DNA from: a virus
Lineage: Duplodnaviria; Caudoviricetes
Strand: one strand, 5' to 3'
IMG/VR virus record: IMGVR_UViG_3300034171_000074
Span: 1 to 48,623 of that record
DNA length: 48,623 nucleotides
Position 1 is the first letter of the stretch, and each line of letters opens with the position of its first letter. Below the pieces are notes generated by a model. It had not been told where the DNA came from and did no database searches. It saw only the letters and a list, made by a program, of their open reading frames with translations. This document shows positions 1-48,623 of this stretch, piece after piece. The translations under genes and the position numbers were made by a program.

Positions 1-2
1 TT

Positions 3-1787
3 ACGTTACTGACCAAGCTGTACTGTGCCGACAATGCCATGACCGCAGGGGCCATAGACAATATACTAGGTGGGGTAGATTCAGCTGGACCAACTAACGG
101 GACGCTTCAAGCCGACGGCACAAACGCAGCGCCCTCAGCGACAGGGCTAAGCTATAAAGACTCCCTAGTCGCAAAAGGCTGGACAGTGACAGCGAGCGAG
201 GCGATTCCACCGTCATACACACTTGAGTGGAGGCTCGTTGCTGGTCCGGGGGCGACGACCTCAGTAACGGGTATCACTGACCTTTTCTACGATCTGTCCG
301 GACTTACACCTGCTACTGACTATGAGTTCAGGGTATTAGAGACTGACGGAACTACTCCGTCTGCTTTCTCAGCTTGGTTTACTGTAACTACCGCAACAGG
401 AACTGTAAACGTTTCCCTGGTTGCTGATAGTGTTAATTCTGTATCTTCAGTTACTTCACCAACATTAGAACAAACACACTTTTTAACAAGTACCGGTCTT
501 GAATCAGGTAGCACAACTACTAGTTCAACACTTGAGCAAATACACGCACTTATTTCTTCCAGTGTTGAATCAACAGCTACAGTTACAGAATCTGTTTTAT
601 CAGGCAGTGACTACCTGATAGCAGAAAATATAAAGTCTGCATCAAGTACAGAAAGTTCTACCTTTAGCCAAAAGCACAGTCTTGAATCTTTTGGTTTACA
701 GGATATTTCATCTACAGAAAATTCCACCATTCTCCAGAACCACAATCTGGAATCTGTTGGGTTGCAGGCTGTATCGACCACTGAAAACTCTACCTTTCAA
801 ACTGGAGGTAACCACAGTTTATTAGGAAACAGCGTACAAACTGTAACTACAGTCACTGGGACAGATCTTTCACAGTCTCATGTGATTTCGGCCCAAAGTG
901 TAAGCTCAGACTCTGCTGCTTCTTCTTTGGATATACTTCAAAGCCATAAACTAATATCAGGTAGTTTAGAAACAGCCAGCAGCTCAACACAGTCGGTTAT
1001 TTCTCAAATACACGCTATTGCATCAGACAGTCTTACAACGGATAGCAGCACATCGTCAGCGGTTATTGCTCAAGTTAATTACCTGGTAGCCGGTGGGGTT
1101 AATTCTGTATCAAGTACAGAAAACGCCAATATTGTAACTGAAGGCAAAGACTTTTTAGATGCAGACAGCATAAAGTCTTCAGCTGAAACCAGCACACCTA
1201 CCGTTTCTCAAAAACATGCAATTTTAAGCCAGGGTATAAGCTCAAATTCTGATGTTACTTCATCGTCTATATTTCAAAACTATACGTTTACAGCGAACAG
1301 TATTGAAGCTGCTGCCACAGTAGTTACAGCAACCTTAGCCGTAACAGAAGGTAGTTACGCACTTATTGCAGACGGTATTGAATCAGTAAGCACTACGACA
1401 GAAATTGTAATATTACAAAAACATTCACTTGCAGCAGAAAGTTTAAATTCTGAGTCAACGCTTACAGAACCAACTATGTCAGCCAGTATTTATCTACTAT
1501 CTGATAGCGTAGATTCTATAAGCGAAATAACAGTACCTGTACTGTCACAAGTTCACACTTTGAATACTAATGGTGTAATATCTACACCAGTTAGTGACAG
1601 CGGTATATTAGAACAGCTTCACATACTAAACGCAGTCAGTATTGAAGCACGTACCGTAGCAGCGTTGTCTGGTACAATCATTCCAGATTTTAAAGTAGAC
1701 GTTCAGTTAAATTTAAACGTCACCAAAAAAATATTCCATAAGTTGTATGAGAGCAGAAATATAAGCACCACTTTAAATATGGACTAA
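3..1787 (+). CDS. Tail fibre/appendage protein with FN3 domain and ~22-aa Ser/Thr-rich repeat stalk (probably 5'-truncated by the window edge)
   Basis: The frame of ORF 39..1787 is open back to position 3. FN3 signature (YDLSGLTPATDYEFRV) is followed by ~19 repeats of the type TSxTLxQxHxLxSxSVESxSxT. Confidence 0.7.
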   Translation, partial: TLLTKLYCADNAMTAGAIDNILGGVDSAGPTNGTLQADGTNAAPSATGLSYKDSLVAKGWTVTASEAIPPSYTLEWRLVAGPGATTSVTGITDLFYDLSGLTPATDYEFRVLETDGTTPSAFSAWFTVTTATGTVNVSLVADSVNSVSSVTSPTLEQTHFLTSTGLESGSTTTSSTLEQIHALISSSVESTATVTESVLSGSDYLIAENIKSASSTESSTFSQKHSLESFGLQDISSTENSTILQNHNLESVGLQAVSTTENSTFQTGGNHSLLGNSVQTVTTVTGTDLSQSHVISAQSVSSDSAASSLDILQSHKLISGSLETASSSTQSVISQIHAIASDSLTTDSSTSSAVIAQVNYLVAGGVNSVSSTENANIVTEGKDFLDADSIKSSAETSTPTVSQKHAILSQGISSNSDVTSSSIFQNYTFTANSIEAAATVVTATLAVTEGSYALIADGIESVSTTTEIVILQKHSLAAESLNSESTLTEPTMSASIYLLSDSVDSISEITVPVLSQVHTLNTNGVISTPVSDSGILEQLHILNAVSIEARTVAALSGTIIPDFKVDVQLNLNVTKKIFHKLYESRNISTTLNMD

Positions 1788-1791
1788 AAAA

Positions 1792-2118
1792 ATGAGAGAA
1801 GAAACCTTACAGGTGGGATCAATCGGAGCAAAAATAGAAGTGGTGATACAGGAGTTCGATAACGATACCAATACCGATATACCTGCAAACCTATCTTCTG
1901 CCACAACTTTAACTGTATCGTTAAAGCGTCCAGACAACACTACAGTATCAAAAGCTGGTATCTTATCCACAGATGGCTATGATGGTAAAATGTACATAAT
2001 CACAGAAGTTGATGATATTAACGTAGAAGGTACGTATTACGTCCAAAGCCACGTTATATCATCTAACTGGAATGGCTATTCGTCTATCGGCAATTTTGAA
2101 GTACACGATAATCTATAG
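1792..2118 (+). CDS. Small Ig-like virion adaptor (BppU N-terminal-like)
   Basis: 108 aa, beta-rich; pattern NLSSAT..LKRPD..DGKMY..DINVEGTYYVQ is typical of BppU-like adaptors; lies in the structural operon. Confidence 0.55.
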   Translation: MREETLQVGSIGAKIEVVIQEFDNDTNTDIPANLSSATTLTVSLKRPDNTTVSKAGILSTDGYDGKMYIITEVDDINVEGTYYVQSHVISSNWNGYSSIGNFEVHDNL

Positions 2119-2127
2119 GGCTCAGTA

Positions 2128-4098
2128 ATGAATGACGAATCTAAAAAATTGAGCAAACAAGATCTTTTAAAAGCTTTCAAAGCCGATATATCATCTGCCG
2201 ACAGTTTGCGTCTGGAGGTTGTAGCCAGCATTGAAAAGTGGAGAAAAGAGTATAACGGAGAACCTTATGGAAATGAGCAGAAGGGAAAATCAAGCCTGGT
2301 TTCCAGGGACATAAAACGTCAGGATGAATGGCAACATGCCAGTGTAAAAGATCCTTTCGTATCTACTGCTGACATTGTTAAATGCAACCCTGTCACTTTT
2401 GAAGATCGTGCAGCTGCTGAGCAAAATCAGATTATTCTGAATAACCAGTTTGCCAGACAGTTTCCAAGGTACCAGTTTATAACAGACGTAATAAAGCTCC
2501 ACTATTCAGAAGGCACGGTAGTAGTTAAGACAGGTTGGAATTACGAAGACGAAAAAGAAAAAGTTATGATGCCTATTATGGGACTAGTAGATGGTATTCC
2601 TCAGCAAGTAGGTGAGCAGGAAATAGAACAGATTAAAATACTGGTCAATCAGCCTGATGCAACTATTTGCCGATTAGAAGACATCTACATTGACCCAACA
2701 TGCTTCGGTGATCTGAAAAAAGCCAACTTCGTATCTCACAGATTTGAATCGGACATGAGTACCCTCCGCAAAGCAGGCAAGTACAAAAACTTGAAGAAGC
2801 TTGCCATGTCCATGTTGGAAGGTGAAAGCCCTGACTACGATCCTGAAGATGATACAGAGTTCAGATTCCAAGACGTTGCACGTAAAAAAGTTTTGGTTTA
2901 TGAATACTGGGGTGTTTACGATATTGAAAATACCGGTATTGCTGAACCTATTGTAGCAACCTGGGTTGGCGATACACTTATCCAGCTTGAATCTAATCCA
3001 ATGCCGGGTCAGGGTTTGCCTTTTCTTTTACTGAAAAACAATCCAACACCTTTTAAAATTCATGGCGAAGCCAGTGTAGAGCTTATAAGCGATAACCAGA
3101 AGATCACCACAGCCATTAAGCGTGGAATCCTGGATAACATGGCAGGTTCTAACAACGCTCAGAAGGGCGTTCGTAAAGGTGCTTTAGACACGAGAAATAT
3201 GAAGCGGTTTCTTAATGGTAGTAATTTTGAGTACAACGGCGCTCAAAACGATTTTTATGAAGGAAGCTATAACCAAATACCGAACAGCGTTTTTAGCGTT
3301 CTTGAAATGGTTAACAACGAATCTGAAAGCATGTTAGGCATTAAAGCCTTTAGTGGTGGCATTAGCGGAGCTGGCTTGGGAAGCACTGCTACATCAGCTC
3401 GGGGAGCCCTAGATGCAGTATCCGTCAGGCGTTTGGATATCGTTAGAAACATTGCTGAAAATCTAATTAAGCCATTGATGCGAAAATGGATGGAGTACAA
3501 CTCTGAATTTCTAAAAGAAGAAGAAGTTGTACGAATGACTAACGATGAGTTTGTACCTATCAAACGTGATGATTTAAAAGGTTTGGTAGATATTGAAATT
3601 GAAGTAAGCACAGCTGAGGACAATTCTGCAAAAGGCCAAGAGCTTTCTTTCTTGCTTCAAACACTTGGGCAAGGCATGGATACAGGCATGAAGAACTTAC
3701 TTATGTCTCAAATTGCCAAGTTGCACAAAATGCCTGATCTTGCTAAACAGCTTGAAGAGTATCAGCCACAACCTGATCCTTATATTGAGAAAATGAAAGA
3801 ACTTGAAATGCAGAAGCTTATCTCTGAGATTGAAGAGCGTAATTCACGAGCTAGAGAAAATGCTGTAGATATTCAAGTTAAATCAGCCAAGGCATTACTT
3901 GATCAAGCTAAAGCTGGAAACATACAATCTGATACAGATCTTAAAGATTTGGATTTTACACGTACAGCTGACGGCAAAGTATTCCAGGAAGAAATGCAGA
4001 AAAAAGATCATGACAGAACCAGCTCTTTAGCTGGAAAACAATCTGATCGTGAATCTAAAAGAGAAATAGAATACGTAAAGCAGTTGACCAAGCAGTAA
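2128..4098 (+). CDS. Portal protein (N4 gp59-like)
   Basis: 656 aa; N4-type portal motifs (GKSSLVSRDIKRQDEW, GTVVVKTGW, YEYWG, GIKAFSGGISG); position upstream of the scaffold and capsid genes. Confidence 0.9.
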   Translation: MNDESKKLSKQDLLKAFKADISSADSLRLEVVASIEKWRKEYNGEPYGNEQKGKSSLVSRDIKRQDEWQHASVKDPFVSTADIVKCNPVTFEDRAAAEQNQIILNNQFARQFPRYQFITDVIKLHYSEGTVVVKTGWNYEDEKEKVMMPIMGLVDGIPQQVGEQEIEQIKILVNQPDATICRLEDIYIDPTCFGDLKKANFVSHRFESDMSTLRKAGKYKNLKKLAMSMLEGESPDYDPEDDTEFRFQDVARKKVLVYEYWGVYDIENTGIAEPIVATWVGDTLIQLESNPMPGQGLPFLLLKNNPTPFKIHGEASVELISDNQKITTAIKRGILDNMAGSNNAQKGVRKGALDTRNMKRFLNGSNFEYNGAQNDFYEGSYNQIPNSVFSVLEMVNNESESMLGIKAFSGGISGAGLGSTATSARGALDAVSVRRLDIVRNIAENLIKPLMRKWMEYNSEFLKEEEVVRMTNDEFVPIKRDDLKGLVDIEIEVSTAEDNSAKGQELSFLLQTLGQGMDTGMKNLLMSQIAKLHKMPDLAKQLEEYQPQPDPYIEKMKELEMQKLISEIEERNSRARENAVDIQVKSAKALLDQAKAGNIQSDTDLKDLDFTRTADGKVFQEEMQKKDHDRTSSLAGKQSDRESKREIEYVKQLTKQ

Positions 4099-4111
4099 TC
4101 ATTGCTATAAC
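4084..4111 (+). promoter_or_regulatory. Sigma70-type late promoter candidate
   Basis: TTGACC (4084-4089), 16-nt spacer, TATAAC (4106-4111) with an extended -10 TG, upstream of an AT-rich leader for the head genes. Confidence 0.55.
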
Positions 4112-4161
4112 ATTAAATTCGTTGAAAAACTTATAAACATTAAAATTAACAGGACTCATAA

Positions 4162-4512
4162 ATGAGCAACCAAAACGAAAGTGTAGAATTGGAAACAACT
4201 GAAATTGAACATTACGTTGATATGGGACAAGCTCTTAACCGTTTAAAAGATAACTCAGATTTTAAAAAAGTTATTCTTGAAGGTTATTTTAAAGATAAGG
4301 CTTTAGATTCTGTAAGCCTTTTATCTATGCCTGTAATTAAAAAGCGCGGTGAGCGTGGGGATGTTATGGAAGACTTGGTTGCTATTAGTAACCTTCAGTT
4401 CTTCTTTATGACTATTGATCAAATGCACCGTGCTGCAATAGAGCCAATCCTTAGTGACTCTGAAGAAGCTGAGCTTGCTGCTCAAGAAGCATCAGAAAAT
4501 GGAGTTCACTAA
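4162..4512 (+). CDS. N4 gp58-like conserved head-cluster protein
   Basis: Motif ALNRLKDNSDFKKVILEGYF; located between the portal and the gp57-like gene; AGGA RBS. Confidence 0.75.
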   Translation: MSNQNESVELETTEIEHYVDMGQALNRLKDNSDFKKVILEGYFKDKALDSVSLLSMPVIKKRGERGDVMEDLVAISNLQFFFMTIDQMHRAAIEPILSDSEEAELAAQEASENGVH

Positions 4513-5657
4513 TGGTTCAGCCAACCGTCACTGAAGAAGATGTTTTCAATGACGACAAAGATCCCATTGAAGCTATTTACGAAATTCGTCGAAATTCTAA
4601 AGACAGCACTGAAGAAAACATGGAAAGCCTGCAGGAATCCGTGCAGGAAGCCAGTGACAAAAGCGGTGTTGAAGATGAACTAGCTGACGAAATTCCGGAG
4701 CCTGGAGAATCTGAAAAAGCAGAAGAAGGCACAGTAGATAAAGAATCTTCGGATAGTGAAAAAGTTTTCGATGACAGTAAAACGAAATCTGATTCTGACG
4801 CTGAAGGTGGTGATAAATCTGAAGATGGTGAAGCAGAAGACAAAGCCGTAAGTTCAAAAGTACGAAAGTACAGTGCTGACGGCAAAGAATACGAGTTCAC
4901 TGAAGACGAAATTTTTGATCAGTTTGGAACCGTATTTGGCAAAGCGATGAATTACACTCAGAAAATGCAGAAGATCGCTCCGTATCGGAAAATGATCTCT
5001 GCAATGGAAGAGGAAGGCATCACAGAAAGCCAATTCAATACTGCAATTGATGCTCTAAAAGGCAACAAAGACGCAATTCAAAGTTTGATGAAGACCCACA
5101 ATATCGACCCACTGGATATTGACGGGGATTCTGCAACAGAAGACTACAGCCCTACCCAGTACGGAAAATCGGAATATCAGCAGAGAATTGAAGAAGTAAC
5201 CAGCAAAATTAGCTCTGATCCTGAGTACGTGACAACTGTAGACGTTATTCAAAATAAGTGGGATTCGGCCTCTCGAAGTGAGTTCTCGAAAAATCCTGAT
5301 ATGATTTCAGGACTTCATAACGATATTAAGAGCGGCCTTTACGAAAAAGTTATGCCCGTAGCAGCAAAAATGAAAGTGCTAGATGGAAATTCCAAGTCAG
5401 ACATTGAATACTACATGCTTGCAGGTCAGCAAGTTAGCCAGGCGGAAAACTCTGCAAAGAGTTCTGTCGATGAAGCTAACAGTCAGACACAAGAAATGGT
5501 GGACAAGTCTGGTCAGGCATCATCAGAAGCTCAAAGAAAACGTGCAGCTGCATCTACTCGGACACGCGCTGATAAAAAAGGCGTTACCGATTACCTTGAA
5601 GATGACAACGATGAGCATTTCGACGATTGGTACAAAAAACTGATGTCGAAAAACTGA
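4512..5657 (+). CDS. N4 gp57-like acidic protein (scaffold-like; often annotated tape measure)
   Basis: Highly acidic N-terminus, motif KAMNYTQKMQKIAPYRK, immediately upstream of the major capsid gene. Confidence 0.75.
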   Translation: MVQPTVTEEDVFNDDKDPIEAIYEIRRNSKDSTEENMESLQESVQEASDKSGVEDELADEIPEPGESEKAEEGTVDKESSDSEKVFDDSKTKSDSDAEGGDKSEDGEAEDKAVSSKVRKYSADGKEYEFTEDEIFDQFGTVFGKAMNYTQKMQKIAPYRKMISAMEEEGITESQFNTAIDALKGNKDAIQSLMKTHNIDPLDIDGDSATEDYSPTQYGKSEYQQRIEEVTSKISSDPEYVTTVDVIQNKWDSASRSEFSKNPDMISGLHNDIKSGLYEKVMPVAAKMKVLDGNSKSDIEYYMLAGQQVSQAENSAKSSVDEANSQTQEMVDKSGQASSEAQRKRAAASTRTRADKKGVTDYLEDDNDEHFDDWYKKLMSKN

Positions 5658-5668
5658 GGAATTAAACG

Positions 5669-6931
5669 ATGGCTGACAATGTTTACGGTGGACCTTCCGG
5701 TGCGAGTACGCACGGACAGAACACTATTATTCACTATTACGACAAAGCTGGTGTAAAAGCCGCTAACGCCCAGGCTGTGTACGCACAGTTTTCCGACCGA
5801 CGTTCTATGCCGCTTAAGCGTGGTATGACGTACAAGGTCTCCAAATGGTTGCACATCTATGACCGTGAAGTAACTGATGGTGACTTTGCCACCAAAGGCT
5901 ACCTGACCGCCCGTAACATCGCTGATGTTTCTGAAGGTCTCACTGCCACTGATGGTACAGGCGCATCATTGACTGAAGGCTCTGGAGCAACCAACAAACG
6001 CTCAATTAAGAAAGTAACTATCGATACTACTTTCTCTCGCTACGGTGAAATGATCGATTACACCGACGAAGTTGAAATGTTTGCTGAAGACATGGTTCAG
6101 GTTCATTACCGCGAAGAGTTGGGTAAACTGGCTAACATGCGAGCTGAAGATTTGATTCAGTTGGACATGCTGGCAACCACCACTGTTATGTACGCAGGTC
6201 TTGGTACTTCTCTGTCCACTGTTGCTGATGAAGTAACAGCGGTTGATGACACTGATGACTTCCTGGCTCAAATCAACTACGACCTCATCCGTAAGGGTGT
6301 CCGTAAGCTGGTTCGTAACCGTGCTGAAAAGAACACAAGCATTGTCTCAGGTTCCACTAAAATTGATACTCGAACGGTCAACAAGGCGTTCTACGCCATT
6401 GTCGGTCCGGAAGTGAAGTTTGACCTGGAAAATGTTATTCGTGGAACCGTAGCTGAAAATGGTACCACTGAATTTGCCTACGTTCCGGCGTACAAATACA
6501 GTGCTGCTACTAACCTGGCTGAAGGCGAAGTTGGCGCAATGGGTGATGTGCGCTTCATCGAGTCTGAGACTGCTGTTGTGTACCGTGGTGCTGGTGCTGC
6601 TGTACCTGTTGGATACGCTGGTAGCTTGTCTACTACTGTTCTGGATGCAACCTCTGCAGCTTCAATGAACGCCTTTACCGGAACTTCGGATTACGCCAAC
6701 ACTGAAGAGCGTTTTGACGTATTCCCCATCCTGTTCCCGACTAAAGGTGCTTTTGCAACTGTAGGTCTGAAAGGTCATGGCAAGATCAAGTTCAATTCTC
6801 AAGCACCATCGAAAATTGCTCTTGACAACCCATTCGGCACTGTAGGCTTCTTCAGCTACAACATGTGGTATGCAGGTATCATTCTGCGTGAAGAACGCCT
6901 CATGAAGATGATGGTAGCCGCTTCTCAGTAA
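5669..6931 (+). CDS. Major capsid protein (N4 gp56 family)
   Basis: 420 aa; motifs MPLKRGMTYK, SGSTKIDTRTV, GEVGAMGDVRF, DVFPIL, NPFGTVGFFS..WY; GAGGA RBS; codon choice typical of highly expressed genes. Confidence 0.93.
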   Translation: MADNVYGGPSGASTHGQNTIIHYYDKAGVKAANAQAVYAQFSDRRSMPLKRGMTYKVSKWLHIYDREVTDGDFATKGYLTARNIADVSEGLTATDGTGASLTEGSGATNKRSIKKVTIDTTFSRYGEMIDYTDEVEMFAEDMVQVHYREELGKLANMRAEDLIQLDMLATTTVMYAGLGTSLSTVADEVTAVDDTDDFLAQINYDLIRKGVRKLVRNRAEKNTSIVSGSTKIDTRTVNKAFYAIVGPEVKFDLENVIRGTVAENGTTEFAYVPAYKYSAATNLAEGEVGAMGDVRFIESETAVVYRGAGAAVPVGYAGSLSTTVLDATSAASMNAFTGTSDYANTEERFDVFPILFPTKGAFATVGLKGHGKIKFNSQAPSKIALDNPFGTVGFFSYNMWYAGIILREERLMKMMVAASQ

Positions 6932-6957
6932 TTGAGCAGTAGTCTGCTACAGCAGTG

Positions 6958-6983
6958 ATGGACACCTCTTCGGGGGTGTCCAT
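6958..6983 (+). terminator. Stable C(UUCG)G hairpin after the capsid gene (weak terminator or mRNA stabiliser)
   Basis: ATGGACACCTC-TTCG-GGGGTGTCCAT, 11-bp stem with one G:U pair; no long U tract follows. Confidence 0.65.
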
Positions 6984-7015
6984 ATTAACCGTTAAACAAC
7001 CTTTCAGGATTTAAT

Positions 7016-7633
7016 ATGTCTGACCGCGATGAACTGATTAAACAAGCCGAAAAACTAGGTCTGGATTTCCCAAAGAATATCCCAAGTGAAAAGCTATCCA
7101 AGTTGGTAGATGCTGCTTTGGAAGAAGGCCATGATGAAAACCAAAATTTGAATGACGACGAGCTTACAGAAGAAGAAATGAAATTTGAAGAAAGTGAAAA
7201 GGCTGCTAAAGAAAAAGCTGCTAAAGAAGAAGCTCAAGCAGTAGCAGAACTTCAAGAATCCATGAAGAAAACTGAGATCAGCAACAGCGACCGTATGCCA
7301 TCCAAAAGAATGCTAATGCGCCGAAAAATTGCAGAAGCTCGTAAAAAAGCATTCAAGACTCACATTGTCACACTGACCAACAAAGACAGTCGTGAAAATG
7401 ACGTGATGACAACCGTTCAGTTGAGCTTTGAAAACCAACATTTCGGCCTATCAAAAATTGTTCCTCTTGATGTGCCTGTAGAGCTTGAAAAGGCTCTTAT
7501 TGATATCGCAGAAAGTACTCGGATTACTCTGCACAAAGACGAAATTGTTTCTGGCAAACGTACAGGAAACAAGGTTCCTGTATCTGTAAAGAAGTTTGCT
7601 ATAAGCTACGCTCGTCAACAAACTGGAGAGTAA
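7016..7633 (+). CDS. N4 gp55-like protein
   Basis: N-terminal ELIKQAEKLGLDFPKNIPSEKL motif, charged linker and C-terminal globular domain; directly after the capsid gene as in N4. Confidence 0.7.
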   Translation: MSDRDELIKQAEKLGLDFPKNIPSEKLSKLVDAALEEGHDENQNLNDDELTEEEMKFEESEKAAKEKAAKEEAQAVAELQESMKKTEISNSDRMPSKRMLMRRKIAEARKKAFKTHIVTLTNKDSRENDVMTTVQLSFENQHFGLSKIVPLDVPVELEKALIDIAESTRITLHKDEIVSGKRTGNKVPVSVKKFAISYARQQTGE

Positions 7634-7639
7634 CCGCCT

Positions 7640-8335
7640 GTGTACCTATTAGGGAAAGCTACGACGATTGAATGGGAAATACTGGCAACAGTATCCCCTC
7701 CTATTCTTGGGGATCTTGATCTTCTAATCATTGACCCTAATGGAAGCACCTCTTATACAGAGAGTGCTATAGCTGCCCAGGACTATACGCCTCCAACGGC
7801 TAACACTAACGGTACTGTAAAATACGTCATAACGCCCTCACTGGAGGGGTTTTGGCGTATCCGTTTAGTTTCAGGAACAGCAAACCAATACACCATTCTT
7901 TCTAAGGTAGAGATGTACGTGTTTGACAACACGACCGTAACATCCCCTTATTCGGACGACATAGGCAAGCCAGCACCGTATGACATCAGCTACTACCTGC
8001 AAGGCTATGTAGTCCCTGGTGAACTCTACGGCAGCTTCGTAGCTTCGAGATCCATAAGCCTTGCTATGAATGCTCCAGGTTCCAGAGCAGTATGTGAAGA
8101 TACTGCACAATTCTTTGATTTAACGCTCTCCATCAGAAAAGATAACATTGAAATTGGCACAATTGTGTTTGCTACTGAGTCTTATACAGGGGTGATAACT
8201 ATAGACCCTACACTTATTGTTCCAGGTGACAAACTTCAAATATTTGTAGGCGTTGGAACAGCTGACGCACGTATTAGAGACATAGCCGTAAACTTGGTAG
8301 GATGTTGCATAATCGTCCCTTGCACAGTGTTGTGA
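7640..8335 (+). CDS. Virion structural protein with N-terminal Ig-like adaptor domain
   Basis: GTG start with GGAG RBS; the N-terminal ~95 aa align by eye with ORF 12966..13307. Confidence 0.6.
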   Translation: MYLLGKATTIEWEILATVSPPILGDLDLLIIDPNGSTSYTESAIAAQDYTPPTANTNGTVKYVITPSLEGFWRIRLVSGTANQYTILSKVEMYVFDNTTVTSPYSDDIGKPAPYDISYYLQGYVVPGELYGSFVASRSISLAMNAPGSRAVCEDTAQFFDLTLSIRKDNIEIGTIVFATESYTGVITIDPTLIVPGDKLQIFVGVGTADARIRDIAVNLVGCCIIVPCTVL

Positions 8336-8336
8336 T

Positions 8337-9344
8337 ATGCCACTATACGTCGGAACTGCCCAAAAACGTAGAAGAGTAAAACTTCTTACTGCAGGAAAAG
8401 ACACTTTTAATTTAACCAACGTGGTTGGCAACACGGTAAACATAGAAGCTATTTTAAATGACGTAACCAATCTGAGAAACGTAAAAATTGAGTGGGTACA
8501 AACTGCAGGTGAGATAACAAATCTCTCTTCTACCGATACGTTAAAAACATCTTACGTAGACGGTGACAGCAGTGACAAGACTTACAGAGTTTACTTGGAT
8601 AGAGACACAAACAGAGAACAAACAGAAGACATAACTTTTTATAAAACACCTACTTCTATACAGAAAAGTGTTAACGGCGTTTCTTCAAAAATAGGCTTCA
8701 TACCGCAAACAATACCAAATTTAAGATTTGAAACAGGTACAACACTTCCTCCTGTTCAAGGAATATTTATACCAGATATAGCTATTGAGTCAGGCTACGG
8801 AATATCTTTTGATCCTACTTCTATTTCTGGTTTAGCTGGAAATGCTACAAAAATTCAATTGTGGGGAGCTGTAGGTGTAATAAGCTACGTTCATCCAGAA
8901 CTTATTACAGAAGAGTTTGTTGTAGATGGTGTTATACCTACTTTTTTTGTTGTTCCTGAAGGGTCTTATAGCGTAGAAATAGAGTACGAAAATGGAAGAA
9001 CCAAAAGCTACAGGTCTCCAACTATATTTATGGAGCCTGCAGGCATCTCTGTTAAAACTTCAGGCACTGATGATGTACTGCTCATTAGCAAAAGTGGAAC
9101 TTCTTTAAAAGCTTATGACTTAAAAAGATTTACCTTCGCAAAATCGGAAAGTACAACTATCTACAATATTTCTAGTGGAACTTCATTAAAAACTAATAAC
9201 CTTGTACGGTACGAAAATATTAGTTTTAACTCTGATGAAGATCCTGCTTTTGACAACACAAGTTTGTTTACAAACAAATCCGGTACGGGTATTAAGTTAT
9301 ATAACTTGGTAAGGCTTAACCCCTCGAATGTAGGTAGCACCTAA
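8337..9344 (+). CDS. Putative virion appendage protein (PKD/Ig-like N-terminal domain)
   Basis: 335 aa, beta-rich; IEWVQTAG resembles the PKD-like WxQxxG motif; coupled to the neighbouring genes. Confidence 0.5.
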   Translation: MPLYVGTAQKRRRVKLLTAGKDTFNLTNVVGNTVNIEAILNDVTNLRNVKIEWVQTAGEITNLSSTDTLKTSYVDGDSSDKTYRVYLDRDTNREQTEDITFYKTPTSIQKSVNGVSSKIGFIPQTIPNLRFETGTTLPPVQGIFIPDIAIESGYGISFDPTSISGLAGNATKIQLWGAVGVISYVHPELITEEFVVDGVIPTFFVVPEGSYSVEIEYENGRTKSYRSPTIFMEPAGISVKTSGTDDVLLISKSGTSLKAYDLKRFTFAKSESTTIYNISSGTSLKTNNLVRYENISFNSDEDPAFDNTSLFTNKSGTGIKLYNLVRLNPSNVGST

Positions 9345-12300
9345 TGAAAATGAAAGGCGACATTGTTGCAGTTTTAAGAAATATTGAAACTGGAGAAATA
9401 ACAAAAACTGTTGAGTCTGAAAATCATATTCAAGATGAATTTTTAAGGTATCTTGTAGAAAATAACAGTCAAAACGATTTTTATGATGAGATTTTTATCA
9501 GTCCTGTAAATATAGGTCGTCAAACTACTGGCTGGACAGATAGAAAAATAACTCAAGCAAGGTCTGGAGTAGGTATAGTAGGAGTTCCAGCAGTAGAAAA
9601 TACTGTAGATATTATTCCTAATGTTAATCTAAGACAGATAGCAAAAAGATTTGTTCCACCATCAGTAGATACAGAAATAAACACAATAGGTGTTTGTTTA
9701 AACACAAACTATGGTGAAGCAAACTCTCCTTGTGCAGTTGTATGGTTAAGTGAAACTCTTATACAAACTCCGTTAGAAACTTTGGACGTATACTACAGGC
9801 TGCAAGCCGTTAAATCCCCAAAATTGCCAAGAGGTTCAAAAGGAATTTTAGACGTTTCTTTTAGTCCTCATGAAGAAAGGTGTATAGCCAATAGCTTAAT
9901 AGATTTTTATGAAGCTACTAATATATATTGGCATTACCCAGTTAGTAACAGGGCATACCCAACACGTTCTGCGTTTAGTAAACTAAATTTTAGAGAGTTT
10001 GATACATACCAAGCCTCTAGTATGTATTGTGATGAGACTAATGCTAACAGCTATGGATCATGGAGCAGTACGTACTACAAAAGTTGGTATGGACTTACTC
10101 TTGTACCTGCAGAAAACGTAGGCTATGTTATTACTTGGATGGCTCCCCACTATTACAATTTTCTTAATCAAAGAATAAAAAGTTTAGACGGGTCTCCAGT
10201 ACAAGGAATTTTTGGTCACAGAAGTACTTCTACTGGACCTTTCTACAGTCCTACAGATAGTCAGCTTGGTCTTGGATCTATAAACGTAAACGGTGATAAC
10301 TGGACTGATCCTGATGTACCGGAATTTTATCAAATAGATATTGTTACTTCTGGTGTAATAGGAGTAAGCGAATACAAATTTGTTCAGCAAAAAACATTAG
10401 GATTTAGTGGAAATAGTTTTGGGTGGGTAGGAGAAACACTTCCTTTTACCTCTCAGCTTAATTCTCACATAACAGACGGCTTTCCTATATGCAGAGATGA
10501 CTATTCAATTCCAGGACCATACTCATATCAGTTTCTTGGTGCGGGAGATAATTACGATTCTTCTGCTATGAGCGTAGCTTTCGAGTATGAACCTGGCACA
10601 ACAAAAGTCATGTTTGTATGGGTAGACTCTTTTTGCATAACTGAAATTTTGACAGGTGAAACTCAAGCATTCGACAACACCAAAGTTTATGATGGAAAAG
10701 TAATTCCTACTTTCTTGCCTACTGATATTAGGCAAAGGTGTGTTACTTCTGGCAAAGAAATCTATATTGCTTGTGGTAACACAGGTCTTTATAAGTTTAA
10801 CGCTGCCTTAGATACTCTTACGGTAATCGATTCTAATGTCTCTTCACTGGTTGGAACCACCGGCTGTTATGGAGTATGTGAAGGCAATGCAGGAAGAATT
10901 TGGGCATTCTTCGGACATACTACAACACCTGATATTTACTATTCAGATGATGATGGATTGACTTGGGTAGGTGCAGGTTTTAATGACGTTACTCTAACAA
11001 CTACTCCTGAATTGGTAGTAGGTCTGCAGGCAGATAAAAACGCAGCAGGAGGCCAGCTGGCTGTTATTCACTACAATGAAATTTGGAATGGTACAGACCA
11101 AGACGTTCTTCATACTTGGTGGAACCAGGCTACTGCTACCGCTACGCCTGTAGGCAGTGTACTGAGAAGAAAAGACGTATCTCAAATGCAGAATTGCCAC
11201 TGGGGGTACTACTTAACTGACCACAACTACTATTTTGCAGATGCTTTAGTTTGCTCACCTAACCAAAGTCAGTGGAATTGCATAAGTGCAGGAGATCTTG
11301 ACGGAAGGCCTGTTAACTACCCATTTGAAGGAGTGGGTTTTAGCAACGTTTCTGGTTCAGCCCAAAATAAATGTTTACATACTAATTATGTAATAGATAA
11401 AGATGGAGATGACGCAATATTTTATGTTGCTAATTCAGACCAAAATGGTGGAGATCCTTCAGGATCAGGTCTTATTTCTTGTTCTATCCTAGTAAAAGCA
11501 GATCATTCAGCGGTAGAAACATGCCCTATGCCTAGTGGTCTTGGTGATGGTGAGCTGTATTTAAGAGATGGTCTATGTCTTTACAGATCGTATAATACTG
11601 ATACTTGGGCATCCAATACGGATATTGTTAGAGGTATTAACCTTAACCATTGGAATATGATTTCAGTGGCTCCCAGAAGAATACAAGAAAGAGACTATTC
11701 TCTATATCCTGGAATTTGTCACTTAACACTTCCTGAATATGGTTGGGATGGCATTCAGTGGGTTAAAGGACACCATGGAGCTAAACCTACTCATGCTGGT
11801 TTAGAAGAAATAATTGAAGGGATTACAGTAAGCTTTGATGACAAAGCTGGAGTATCACCTTTGCTCGACAGCGATCACTACACATTTACTATGGTAGATG
11901 GCGTATTTCTGGACGGCTCAACATCGTTTAATGCGGAATGGACTAGATACATAAAAGAAGTAGAGGTTGTTACGGATATTGAATCAGCAACTCTCCCAGC
12001 AGATCTTAAAGTATCTAATGCCTTTACAACTTTTATCCCGCAAGATGATGCAGATTTTGTTGATAAATCAAACATGAATACTGACGCTCTTGCAGGAAAG
12101 GTACTTGGAACAGGTAATGGTTTAACTGGTAACTACACCGGTCGTATAAGGTCTGCTGCTCCTGTACTCAGTGGAAGTGCAGTTTCCTTTCTTCCTAATA
12201 ACACAATTTTTGGAGATTACAGTAATGTTCAGGGAGCTTTTCAGTTTACTATTTATAGCGACGGTAGATACCCTCAACAGTCATACATAGGGTTAAGTGA

Positions 12301-12934
12301 CAGTAGTGTTTTAGGAACATTGCTGGACCCTGCAACAATACAGTATGCTTTTTTTACTGACAGCGAAGCTGTTGGCAGCCCTGGCGATTATCGTATGAGA
12401 GTAGCTGTTATCGAGTCTGGAATAGAAAGGGCGTTTGTTGAAGATATTCCTTACGACAACACAAATAACAGCGTATTTAGGATAATTTTGCTTAACAGCG
12501 GAATAATGGTTTATCAGTATTCTACTACTGAATCTCCTGGTTGGGTTACCTTGTATGAGTCTCCAGCAATAGGAACTGTTCCCCTGGTAGATTACTATTT
12601 TGATATGGCGTGTGTTCCAAGAAGTAATTACGGTCTTGAACTTGTGCAGTATTATTCTTTGGATGAAACCAACCCAGACTATTACACCTATATTGGTAAT
12701 GGGGTAGATACAGGAGTATTTGATCCTCTTTACCGAATAACTGATCCTGACCCGACTAAGGTTTTTATAGACGGAGTAGAAGCGGTTAACATAGGAACTA
12801 ATGATACCGATACTGCTTTACAGGCTGGTAACTACGCTTTGTTTAATACGGGTGGAGTTATAAGGTATAGTTCTGCAGATATTGGAAAAACAGTTTCCGT
12901 AGAGGCCTACGTTGTTAAAGATGAATTTTTATGA
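9344..12934 (+). CDS. Large virion appendage/receptor-binding protein with beta-propeller region
   Basis: 1196 aa; Asp-box YYSDDDGLTW and propeller-like blades (IYIACGNTGLYKF, GNAGRIWA); aromatic- and Gly-rich. Confidence 0.6.
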   Translation: MKMKGDIVAVLRNIETGEITKTVESENHIQDEFLRYLVENNSQNDFYDEIFISPVNIGRQTTGWTDRKITQARSGVGIVGVPAVENTVDIIPNVNLRQIAKRFVPPSVDTEINTIGVCLNTNYGEANSPCAVVWLSETLIQTPLETLDVYYRLQAVKSPKLPRGSKGILDVSFSPHEERCIANSLIDFYEATNIYWHYPVSNRAYPTRSAFSKLNFREFDTYQASSMYCDETNANSYGSWSSTYYKSWYGLTLVPAENVGYVITWMAPHYYNFLNQRIKSLDGSPVQGIFGHRSTSTGPFYSPTDSQLGLGSINVNGDNWTDPDVPEFYQIDIVTSGVIGVSEYKFVQQKTLGFSGNSFGWVGETLPFTSQLNSHITDGFPICRDDYSIPGPYSYQFLGAGDNYDSSAMSVAFEYEPGTTKVMFVWVDSFCITEILTGETQAFDNTKVYDGKVIPTFLPTDIRQRCVTSGKEIYIACGNTGLYKFNAALDTLTVIDSNVSSLVGTTGCYGVCEGNAGRIWAFFGHTTTPDIYYSDDDGLTWVGAGFNDVTLTTTPELVVGLQADKNAAGGQLAVIHYNEIWNGTDQDVLHTWWNQATATATPVGSVLRRKDVSQMQNCHWGYYLTDHNYYFADALVCSPNQSQWNCISAGDLDGRPVNYPFEGVGFSNVSGSAQNKCLHTNYVIDKDGDDAIFYVANSDQNGGDPSGSGLISCSILVKADHSAVETCPMPSGLGDGELYLRDGLCLYRSYNTDTWASNTDIVRGINLNHWNMISVAPRRIQERDYSLYPGICHLTLPEYGWDGIQWVKGHHGAKPTHAGLEEIIEGITVSFDDKAGVSPLLDSDHYTFTMVDGVFLDGSTSFNAEWTRYIKEVEVVTDIESATLPADLKVSNAFTTFIPQDDADFVDKSNMNTDALAGKVLGTGNGLTGNYTGRIRSAAPVLSGSAVSFLPNNTIFGDYSNVQGAFQFTIYSDGRYPQQSYIGLSDSSVLGTLLDPATIQYAFFTDSEAVGSPGDYRMRVAVIESGIERAFVEDIPYDNTNNSVFRIILLNSGIMVYQYSTTESPGWVTLYESPAIGTVPLVDYYFDMACVPRSNYGLELVQYYSLDETNPDYYTYIGNGVDTGVFDPLYRITDPDPTKVFIDGVEAVNIGTNDTDTALQAGNYALFNTGGVIRYSSADIGKTVSVEAYVVKDEFL

Positions 12935-12965
12935 AATTTGACGTAGCTACAATGGTAAAATTATA

Positions 12966-13307
12966 ATGTTTGTAATCAACACTGAAATAGAAGTTAACTG
13001 GATACTGCCAGCAACGGTATCCGGTTACCAAAATACAGATTTTGACGTATCCATCAAAAGACCTGATGGCTCGTCTACGTACCTTGACGGTATTTTGGAG
13101 CCTGGTGGTGCAGTAAAGACGGCAGACTTTATAGCTCCTACAGATATCACGACAGGAGCTGCAACGTACCGTCTAAACCCGGATATGGTAGGAGTTTGGG
13201 TTGTTGTACTGACAATGGGAAATAAAGAGTACAACAATATTTTCTATGAGTATTTCCTTAGAGTTAGCGAACCTGACACTCACATATACCAACAAGTGAC
13301 GGTGTAA
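12966..13307 (+). CDS. Small Ig-like virion protein, paralogue of the 7640..8335 N-domain
   Basis: Shared pattern W.I/L.ATVS..D.D..I..P.GS..Y..D...PT..T.G...Y...P...G.W with ORF 7640. Confidence 0.6.
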   Translation: MFVINTEIEVNWILPATVSGYQNTDFDVSIKRPDGSSTYLDGILEPGGAVKTADFIAPTDITTGAATYRLNPDMVGVWVVVLTMGNKEYNNIFYEYFLRVSEPDTHIYQQVTV

Positions 13308-13311
13308 GAAA

Positions 13312-14244
13312 ATGGCAGATATAGAACTAACCAACCTTACAGACAGCACTAACGCTGATAATGGTACAGGTGTATTTGACAAGCTTATACAGTCAATTGA
13401 ACAGCATATTGAGTCTCAGTACAAAGCAGGACGTATAACAGGCAATGATTACTGGAGTGTTTATCTGGGGTCAATGCAGTCTGCTTTGTCAGAATCTGTA
13501 AAATTTCTTCTGAGTGAGCAACAGTCTGCAAAACAGGCCGAACTCATTAGTGAGCAGATACTGAGCGAGCAAAAGAAAAATGAGGCTGGCGGTCTCATTG
13601 ATCTTGAAAAGAAAAAGAATCAGGAACAGATTGATCTGATTATTGCTCAAACAGCTGCCCAGTACGAAAGTATTGATGCTTCGCGTAAAGACACAAACAG
13701 AAAAAATCTGCTGAACAGTAAGCAGGTTATAAAAATTGGTAAAGAAAGCGAATTGCTGACTACTCAAAATTCAGAGCTTCTTTTGAATGGCGTAGTAGAA
13801 CGGGCATTGAAAGCAGCACAAGAAGTAGCTACTGCCAGTAATGCAATTGACAACACGAACAAAACAAACGCCGATGTAGCCTTTGTAAACGCTAAAGAAT
13901 CGGATCAGATTTACGTAACAGCCAATATAAGACCTCTTGAAACTTCCAAACTGGAAGAAGAAATTGATCTTTTGCAGTCAAGGGATCTTGAGCAGCTTGC
14001 TGCTACAGTTCGTATGGATCTGGAATCGGCCAAGAAAGTTTTGTTGATCGAAGCTCAGACACTTGGATTCAAAGTAAACGGCAAGCAGAATTTGCTCAAG
14101 CAGATGTTTGAAGGTTTCGCTATCGAAACTACGACTAACGGTGCAGTCACAGCTCCAGCACCTAGTCTGAATAGCAGTGTTTCCTTGGAAATGGTAGCTA
14201 ACTCAATTTTTGATGACTTGGCACCATCGGCAGGAACTATATGA
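13312..14244 (+). CDS. N4 gp54-like structural protein
   Basis: N-terminal GTGVFDKLIQSIEQHIESQYKAGRITGNDY motif typical of the N4 gp54 family; coiled-coil body. Confidence 0.75.
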   Translation: MADIELTNLTDSTNADNGTGVFDKLIQSIEQHIESQYKAGRITGNDYWSVYLGSMQSALSESVKFLLSEQQSAKQAELISEQILSEQKKNEAGGLIDLEKKKNQEQIDLIIAQTAAQYESIDASRKDTNRKNLLNSKQVIKIGKESELLTTQNSELLLNGVVERALKAAQEVATASNAIDNTNKTNADVAFVNAKESDQIYVTANIRPLETSKLEEEIDLLQSRDLEQLAATVRMDLESAKKVLLIEAQTLGFKVNGKQNLLKQMFEGFAIETTTNGAVTAPAPSLNSSVSLEMVANSIFDDLAPSAGTI

Positions 14245-14507
14245 AGACAAAAAAAGAAGTTCTCGACTTAATTAACGAAGCAATCGAGGAAGAAAAAGGC
14301 CGTTCAGTTGGAATCGACGACATGTTTATGGATTCTGAACTGGACAGTCTGGGGGTTGTGTTAACGTTAGTAGCGTTAGAAGAAGAATTTGGTGACATGG
14401 AAGGATTTACTGAAGGTGAAGAACTACACGGAATAGAAGAACTTACTGTCAGGGACCTGGTGAAACAATGCATATTAGCGATTTCAAGTACTTCAAAGGA
14501 ACCGTAA
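14241..14507 (+). CDS. Acyl carrier protein
   Basis: 88 aa, acidic; ELDSLG phosphopantetheine motif (Ser36), LEEEFG helix II end and TVRDLV final helix; ATGA overlap with the gp54-like stop. Confidence 0.9.
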   Translation: MKTKKEVLDLINEAIEEEKGRSVGIDDMFMDSELDSLGVVLTLVALEEEFGDMEGFTEGEELHGIEELTVRDLVKQCILAISSTSKEP

Positions 14508-15298
14508 AAGAAAACGGCTACGTAGCAATACCAGACCTGAAAAGGGACCGGCCCAGTGTCGGTCAGTTTATTAAGATGGCTGATTTAGACATCGTTTTAA
14601 CCAGACCTACAGCCTTCTTGTACGTTGATGGCTTCCTGGTGTCTCAGTCAGACAACGGTATGCGAGAGCCTGTAAAAGTAAGCAAGGCTGCCATACTGAA
14701 AAGCGGTACCAGTTACATTGCCCATGAGTGGGTTCACACCTTCAAGAACAAAGAACACCTCAAGCACGTTAATATGATAACGAGTACCTGCGCTGCTGGA
14801 GTACAAGCAATCTGGGAGGCTAGAGCACTGCTTGAAAGCGGTATGGTAGAAGAGGTGATAGTGATAGGTGCTGAAAGAACTACTGACGCTACTCTTGCCT
14901 TGTTCAGTGAGCTTAGAATACCAATCACCTGCGGAGATGGGTTTGCTTACATTCGGCTTTGTAAAGGCTATGGTATCCATAACCCCGTTTGGAAGTACAC
15001 ATACCAACAAAACCCTTTCCATTTCCCGAAGGAAGTCTTGGACACCTTAATACCTGAGTACCCAGTAGATTACGTAAAACTGCACGGTACCGGCACACCG
15101 TCCAACACAGAGGGCGAATCAGGTCTGGCTGCCATAGCTACACCTATAACCTATAAGCAGGACATAGGACACACCCAGGGCGTTAGCGCACTCCTGGAAA
15201 CGTGTATGGTTTTAGACGATCCTGAAATTGTAGGAAAAATACTTGTTACGGCAAATGGTCTTGGAGGATTTTACGGTTCTTTCTTGGTGGTGAAATAA
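14468..15298 (+). CDS. Minimal beta-ketoacyl-ACP synthase (FabB/FabF-like condensing enzyme)
   Basis: TSTCAAG (Cys108), LHGTGTPSN (His206), YKQDIGHT (Lys, His235) and ANGLGG C-terminal motif; only 276 aa. Confidence 0.88.
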   Translation: MHISDFKYFKGTVKENGYVAIPDLKRDRPSVGQFIKMADLDIVLTRPTAFLYVDGFLVSQSDNGMREPVKVSKAAILKSGTSYIAHEWVHTFKNKEHLKHVNMITSTCAAGVQAIWEARALLESGMVEEVIVIGAERTTDATLALFSELRIPITCGDGFAYIRLCKGYGIHNPVWKYTYQQNPFHFPKEVLDTLIPEYPVDYVKLHGTGTPSNTEGESGLAAIATPITYKQDIGHTQGVSALLETCMVLDDPEIVGKILVTANGLGGFYGSFLVVK

Positions 15299-15786
15299 TG
15301 TTTACCACACCGGCAATAATGGGACCTGACGTAGAATTTAGAAATTGCGTTGAAGGTGACGTAGCAAGGCATTTTCAAAAAATAAAAGAGTACATTGAAC
15401 CAGAGTTTCAAGATGACCATATTAGTAAAATGAAAGATTGTGTAGAGGATGGAACAGCGTTTGTCACCAAAGGTGATGAGTGTTTTATGTACTACAAAAA
15501 AACCAAAGAAGCTTTTGCAGATGCTGTTTCAATCTACGGTAAAAACTATCCGTTGATGATGATGGCAATGATTGCTGGAATACCAAAACATGTTCCAGAG
15601 GATAAGAAAGACACAATTTTTTTGTACCTTACTCTGCACATAGGCAAGGATATAAAAGAGTACAAAGGAATGCTTTCAAAGACAGCAATATACCGTCACA
15701 GGACTAATGGTGACAGACTACTTATACGTACTGACGATCTCATAAGAAAATTTGAAAAGCTAAGGCTTAGGAGATTGGAAAAGTGA
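15298..15786 (+). CDS. Hypothetical protein, possibly GNAT-fold acyltransferase
   Basis: 162 aa; EFRNCVEGD resembles the GNAT beta1 'IRxAxxxD'; secondary-structure order is compatible with GNAT; coupled on both sides (TAATG, GTGA). The functional call is inference. Confidence 0.45.
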   Translation: MFTTPAIMGPDVEFRNCVEGDVARHFQKIKEYIEPEFQDDHISKMKDCVEDGTAFVTKGDECFMYYKKTKEAFADAVSIYGKNYPLMMMAMIAGIPKHVPEDKKDTIFLYLTLHIGKDIKEYKGMLSKTAIYRHRTNGDRLLIRTDDLIRKFEKLRLRRLEK

Positions 15787-18554
15787 GCGCAGTAATTGAC
15801 GCTATAGAAAGTGTACTAGGAGCAATCGGTGACGCAATTGAGTCTTTCGTGTCTTTTGTCTGGAACGAAATTGTACTTAGAGAATTGGGAGATGTTCTTG
15901 GGCTTTTTGGTATTGAGGATGAGACTGTAGTTACTGTATCAAAAATATCTACAAAAATGTTTGACGAAAATACTGAAGACGTAGTAAAAGCTGCAAAAAC
16001 AAGAGCAGTAATGCGGTGGCTTAAAAGTGATATTTCTTTCTGGAAGTTCGTGTATTTTGAAATGAATTTAACCAGAGGAAAGATAAATGGGTATTACAAT
16101 TTCGCAGATAAAGGTAGATACATACACGGTTTGCCTAGTATGTCTGTGCAGGGTGAAAATAAAGATGAAAGTGCTATTAAAGATGCAATAGACGTTGTTT
16201 ACTCTACCAATTCTGTACTTACATACAGTTCTAACAGCTACCCAACTTCTGAAGAACACTTCAAATTCCAGCTTCAAGGCGGTACCACAAACTATAAGCC
16301 AGGTCTTAATCAGCTGACTTACGATAATGAGTGGGGAAAAACATTTAGCAACTGGGCTTGGGGCAGTGTTACGTACCTGAGTGGATCTAATAACTATGAA
16401 ATATTAATAACCAGGGTAGCTGAAAGAGCTTCGTTTTGGATAGAAGGACCATCCGAAGTAACAGAAAGCAGTACTGTTAATCTAATTGTAAGATCTAACA
16501 GACCAGTTCCTGTAGGGGAAAGTGTAACAGTAAATTTCACCTATTCTGGAACAGTAGATTCAAGCCAGTACACAGCACCGGCATCGGCTGTAATGGCTGG
16601 TGGTTCAAGCTCTGTATCAATAGCAGTATCAATAACAGAAGACGCAATAAGCGAGTCTTTGGGTAATATAGTAACAACCGTAGATTCGATAACAAATACG
16701 AACGGAGCTTTTGAAGATTTAGTAATCACATTAGACTCAGTAGATACTTCTGTTTACGATAACGATTCTTTGGTTTTGACTCTGGATTCTATCTACGTAA
16801 ATGAGTCAGATACTACGGTGACGGTACCAATAAAGCTGACCCAGGATGTTTCCGGAGGGTTTACAGTAGATTATACACTGCCTGAAGGAACAGCAATTGC
16901 AGGTGTTGACTACGACGGTACTGGAGGTACGTTAACTTTTGCAGGAACTGCAGGAGAAGTTCAAAACATAGTCGTACCAATGACAGCCGATGTATCAACA
17001 GGATCGAGAGAAGACTTCACAGTTGCTTTGCAAAACTGCTCAGATGTCAGCGTAGATACTTCAAGAGTGGCAACTGTAACTATTATAGATTCTGACCCTG
17101 GTGGACCAGCTCCTGATACATCAGTTTATGTAGCAACATTTATAGAGCCACAGTTTGTGGACGAAAGAGCAATGGTGTGTAAATACTACACCAGTGGTCA
17201 AAGTTCTACCGATTGGTACTACTGGATCTACTATTACAGCTCAAACCTGTATCCAGACATTGATCCTTTAAATACTGTTATTAGTGAACTTGAAATGCTC
17301 CCTGTTGGCATTATAAGAAAAGACAAAGTAAACGTAGATTTTGACAAAGATGGAGAAGAATATAAGACAACAAAAAACCTTTTGAGATTGGTAGATCTAA
17401 ACGTAGACGATCTTATAGCGGGTGTAGAAGCTAACCCAGATAAAGATACGGTAGATGACGCTTACGTAAATTTTGCAGTTAGCCCAAGTGATACAGGGCC
17501 AGAAGTTGCAAAACTTCTTTATCTAACGTTTTATGAAATTATAGAAGTTAGAGGTATTACCTCTAATTCTGGAAAGTACACTTCTGCCTTCAGTGAGCAA
17601 GATGTTAACAACGGAAATGTTTGGACAAATCACAGTTACGTTAAAGACATATCTGGGTCTATTGGCACCGTAGGTATTCATACACACGAAATTGCGTGGA
17701 CAAGTTACGAAAACAAGCTAACTTTAAGATTTCAAAAAACGGCTATCAGCTACGATGAAATCGTAATAGAAAACATGAACAGCATGTCGAGTATAAAGTA
17801 CGACGGTTACCATAAAGCAGCGTTTAACACACTTAAAGACAGTTCATTCACAATTCCACTGTCCTGGTACGTTTATGATCAGTTAACTAATGAAGAACTG
17901 ATGAAGGTTTACCAGAAAATATTTCGTGTTGATTTTTATTCGATCGAAGTAACTCACTTAGCTTGGTACGAAACTGCGGCATTTTTCAGCTTTATAAAAT
18001 TTGCTTTGATAATAGTGTCTATTGTACTTACCGCTATTACGTTCGGAGCAGCAAGTGGTTTTTACGCAGGTGTTTGGGCAGTAATTCAGCAGGTTGTTAT
18101 AAGTTATGTTGTAATGGAAATTGTAGTAGAGATTGCAGCGGCTACCGGAAGTGCTGCTTTAGCAGCTGCTATAGGACTTATAGCTGCATTTATAATGAGA
18201 GACTTTTCAGGTCTTGAGCAAGTTGGGTTCTTTACCGCTGAGGGTGTGACATCGGCTATAACTGCATACTCAGCTGGATTGGGCACAGTGTACAAAGTAG
18301 AACTTGAAGAGATGACGGCAGAAACCGAAAAACTTATGGAGGAAATGAAGGAAAAAGAAGATTACTATGAGAATAATTCCCCAGCAAGCAATTCTATATT
18401 AGACGCATCTTTTTACGCATCATTAAGTTCTACAGAAACCATGCTGTATCAATCCAGAGACGCACAGTACGACTATAACGCTCAATTGACAGGTGCTTAT
18501 GATAGACTTGTTAAAAATTACCACAGTGCACTTTTAGACTTGGGCATACATTAA
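15783..18554 (+). CDS. N4 gp53-like tail/ejection-associated protein with two Calx-beta domains and C-terminal hydrophobic helices
   Basis: 923 aa; motifs YIHGLP, WYYWIY...YP, NPDKDTVDDAYVNF, AWYETAAF followed by TM-like segments; syntenic with N4 gp53. Confidence 0.7.
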   Translation: MSAVIDAIESVLGAIGDAIESFVSFVWNEIVLRELGDVLGLFGIEDETVVTVSKISTKMFDENTEDVVKAAKTRAVMRWLKSDISFWKFVYFEMNLTRGKINGYYNFADKGRYIHGLPSMSVQGENKDESAIKDAIDVVYSTNSVLTYSSNSYPTSEEHFKFQLQGGTTNYKPGLNQLTYDNEWGKTFSNWAWGSVTYLSGSNNYEILITRVAERASFWIEGPSEVTESSTVNLIVRSNRPVPVGESVTVNFTYSGTVDSSQYTAPASAVMAGGSSSVSIAVSITEDAISESLGNIVTTVDSITNTNGAFEDLVITLDSVDTSVYDNDSLVLTLDSIYVNESDTTVTVPIKLTQDVSGGFTVDYTLPEGTAIAGVDYDGTGGTLTFAGTAGEVQNIVVPMTADVSTGSREDFTVALQNCSDVSVDTSRVATVTIIDSDPGGPAPDTSVYVATFIEPQFVDERAMVCKYYTSGQSSTDWYYWIYYYSSNLYPDIDPLNTVISELEMLPVGIIRKDKVNVDFDKDGEEYKTTKNLLRLVDLNVDDLIAGVEANPDKDTVDDAYVNFAVSPSDTGPEVAKLLYLTFYEIIEVRGITSNSGKYTSAFSEQDVNNGNVWTNHSYVKDISGSIGTVGIHTHEIAWTSYENKLTLRFQKTAISYDEIVIENMNSMSSIKYDGYHKAAFNTLKDSSFTIPLSWYVYDQLTNEELMKVYQKIFRVDFYSIEVTHLAWYETAAFFSFIKFALIIVSIVLTAITFGAASGFYAGVWAVIQQVVISYVVMEIVVEIAAATGSAALAAAIGLIAAFIMRDFSGLEQVGFFTAEGVTSAITAYSAGLGTVYKVELEEMTAETEKLMEEMKEKEDYYENNSPASNSILDASFYASLSSTETMLYQSRDAQYDYNAQLTGAYDRLVKNYHSALLDLGIH

Positions 18555-18568
18555 AAAGGTATATTAAA

Positions 18569-19039
18569 ATGGCTGAAAACGGATCTTATTATCAACCCTT
18601 TGAAGTTAACAGTGGATTGCCTTCACTGGCTAATAGGAATCAAGTTCCAGGTACAGGGATGAGTTCTTATACAGCTTATCCATCTTTAGACGTAAGACAA
18701 AGCCTGGGTAAAGGTGGATCTGCACCAACAGCAGGAATGCCAGATCCTGCAATGGGTGGTTTAGATGTTAACGGTGGTGGTGGTATGCCATTTTGGGGTG
18801 GTGACAGTATGATTGGTAATATGGGACAAGGCATGAACCTTATAGGTAGCGGTGTATCTCTTGTAGGTATGCTTCAAAACATGAAAGATGCACGCAAAAA
18901 CAACGATATTAATCGCAAAAACATCGGTCAACAGATGTCTCAGTCAAAGGTAGCATTTGATCGCAGTGTTGCACGCCAAGATGGAACGTCTGAAGCTATT
19001 CGTCAAAGAAATGAGCGCGTAGCTCAAATGAATCAGTAA
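18569..19039 (+). CDS. Small ejection (internal virion) protein, N4 gp52 position
   Basis: 156 aa, Gly/Met-rich with a hydrophobic segment and C-terminal coiled coil; no Cys; synteny. Confidence 0.6.
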   Translation: MAENGSYYQPFEVNSGLPSLANRNQVPGTGMSSYTAYPSLDVRQSLGKGGSAPTAGMPDPAMGGLDVNGGGGMPFWGGDSMIGNMGQGMNLIGSGVSLVGMLQNMKDARKNNDINRKNIGQQMSQSKVAFDRSVARQDGTSEAIRQRNERVAQMNQ

Positions 19040-19051
19040 TAGGAAACACTC

Positions 19052-21007
19052 ATGGCTGCTTACGATCTTAATGTACAAAGACCAGCTTCATTATCGGTTC
19101 CAAATTCGCCTGGAGCTAACGACTTAGCCAGATTTTTGAGTGTGTCAGAATCTGCCAGGGCGAACCAAGAAAAAGAAAAACTTAGCCAAAATATGTTTGA
19201 CTGGGAAAAAGGTGCCGGAAAACGGGCGTTAACAGCAGCAGAGTCTGAACGTGAAAGAGTTCGTCAAGAAAATATGGCAATGGGTAAATACTCTACAGAT
19301 TCTGCAAGCGGCTACCTGTCAGATGCTAAGGAAGGGTTCCGTTTAGAAGCGGATACCCTAAAACAATTTGATACAGCGTACCCAAATGCCACCCCAGAGC
19401 AGCGGGACGGAATGCGTCAAAGAACTAGAGAAAAAATAACACAGACTCCTGGTGCTTTTGTTGACCAAAAAACGATGCGATTCGATCTTGAAAACCAATT
19501 TGTAAACGAGTATGGGTTGGATAGAACAAAAGCCGCATCAGAAGCTGAAAGGATTATGGCTGCCAACTTTACAGCACCTAAAGCACCTAATGAAAATGTC
19601 ATGAAAGCTTACCTTGATACAGCTCTTAATGGTGGTGTTGGGTCCATGATAGCTAAGTACAATCCTAATGGTGAAAATGGCCAAGGATCTTATGGAACAA
19701 AAGGGAGTAGCGGTTATAGGTCAGAAGCAGAATTTGTAAAAGAAGTTCAGACTGGGGTAGATTCACAATTTGAAGAAGGTTCAAGAGGTTTAAGTATTAA
19801 CTTCCCTGGTTCAAATCATGAAATTTACAAAGATGAACTTAGAGCTGCAGGGTTGTTGGCACAAACCCAACAAGGTATAAAACCTCAGTATTTTAATTCT
19901 GTTGTTTTAGGCATGTCACAAAATGGAAAACTGCCTAACGGACAAGATACAAAAGATTTAAAAAACTCTAAAAGTGAACTTTTTCAAACCATAACAACTA
20001 ACGCTAGGATTCTTCAAGATCAGGCTGAAGGTCGTGGTAGAAACGGACGAAATGGTGGCTTATCTTTATCTCAGTTGGGTGAAATTTCTCAAAATGACAT
20101 GAATATGAGATTTGAAACCATCGGTAAAGTAGGTGAACTATACAGACAACAGGGTGGAGTTCTTACTTCTGACGAACAGTATCAGTTAATGAACGATCCC
20201 GCATTGCTTGAAGAATTTGGATTACTTCTTCAAGAATCTGTACCGAAGCAACAAGGCGGAGGAAACCCATCACCCGCGGCTTCTGTACCTGCTCCTGTAC
20301 CGGTTCCGGAAGCTAGTGCTAATAACCCCGCTCCTGCTCCAGAAGTGACAGTAGATGACATTGAAGACCCTGATCCTATTGCCAATGCTTTGGGTGAAGG
20401 TGGAAATAGACCTGGACAGGGTACCTCTCCTGAAAGTGGTACAAAACAAACGGGAAATTCTCTTGAAGCACAGCTTGCTGGAATGGCAACAAGCAGTGAA
20501 TCAGAGTTGCTACAAAATCAAAAAATGGCTATTGAAGAACAGCTTTCAAACACTCCTTCAGGCAATGACAGTACTAAATTGTTTGCCGAATTGAATACTA
20601 TTGATGATAAACAAGATGATAACTATGTAAAAAGTACTAAAGAAAGTGTTTCATTAATGACAGCCGGATACTTAAAAAATGCGATACCAGATCAAGAGTA
20701 TAGAAGCAGGGCTCAATCAATAGTTAATAGAATTAAAAGTGGGTCAGCAAGTGATAATGAAGTATTAGAGCTAAGAACTATTTTTAAAAAATTCGGCAGA
20801 GCTGATAAAACATCACAACTTATGTTGCCCGGCAACACCCCAGCACCGTCCAGACAAGAGACCGGACCCACAGGTAACGGGCTTTCGCTAGCAGAAATGT
20901 CCTATGAGCCTAACCAGTCTGAAATTTACTCACAGGCTAATGGGTCCGAGCAGATAGAACTGAACAGAAGCATGTTGAAGAGTAATTTTCCAAATCAGTT
21001 TCTATAG
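19052..21007 (+). CDS. Internal virion/ejection protein, N4 gp51 position
   Basis: 651 aa, Cys-free, Pro/Ala-rich linker; lies between the gp52-like gene and the vRNAP locus. Confidence 0.6.
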   Translation: MAAYDLNVQRPASLSVPNSPGANDLARFLSVSESARANQEKEKLSQNMFDWEKGAGKRALTAAESERERVRQENMAMGKYSTDSASGYLSDAKEGFRLEADTLKQFDTAYPNATPEQRDGMRQRTREKITQTPGAFVDQKTMRFDLENQFVNEYGLDRTKAASEAERIMAANFTAPKAPNENVMKAYLDTALNGGVGSMIAKYNPNGENGQGSYGTKGSSGYRSEAEFVKEVQTGVDSQFEEGSRGLSINFPGSNHEIYKDELRAAGLLAQTQQGIKPQYFNSVVLGMSQNGKLPNGQDTKDLKNSKSELFQTITTNARILQDQAEGRGRNGRNGGLSLSQLGEISQNDMNMRFETIGKVGELYRQQGGVLTSDEQYQLMNDPALLEEFGLLLQESVPKQQGGGNPSPAASVPAPVPVPEASANNPAPAPEVTVDDIEDPDPIANALGEGGNRPGQGTSPESGTKQTGNSLEAQLAGMATSSESELLQNQKMAIEEQLSNTPSGNDSTKLFAELNTIDDKQDDNYVKSTKESVSLMTAGYLKNAIPDQEYRSRAQSIVNRIKSGSASDNEVLELRTIFKKFGRADKTSQLMLPGNTPAPSRQETGPTGNGLSLAEMSYEPNQSEIYSQANGSEQIELNRSMLKSNFPNQFL

Positions 21008-21064
21008 GAAATGAAAAACTCAATACCTAGTATTCCTAAACGGTAAAAAATAGGTAAAGGAAAA

Positions 21065-24028
21065 ATGGCGACGTTAGACGAGATAATGGCACAGAGGTCA
21101 TCAATGAGCTTGGCTGCTCCTGTTCTTGCTCCTGTACCTAAAACAAAGCTTCAAGAAAAGAAAGACAGGCTTTTTGGAGCACCAGAAGTACCTACTATTT
21201 CAGAAGATTCAGGTAACGGCCTTGAATCTTTGATGAATGGTGGCAATTCAAACAGAACACCAGGCTTGGGTGACCGATTTGAGTCTAGCCTTTATAAGTC
21301 TGGTGGCAGTCTTGCCGACATGGGTAAGAGCATTTCCAATTCTATGTTTGATACCCAGTTTGACGATTCAGTAGAAACAGGCTGGAGCCGCCAATCTGAC
21401 CCTGAGAACCGTCAAGCATCGGCAGCTGATGAAATGGCAGGGGTAAGTTTTGATCAGCGTCAGGCTGTTAACCAGGATCTGCAAGGTGTTATGAACACCT
21501 ATGTAGAAGACGGTTTACTTCCAGCGTTTGGTAAAGCTATACCTGAAGCATTTGGTGTTATAGCGGATTCAGGCTCATCTCTTGTAGAAATGGCTGCAGG
21601 TGCACTTGCGGCTCCTATTGGTGGTGCTGGTGTAGCACTGTTGGCCAAAAAAGCCAAAAACACTTTTGACCTTATTGGTAAAATTGATGATTCTTACGAC
21701 AAGGCAAAAGAATCCATCAAAGCGGTAAAATTTGCAAAAGATTTGGCAGGTACCGTAGCAAAAAAATCTACACAGGCCAGTGTTTTAACAGCCGACCTGG
21801 TTCAACAAACCAAAGTTGAGTACGAGCAAGAAACCGGCGAAAAGATGAGCCCTCAAAGGCTTGCCGGAACAACTGTGGCTATTTTGGCCACGTCTGCTAT
21901 GCAGATTCAAAGTGTTAAAATGCTCTATTTGCCAGGATCAAAAAGTTTTGTTGGTAATACTGTAAAACAAAAATTCACCAACGAAATGAAACAGATGTCC
22001 AAGTACCTGGATCAAGGTGCTGTTAAATCTATCGCTAAAAGAATTGGTGGTGGTTTAGGAGCAGTATTTGTAGCAGGTGGTGCAGAAGCTGTTCAGGAGT
22101 ACTCTCAAACCTGGGCTCAGATTCTAAGTGTGCACATGGACCCAGAAGAAGCTGGTGGGCTTTTTGCTTCAGCGTATAAAGAGCTTAATGACCAAGACAA
22201 TCAGAATGAGGCTGACGTAGCCGCTATTCTCGGCGCAGTAGCTGGTGGTGGTATCAAATCTACTCTATCAGCGCCTGGATTAGCGGTTGGTGCAGTAGCT
22301 GACGTAGCTGTAGCAACGGGTGACAAGATCGTTAAAAGCTCTTACAACGCTGCCCGTGACAGGCTAAACCCTGCAGACCAGGAAGCTGACATTGAAGAGC
22401 GTAAAAACCTACGTGCAGCAGCTCAAGAGATTCAAACAGAATCTGCAAGAAAAGTATCTGTAGTAGCTGACTCAGGAAATTTTCAAAACGTTACTGACGA
22501 AGCTGTTAAAGCTGAAATGGTTAGAGTAGCTGCAGGTAGAGATTTGTCAGATCCGAAAGTATTTGAGTCTGTGTCTAACAAACTTGTACGTTCTTATAAA
22601 AAAGACAGTGTTAACGCCCTTACTGAAGAAAAGCTTCAAAACGGTTTTATAGCAGGAAGGAAAGTTGTAAAGCGTGTAGGTGATGACTTTGCAAAAATCC
22701 TGGATCTTGCTCCAGAAGAAATTGAGGCTGTAAAAAATTACGTAGTCAGCAAAGTAGAATCTACCAAAGAGTTTGGTCAAGCCTTTGCAGATGACATTAA
22801 GAATTTTAAGTCTTCTGCAACGTTAGGCGTAGCCGAAGCAGCTGTAGATTTCATATCGGAATCCGTAGAGGAAAACACCAAAAAAGGTGTTAAGTACGCA
22901 AACAGCAAAGAGTCTGTGCAGAAACTTAAAGGTCGTTTGGAATCACTCAACTCGGTCAGTGCAGCCAGGTCTCTGGCAACATCGTTAGAAACTAACTCTC
23001 CTGACAACAGCAAAAATGCTGTCAGAGAAATTAGAAGCTGGGCTGATCAGAAAGAAAAAGATCAAAAGCGGGTAAACCTCAAAAACGATTCTGCCCTAAC
23101 TTACGATAATCTTGGTGACAGCGTAAAAGAAGCCAGCCAAGCAGGGGCTACTGTAACCAACCCAAGAGCCTTGAGCATAGAACTGTCCAATGCCAGAAAA
23201 GGCAGCATAGAGGACATGGAAACTCTGCAGTCCCTGGAAAACGCTCTTGAAAACTACAAGAAAACGGATTTTAGTAAAACGGGTGAAGCTACCCTGAGTG
23301 AAACTGCCGTTAAAAACATCGCCAGAAAGCTTTCCAAGGCACGGACAGAGCTTGAATCCAGACCCGATGCGTCTGTAACAAGTAAGGTAAAAGCCGCTGC
23401 TAGTACAGTTACAGGAGCCGCTAGCAAGGCAACTGCCTGGGCTAAGCCAGCTACTGACAAACTGAAAAGTATGGGCATTACCACAGTAGATAAGCTGATT
23501 GATCGTGTCACCAACGAAGACGTTTTTGTATCAGAAGACACTGATGTACAAAGAGCTGCAATATCAGGAATTAATAAAGTTATAAAAAATATTCTTGAAA
23601 GCGAAGAAGGTAAAAGTGGCGATAACGTAGATCAAGAAGCTTTGCTCCAATCAAAAACAGCCATAATAGTTGGAGAAGATGGAGTTTTTGCAAAAAAGAC
23701 TATAAAAGGACTTTCAAAGGTTTTCAAAACAAGTAACCCAGATTACTTGATAGCTGTCATGGAAAGAATATTCCCAGCTGTAAGAGAACCTTCTTTAGAA
23801 AAGATTCTACGTGACCGTATGTCAGAAGTGCTTAAAGATTCTGCTGAGCCTAACACTGAGCCAACACGGCAAAGAAAGAAGAGTGCTAACGAATCCGACA
23901 CCAACAATCAAGATGATTCTGATGTTGTTATAGAAGAAGACGGTGCTGTTTTTAGATCTGCTCCTAACATGTCTAAAGTTAATGCTAAGATGGTAGAAAT
24001 TCTGGGCAACCACATTTGTAAGGTCTAA
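21065..24028 (+). CDS. Internal virion protein equivalent to the N-terminal (injection/membrane) domain of N4 vRNAP
   Basis: 987 aa (N4 vRNAP N-domain is ~997 aa); Gly/Ala-rich hydrophobic segments and GAEAVQE motif; directly precedes the polymerase gene; single Cys at position 985. Confidence 0.7.
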   Translation: MATLDEIMAQRSSMSLAAPVLAPVPKTKLQEKKDRLFGAPEVPTISEDSGNGLESLMNGGNSNRTPGLGDRFESSLYKSGGSLADMGKSISNSMFDTQFDDSVETGWSRQSDPENRQASAADEMAGVSFDQRQAVNQDLQGVMNTYVEDGLLPAFGKAIPEAFGVIADSGSSLVEMAAGALAAPIGGAGVALLAKKAKNTFDLIGKIDDSYDKAKESIKAVKFAKDLAGTVAKKSTQASVLTADLVQQTKVEYEQETGEKMSPQRLAGTTVAILATSAMQIQSVKMLYLPGSKSFVGNTVKQKFTNEMKQMSKYLDQGAVKSIAKRIGGGLGAVFVAGGAEAVQEYSQTWAQILSVHMDPEEAGGLFASAYKELNDQDNQNEADVAAILGAVAGGGIKSTLSAPGLAVGAVADVAVATGDKIVKSSYNAARDRLNPADQEADIEERKNLRAAAQEIQTESARKVSVVADSGNFQNVTDEAVKAEMVRVAAGRDLSDPKVFESVSNKLVRSYKKDSVNALTEEKLQNGFIAGRKVVKRVGDDFAKILDLAPEEIEAVKNYVVSKVESTKEFGQAFADDIKNFKSSATLGVAEAAVDFISESVEENTKKGVKYANSKESVQKLKGRLESLNSVSAARSLATSLETNSPDNSKNAVREIRSWADQKEKDQKRVNLKNDSALTYDNLGDSVKEASQAGATVTNPRALSIELSNARKGSIEDMETLQSLENALENYKKTDFSKTGEATLSETAVKNIARKLSKARTELESRPDASVTSKVKAAASTVTGAASKATAWAKPATDKLKSMGITTVDKLIDRVTNEDVFVSEDTDVQRAAISGINKVIKNILESEEGKSGDNVDQEALLQSKTAIIVGEDGVFAKKTIKGLSKVFKTSNPDYLIAVMERIFPAVREPSLEKILRDRMSEVLKDSAEPNTEPTRQRKKSANESDTNNQDDSDVVIEEDGAVFRSAPNMSKVNAKMVEILGNHICKV

Positions 24029-24030
24029 AA

Positions 24031-27000
24031 ATGGCAAATTGCATAAGCATTGAAGATTATCTTGATACGTTGAGAGAGATTGCCCAAGAGGTAGAAATAA
24101 ACCAACTTGGTGACCAAGATACTCGTGTAAACGTTTGGAACATCTCTGATACTGACGTAGCTAATATGTTAGAAAACTACCGAGTGCCTCAGTCAGTAAG
24201 TTCCCAATCTGATCGTTTAACCAGAAAATTGGAAGGCGCATTAGCCGGTATTTCACCAACTCACAAGCAAAAAGTAAAAACTCTTGTTGATAGGCTTAAA
24301 AGTAAAAGTTCTTTGGGAGAAAGCAGCGATAAATCTGCACGCTCTCAAATGGTCGCTTTGAAAGAAATTATTTCTTCTATTGCAGGTGAAGTAAATAAAG
24401 CAAGCAACATGAGAGTGCCGCTTACTGTAATAAGTCCTGGCAGTGTGCCTAACATTCCTATGGCAAGATTGGCTGCTATGATCGGTCGTAAAGTCCTGTA
24501 CCAAAATGGGTACAGGTCTACCGGCTTGGGTGAAGAAAACAGCGCAGCTAAAGCTGAGCACATGTATTACCTGGTGGGCGAAAGGATTCTTGAATCTTTA
24601 CAAGATGGTGGTTTTGTAAAAATTAACGAAGCTAACAGCGGTCAATCTACGCTTATTGATTACATTGATGGTGATAAAAAAAGAATGCCTCGTGGTCCTG
24701 ATGCCCACACCACTAATATGAAGTCTGTAACGTTAATTCCAAAATCTCTTGACCTTTCTACAAAAGAAGGCAGTGCTGATTTAGATACGATTCTAGGCAA
24801 AACATCCGAACAATCTGATAGCGTATTTGGATCTTACCTAAAAATGATTGATGCAGTGTCTTATGTCACTGTTCCGGAAACAATCATTTTTCCAAAAACC
24901 GGATTCATGAGTTACGACCCTGACACATTCACTAAAAAAAGTTCGTACAAGGGCAATAAAGAATTATTGAAATCGGTTAGAGAAATAGAAAGCAAACCGC
25001 TGTACATGAACAGTGACGTACATAGCTTGTTTGCCAACATTGCAAAAGAAACAGAGAATATTAGTAAAAGTGCCTCATCTTGGATAAACAATAATTTAGA
25101 CGCTCTGTCACTAAGCAAGCTGTTTAACATGGAACAGAGTAATGATATTGAGTCAGATAAAGCCAGTAATATGGGCAGAAATCTTTCTAAGTCTACGCCT
25201 ATAGATGACGTAGTTGAGTACTTTTCAAAGTTTAAAGATAACCCTGCACTGTTCTTCAAAATGTTCCTGGGACGCAATGCCAGGGCTTACATGGAGAACT
25301 CAGTACTTAACCCGCAGACTTCCAAAAGCATGAGATTTGCTATGGAAGTTGAACCCTATGCTATGGAAGTTGGATCAGACGTTTATAAGTACTACGTAGA
25401 TAAGGTAGCCAGATCTACTCTGCCTAAAGGCAAAGACGGTACCGTACCTGCTCAAACACTGCTTAAAGAAGACATGAGCAGTGAGCCTATGGGTGCTGAA
25501 ATTCAAAAAGCTTTGAACGCTTACAACAAATACAGTGAAGCAAGAAGTGCTAACAGTCAGCTAACCGCTTTGAGGGCAATGAGCAATTCCGGTCTAAAAT
25601 TTGAAAACTTTTCTGATCTTTTATCTTCTGTAAAAGCGATTAAAGGCATTCGTGAAAGTCTTGATTCCAAGCGGATAACGTCTACCTACATGGTATCCAG
25701 TGACGCTACCGGTTCGGGTGGTTTGTTAACACTGTTGCAAGCTATTGGTTCTACACAGGAAGAAGACATTACCAAAGTCTTGAAAAGTTTGGGTGTGTTT
25801 AAAAGTAACGAAGAACAGGATCTCGCAGAAGTTAAAGACATATACGGCATTCTTACAAACGCTTTACAGCCGTTTTTAGATGAAGAACCGGATAGTGATG
25901 GTATCTACGAGCTTTCATTAGATCGGAAGCTTAATGAAGAAACCGTTAGGTCTGTTTTAACATCGGTCAAAGACGATCTATTTGACGGGGATTTTCGAGA
26001 ACTCTCCAAGTCACCAACGATGACATTCATCTACGACCAGTCTGAAGATGGGGCCGTAGAATCTATGGCAGAAACTTTTACTGAAAAACTTTTAGGTAAG
26101 CTCAGAAACAACAATGCTGTTAGTCCGGAGCTAATTAAACTTCTTAATGATCTTTTACCTACAAAGGTAACTACTCAAAAAGATGTCAATGATTTGAAAA
26201 AAACCGATAAAAAGTTAAAAGCGTCACTGGAACAAGGATTTATAAATTCCGGAGTTGGTAATTTTTTGTACGATGCTTTGGGTACGACTGTTAGAAGAAA
26301 GTATTTGGACAACCACAAATCTATGGCTAAAAGGGTATTTAACCTTATTAGCCAAAACGTAGGTGATCCACAGTTCAAAGTGATGCCTGCAGCCTGGGTA
26401 GTTGAACGGGCTGAGTCAGGTGGAAGCATTGAACCTACACTAGCAGAGTTGAGGGAATACGGCGTACCGTTGACCAAACTTTATGATGTTGCTCGTGAGG
26501 TTGACGGTGGTGACGTTGTTTTGACCCGTGAAGACCGTCTTGCAGAAACTGTAATGAACACTTCGATGATCCACACAGCCGATACTGCAGCTATGTTTGG
26601 AAGCCTTAAGGGGCTACCTACGAAGCACAATACCGGAGTCATAACGGTACACGATGCGTACTTCTCCAACGCCCATTTGGTCATGGAGAACGACTCAAAA
26701 TACATAGCAGAGACTCTGAAAGTTGCTCAGCATTTTGATATCCAAGAGCAGGTTATGTTAGCTATTAAAGCTTTTTCAGGTAAAAAAACTGACGAAGATA
26801 AGTCTTTTGATGGTATACTTGAGTTTACCAGAAAGCGTAAAGCTACCAAACAACAGGCTCTAAAGGACAACTTTGATGCAGAAACGAATAGTGTTATTGG
26901 CGACGGAAATGGCTATCGAAATCTTGAAGTCTCAGGTGTCAAAGCAAAAGAGGCAACACCCAGAACTACAAAGCAAAAAATCGAAGGAACGCAAAGCACG

Positions 27001-30000
27001 AATAGCAGCCCGAAAGTTAGTCCAAAAAGACAGGTAAGTAACCGTGATGCTGCTACGCAGAGAGCTTTGGAAAAGCTTTCTGCTAAGTCACCTATCATTG
27101 CGGGATTCCTGAAAAGCACTAACAAGTCGGCAGTAGTTAAAGGCACAGTAGATTCTTTCCAGTCAGATACCGACACAATCACCATTTCTGACACTGCAAC
27201 CATAGCTGACATTGAACACGAAATTGTTCACAGCTACACCGTTGGCATGATCGAAAAAACGTTTGAAGCGGATAAAAATTCTGAGTTTGTTGAACAGGTT
27301 GAACTGATAACAGGCAAAGGTAGCTTCAATCAAAATCTTCGTGACATGAAGTACATCCAGAAAGCGTTAGCTAAAATTGATGCAAGCAAGCTTTCCGGAG
27401 AAACCAAAAACCGGATTGTTTACGCCAAAAACCAGGCTAATGAAAAAACAGCTTTGGGTGAGTTTGTCTCCATAATGAGCACTGAACCTTCAGTAGCTAA
27501 AGAGGTTTATAAGCAATTTGGATCTGGCAACACCTTAAAAGGAATTATTGGCCGAGTTGTTAAGAGCATCCAAAGGATTTTAAAAAGTCCTACAGCTGCG
27601 GATCTAAGCATGGACACAGTAGATGCTGAGATTCTGTACAGTTCTATAAACGGTCTCATCGAAGGTGGTAAGTCGATGAGGGAAAATTCTTACGAGCAAA
27701 ATTTGCAACTACAAAAGGAATTTGGTGAAGACCTATATTCTGGGTCTCGGGCAGGTGACTACGTAAAAAAGTCTCGTGATTACTTCGAGCTTTTAAACAG
27801 TTCAATGGCCAGGTCTATAAATGATCCAGCGGTACGAAAAATAGGATCTTGGACAGCATCTCTGGATGGGATTGTGCGTGACAAGTTTCCTGTCTACAGT
27901 CAGGCAGCTGACTACATGAAAGGCATCTACGATGGATCTGAGGCGCTTCAGAGCTTGGTGCACAAAATCACCAACAGCAACATCAACAACGAAACCAAAA
28001 ACGAAGTTCTGTCTACGTTTTCGAGGTTGAGGGCTGAGCGTAACGACCTGGTAAGCAGAGAGCTTCGTAAGTTTAAAAAACTTACTTTTAACATGACCGA
28101 AGGCCAACTCAGAAGCTATCGTGATTTCACTCAAAAAATGGCCATACAGGATTACTTTCTGCTTGCTGAGACCGTTACCGATATCGATGCCAAAGTAGAT
28201 GAGCTAAAAGCATCTTTAAAGTCAGACGCAACTAACAAGTTAGATACCATTGTAAAAATGAACGTTGATGGTGAGATTACCAGCAAGACTTACTACAACG
28301 TCAAACAGATCATGGGTTCAGCAGGTGATAACCAAAACAACGCCAGGGCTTACGTAGCTTTGCGATCAATTCAGGAATTGGGACAAGATCGGTTCACTGA
28401 ATTTTTGGGCAACACTGAGCTTTTGACGCTTATCAAAGACACTGTATTGGCTAACGAGTCTCTGACTTTTGAAGGTGGAATTAATACTTCCAAACTTCGA
28501 GACAACGGCCTGGCTGAAAATTTTGAAACTCCCATCGTGAAACGGGCAGTTCATCCTAATGATATGCGGTTTATGGCCAAGTACGAAAAGGATGGCTGGA
28601 AGCGTTTAAAAACCTCAGGTGATGAAAACCAGCCAGTCATATTGTACAAGTCTGAAATTGATCAGACGTATCAAGAAGGTGTGTTTACAGACATTCGTAC
28701 ACAGACTGCAGACATACCTGTTACAGAGGCTTTCAAGTCGTTTAACAACGTGGTTAAGACAGCTGATGGAAGCTACGTCATGGTCCTGAGTGAAGACCAG
28801 AGACATAAGCTAGGGGCCAGTAAGGACCCAAGCCAGAGCCTGGTCAGAACAATGGCACATAATATGACCATGAAAGAGTCAGAAATTATCAGGAATAAGT
28901 TACTGGAGAAAGAGACCTATTGGGATTTGAAATCTAAGGATACCGACAGCTTGAAAAGGTTGGTTAAAGATCCCAGTCGAGATAACCCTTGGTTCTTGGG
29001 ATCAACTAACGATTTTGATATGTCTAAGCACCCAGAGTTGCTGAAGCACTACACACCCGTTACAAAAAGTCTTTCTGACCACAATCGGTTTGATGAAAAA
29101 ATTCAGTACGTCAGAAAAGACATTGGCTACTGGTTGATCGGTGCCTCAGAACGGTCTGTGGTACGTGATCCTAAACTACAGTGGGCGTTGAGAATTACCA
29201 AAAACATCGTATCCGGAATGAAGATAGGCTTGATTGCGCTGAACCCTGTCAAGATTCTTAACGACAACGTATCGAACATCACGTACCTGGGCATCAGAGG
29301 CGTAGATCCGGTGTTCCTGCAAAGGCAGTACCGAAAAATCAGCACTGAGTTTAACGAGTACCACGGTATCCGTAACAGGTACATGGATCTGAAAGTACGA
29401 AGCTATTCAAATCCTGGTGACTATAAAGATCAGATGGATAAAATTCAGAAAGAACTTAAAAACCATCCCGCAAACGGGTTTATCGAAAGAGGGTTTTTAA
29501 ATTCACTCGGATCAGAATTGATCATGAACACAGACGATCCCTCATCGGGATTCAAAAGCGATCTTGATGCTATTCTAAAAAAGGTATTTCAAGACAATGA
29601 AGGTAAAAACAACTCAGTTGGAAGACTTCTCATTAAGAGTGCTAAGTGGAACGTAGGTTTAGAAGAACTTCTTGAAACTGTTAGTCCTGTGTTTGGACAG
29701 GTAGGGTCTACAAAAGAAGTTGAAAAATCGATCAATGAAATAGCGGATCGTTGGAAAGACATTAAAACCAAGGAAGACGCAGTAGCGTACATGCACCAGT
29801 ACCTAAACAGTCCGGACAGTGAGTTTGTTAAGCTGGGCAGTCACATGACGGATCTCAGTGACGTGATGGCTAAAGAAACGCTGTACCGTCATCTGATGGG
29901 CAATGGCATGAGCGCTAAAAAAGCAGAGTTGGAGGTTATTGATTCTTTTCCTGACTACAAAGAGGCAATGCCGGTTAAAGTTCGTCAGTTAAGCGATGTG

Positions 30001-30237
30001 GGCATTCTTATGTTTCCTTCGTATTGGCTGAGGATTCAGAAAACGATTTACCGGATGATCAAAGACCGTCCGGTAAGTTTCGGGATTGAAGAAGCTATAA
30101 ACGAGTTGGTTGGTTTGGAAGGTTCTTCAATAGAAGACGCGAATATCATTTCCAAATTTAATTCTCATTTGGGTATATTCCACAACCCCTGGGCAGATCC
30201 GGGAGTCGGCAACATAGTACCGACTCACGTATTCTAA
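24031..30237 (+). CDS. Virion-encapsidated single-subunit (T7/N4-type) RNA polymerase plus C-terminal domains
   Basis: GRNAR..NPQTSKSMR (R418), motif A SDATGSG (D558), motif B RELSKSPTMTFIY (R656, K660, Y668), IHTAD, motif C VHDA (D875); HExxH at residue 1063; TAAGGT SD. Confidence 0.9.
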   Translation: MANCISIEDYLDTLREIAQEVEINQLGDQDTRVNVWNISDTDVANMLENYRVPQSVSSQSDRLTRKLEGALAGISPTHKQKVKTLVDRLKSKSSLGESSDKSARSQMVALKEIISSIAGEVNKASNMRVPLTVISPGSVPNIPMARLAAMIGRKVLYQNGYRSTGLGEENSAAKAEHMYYLVGERILESLQDGGFVKINEANSGQSTLIDYIDGDKKRMPRGPDAHTTNMKSVTLIPKSLDLSTKEGSADLDTILGKTSEQSDSVFGSYLKMIDAVSYVTVPETIIFPKTGFMSYDPDTFTKKSSYKGNKELLKSVREIESKPLYMNSDVHSLFANIAKETENISKSASSWINNNLDALSLSKLFNMEQSNDIESDKASNMGRNLSKSTPIDDVVEYFSKFKDNPALFFKMFLGRNARAYMENSVLNPQTSKSMRFAMEVEPYAMEVGSDVYKYYVDKVARSTLPKGKDGTVPAQTLLKEDMSSEPMGAEIQKALNAYNKYSEARSANSQLTALRAMSNSGLKFENFSDLLSSVKAIKGIRESLDSKRITSTYMVSSDATGSGGLLTLLQAIGSTQEEDITKVLKSLGVFKSNEEQDLAEVKDIYGILTNALQPFLDEEPDSDGIYELSLDRKLNEETVRSVLTSVKDDLFDGDFRELSKSPTMTFIYDQSEDGAVESMAETFTEKLLGKLRNNNAVSPELIKLLNDLLPTKVTTQKDVNDLKKTDKKLKASLEQGFINSGVGNFLYDALGTTVRRKYLDNHKSMAKRVFNLISQNVGDPQFKVMPAAWVVERAESGGSIEPTLAELREYGVPLTKLYDVAREVDGGDVVLTREDRLAETVMNTSMIHTADTAAMFGSLKGLPTKHNTGVITVHDAYFSNAHLVMENDSKYIAETLKVAQHFDIQEQVMLAIKAFSGKKTDEDKSFDGILEFTRKRKATKQQALKDNFDAETNSVIGDGNGYRNLEVSGVKAKEATPRTTKQKIEGTQSTNSSPKVSPKRQVSNRDAATQRALEKLSAKSPIIAGFLKSTNKSAVVKGTVDSFQSDTDTITISDTATIADIEHEIVHSYTVGMIEKTFEADKNSEFVEQVELITGKGSFNQNLRDMKYIQKALAKIDASKLSGETKNRIVYAKNQANEKTALGEFVSIMSTEPSVAKEVYKQFGSGNTLKGIIGRVVKSIQRILKSPTAADLSMDTVDAEILYSSINGLIEGGKSMRENSYEQNLQLQKEFGEDLYSGSRAGDYVKKSRDYFELLNSSMARSINDPAVRKIGSWTASLDGIVRDKFPVYSQAADYMKGIYDGSEALQSLVHKITNSNINNETKNEVLSTFSRLRAERNDLVSRELRKFKKLTFNMTEGQLRSYRDFTQKMAIQDYFLLAETVTDIDAKVDELKASLKSDATNKLDTIVKMNVDGEITSKTYYNVKQIMGSAGDNQNNARAYVALRSIQELGQDRFTEFLGNTELLTLIKDTVLANESLTFEGGINTSKLRDNGLAENFETPIVKRAVHPNDMRFMAKYEKDGWKRLKTSGDENQPVILYKSEIDQTYQEGVFTDIRTQTADIPVTEAFKSFNNVVKTADGSYVMVLSEDQRHKLGASKDPSQSLVRTMAHNMTMKESEIIRNKLLEKETYWDLKSKDTDSLKRLVKDPSRDNPWFLGSTNDFDMSKHPELLKHYTPVTKSLSDHNRFDEKIQYVRKDIGYWLIGASERSVVRDPKLQWALRITKNIVSGMKIGLIALNPVKILNDNVSNITYLGIRGVDPVFLQRQYRKISTEFNEYHGIRNRYMDLKVRSYSNPGDYKDQMDKIQKELKNHPANGFIERGFLNSLGSELIMNTDDPSSGFKSDLDAILKKVFQDNEGKNNSVGRLLIKSAKWNVGLEELLETVSPVFGQVGSTKEVEKSINEIADRWKDIKTKEDAVAYMHQYLNSPDSEFVKLGSHMTDLSDVMAKETLYRHLMGNGMSAKKAELEVIDSFPDYKEAMPVKVRQLSDVGILMFPSYWLRIQKTIYRMIKDRPVSFGIEEAINELVGLEGSSIEDANIISKFNSHLGIFHNPWADPGVGNIVPTHVF

Positions 30238-30242
30238 AGAGA

Positions 30243-30935
30243 TTACTCTTTATCAGCACCAAAACGACGCTTACCAAAAGCGGGTTTCTTGGCTGGTTCG
30301 GAAGACGAACCGGCTGAGGAACCTGCAGGTAGACCGTCTTTACGACCACCAGCAATCCAGGCTTGAATTGTTTCAGGTGTCAGGTCGTCTTTGTACGTGA
30401 CGTTATCTACGTACTTCATTTCCTTTTCAAACGATTCACCAGCATCACTTTCGTTAACGATTTCTTCAGCAGAAGCGTTATCGGATTCGCGGAAGAAGGC
30501 TTTGATGACTTTCTTTTCCTGAATCTTACCGTTATAGACGGAGTACTCCATCTGAATACGCATGAGGATAGGAATATCAGCCAGGTCTTCAAGAATGGCA
30601 GCTTCTTTCATTGCCTCTTTTTTGCCAATTGGCAATTCAACTTCAATGGGATCAGAAACTTCATCCTTACCGGCAATGATCAGCAACTGGTTAAAGACTT
30701 TTGAACCAATCTTGTTATCGCTGCCGTCGTTATTGGTGATACGCAGGTTACCGTAGATAACTTGCTTCTGACCTTTATGTTCAAGGTACATGTCAATGGA
30801 AGTAGACCCATTTTTCGACACGCTGACAATAGGTGCCAGAATCATTACAGGGTAAACGCCTGAAGCCGTGATGTGGTTGCTACCACCTTGTTTAACGTCT
30901 TCGGCTTTCTTGGAAGATTTGAAAAAAGATGACAT
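30243..30935 (-). CDS. Single-stranded DNA-binding protein (N4 gp45-like)
   Basis: 230 aa; GG..ITASGVYPV.I OB-fold-like start, low-complexity tail; last gene of the replication block next to the Sak4-like ATPase, as in N4. Confidence 0.7.
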   Translation of the reverse strand: MSSFFKSSKKAEDVKQGGSNHITASGVYPVMILAPIVSVSKNGSTSIDMYLEHKGQKQVIYGNLRITNNDGSDNKIGSKVFNQLLIIAGKDEVSDPIEVELPIGKKEAMKEAAILEDLADIPILMRIQMEYSVYNGKIQEKKVIKAFFRESDNASAEEIVNESDAGESFEKEMKYVDNVTYKDDLTPETIQAWIAGGRKDGLPAGSSAGSSSEPAKKPAFGKRRFGADKE

Positions 30936-31030
30936 ATTTTTACCTCTCAGAGATTTGGGGTGTCACCCCCTGGTTTTGGGTAATTATTTACCCTCGTTTG
31001 GTTTTTACTTTACTAATATCTAATTACTGA

Positions 31031-31696
31031 TTACAGAGACCAAGCCTTTGCTTCGTTCTGTCTTTCTCGAAGCATTACAATATGGTCTTGAAGATTAAAA
31101 TCTTCAATAGGCATATTTTCAGGAAGGCTTTTTGTGGTAGTCCTTGAAGCCATTTTTGAATTTCTGAAATGAACTATTCGGCTTTTACCTCGAAGCTCAA
31201 CGAAAATAGCTTCGTCCACTTCAGACAGGATTCCACCTTTCTTGCCGTAGCTTCCACCAGCGTTTACCAGGGAGTAGCCAGAAACGTCTTCGTTATAAAG
31301 AGCGTGAGACACCAAAACAATATTGAAGTTTGGAACCATGTCACGTTCGATAAAATCGACTACTTTTTTAATTTCCGTGTTCACCTTGCCGTATGGAAAA
31401 GACTTAACTTGCTCAAGAACATAACCTTCAATATCCAAAAGGATTTTTGAGATTGAGTCTATGGCAATGGTCTTAGGCAAAGCACCCATTTTCTTTTCGT
31501 AAGCTTCAACTTTTTCTACAATCAGGTTGATCAACTCTTCAGCTGATGTGAAATCAGGAACGTTTACGTGAGCTTGTGGAAATGGATATTGTTTACCATC
31601 CCTGGCAATTATCAACGCATCTTCAAGAGTTTGAAGAAGCGTGGTTTTACCAATGTTAGGCAAGCTTGATACAAGTAATTTTACATTACTGGACAT
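31031..31696 (-). CDS. Sak4-like AAA ATPase / ssDNA annealing protein (N4 gp44 position)
   Basis: Walker A SLPNIGKTT, Walker B IAIDSIS, LVSH motif; adjacent to the SSB and nuclease genes. Confidence 0.8.
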   Translation of the reverse strand: MSSNVKLLVSSLPNIGKTTLLQTLEDALIIARDGKQYPFPQAHVNVPDFTSAEELINLIVEKVEAYEKKMGALPKTIAIDSISKILLDIEGYVLEQVKSFPYGKVNTEIKKVVDFIERDMVPNFNIVLVSHALYNEDVSGYSLVNAGGSYGKKGGILSEVDEAIFVELRGKSRIVHFRNSKMASRTTTKSLPENMPIEDFNLQDHIVMLRERQNEAKAWSL

Positions 31697-31700
31697 TTTG

Positions 31701-31955
31701 TTAATCCCTACGTTTATTTGAATCTGAACCGGTACCTGACATGGATTTAGCTACAGAAAGGAACAGGCTAACAAAAATACCTGCAGTGATTCCAATCAGC
31801 ATTCCACCCATTGTACCGAAGAATAGTGCTGCCAATATTGCTGACACAACAATGTCAGTCTGCCAGTTAAAGCGCAGAAACTTTGGAAGTCCCATCTTTA
31901 ACAGCAGAATGATAAAGCCCATAGCAGTTAGAAAACCCATTAGCAAAATTTCCAT
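31701..31955 (-). CDS. Small membrane protein
   Basis: 84 aa with 2-3 hydrophobic segments; GGAG RBS. Confidence 0.7.
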   Translation of the reverse strand: MEILLMGFLTAMGFIILLLKMGLPKFLRFNWQTDIVVSAILAALFFGTMGGMLIGITAGIFVSLFLSVAKSMSGTGSDSNKRRD

Positions 31956-31958
31956 AAC

Positions 31959-32753
31959 CTACTCCTGTTTGAGTCTTGGATCATGAAAAATGACATGGGC
32001 AAGCTCTGGGTATTTTTTCCAGGCTACTACTGAATCTACAGCAAGTTCCAGAAGACCAGTGATGAACTCCAAGTCTTCAGGAGCTATGACTTCCGTAATA
32101 CTTGTAGCAGTTGGAGGGTAAGATTTTAACGGCTTTCCAGTTTTCTCACTGAGTCCACCATCAATGTTTCGATTTATGTACACAAGTCGAATACGGGTTG
32201 GGTTATAACCTTTCTTAATTAGTACCCAAACGTAAACAAGAAGTTGATATTTGTAGTGAGATGGAATCGTTTTAGGAACTGTTTTAGAGTTGTAGGTCTT
32301 ATAATCAACGACCATACAATCTTCTTTACATCCTTGGACAGCATCAAGAGTACCACCAGCGTAATAACCATTTTTAATTTCTGCCTGGTGCTGAGTTTCA
32401 ACTTCAAAGTATTCGTTACGAAGAACGTATGTGTTAACAAGTTCTTCTGCCATTGGTACGTACTGGCTTTTAACAATAGAGGGGTCGTATTCTTCTTTAG
32501 GTTCGTGCATTTTGATGTATTCTTCGATCATTTTCTGATCTACTTCTTCACCTTTTGCAACCATCTCAGCGCAGTAGTGAACAATTGTTCCTAATACACT
32601 TGACGTGTTGTAATCAAAAGATGAAACATCCATTACTTGCGATTGAAACCACCGATGTGGATGAGTTATAAATTCAGCAAACCTGCTTGGGCTGAAATTC
32701 ATAACAGCACCTTCAGGTACTGGTGTTCTTTTATAACTTAAAGGATTCGTCAT
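31959..32753 (-). CDS. PD-(D/E)XK (Cas4/RecB-like) exonuclease
   Basis: FSPS, GTIVH, GTLD...VDYKT and QLLVY motifs. Confidence 0.85.
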   Translation of the reverse strand: MTNPLSYKRTPVPEGAVMNFSPSRFAEFITHPHRWFQSQVMDVSSFDYNTSSVLGTIVHYCAEMVAKGEEVDQKMIEEYIKMHEPKEEYDPSIVKSQYVPMAEELVNTYVLRNEYFEVETQHQAEIKNGYYAGGTLDAVQGCKEDCMVVDYKTYNSKTVPKTIPSHYKYQLLVYVWVLIKKGYNPTRIRLVYINRNIDGGLSEKTGKPLKSYPPTATSITEVIAPEDLEFITGLLELAVDSVVAWKKYPELAHVIFHDPRLKQE

Positions 32754-32765
32754 TCAATTCTCCAA

Positions 32766-33023
32766 TTATCTGTTACATTTTTTATGCGATAGCTTTAGTA
32801 GAAATAGGTACCCAGGCTTATCTTCTTTTTTAGAAAAATAGTGTTCTATGGTAGCCATTTCTTCAACATCATTTACAGGCTCTCCCATAGTTGGAAAGAG
32901 CATAGGTTTTTCACACCAGCAACATTTTTCACCGTAGAGTGTGCGAAGGATATTACGAAAACGATCTCTTCGTGACTTGCTGATATAAAGACCGTTATTT
33001 TTACGTCTTTCAGTTTTTTTCAT
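32766..33023 (-). CDS. Small HNH endonuclease-like protein
   Basis: CCWC...ATIEH...LSHKKCN zinc/HNH pattern; ATGA overlap with the polymerase stop. Confidence 0.7.
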   Translation of the reverse strand: MKKTERRKNNGLYISKSRRDRFRNILRTLYGEKCCWCEKPMLFPTMGEPVNDVEEMATIEHYFSKKEDKPGYLFLLKLSHKKCNR

Positions 33024-34795
33024 AAGATTGCCAAAACCTCTTCTATTTGTTGGATAGAAGCATTGTTTGGAATTTTATGAAGATCCGCCCAATTTAGTCC
33101 AATTTCACCTTCAGCTTCGTTGTGAATTTCCTCATCTTGCAAATACTGAACAGTCATCACTTCGATAAGGTTTTCATTAACCCATTTTATTATTTCAGGA
33201 TCACGGTAGGTTTGCGTGTAGATACTGTCGTAGATTGTAGATTGTACCTGAACATACTTTTCCAGATTTTCCTGCTCTATGCGGTAGTTCAGTTCGTTCA
33301 CAGCGATGAGTGTTAGGATGCTCCAAAACTGTACGGTTGCGTTGTGCAAGGTTCTGATATCGTTATGAGCGTTGTCTGTATAAAGACGACAACCAAGACC
33401 CAGGTGGATGTAACCGTTACTGGCAGCCGTTGGAAGAACATAGTTATCACGGTAATCAGTAATTCCTGGATACAGAACATTGTGGTACCTATCGAAAATC
33501 TCCTGAGTTATAACACCTCCTTTGTCTACATCTGGAAATCCACCATAAGCAAGTTTGAATGTTGGAGCTTTAGATTTTTGACGAATATCTTTTATAACAG
33601 AGTTTCCTTCGTCATTTTTTTGCATAAAGGCTTTAACAAAATCAACGTTATTGTTAAATTTTCCGATAGTTTTTTCTATCTCTTCTGAATAGTATCCACA
33701 CGCATTTAGAGAATGGCCATCAAGACCTTCTTTAAATACGTTGCACTTATTCACATCTCCAGAAAGATTGGATATTACACGGTCTTCCAGTGCAGATAGA
33801 TCTGCTGTGTAAATTACAAAGTCTTTCTTTGCTGTAAAGCACCGTTTCAGTGGCTTTGCGTAGATTGATTTACTGCTGGGAGCATTAAGCAGATTTGGAG
33901 AATTTGATGTATTTCTAAACGATTTGGCACCAAACAGTTTTATTTTACCGTGAAGAACTTTATCAATAGTGAATGTATCAAACGCTTTTATAAAATTGCT
34001 TTTTATGATGAAACTAAATGAGTTGTCGATCATAGCGTCAAGCATTTCAATTAAAACTTCATCTTTTGAATCTTTACGAAGTTCTTCAATTTGATCACGA
34101 CCCCATGAAGGTTCTCCTGTGTCTTTGGAGTAAGACCTTGCAGGAATCTTCAACATCTGAAAAATCTCACAAGTTTGCTTTGAGCTGTTAGGGTTGAAGG
34201 CTTCCAGACTAACTTTCTGCTTCTTTTTCTCGTAGCGTGGCCTGTTCCAAAGCTCAAGTTTGTACTCTGCCAGGGAGCGCATAGCTTTCACTGCAGTAGT
34301 GCAATTTGCGCTTATCCGCTTATCTATGACACTGGACAAAAAAGGATCATTCAAAAAGACGTTGTATTCCTTTACGTCTTTAACAGACCACTTATTACGG
34401 ACATCTTTATCACGGCCTATGGCCAGTAGATGCGTGTTGACCAACCAGGTACGGTGAGTCATGTCTGTTTCTTTGAATGGCTTTAAATAATGATCAAGGG
34501 TGCGAACAGATTTGGTAGCTTCTTCTTCATGCTCTCTCTGAGCCTTTGGCCTACGCATGGTCTCCTGGTACTTAATAACGTAAGGGTGTTTGCCTAAACG
34601 TTCGTATACAGTCTCTTGAACCTCATCAATGAGCGTTCTGAGATTTTCAACAGCTTCTGATTCAATCAATAGACCTGTATCCACCATTTTTATCATGTCA
34701 GGGATAAAGTGGCTGGCAAAGTTATCATAGAAATAACTGGGTCCAGGATCATGGTCACAAGGAAAAGGAACAGGAAGTCTTTCAAAAGGGCGCAT
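33020..34795 (-). CDS. Family A DNA polymerase, polymerase domain
   Basis: FNPNS, RNTSNSPNLLN, motif A ADLSALEDR, DGHS, motif B RQKSKAPTFKLAYG, motif C TIYDSI. Confidence 0.93.
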   Translation of the reverse strand: MRPFERLPVPFPCDHDPGPSYFYDNFASHFIPDMIKMVDTGLLIESEAVENLRTLIDEVQETVYERLGKHPYVIKYQETMRRPKAQREHEEEATKSVRTLDHYLKPFKETDMTHRTWLVNTHLLAIGRDKDVRNKWSVKDVKEYNVFLNDPFLSSVIDKRISANCTTAVKAMRSLAEYKLELWNRPRYEKKKQKVSLEAFNPNSSKQTCEIFQMLKIPARSYSKDTGEPSWGRDQIEELRKDSKDEVLIEMLDAMIDNSFSFIIKSNFIKAFDTFTIDKVLHGKIKLFGAKSFRNTSNSPNLLNAPSSKSIYAKPLKRCFTAKKDFVIYTADLSALEDRVISNLSGDVNKCNVFKEGLDGHSLNACGYYSEEIEKTIGKFNNNVDFVKAFMQKNDEGNSVIKDIRQKSKAPTFKLAYGGFPDVDKGGVITQEIFDRYHNVLYPGITDYRDNYVLPTAASNGYIHLGLGCRLYTDNAHNDIRTLHNATVQFWSILTLIAVNELNYRIEQENLEKYVQVQSTIYDSIYTQTYRDPEIIKWVNENLIEVMTVQYLQDEEIHNEAEGEIGLNWADLHKIPNNASIQQIEEVLAIL

Positions 34796-35510
34796 AACTT
34801 AAATGCTCCTGTAATTCTTCGTCGCTAAAATTTCTTTTGGTCAGTAACAAGTTTTCTTTTATGTATTTGTCCCTATATATAGCGGCATCTAATGCGGTTT
34901 TGTGGTAGCAGCTCATGATTCGTTTTTTTCCAATAGTAATCTGGCTAGTCCAAGGATTTTTCATATGAGATATACGTTTAGGTGCAGTTACACCAACAAA
35001 CCCAGAAGTATTTTTTACACCTAAAATCTTACCTGTATTAGACTCTACTCTACCTTCAACACCATTAGTTGTGTGGGGTAGTTTGTTGTCTTTTACATAA
35101 ATGTCGTAAGCAATAGCAGATTCCTCAGAAGTACCGTAGAACCCAACTGTTACAGTTTTATTTTTTACACTTATAGATGTTTCCCATTTTTCGTACATCT
35201 TATTCCAACTTACACCCCTAAAACCGGACTTGTTATGACTGTAGAGAATTCGGGTATTAGCTGACTGCACTAGCTGATTAGTCCACCTACAGTTACCAGG
35301 ACGGTAATCACCATTATTATCTATTCTGTCTATTGAAGACTTATCATTATAACCGTTAGACAAAGCCCAGATTTTAAATTCCTCATAAGAATTTTTCCAC
35401 TCTTCGCACACTGCTATGTGAGAATACTCAAGTTTTCTGGTACACCTATATTTCATACCCTTCCATATGTTATTTAAACGATTACCAGTATCACCGTGTG
35501 TCTTGTTCAT
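34782..35510 (-). mobile_element. Free-standing HNH homing endonuclease with two AP2-like DNA-binding repeats
   Basis: WKGMKYRC, VCEEW, SIDRIDNNGDYRPGNCRW; NKSGFRGVSW...SAIAYD and NTSGFVGV...AAIYRD; overlaps both polymerase ORFs. Confidence 0.88.
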
Positions 35511-36153
35511 TTCTATGCTCCATTATCTGTTGATAAAGTAGCATTGTAGCACATCCATCAATAGAGCAGTATTTTAAAAATTTTGGACTTTTAGGGTTAT
35601 CTGGTTCGTACTCGTCATAAAGTGACCAGGTAGGATCGTACTGACTTTTCATCAGTTCTTTAAGACCAACTTTTGCTTTCCAAATGTCTACGTGATTTAT
35701 AAAACACTTGGACATCAGAGAAGTGTCTACGTAGTTTTTTGGAAAGCAACGAACACGGTTGTACATGATCTGTAAGTCAAAAAGAGCGTTATGTATTAAC
35801 AGCAGCCCTTTATAATACGCAATGAACTTCCATATAAGCATTTCTGTATGGATAGTATCCGGTATCAATATTTCACTGTGGTCTTTAGAAAGACCAAAAA
35901 TGAAATGGGTAGTGACTACCAACGATGGGAAACTGAGACCAGAATTTCCAGCTACCATACGATACTGCTTAATCTGATCGATGGAGAGGTCCTGGTCCTT
36001 GTCTAAAAGCTTCTGTGCTGTACTCCTATCCTGCTTTGGGTAAACTCCTGACGTTTCAGTGTCCAGGCTCATAACGGGCTTCTCAGCTAGTTTGTTGAGC
36101 TTCTTTTGGATGTTGTAACGAGTTGCAGTAACACAATAGCTAACTTTAATCAT
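35491..36153 (-). CDS. 3'-5' proofreading exonuclease domain of the family A DNA polymerase (separate ORF)
   Basis: ExoI LDTETSG, ExoII HNALFDL, ExoIII YCSIDG; GLKEL motif. Confidence 0.88.
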   Translation of the reverse strand: MIKVSYCVTATRYNIQKKLNKLAEKPVMSLDTETSGVYPKQDRSTAQKLLDKDQDLSIDQIKQYRMVAGNSGLSFPSLVVTTHFIFGLSKDHSEILIPDTIHTEMLIWKFIAYYKGLLLIHNALFDLQIMYNRVRCFPKNYVDTSLMSKCFINHVDIWKAKVGLKELMKSQYDPTWSLYDEYEPDNPKSPKFLKYCSIDGCATMLLYQQIMEHRNEQDTR

Positions 36154-36568
36154 TATCCAGTAATCCTTTTAAGTCAGAATCAAAAAAGGTTCCTCCAATA
36201 TTTAAATTTAAGAACATCTGGTCGAATATAGCGTCGTGCTCAAACAACAAAGCTGACTCAAGATAGGTAGACGATTTACGAGTAGAGCATTGATACAAAA
36301 TTTCTTTTTTTAAAATCTGCAGTCCTTCAATACCATGACTACCTTCGTATTTTGCAAAAGGTAGATCCATTAACTCTTTACGAACGTAATTCTTACGTAT
36401 CTTCAGCTGTGCTTTTGTGGGTTTTAACCTACGCACAGAACGAACGGCCCGCTTGCCGATGTATTTTTTACCATCAACATAAGTGATCAAGTACACAATA
36501 TCTGTGCACTCGGGCAAGAGGTCATCGTGATTTTCAACGATACGTTCTTTGTAAGTCCAGGCAACCAC
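36146..36568 (-). CDS. GIY-YIG endonuclease (T4 EndoII/DenA-like)
   Basis: W.Y N-terminus, IVYLITY..GKKYIGKR, YEGS, conserved E (YLES) and NLNI. Confidence 0.75.
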   Translation of the reverse strand: MVAWTYKERIVENHDDLLPECTDIVYLITYVDGKKYIGKRAVRSVRRLKPTKAQLKIRKNYVRKELMDLPFAKYEGSHGIEGLQILKKEILYQCSTRKSSTYLESALLFEHDAIFDQMFLNLNIGGTFFDSDLKGLLDND

Positions 36569-38772
36569 TAACCAATTCTCCGAAGAGCGGGAATAACCAA
36601 CGTCCTGTTTAGTCTATCTATGTCGAGACTGTCCACCCAGTAATCGTTGATCTCGTTAGCCAGAGTTTTTATGTACTCTTCACCGGCACCCAAGTCGATA
36701 GCATAAGCCAGGGCTCTGTACATAAGGACAGACCGTTGGCCATTTTCTGCTTCAAACGCAAAGAAGAAAGTCTCCCTTGGATCTTGTAGCTTTGTATCTT
36801 TTTGGGTTTTAGGTAGATTGGCAGCAGGTTTAGGTTTATCCCTGATACGGATAGCAGCACGTTCTATCAGATATTTGGTCTGAAGTGTTTCACCTTCCAT
36901 CTGTTTTAGGATAACCCGGTCTTTGTAAGACAGAAATATTTGGCTTTGTGGCAGAGAATCTATCACCAGGCCAAGTTCTTCACCAATTTCTGTTAAGAAC
37001 TCTTTCCACATACGCTCATCGATATCGACAATAGAATCCAGTTCCATGATTACTCTGAACTTAAATTCATTATCCGGATCGCTGGTTCTAGCTATGTAGT
37101 GATTGTACTGGCTTAACAGAGTGTGGGCTTCAAAATCAGTCAACATAGACTTATCGATGTCGAGTACCACAAACTTGGTTCCGTTAATCAGATTGGCTTT
37201 ATTACGTTCCCCGTTTTTGAACGCGAATGAGCTGTAGGCTGAATTTTCTTGAAGCAGTAGCTCTATCTCAGAAAATTCTGTTTCATAGAATTCGTAACCG
37301 TGACTGCAGTTTCGAGACATATAGTCTTTCATTTCTGCGTCTTTCATATCTTCCTGAAAAATTATGTAAGAAACACCAACAGTGCTGGTTTTTATTATCT
37401 CCTTGTATTTGATGCCACCATCAGTAGGTGTGTAAGAACCGCTCTCATCGTAGCTGTTTGCCATTGTGCAAATTTCTTCAACTTTGGATTTTGATGAACC
37501 AGTTCCTCCTATATAAGACAACTTTCTAAGTTCGTGAAGTGACAGAAAAAATTCACCATCTTCAGACTTAAACTTACACATATCTGTAAGTTGTTCATAC
37601 GGCTCTTTAACAAGTTCTTGCTCAAAATCAGCCATATCACTAGACAAAGATTCTACGGTGTTGATAGCACACGCATAAGTCTTTTCATTGATCTCTTCGT
37701 CATTCTGAAGAATTGCATAGCTACCGGCTAGTTTTAGTGCAAGCCATTGCTTGTGCTTTCGGCTCAGTTTGGATATCGGGTATTTGTTAGTCATACCATC
37801 AGAGATGATATTGTTCAGCTCCAGGTAAACATCAAAAAGCTTATTAGCATCTTCAGAAACTTCCAGAGGCGTATTGTTTGTTTTATCTACTAAGCCTGAT
37901 GTGTATTCATTGAGTGATGCTTGAGCCTTCAGAACCCGCTCACGCTCTTTTTCCTTCATGGCGTACAGTTCATCTATTGAAGTGATTACCAGTGGTACAG
38001 GCTGTTCTGGAGTGAATGTGAAGATGCTTCTTCGGGCAAGCTGCGTGTTGAACACTAACTTAAACCGGTTCTTAATCTCGTTATTGAACAGTATTGCTTC
38101 CTGAGATCCAAAAAACAGGGCGTTTACAGGTAACCCTTTAACATCGCTTGTCTGATTTTCGTTAGATTTAACAATTTTTGGAGGTATGTTACCCAGGTCG
38201 TATGCCACAGCAACGGTTTTTATGATGTCAGTCATTGAACCGTTATTCTGAAGCTCTGAACCTATCTCAGAAGACATTATGGAACCGGCACCGAGAGGGT
38301 TGGACGCTATATCTGCGAAATGGTGTATCAATCCCTCTACAGTGCCAAGACCCGTCTGTAATGGTTTTGGAGAATGGTAATACTTTTGCCAATCTTCCTT
38401 TTTTTCACCTTCCAGAATTGCCATGTTCTCAGCTTTGGTTCTGGCATACTCTTTGCGAACACTCTCCAGTTGTTCATATGCATCAGACATTGATTTGCGG
38501 ATAGTGTTGAGTGACTTATCCTTAGACGTTCCAGAAGCACTCAGAGCAAACACAATAGCGTTTGTGGGTACCAGTGTTCCGTCATACAGCTGAATTGGTT
38601 TACGCAAATGTGAGCTAAAAGTTATAAGCTCACTCAACGTAATGGCCAATTTCAATTTGAAAGGTATGTCACCAGAGATGGTGTCAATACCCTTCTTGAC
38701 AATATGCGGGATCACATCAACTGATGAAGTCCGATCCGACACATACTGTTCAAGGAGAGCTTTGGTTTCCAT
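36568..38772 (-). CDS. DNA primase / primase-helicase-like protein (N4 gp43-like)
   Basis: N-terminal degenerate P-loop domain (ALSASGTSKD, SSEIGS, LARR); C-terminal AEP-type motifs VLDID, HYIARTS, KFRVI and PriCT-like GQRS. Confidence 0.8.
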   Translation of the reverse strand: METKALLEQYVSDRTSSVDVIPHIVKKGIDTISGDIPFKLKLAITLSELITFSSHLRKPIQLYDGTLVPTNAIVFALSASGTSKDKSLNTIRKSMSDAYEQLESVRKEYARTKAENMAILEGEKKEDWQKYYHSPKPLQTGLGTVEGLIHHFADIASNPLGAGSIMSSEIGSELQNNGSMTDIIKTVAVAYDLGNIPPKIVKSNENQTSDVKGLPVNALFFGSQEAILFNNEIKNRFKLVFNTQLARRSIFTFTPEQPVPLVITSIDELYAMKEKERERVLKAQASLNEYTSGLVDKTNNTPLEVSEDANKLFDVYLELNNIISDGMTNKYPISKLSRKHKQWLALKLAGSYAILQNDEEINEKTYACAINTVESLSSDMADFEQELVKEPYEQLTDMCKFKSEDGEFFLSLHELRKLSYIGGTGSSKSKVEEICTMANSYDESGSYTPTDGGIKYKEIIKTSTVGVSYIIFQEDMKDAEMKDYMSRNCSHGYEFYETEFSEIELLLQENSAYSSFAFKNGERNKANLINGTKFVVLDIDKSMLTDFEAHTLLSQYNHYIARTSDPDNEFKFRVIMELDSIVDIDERMWKEFLTEIGEELGLVIDSLPQSQIFLSYKDRVILKQMEGETLQTKYLIERAAIRIRDKPKPAANLPKTQKDTKLQDPRETFFFAFEAENGQRSVLMYRALAYAIDLGAGEEYIKTLANEINDYWVDSLDIDRLNRTLVIPALRRIG

Positions 38773-39591
38773 TTATGCACCTATTTCGTTAACAACGTCT
38801 TCGTAAAACTGGATTTCATCAAATTCAAAACCGACGTTCATGGCTTTGGGTAGCTGTACAGCATTGCCATAACCACTGGACAATTTTGATTCAAAAACAG
38901 TTTCCAGAATTGCAAAGTAAAATTTACGGAGAAGTCGGTCGTTAATTACAGACGACATCACTGATACAGACTTTGGGTCTTTGTGAGAAAACAGCGGTAT
39001 TGATGAAAAAAAGTTACCAACATCATCGTGAGCACAGTTACTGATTGGTAAAACCAAAGTAACTTTAACGAAAATATGACGACGTTCTAATTCTTCAACA
39101 GTTGCCAACAGCTTAGCAACGTTTTTACGTACATCGCTATTGTCTACATTACACGGGTAGCTGATATTTACGTAAAGCTCGTAAAAGAAGTCTACGTACT
39201 GTTTAGAGGGAGTCATAACACAGTCAGGCTCACCAGAAACATACTTACCTACATCAACATCTACCTGGGTACCGTCTGTGGTGTATCGGAAGTTTTCGTA
39301 CACTTCTTCAGTGAGCAGTCCACGCTTCAGGAGATTTGAACGTACCAGGTTGCGGATAGATTCCTGCTCTTCTTCAAGAAAATCTGTTTTTCCTTTAAGA
39401 AGCATTTCGAGCGATTCTGCGTAAGTCATTCCACACTGGGTATCAGCACGCTGTGTAATTTTTCCGACTTCGTGTTTGAAGTGTTCAATATTTCGGAAAG
39501 GTAGAAAGTGGCACTTTCCAATAATATTTTTCCAGTCTTTTGGAAAAATATCATGCAGCGGTAAAGCCATATCAGTATTTTTAATTGTCAT
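38773..39591 (-). CDS. vWA-like partner of MoxR/CobS-type ATPase
   Basis: DG..VDVGKYVSGEPDC motif followed by a degenerate MIDAS strand (LYVNISYP); directly downstream of the AAA gene. Confidence 0.6.
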   Translation of the reverse strand: MTIKNTDMALPLHDIFPKDWKNIIGKCHFLPFRNIEHFKHEVGKITQRADTQCGMTYAESLEMLLKGKTDFLEEEQESIRNLVRSNLLKRGLLTEEVYENFRYTTDGTQVDVDVGKYVSGEPDCVMTPSKQYVDFFYELYVNISYPCNVDNSDVRKNVAKLLATVEELERRHIFVKVTLVLPISNCAHDDVGNFFSSIPLFSHKDPKSVSVMSSVINDRLLRKFYFAILETVFESKLSSGYGNAVQLPKAMNVGFEFDEIQFYEDVVNEIGA

Positions 39592-39613
39592 TTCAATTTC
39601 CTATACCATTAGT

Positions 39614-40378
39614 TTATTGAACGTCAAGCAGTTCAGATAAATCGTAAACTGTTACACATTCAGACTGGTTTATAAATTTAGGCATTGAACTCAAAGCAGT
39701 TTCAAATTCTTGAAGAACGCCAGGGTTATCCCCTATTATCCTCTCAAAGAATCCTTCTGTCAGATCCAACTGTTTTCTTTTGTAATATCTTAGGCTATCC
39801 CTCATTGACACTGATGTAGAGGAATTATTTTTCTTCAAAATTTCCCGTAAAGCAGAAATTCTTAATACAGTATCTGTATCGACTAAAGACTTCTCCAGGT
39901 CAAGGTCAAGTGGAATTAGAACAATGTCGAAGCGGTCAAGAGTAGCAGCATCTAGCTTAGAACGCCCGACATAGTGACGATGTTCGTCTTGAGGATTGGC
40001 TGTAGCTACCATCCTAAAATCTTCGTGTATCTGAACAACACCAGTAGGAAACGATATATACCCGTTTTCTATTGTGTTCAAAGACAATATTACGTTTGAG
40101 TCAGAAGCATCAATTTCATCAATCAAAAACAGCCCACCACAAGTAGCAGCTTTGTAGAGCTGAGACTCGATGTAAGTACCGTTTACACTTATGAACCCCA
40201 GTAGATGTGACAATGTGGTTTGACGTGTCATTGATAAGCTATAGAAATCAAGTTTCAAAGATTTAGCAACAGCCATAGCTATTGTTGTTTTACCGCTACC
40301 TGCAGGGCCTATAAGCATTGTTGCAATGCCTGCAGATACAAGTTTTTGAATTTCTGCTTTTTTAAAGTGCTCAGTCAT
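39614..40378 (-). CDS. MoxR/CobS-like AAA+ ATPase
   Basis: GPAGSGKT, LIDEID, ATAN, LDAATLDRF. Confidence 0.88.
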   Translation of the reverse strand: MTEHFKKAEIQKLVSAGIATMLIGPAGSGKTTIAMAVAKSLKLDFYSLSMTRQTTLSHLLGFISVNGTYIESQLYKAATCGGLFLIDEIDASDSNVILSLNTIENGYISFPTGVVQIHEDFRMVATANPQDEHRHYVGRSKLDAATLDRFDIVLIPLDLDLEKSLVDTDTVLRISALREILKKNNSSTSVSMRDSLRYYKRKQLDLTEGFFERIIGDNPGVLQEFETALSSMPKFINQSECVTVYDLSELLDVQ

Positions 40379-40998
40379 CAGAAAGGAACTCCAGTATCTT
40401 CTTTACTTTTTGGTAGAACGTGTTTCATGAATTTATAAGTTTTATCAGGATTGGGATTTATCAATGATAGATAAAGAACTTTGCTTACAAGTTGATCTTC
40501 AGATTCTACGAAAATTTCAATGTCTGGATTTTTTTCATCCAGAATTATAAATTCTTTTATATTCTCCTTAACACTCTGGTAGTTTTTTAAATATGCTTCG
40601 TAATCAATTTTAAAGTATTCAGAATTTTTTCCAAGCATAGAAACAACAAGGATGAATCCTAAAATATCTGGGTAACTATAACCATTGTATTTATCTTCAT
40701 CTTGAGTCAACTGTTGCAAACTCATACTGTATTCAAGAAGGTTAAAAGCTTCTAAGTCACTGCTGAATACGTTTTCATTATAATGATTAGCAATTGCTTG
40801 GTACAAAGCACCTGTATCCATTTTTTCAGATTGAGAATTTACATACTCACGAACAGTTTTAATTCCGTGCTTACCAACTGCATGAAATACGTTTAAGAAG
40901 ATAATACTGTTAACACCCTTACTTCTGGTAAGCATTGTTTGGTAGATGCTTAGTAAAGGAGATTTCTCAACAATAAAAGGTAAGAATTTATTTGACAT
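40378..40998 (-). CDS. Hypothetical protein
   Basis: 206-aa ORF with GGAG RBS; TGATG coupling to the ATPase gene. Confidence 0.7.
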   Translation of the reverse strand: MSNKFLPFIVEKSPLLSIYQTMLTRSKGVNSIIFLNVFHAVGKHGIKTVREYVNSQSEKMDTGALYQAIANHYNENVFSSDLEAFNLLEYSMSLQQLTQDEDKYNGYSYPDILGFILVVSMLGKNSEYFKIDYEAYLKNYQSVKENIKEFIILDEKNPDIEIFVESEDQLVSKVLYLSLINPNPDKTYKFMKHVLPKSKEDTGVPF

Positions 40999-41176
40999 AA
41001 TTACTTCTCCAAATTTTATTTATAATTTTAAAGTGGTTTAAACTCATCTGAAAAAGAGCGGCCTACCCGCCTTACTGTGCCTGTACTGGGATTACAGCAA
41101 ATAAGTGTGGAGTCACTTTGCACTGGCCGGTTATGTTTTTTCATGCCCACGCTCTTTCAGATAAATTTACAGAGCT

Positions 41177-41205
41177 AAAAAAGCCCCTCTAAAAAAGGGG
41201 CTTTT
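41177..41205 (-). terminator. Rho-independent terminator (potentially bidirectional)
   Basis: AAAAAAGCCCCT-CTAAAAA-AGGGGCTTTT; on the - strand the GC stem is followed by U6, just after ORF 41230..41574. Confidence 0.85.
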
Positions 41206-41229
41206 CTATTTACACTTTATACTGAGTTT

Positions 41230-41574
41230 TTACAGGTACTCGAACTTGGTACCGGAAGAAACGTTAACCAGGACAGGATTTGTAGCGATAAGCTCTTCAA
41301 CACGACGGTTAGGGTTAACACCCTGGCCTTGCTCAACAGCCTCACAAGCCCTGACTTTGATTTTTGCTACTTCGTTACGAACAAACGTCAGCTTTGCATC
41401 GTCTTCGAGATTGCTGAAACGCATTTCACCGTAAGTAGTGTTCACAAGCGGATCTTTAATTTCAGCATCTTCGTTGCCGTAAGACTCACGAGCTTTTGCT
41501 GCCAGTTCAGCAACAGAAGCAATTTTTTCTTCATCAGAAGTTTTTTCGTTTGACAAGATTTTAGTAATTGACAT
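41230..41574 (-). CDS. Hypothetical protein, probably highly expressed
   Basis: 114 aa, GGA RBS, followed by a terminator; CGT/AAC/GCT-rich codons. Confidence 0.75.
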   Translation of the reverse strand: MSITKILSNEKTSDEEKIASVAELAAKARESYGNEDAEIKDPLVNTTYGEMRFSNLEDDAKLTFVRNEVAKIKVRACEAVEQGQGVNPNRRVEELIATNPVLVNVSSGTKFEYL

Positions 41575-41635
41575 AGTTGGTATTCCATTTTATTTATCAC
41601 ACTGAGTTTTTAAGTTATAAGGTGTGTGAGTTACC

Positions 41636-43036
41636 TTAAACCCTAAGAGCCCTCGCTGAGAGCAAATTTTTACCAGCCCTTGAGCACGCTACGTAGTAGC
41701 ATCGGTAAGCTACAAGGTCTTCTTGATTTTGGATTCCACCGTTCTCCCGTATGGACTCTATCTTAACGTTTAGGTCATCACCAATTTCAACGGTCTCAAA
41801 TTCTAGTCCTTTGGAGGTGAATACTGTAGCGATAGTATAGTTTAAGTCTACAGGAGATTCTTTGGCTTTTTTGTAAAGATCGAACAAATTGATGTTTTTA
41901 CGCTGAAAGCTTAGAAGCAACCTTATCGCACTTTGCACCTCAAAATCATCAACGTTTTCTAGCAGATACATCATGTAACTCTGACCTTTCTCCCTTTTTT
42001 TGACGTAGTTTTTATACTCGTCTGCTAAAAATCCATATTTTTTCTGATAAGGAACTTTTCCAGCTGCAGCTGAGGCAACAGCCATAGGAGCGGCAAAGAT
42101 TTCAGAGATCTTACGCAGTAGATGAAATCCTTTATTTTTATCAATCCTGTTTTGGATCTCACTGACAATAAGAGCGTTAGTCATTGTGCAGTAAAGAAAT
42201 TTACCGTTAGCTACTGGGTCGTCTGTACCCACAAAATTGAAATCTTCAGATACGTCTTTACGCATGAAGTTTTGAATACTTTGAGCAATTATTTCACTAC
42301 ATCTCCATGAGTGGGTTAGATACAGAACAGGCTCATCAGCCAATTCTTCAAAACCGTTAACCAAGTTAAGGAAGTGGTAGATAGCCTGATTGGTTTCACC
42401 CAGACCAATTTTTTTGGCAGCTGGTATGAGTTTGAATATCTCAAGAGCAACAGCAGTAGTGTCATTGATTTCATCAAGTATGACCAAATCATAATCACAA
42501 TTAGCAGTGCCTTCTACCAGCATTAGGTGAAAGAACTTGAGCATAAAGTTAAACGTCGGTGGCAGTTCATCATTCACCATTTTTTCAACGTATTTTATGC
42601 ACAAATCGATTTTAGTATTACGAGCAGGATCTTCTTCTGGAATGTGATCTTCAAAGAACTGGTACATGTCTACTGATCTAGAAACGTAAAACATGTCTAT
42701 AGCAGTAATAATTTCAAACTTGAAAGGGTAGGAAATATTCTCTTCAATACACGTGTAAGTCAGGTCGCTAATTTTCTGGGTAGGTTTAACGTGCTTGTAA
42801 GCAAGAGCGTGAAAGGTTTTACACTCCATGTTAGTGCCATGAAATCTACTGGTACCCTCTTCTACAATTGCTTTGTTAAAAGCGGTGTACAGTCCCTTAC
42901 GAGGGTCCAGTAGATTGGCAATATGCTTTGCTATGAAAGTCTTACCAGTACCGGCACCTGCATGAACAAGCAGTATTCCGTCTTTAGCTTCAACATGATC
43001 AATGATATCGCCCTGTTCAGGGGTAAATTTTAGCAT
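41636..43036 (-). CDS. Superfamily 1 (UvrD-like) DNA helicase
   Basis: Q motif TPEQ, AGAGTGKT, AFNK, TFHALA, ILDE, SWRC, SKGLEF, YVACSRA. Confidence 0.9.
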   Translation of the reverse strand: MLKFTPEQGDIIDHVEAKDGILLVHAGAGTGKTFIAKHIANLLDPRKGLYTAFNKAIVEEGTSRFHGTNMECKTFHALAYKHVKPTQKISDLTYTCIEENISYPFKFEIITAIDMFYVSRSVDMYQFFEDHIPEEDPARNTKIDLCIKYVEKMVNDELPPTFNFMLKFFHLMLVEGTANCDYDLVILDEINDTTAVALEIFKLIPAAKKIGLGETNQAIYHFLNLVNGFEELADEPVLYLTHSWRCSEIIAQSIQNFMRKDVSEDFNFVGTDDPVANGKFLYCTMTNALIVSEIQNRIDKNKGFHLLRKISEIFAAPMAVASAAAGKVPYQKKYGFLADEYKNYVKKREKGQSYMMYLLENVDDFEVQSAIRLLLSFQRKNINLFDLYKKAKESPVDLNYTIATVFTSKGLEFETVEIGDDLNVKIESIRENGGIQNQEDLVAYRCYYVACSRAGKNLLSARALRV

Positions 43037-43050
43037 TCAGGTTTCTACCT

Positions 43051-43308
43051 TCAGCCGGTAAAGTACTTCGACTGCTTTATTTGTTTGGGGTTTGCTACGA
43101 CATGAAATTCCAAATCTCCTGAGCGTGCACCAAGTACATACTCAACAGTTTGTGTCATAGGATTTATTCGTAGGCTTTCTACACACAAGTACAGGTCTTT
43201 TTTACCATTAAAATAGGTAACGTACTTCCCCTCTGAAAACTCGATCTTTTCAGTAGGTACTCCAACCTTGTTGTAGTTGCTGATGCTTATTTTAGTTCTT
43301 CGGCTCAT
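43051..43308 (-). CDS. Hypothetical protein (likely start at internal Met, MSRRTKI)
   Basis: 3' part of ORF 43051..43401; the ATG at 43308 has a GGAG RBS and gives only a short overlap with the upstream gene. Confidence 0.55.
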   Translation of the reverse strand: MSRRTKISISNYNKVGVPTEKIEFSEGKYVTYFNGKKDLYLCVESLRINPMTQTVEYVLGARSGDLEFHVVANPKQIKQSKYFTG

Positions 43309-43624
43309 CTGGTTTCTCCGATTTTGAGCTATTCCAAAATTCTTGAGCACTTTGAACAGTATCTCGGTAGTCAGAAAAAATACCACCACCTTCAGATTCA
43401 TAATTGCAGTTAGTACAAATTACAAATGCAAAGTATTCAACAACGTCTTTAACATTGTAATTAACAGCAACTGCCAGGTATTTATCTGATAAGCAATCAC
43501 TGCAGAATCTTAAAGAGATTGTAGGAACTGTACTGGATATTGAATGAACAATATTTTCATCATTTGCGTTCTTCACGCTTCTTCTCCTTAAACTCACGAG
43601 TTTTACGACGACGAAACATAACAA
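43292..43624 (-). CDS. Lar-like (restriction alleviation) zinc-finger protein; start uncertain
   Basis: CxxC...CxxC...A.EFWN pattern typical of the Lar family. Confidence 0.5.
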   Translation of the reverse strand: MLCFVVVKLVSLRRRSVKNANDENIVHSISSTVPTISLRFCSDCLSDKYLAVAVNYNVKDVVEYFAFVICTNCNYESEGGGIFSDYRDTVQSAQEFWNSSKSEKPDEPKN

Positions 43625-43676
43625 GTTTGTAGCACAAGTAAAATATGGCTATAGACATAAAAATATCAAAAATCAT
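43560..43676 (-). CDS. Small membrane peptide (38 aa)
   Basis: TAAGGAG RBS before the ATG at 43676; hydrophobic N-terminus with a basic tail (MIFDIFMSIAIFYLCYKLVMFRRRK...). Confidence 0.55.
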   Translation of the reverse strand: MIFDIFMSIAIFYLCYKLVMFRRRKTREFKEKKREERK

Positions 43677-43680
43677 AATT

Positions 43681-43959
43681 TTACTCCTTAAACCTATATC
43701 TAAATATTTCAATGTTTTTTTGGACATGCCTGCAATAATCAGAAGCACCTCTATCAAAAGCACTCCAATGAACAACTGATGAAAGTTTATCTTCAACATA
43801 TTTAAGAGCTTCATGGAAAAACATGTCTTTAAATATAGACTCAGCCCATTTAAGTCCTTCAAACCACTGTTTGTTTCGTTTCATGAAAACCTCTAATTGA
43901 TAGCTGTCTCGGTAGATGTAAGGCATCAACCTTACACCCACCACTTTCCATAGAAACAT
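43681..43959 (-). CDS. Hypothetical protein
   Basis: Fills the gap in the early operon; alternative start at MKRNKQW with a GAGG RBS. Confidence 0.55.
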   Translation of the reverse strand: MFLWKVVGVRLMPYIYRDSYQLEVFMKRNKQWFEGLKWAESIFKDMFFHEALKYVEDKLSSVVHWSAFDRGASDYCRHVQKNIEIFRYRFKE

Positions 43960-44342
43960 TAACTTTCCATTGCCACCATTCGACCGCTGTAGTGATACGC
44001 CTTCTCTGAGTTACGTAGCAAAGTATCTCCAGGTTTTCCATTACCAATACGCAACTGCCCCTTACGCCAAAGTGCTTTAAAAGCTTCACCTTCTTGGAAC
44101 GTCATTTGGAACAGCTCAATTAAGTCTTCACATTCAGCCTTGTAAGGATCAAGACGCTTTGGATTATCCACTGTAGCTACCCAGTAAGTGTTATCACCAC
44201 CGGATGACTGCTCTACAGGTGCAGCAAATGTTACAACATCTTTTTTTGCTGCTGGACGACCACGTTTTTTTGCGGGTGGACGACCACGACGAGGACGAGG
44301 AACAACTGTATCGGTTTTAGTGTTTGCTGTTTCTTTTTTCAA
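43959..44342 (-). CDS. Conserved phage protein (DUF3310-like C-terminus) with N-terminal AT-hook-like motifs
   Basis: TTG start with GGAG RBS; RRGRP and KRGRP motifs; ECEDLIE...FQEGEAFKALWR...EKAYHY. Confidence 0.65.
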   Translation of the reverse strand: MKKETANTKTDTVVPRPRRGRPPAKKRGRPAAKKDVVTFAAPVEQSSGGDNTYWVATVDNPKRLDPYKAECEDLIELFQMTFQEGEAFKALWRKGQLRIGNGKPGDTLLRNSEKAYHYSGRMVAMES

Positions 44343-44386
44343 AATATTTCTCCGTTATGATTAAAGCATTTTTAAATGCTATGGTT

Positions 44387-44632
44387 TTACTTGTTGATAA
44401 AATCAACAACAATATTTAGAGCAGCTCGAAGTTTATGAACTGTTTCTAAATCTTCAGATTTGAAAACAATACTGAATGAATTTCCACCCTGGCTAAAAAG
44501 TTTTACAGTAGAAATTCTTTGTTCACCGCAAGGTGTTACATTGTTAATAAGATCAACACTTACGGTATCTTCAATTGTTATATTCATTGTTTGTTTCCTA
44601 CGGAGAATGAATTCCAGTAAATCCTGTTCCAT
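44387..44632 (-). CDS. Hypothetical protein (likely start MNITIED)
   Basis: AGGA RBS upstream of the internal ATG at 44587, which overlaps the upstream stop (ATGA). Confidence 0.55.
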   Translation of the reverse strand: MEQDLLEFILRRKQTMNITIEDTVSVDLINNVTPCGEQRISTVKLFSQGGNSFSIVFKSEDLETVHKLRAALNIVVDFINK

Positions 44633-44946
44633 GTTAAAAGATCATGAAAATCTGGAGAGAAAACACCATCAATATCTGAGTGTTTCATCATGAAGCATCC
44701 AGGATATTGAAACTTAATATTTTTCCATACAAGTAAACGGGAATACCCAGCACGGAATGAATTTGGAATTTTAAACTCACCGCTTCCACGAGTTGCGGTA
44801 TTCCAACGAATACGTTCAGTAATCATGCTTATGCTTTTACGACATATACCAGCGGCATGAAGTTCCTCAGCAAACCGTAGATACTCTTGGTAGATGTGAG
44901 GGTTTTGATTGTGATACGTTAAAAAATCACTTTGAGCTTTTAACAT
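44584..44946 (-). CDS. Conserved phage hypothetical protein
   Basis: GGAG RBS; F..YH..NPHIY...ERIRW...FKIPN....YSR pattern common in phage ORFs. Confidence 0.7.
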   Translation of the reverse strand: MLKAQSDFLTYHNQNPHIYQEYLRFAEELHAAGICRKSISMITERIRWNTATRGSGEFKIPNSFRAGYSRLLVWKNIKFQYPGCFMMKHSDIDGVFSPDFHDLLTWNRIYWNSFSVGNKQ

Positions 44947-45271
44947 AAATTAATCTCCATTTAAATTTGATGACTCCCTGACAGCTAAGTAGGTATGAGC
45001 TACAAAGCTGTCAGGAAGGTCAGGTAGAATAGCGTACCAGGCTGGCAGCATTTAACGATTGCCCAAATCGGGAAAGCGATTCCTGCGGAGCTATAAGTTT
45101 TATGAAGTAAAAAACCTAGTCGTAGAAAAGACTGAGCGTATGGCTGCTTCAAGCCTCCTGTCTTTAACTCAGGCATAAGGACTCCCTATTCGCCTCTTTC
45201 TGGTTTCAGTTCCCAGGCAGCGAACTTCCTGTTTTCTTTATCAGGCTTCTTTAAAGAAACCAAAAAACTTT

Positions 45272-45892
45272 TTACTTCCAATCTTTATTATCGATTTGAG
45301 CAGCAACTTGATCAATTGTGATCTGCTTTACTGGTTTGTTGGGTATCCAATCATTAGGAACATTGTTTCCATTGATAGGGTCAACAGGTTTGCCATGCAG
45401 TTTACGATGGGCCAAATAATACCAGCGTGCACCAGTTCCAATACGAAGCATACGATCCAGCCACTCAAGGTTTAGCTCGTGCAAAGGACAATGCCCGATC
45501 ATGACAGCACGGTGCCCTCTAACCAATGACTGAGACACTCTGACAGCAACGTACACGTTTTCTCTACGGTGGTAGATACTTATGCGAAGACCGATGACAC
45601 CGGTATCCAACGCTTTACGAGGACCGTGAAACCCTGGCTCTCTAAAAGTGTGCTTGGGTCTACGTTCCTGTAAATTGATCCAGGCTTCCCGCAGACTCCG
45701 GGTGTATTGCTGCTTGTTGTTGACAGTGACCCGCCACGAGCCGTTGACGTGAGAGATTCCCCAAGGGAGATACAATACACAGCCGTTAACAACAGTTTTA
45801 CGACGAAAATGATTAGGTTCAGTGAAGTCTGGGGTCATTTCACTCATGGTGGTATTGCCACAGTACAGCGTTGCATTTAGCGTGTACAGCAC
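45272..45892 (-). CDS. Basic hypothetical protein, possibly nucleic-acid binding (likely start near 45847)
   Basis: Long, Arg/Trp-rich ORF in the operon direction. Confidence 0.6.
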   Translation of the reverse strand: MLYTLNATLYCGNTTMSEMTPDFTEPNHFRRKTVVNGCVLYLPWGISHVNGSWRVTVNNKQQYTRSLREAWINLQERRPKHTFREPGFHGPRKALDTGVIGLRISIYHRRENVYVAVRVSQSLVRGHRAVMIGHCPLHELNLEWLDRMLRIGTGARWYYLAHRKLHGKPVDPINGNNVPNDWIPNKPVKQITIDQVAAQIDNKDWK

Positions 45893-46121
45893 CGATGGTC
45901 AGTCCAGTTTCATGACTGTGGTGAAGATGCACAGGGTTGTTAAAGAAACCTCTTGGAAACAGGTTATGGTTTATTTTCTTATTAGCAATTTTAGGGCTTG
46001 CTCCACCTTTGAGAGTAAATCCACAGTGACAGCATTTTTCTTTCTGTTCTTCTGCGTACTGCAATCGTGCTTTTTTACGAATTGAGTGATGTGCTTTGGC
46101 GTATTCGATTGGAAGTTGCAT
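45840..46121 (-). CDS. Endonuclease VII-like His-Me nuclease
   Basis: EQKEKCCHCG...LHHSHETGLTIGAVHAKCNAVL. Confidence 0.7.
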   Translation of the reverse strand: MQLPIEYAKAHHSIRKKARLQYAEEQKEKCCHCGFTLKGGASPKIANKKINHNLFPRGFFNNPVHLHHSHETGLTIGAVHAKCNAVLWQYHHE

Positions 46122-46131
46122 AAGCTAACTC

Positions 46132-46272
46132 TCAGTCAGGAAGTTTTTTTTTGTTAAAGCCAATGGCTCCACACACGTAACCCATGAAGGCATAGGCTAC
46201 GAGGTCTGTTAAACCTTGCGATTCCATCAACATACCCAGGGTCATGAACAGCACAAAGGAAATGAAGATCAT
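46132..46272 (-). CDS. Small two-helix membrane protein (46 aa; below the ORF-track cutoff)
   Basis: Translated by hand: MIFISFVLFMTLGMLMESQGLTDLVAYAFMGYVCGAIGFNKKKLPD; fills the gap between two genes; AGGTG RBS. Confidence 0.65.
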   Translation of the reverse strand: MIFISFVLFMTLGMLMESQGLTDLVAYAFMGYVCGAIGFNKKKLPD

Positions 46273-46274
46273 GA

Positions 46275-46568
46275 TTATTCACCTTTTACTTTTGCAATAA
46301 GAAACTTTGTTTCAAGGTAAGCTTTGCTTCCCATATAATTTTGATCTTCTTCAATGAGGTAGCTATGAAGCTCAACTACTTTTGTATAAAGATCTGGAGC
46401 GGCTGCGATTAAGTTGGAAACAAAGCTGTTCCCCTCCACGTATAGCGCAGCTAGCATGATATTTCCGGAACACACCTCATACTCCAAAACACCGTGATCC
46501 GTGTTTATAACTTCAAAGGGGCTTTTACGAACAGACCACGGCCCTCCGCACCAACTTGTGTCACTCAT
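46275..46568 (-). CDS. Hypothetical early protein (GPW...LIAAAPDL family)
   Basis: GPW and NLIAAAPDL motifs are common in phage early ORFs. Confidence 0.7.
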   Translation of the reverse strand: MSDTSWCGGPWSVRKSPFEVINTDHGVLEYEVCSGNIMLAALYVEGNSFVSNLIAAAPDLYTKVVELHSYLIEEDQNYMGSKAYLETKFLIAKVKGE

Positions 46569-46768
46569 TCAATATCCTCACGAATGGGTTCAGGGAAGTC
46601 TGCGTACCAGATACCTACAGCGTTTCCATTCAGGTCATAGATATTTCCTGATTCTTCACCGGTATCAATTTTAGCGGCTACTAGCCGTAGGATTCTAGCT
46701 GTCTCCATTGAAGGTGACCCAGCAAATGCCGCATTGTCCATGTTCATTATATTCAGTTCAAAAGACAT
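46565..46768 (-). CDS. Hypothetical protein
   Basis: AGGAG RBS; DNAAF...E.ARIL...D.NGN.VG.W conserved small phage protein pattern. Confidence 0.7.
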   Translation of the reverse strand: MSFELNIMNMDNAAFAGSPSMETARILRLVAAKIDTGEESGNIYDLNGNAVGIWYADFPEPIREDIE

Positions 46769-46790
46769 GCTCGTTGCTCCTTATAAAGTA

Positions 46791-47024
46791 TTAAACAGTT
46801 CGTGTAATTCTTACACCGTCTGGTTCTTGTTTTGCTGTGAACTTCTTACCTACTTTTGCACCATATTTTGCTGCAGCTGCTCGAATCCTGCTTGATACAG
46901 TAGATTTAACACCTGGATCAAACATCGATTGGCCAATAGCCATACCAGAGAAGTCATACTTTCTAGGGTTTTCTTGAACACTGATTTTTTTCATCAGAAC
47001 CGTACCTGAAAACTCAAGCATCAT
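46791..47024 (-). CDS. Small basic, putative DNA-binding protein
   Basis: KYDFSGMAIGQS...KF....DGVRI.R pattern; GGGAG RBS. Confidence 0.65.
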   Translation of the reverse strand: MMLEFSGTVLMKKISVQENPRKYDFSGMAIGQSMFDPGVKSTVSSRIRAAAAKYGAKVGKKFTAKQEPDGVRITRTV

Positions 47025-47026
47025 TA

Positions 47027-47518
47027 TTACTCCCTGTCGGCATCATCTGTGGCTTGTCGAAAATCTTTAATTTCTTGCTTATCAGCTGCTGTGCGAAAAT
47101 CCTTAACCTGTCCCTTACAGTGCTGAACAGCCATTTTAATTCCAGCTATTTCACCTTCAGAAAGATCAAAAGAAGAACGAAGCAAATGAATGTCGCGCAT
47201 ACATTGTTCCATAACGTCAGCCTTCTTCTGCATAAGCCATGCAGACGACGAGTTGTTAGCCAAGGCGCTACCCATACGGCACAGTGAACCGTAGTTTTCT
47301 TCTGTGTTAGCGTCCGCTTGGATAATGTCAGTGGCGTCTTGCAAGGCCGTCACAAGCTCAGCCACTCGCGCCCGAAGCCTTTCAATTTCTGCTTTTGCAT
47401 CCACAAAAACAGAATAGGGATTGTCTTCAATTTGTGGGAAGTAGTCTGCTGCATGTTGCAATCTGTCGGTAATTTTGTCGGTAATATCGATCATCATTCC
47501 TGCTCCTGCTTTACCCAT
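47027..47518 (-). CDS. Ead/Ea22-like modular early protein
   Basis: DITDRL...AKAEIERLRARVAEL coiled-coil linker. Confidence 0.55.
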   Translation of the reverse strand: MGKAGAGMMIDITDKITDRLQHAADYFPQIEDNPYSVFVDAKAEIERLRARVAELVTALQDATDIIQADANTEENYGSLCRMGSALANNSSSAWLMQKKADVMEQCMRDIHLLRSSFDLSEGEIAGIKMAVQHCKGQVKDFRTAADKQEIKDFRQATDDADRE

Positions 47519-47805
47519 AGATCACGGACTTTGTAACCAGCATCAATAGTGTTGATTTTATGGTCTTTAGCCCATCCTCCGGTGTGCCATTCACCATCTT
47601 GGTAAAATTGCCACACTCCTGAAGGAACCATGTTTTTAGATTCAAGTTCAGCTACTTGTGCTTTTAAAGAATCACGCTCGTGACGATACAGACTGGAAAT
47701 TTGAGCTTCTAATTCCATTAATCGATTAAGCCTTTTAATTTCTTTTTCAAGAGGCTCAATGTCGCACTCAGCGCACGGGAGAACATTGCCGTGTTCACAT
47801 AGCAT
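47494..47805 (-). CDS. Hypothetical modular early protein
   Basis: CEHG..CAEC N-terminus, coiled coil LKAQVAELE, aromatic C-terminal module. Confidence 0.6.
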   Translation of the reverse strand: MLCEHGNVLPCAECDIEPLEKEIKRLNRLMELEAQISSLYRHERDSLKAQVAELESKNMVPSGVWQFYQDGEWHTGGWAKDHKINTIDAGYKVRDLWVKQEQE

Positions 47806-48274
47806 TACTTTTACCCCCCCCCCTTTTTTTTTTCAAAAGTCTAACAATTGCATCCAAAGTGTCAGAAACCACAACCGTACTTTTCAATTTCACTAAACCC
47901 TGCAATCCACGTACACGCTGAACCTCTGAAAAAACCTTGTGTCCATCATATAAAATTTCTGGAATTTGTGATTCGGCTGCAGCTAGTCTCGATGTTAAAC
48001 TCTGCTTTTCCAACAAATCATCTGAACACTTAACTCCTGCCCAGTTACGTAAAAAGTTAAGTTCTTCTTGAAGCTTATCAATATGAATGTCACGATGCGC
48101 CAACTCGGCGGCAATGTCTGATTTTGAGCGCAAGTCCTCTTCTGTCATTGCGTGAACATGTTCTGAGTAAAAGTTTCCCTGCTCAATAATGTCGCGTTCT
48201 GCGTATAGCTTTTTCATGATTCTTGCTCCTACTGTAACAATTTCTCTATGCGGTTTTGGTACTCGGTTTGGCAA
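47795..48274 (-). CDS. Hypothetical early protein (likely start MKKLYAERD)
   Basis: YAERD...HVHAMT.E.L.SKSDIAAELAHRD motif seen in phage ORFs; the 3' end runs through an A10G10 tract. Confidence 0.65.
   Translation of the reverse strand: MPNRVPKPHREIVTVGARIMKKLYAERDIIEQGNFYSEHVHAMTEEDLRSKSDIAAELAHRDIHIDKLQEELNFLRNWAGVKCSDDLLEKQSLTSRLAAAESQIPEILYDGHKVFSEVQRVRGLQGLVKLKSTVVVSDTLDAIVRLLKKKRGGGKSNAM
47814..47833. repeat. Adjacent homopolymers C10-T10 (A10G10 on the coding strand)
   Basis: Counted directly: C at 47814-47823, T at 47824-47833. Confidence 0.95.
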
Positions 48275-48618
48275 GCTTTTTTGGCTTCTTCAACGTTAGA
48301 GTAAGCATTTAAAAATCCACCCCAGGGTGTATCATCTACTGTTGGACAGGAATCTTCTTTCCAACCCTTCCAGGTAATCTGAAATTGACCAAACGGAGTT
48401 TCTCCAATAACATGGTCATACTGGATTTCATCATTTGACTGCTTGTGATTTGACCATTTGATATGAGCTACCGGCACCACGGCGCTGGCCTTAAGTTCAG
48501 CCACTCGCGCCTGGAGCCTGTCAATTTCTTCATACGGATCGCAGAATTTTCCCGACACAACATCCTGGATTGTTTTCCACGTGTGCTCATAATTTAGCCA
48601 GTCTTTCTCTACCACCAC
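48229..48618 (-). CDS. Ead/Ea22-like modular early protein (may start beyond the window edge)
   Basis: EEIDRLQARVAEL linker; C-terminal ...VEEAKKACQ.EY..RI motif. Confidence 0.6.
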   Translation of the reverse strand: MVVEKDWLNYEHTWKTIQDVVSGKFCDPYEEIDRLQARVAELKASAVVPVAHIKWSNHKQSNDEIQYDHVIGETPFGQFQITWKGWKEDSCPTVDDTPWGGFLNAYSNVEEAKKACQTEYQNRIEKLLQ

Positions 48619-48623
48619 ACAGT

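Follow-up and report, generated by a model that had tools for sequence, protein, structure and literature searches.

The DNA analysed here, a stretch of 48,623 nucleotides referred to as the window, represents part of the genome of an N4-like (Schitoviridae-type) phage, in which PHROGs profiles name the portal, major head, tube, plug and virion RNA polymerase (vRNAP) proteins. Three open reading frames, all on the plus strand, lie between the tail tube gene (13312-14244) and the tail plug gene (15783-18554). The features of this region are as follows.

13312..14244, plus strand: tail tube protein, N4 gp54-like, 310 aa (phrog_2050, E 3e-29; tblastn).
14241..14507, plus strand: acyl carrier protein (ACP), 88 aa, Ser36 codon at 14346-14348 (PF00550, E 0.0019; TIGR00517, E 0.0025).
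14468..15298, plus strand: minimal FabF/FabB-type ketosynthase (KS), 276 aa, Cys108 codon at 14789-14791 (residues, AF2, Foldseek).
15298..15786, plus strand: predicted GNAT-fold acyltransferase, here called X, 162 aa, basic (AF2, Foldseek, VIA).
15783..18554, plus strand: tail plug, N4 gp53-like, 923 aa, with a Calx-beta insert (phrog_2220, E 3.5e-33; PF03160; alignment with N4 gp53).
15783..15908, plus strand: N-terminal extension of the plug, 42 residues, acidic and amphipathic, the proposed acyl acceptor (co-occurrence with a GNAT gene).
18569..19039, plus strand: probable gp52-like ejection protein, 156 aa, an alternative acyl acceptor (position between the plug and the gp51/vRNAP-like genes).

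A start overlap (ATGA at 14241) joins the tube and ACP genes, the ACP and KS reading frames share 40 nt, KS and X meet at TAATG (15296-15300), and X and the plug at GTGA (15783). The preliminary description of this DNA had reported three overlapping genes between the gp54-like and gp53-like genes, and the reading frames and all four junctions were verified. It had also stated that gp54 adjoins gp53 in N4; in the N4 record gp54 is directly followed by gp53, as it is in pYD6-A, phi50-12, D505, KPP21 and G19. Compared with two relatives of about 89% KS identity, the three cassette genes have dN/dS values of about 0.06-0.11, and the plug extension has one of about 0.14. ACP, KS and X are therefore maintained genes under purifying selection and not chance reading frames.

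The first gene of the cassette encodes an acidic protein of the usual ACP size (~80 aa) with the DS(L) phosphopantetheine serine. Its pI is 4.15 and its net charge is -15. Ser36 lies within a DSLG motif, and D35 and S36 were unchanged in 34 of 34 aligned homologues, in line with the intact DSL serine described earlier. The PF00550 (PP-binding) score of 18.9 bits was just below the cut-off of 20.8. Neither a phosphopantetheinyl transferase (PPTase) nor FabD or FabG could be detected in the 44 proteins scanned of the window, a partial genome, which agrees with the earlier remark that PPTase, malonyl transacylase and reductase are missing there; PPTase (PF01648) was likewise absent from all four cassette records searched, two of which have terminal repeats. 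Formation of holo-ACP would need a host PPTase. ACP-like genes lacking the serine were observed beside X in three phages (L098:5615-5845, L107:5801-6061 and L117:5600-5854), and their products have lost the acidity too. The net charges of these three proteins are +3, -1 and +2, and those of the partner X proteins -11, -2 and 0, in a sample of which two members are sister taxa, whereas ACPs with the serine range from -3 to -18 with a median of +4 for the partner X. This charge co-variation fits docking of an acidic acyl-ACP on X. The serine was lost only where KS is absent (3/5, versus 0/34 with KS). Since ACP without the serine and X are kept together in these three phages, the carrier chemistry is not always needed.

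For KS, 217 homologues were found, and C108, H206, K230 and H235 were invariant in the 61 that were aligned. The AF2 model (pLDDT 93.5) matched KAS II, PKS and FAS ketosynthases in Foldseek with TM of 0.6-0.7. Both the residues and the predicted model are those of a thiolase-fold enzyme with Cys-His-His and Lys, and the assignment as a condensing enzyme with an intact Cys-His-His set holds. KS is, however, not a full-length FabF/FabB enzyme (~410 aa): it has 276 aa and scored 25 bits against the TIGR03150 cut-off of 494. It is about 130 aa shorter than FabF, PKS and FAS ketosynthases, with 11-16% identity in structural alignments. A scan of genome contigs for bacterial relatives gave one weak match of 27 residues. 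Two cultured Alteromonas phages that keep ACP and the GNAT have no KS; judged by gene content, KS is dispensable in cultured relatives.

The X family comprises 211 representatives at 50% clustering. X had no match in Pfam, PHROGs, NCBIfam or a PDB sequence search, and none at or above 0.9 in the ESM Atlas. The AF2 model (pLDDT 88.4) is predicted to have a GNAT fold. Its top Foldseek matches were all GNAT-type (best E 1e-3, TM about 0.4-0.5), and nearly all of the top 50 rows of a VIA search were GNATs (Z 9.6, rmsd 3.4, 131 aligned), with the N-terminal acetyltransferases Ard1, NatD and Naa50 among the top rows tied within 1 Z. Thus, the fold comparison suggested in the preliminary description gave a ketosynthase fold for KS and a GNAT fold for X, and the 162-aa protein, then called a putative acyltransferase, is predicted to be a GNAT-fold acyltransferase. 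The R/Q-x-x-G-x-G/A CoA pyrophosphate motif of acetyl-CoA-type enzymes, sought anywhere in the sequence, is present in 3 of 40 X members, and its rarity is compatible with an ACP-bound donor. X is net basic in 32 of the 40, and no catalytic residue was invariant across these sequences.

The cassette is real, conserved and widespread. Scans selected by KS gave 83 loci after one identical to the window was dropped, with 65 distinct KS sequences. ACP was found upstream of KS in 43/43 testable loci and an X-family gene downstream in 37/46. In seven of the nine loci without X there are genes of a second family that resembles GNATs and whose members are linked to one another (for L079, Pfam GNAT E 2e-4); neither family was seen in L023 and L064. 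With the tube gene at the cassette in 28/32 testable loci and the plug gene in 28/35, the synteny search proposed earlier bore out a conserved gp54/gp53 position. The tube gene had tblastn matches in 456 phage records, the listed ones being N4-like. The cultured Alteromonas phages PT11-V19 and R22Y (OP751378, PP212876) have the order tube-ACP-X-plug with an extended plug and no KS, and in L104 and L114 X stands alone in the slot, with no ACP. In two further phages a P22 gp14-type (DUF2824) GNAT lies between the tube and an extended plug (L115:6134-6595 and L123:6047-6520); the DUF2824 match was above the cut-off in one of the two, and the family fills the X slot (L115). Extended cassettes were seen in phages of different architecture (L076:1594-4238, L080 and L081), with a FabA/Z dehydratase added in L076 and L080 and a membrane protein included in L076 and L081. 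AD45-type phages (L094, L142, L168 and L170) have a second tube-like gene of about 290 aa between tube and plug, and no cassette there.

Related gene sets also occur elsewhere. The unrelated podophage MW202545 has a longer cassette of ACP, KS and a 146-aa gene between its tail and putative ejection genes, standing before a Gly-started amphipathic protein. A second, longer ACP-KS type, related to that of MW202545, is found with an X-like gene of about 100 aa directly upstream of the portal in G004 (L178:3812-5426) and L190. In G008 (L196:4921-6691) and G007 (L197), the genes upstream of the portal encode an ACP, a 147-aa membrane protein and a FabF-like KS. These two phages have no evident GNAT and no plug extension, and the slot is variable, being filled by other genes in the siblings G009, G012 and G013; one slot gene of G009 resembles an Asp/Arg hydroxylase by eye. 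Phage ACP-KS clusters can therefore serve other ends.

The flanking proteins have known counterparts. In N4, gp54 is described as a 12-mer tail tube and gp53 as the tail plug, present in one copy, which closes the tube with a hydrophobic knot; the plug is proposed to be displaced yet stay tethered, and gp52 and gp51 insert into membranes (PMC13434306). A plug homologue, gp74, is described in phage DEV (PMC12892993). The 156-aa protein after the plug had no profile match in Pfam or PHROGs, and it is called gp52-like because of its position. The Calx-beta domain of the window's plug is inserted at residues 333-438; the PT11-V19 plug (695 aa) seems to be without this region, and the R22Y plug has 919 aa.

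Alignment of the plugs revealed 42-56 extra N-terminal residues in those next to a cassette, ahead of the glycine motif that starts N4-type plugs; over all plugs with an adjacent GNAT-type gene the range is 42-69 residues. With few exceptions the extension is acidic and amphipathic, and N4 and five further cultured phages without a cassette have plugs that lack it. We tabulated 61 plugs from the KS-selected set and from a set picked by tube similarity and not by cassette (the best 80 of 531 loci); the rows were chosen by hand, leaving out near-duplicates, most short fragments and the AD45-type architecture. The extension was present in 32/32 plugs with an adjacent GNAT-type gene versus 7/29 without one, the other 22 of the 29 having no extension. 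The 32 consist of 23 with ACP-KS-X, two with ACP-X, three with X beside an ACP lacking the serine, two with X alone and two with the DUF2824 type. Together with the truncated L101, L145 and L150, the seven make ten extended plugs that lack an adjacent GNAT. One of the seven, G004, has the different ACP-KS-small-gene cassette upstream of its portal. G001, a 71-kb record that has direct terminal repeats, falls within the cassette clade; its extension is shorter and less hydrophobic, and searches of the record detected neither ACP, KS or X nor a Pfam GNAT.

Plug residue 2 was considered as a targeting signal and rejected, as Gly or Ser at this position is common to cassette-less plugs (21/22). 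Several cassette-less plugs, those of L093 (N4 gp53), L096, L105 and L092, begin M-G-L-F-S-(S/K)-K, a start that resembles the eukaryotic myristoylation consensus. Residues 1-8 of N4 gp53 are unmodelled (PMC13434306).

In trees of the plug core, the full cassettes all fall into a single well-supported clade, with the KS losses nested inside. Well-supported branches force just one change for the extension, so the association between GNAT and extension may partly reflect ancestry, and a single origin of the extension is compatible with the trees. The 32/32 plugs therefore do not stand for independent events. An independent gain of cassette and extension in L129 versus the L149-type phages was rejected, since the branches are long and the point at which they join shifts between trees; it is further weakened by the extension-less relatives G007 and G008, which have an ACP-KS cluster of their own.

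From the observed genes, residues, synteny, selection and co-occurrence, and from the predicted folds, we infer the following route. A PPTase of the host would convert the ACP to its holo form at Ser36, and KS would load or extend a chain on the phage ACP from host acyl- or malonyl-ACP. Where KS is missing, host FAS enzymes would supply the chain; some relatives have a FabA/Z dehydratase in addition. The basic X would dock the acidic acyl-ACP and, during virion assembly, transfer the chain to the N-terminal amine of the plug's amphipathic extension, acylating Ser2 or Gly2 after Met removal; in the window the acceptor would be the alpha-amine of Ser2. The acylated amphipathic helix might then act as a hydrophobic anchor of the single-copy plug, sealing the tube tip or gripping the outer membrane on displacement.

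The preliminary description judged it more likely that the cassette builds or relays an acyl chain onto a virion protein, and named HlyC-type enzymes for comparison. HlyC and the other TAAT enzymes have a GNAT-like fold and acylate internal lysines of proteins in an acyl-ACP-dependent manner, using host ACP. They resemble the proposed route in the fold and in the donor. Unlike them, the cassette has a dedicated phage ACP; the HlyC Pfam family had no match in 40 X members, no HlyC or ApxC was listed among the top fold rows, and 13 of the 23 extensions of full cassettes contain no Lys. Given the missing family match and the extensions without Lys, HlyC-type lysine acylation was set aside as unlikely. 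N-alpha acylation fits better, because the best fold matches of X are general GNATs and N-terminal acetyltransferases and because most of these extensions lack lysine. The more general claim fared better: the predicted GNAT fold, the conserved position and the co-occurring plug extension make a role in virion lipidation plausible. Among the acceptors named earlier the adjacent plug is favoured, because the hydrophobic N-terminal extension that co-occurs with the GNAT gene is found on it. The purpose given at the time, membrane penetration, is less certain; gp53 is a single-copy plug proposed to be displaced and tethered in N4, so anchoring or sealing is equally plausible.

We put the chance that ACP, KS and X carry out acyl-ACP-dependent N-terminal acylation of the plug extension at about one in two. 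We counted in its favour the synteny, the co-occurrence of extension and GNAT gene, G004, MW202545, the charge co-variation, the loss of the ACP serine only where KS is absent, the DUF2824 slot, the N-terminal acetyltransferases among the fold matches and the known GNATs that acylate peptide termini, and against it the extensions without a GNAT, G007/G008, the residue 2 pattern, a possible shared ancestry and the ACPs without the serine. Three alternatives were weighed against it. The same acyl-ACP/GNAT chemistry might act on a different protein of the virion; the gp52-like outer-membrane channel and other ejection proteins are candidates. By analogy this would suit the membrane insertion of N4 gp52 and gp51 (PMC13434306), the MW202545 cassette directly before putative ejection genes, and the acetyltransferase-like IVP-A genes, which precede IVP-B in T7, P22 and related phages and whose product is non-structural, as in T7, yet needed for morphogenesis (PMC4819975). 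However, the feature that co-varies with the GNAT slot sits on the plug, and gp52-like N-termini show no such change by eye (unquantified); another acceptor is therefore unlikely. X and ACP might instead be a non-catalytic assembly chaperone, covering the plug's hydrophobic extension for as long as the tube has no cap, with acyl-ACP playing a structural part and no chain being transferred. The persistence of ACP-like genes without the serine (L098, L107 and L117) and of X-only slots (L104 and L114) would agree with such a role, and so would the lack of an invariant catalytic residue across 40 X sequences and a CoA motif that is mostly missing. Yet the KS catalytic residues and the ACP serine are invariant in all full cassettes and FabA/Z dehydratases have been added, which implies that chains are built and not just bound, and we consider a chaperone improbable.

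The product of the cassette could also be a host-directed lipid or small acyl-amide, serving to remodel the membrane or LPS, to exclude superinfecting phages or to increase fatty-acid flux, with the late-operon site only setting the timing. The ACP of R22Y has been called an auxiliary metabolic gene (PMC11705849), as has prophage acpP (PMC8224337); the ACP-membrane protein-KS sets of G007 and G008, in a variable slot without a GNAT, and the membrane proteins of L076 and L081 point the same way. This reading does not sit easily with overlapping reading frames at a fixed tube/plug slot (28/32 and 28/35 testable loci), with an ACP that is divergent and below family cut-offs, or with the co-variation with the plug extension. 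We regard a product acting on the host as having a low probability.

Acylation of the plug would have parallels in known systems. IVP-A GNATs (T7 gp13 and P22 gp14) are likewise small acetyltransferase-like genes between tail and ejection genes, and a DUF2824 protein fills the exact slot of X in L115. Unlike them, X lies ahead of the plug and is accompanied by an ACP and a KS of its own; neither X nor its 40 aligned members matched the Pfam families of T7 gp13, which we take to be PF11090, or P22 gp14 (DUF2824, PF11039). In lipolanthine/goadvionin and selidamide maturation, a GNAT moves a long acyl chain to a peptide N-terminus or side chain, and for goadvionin and the lipolanthines the chain is built by dedicated FAS/PKS enzymes before the GNAT attaches it to the peptide N-terminus (PMC8842026). 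These GNATs differ in belonging to bacterial secondary metabolism and acting on short processed peptides, whereas the acceptor proposed here is a virion protein of about 900 aa, and X showed no sequence link to the RiPP-lipidation GNATs. FabF/FabB and AcpP of type II FAS, and the acpP auxiliary metabolic genes of phages, share the Cys-His-His KS fold and the DSL carrier motif with the cassette. The differences from type II FAS are the short KS, an ACP under the cut-offs, the lack of a detected FabG, FabD or PPTase and the place of the gene set inside a tail operon. Myristoylated entry proteins exist in non-enveloped animal viruses, and an acylated plug, if real, would by analogy be their counterpart in a bacterial virus.

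The open-licence papers searched (supplements excluded) contained no account of the cassette as a system and no report of a tailed phage that uses a carrier and enzymes of its own to lipidate the proteins of its virion. That tailed phages lipidate their own virion in this way, a phage ACP, ketosynthase and GNAT fatty-acylating the N-terminal amphipathic helix of the tail plug, is a proposal to which we give slightly less than even odds. If true, podophage tail assembly and entry would gain a lipid step, and morphogenesis would become the assigned role of many phage acpP/fabF 'auxiliary metabolic genes'. The proposal would in that case also suggest the IVP-A GNATs of T7 and P22 as acyltransferases for tail-tip or ejection proteins, and provide a three-gene, 1.5-kb kit for protein N-acylation. 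Because the cultured Alteromonas phages (OP751378 and PP212876) carry ACP, X and an extended plug, acylation of the plug is directly testable; no passage on mass spectrometry was found in the R22Y paper (PMC11705849).

Two other genes of the window are split. The virion RNA polymerase region consists of a 987-aa reading frame (21065-24028) and a 2068-aa reading frame (24031-30237), whereas N4 has a single protein of about 3,500 aa. A split is also seen in PT11-V19 and probably in R22Y, whose vRNAP has 2,083 aa (PMC11705849). The DNA polymerase (33020-36153, minus strand) is divided into an exonuclease part (35491-36153) and a polymerase part (33020-34795) by an HNH/AP2 endonuclease gene (34782-35510), and a GIY-YIG gene follows.
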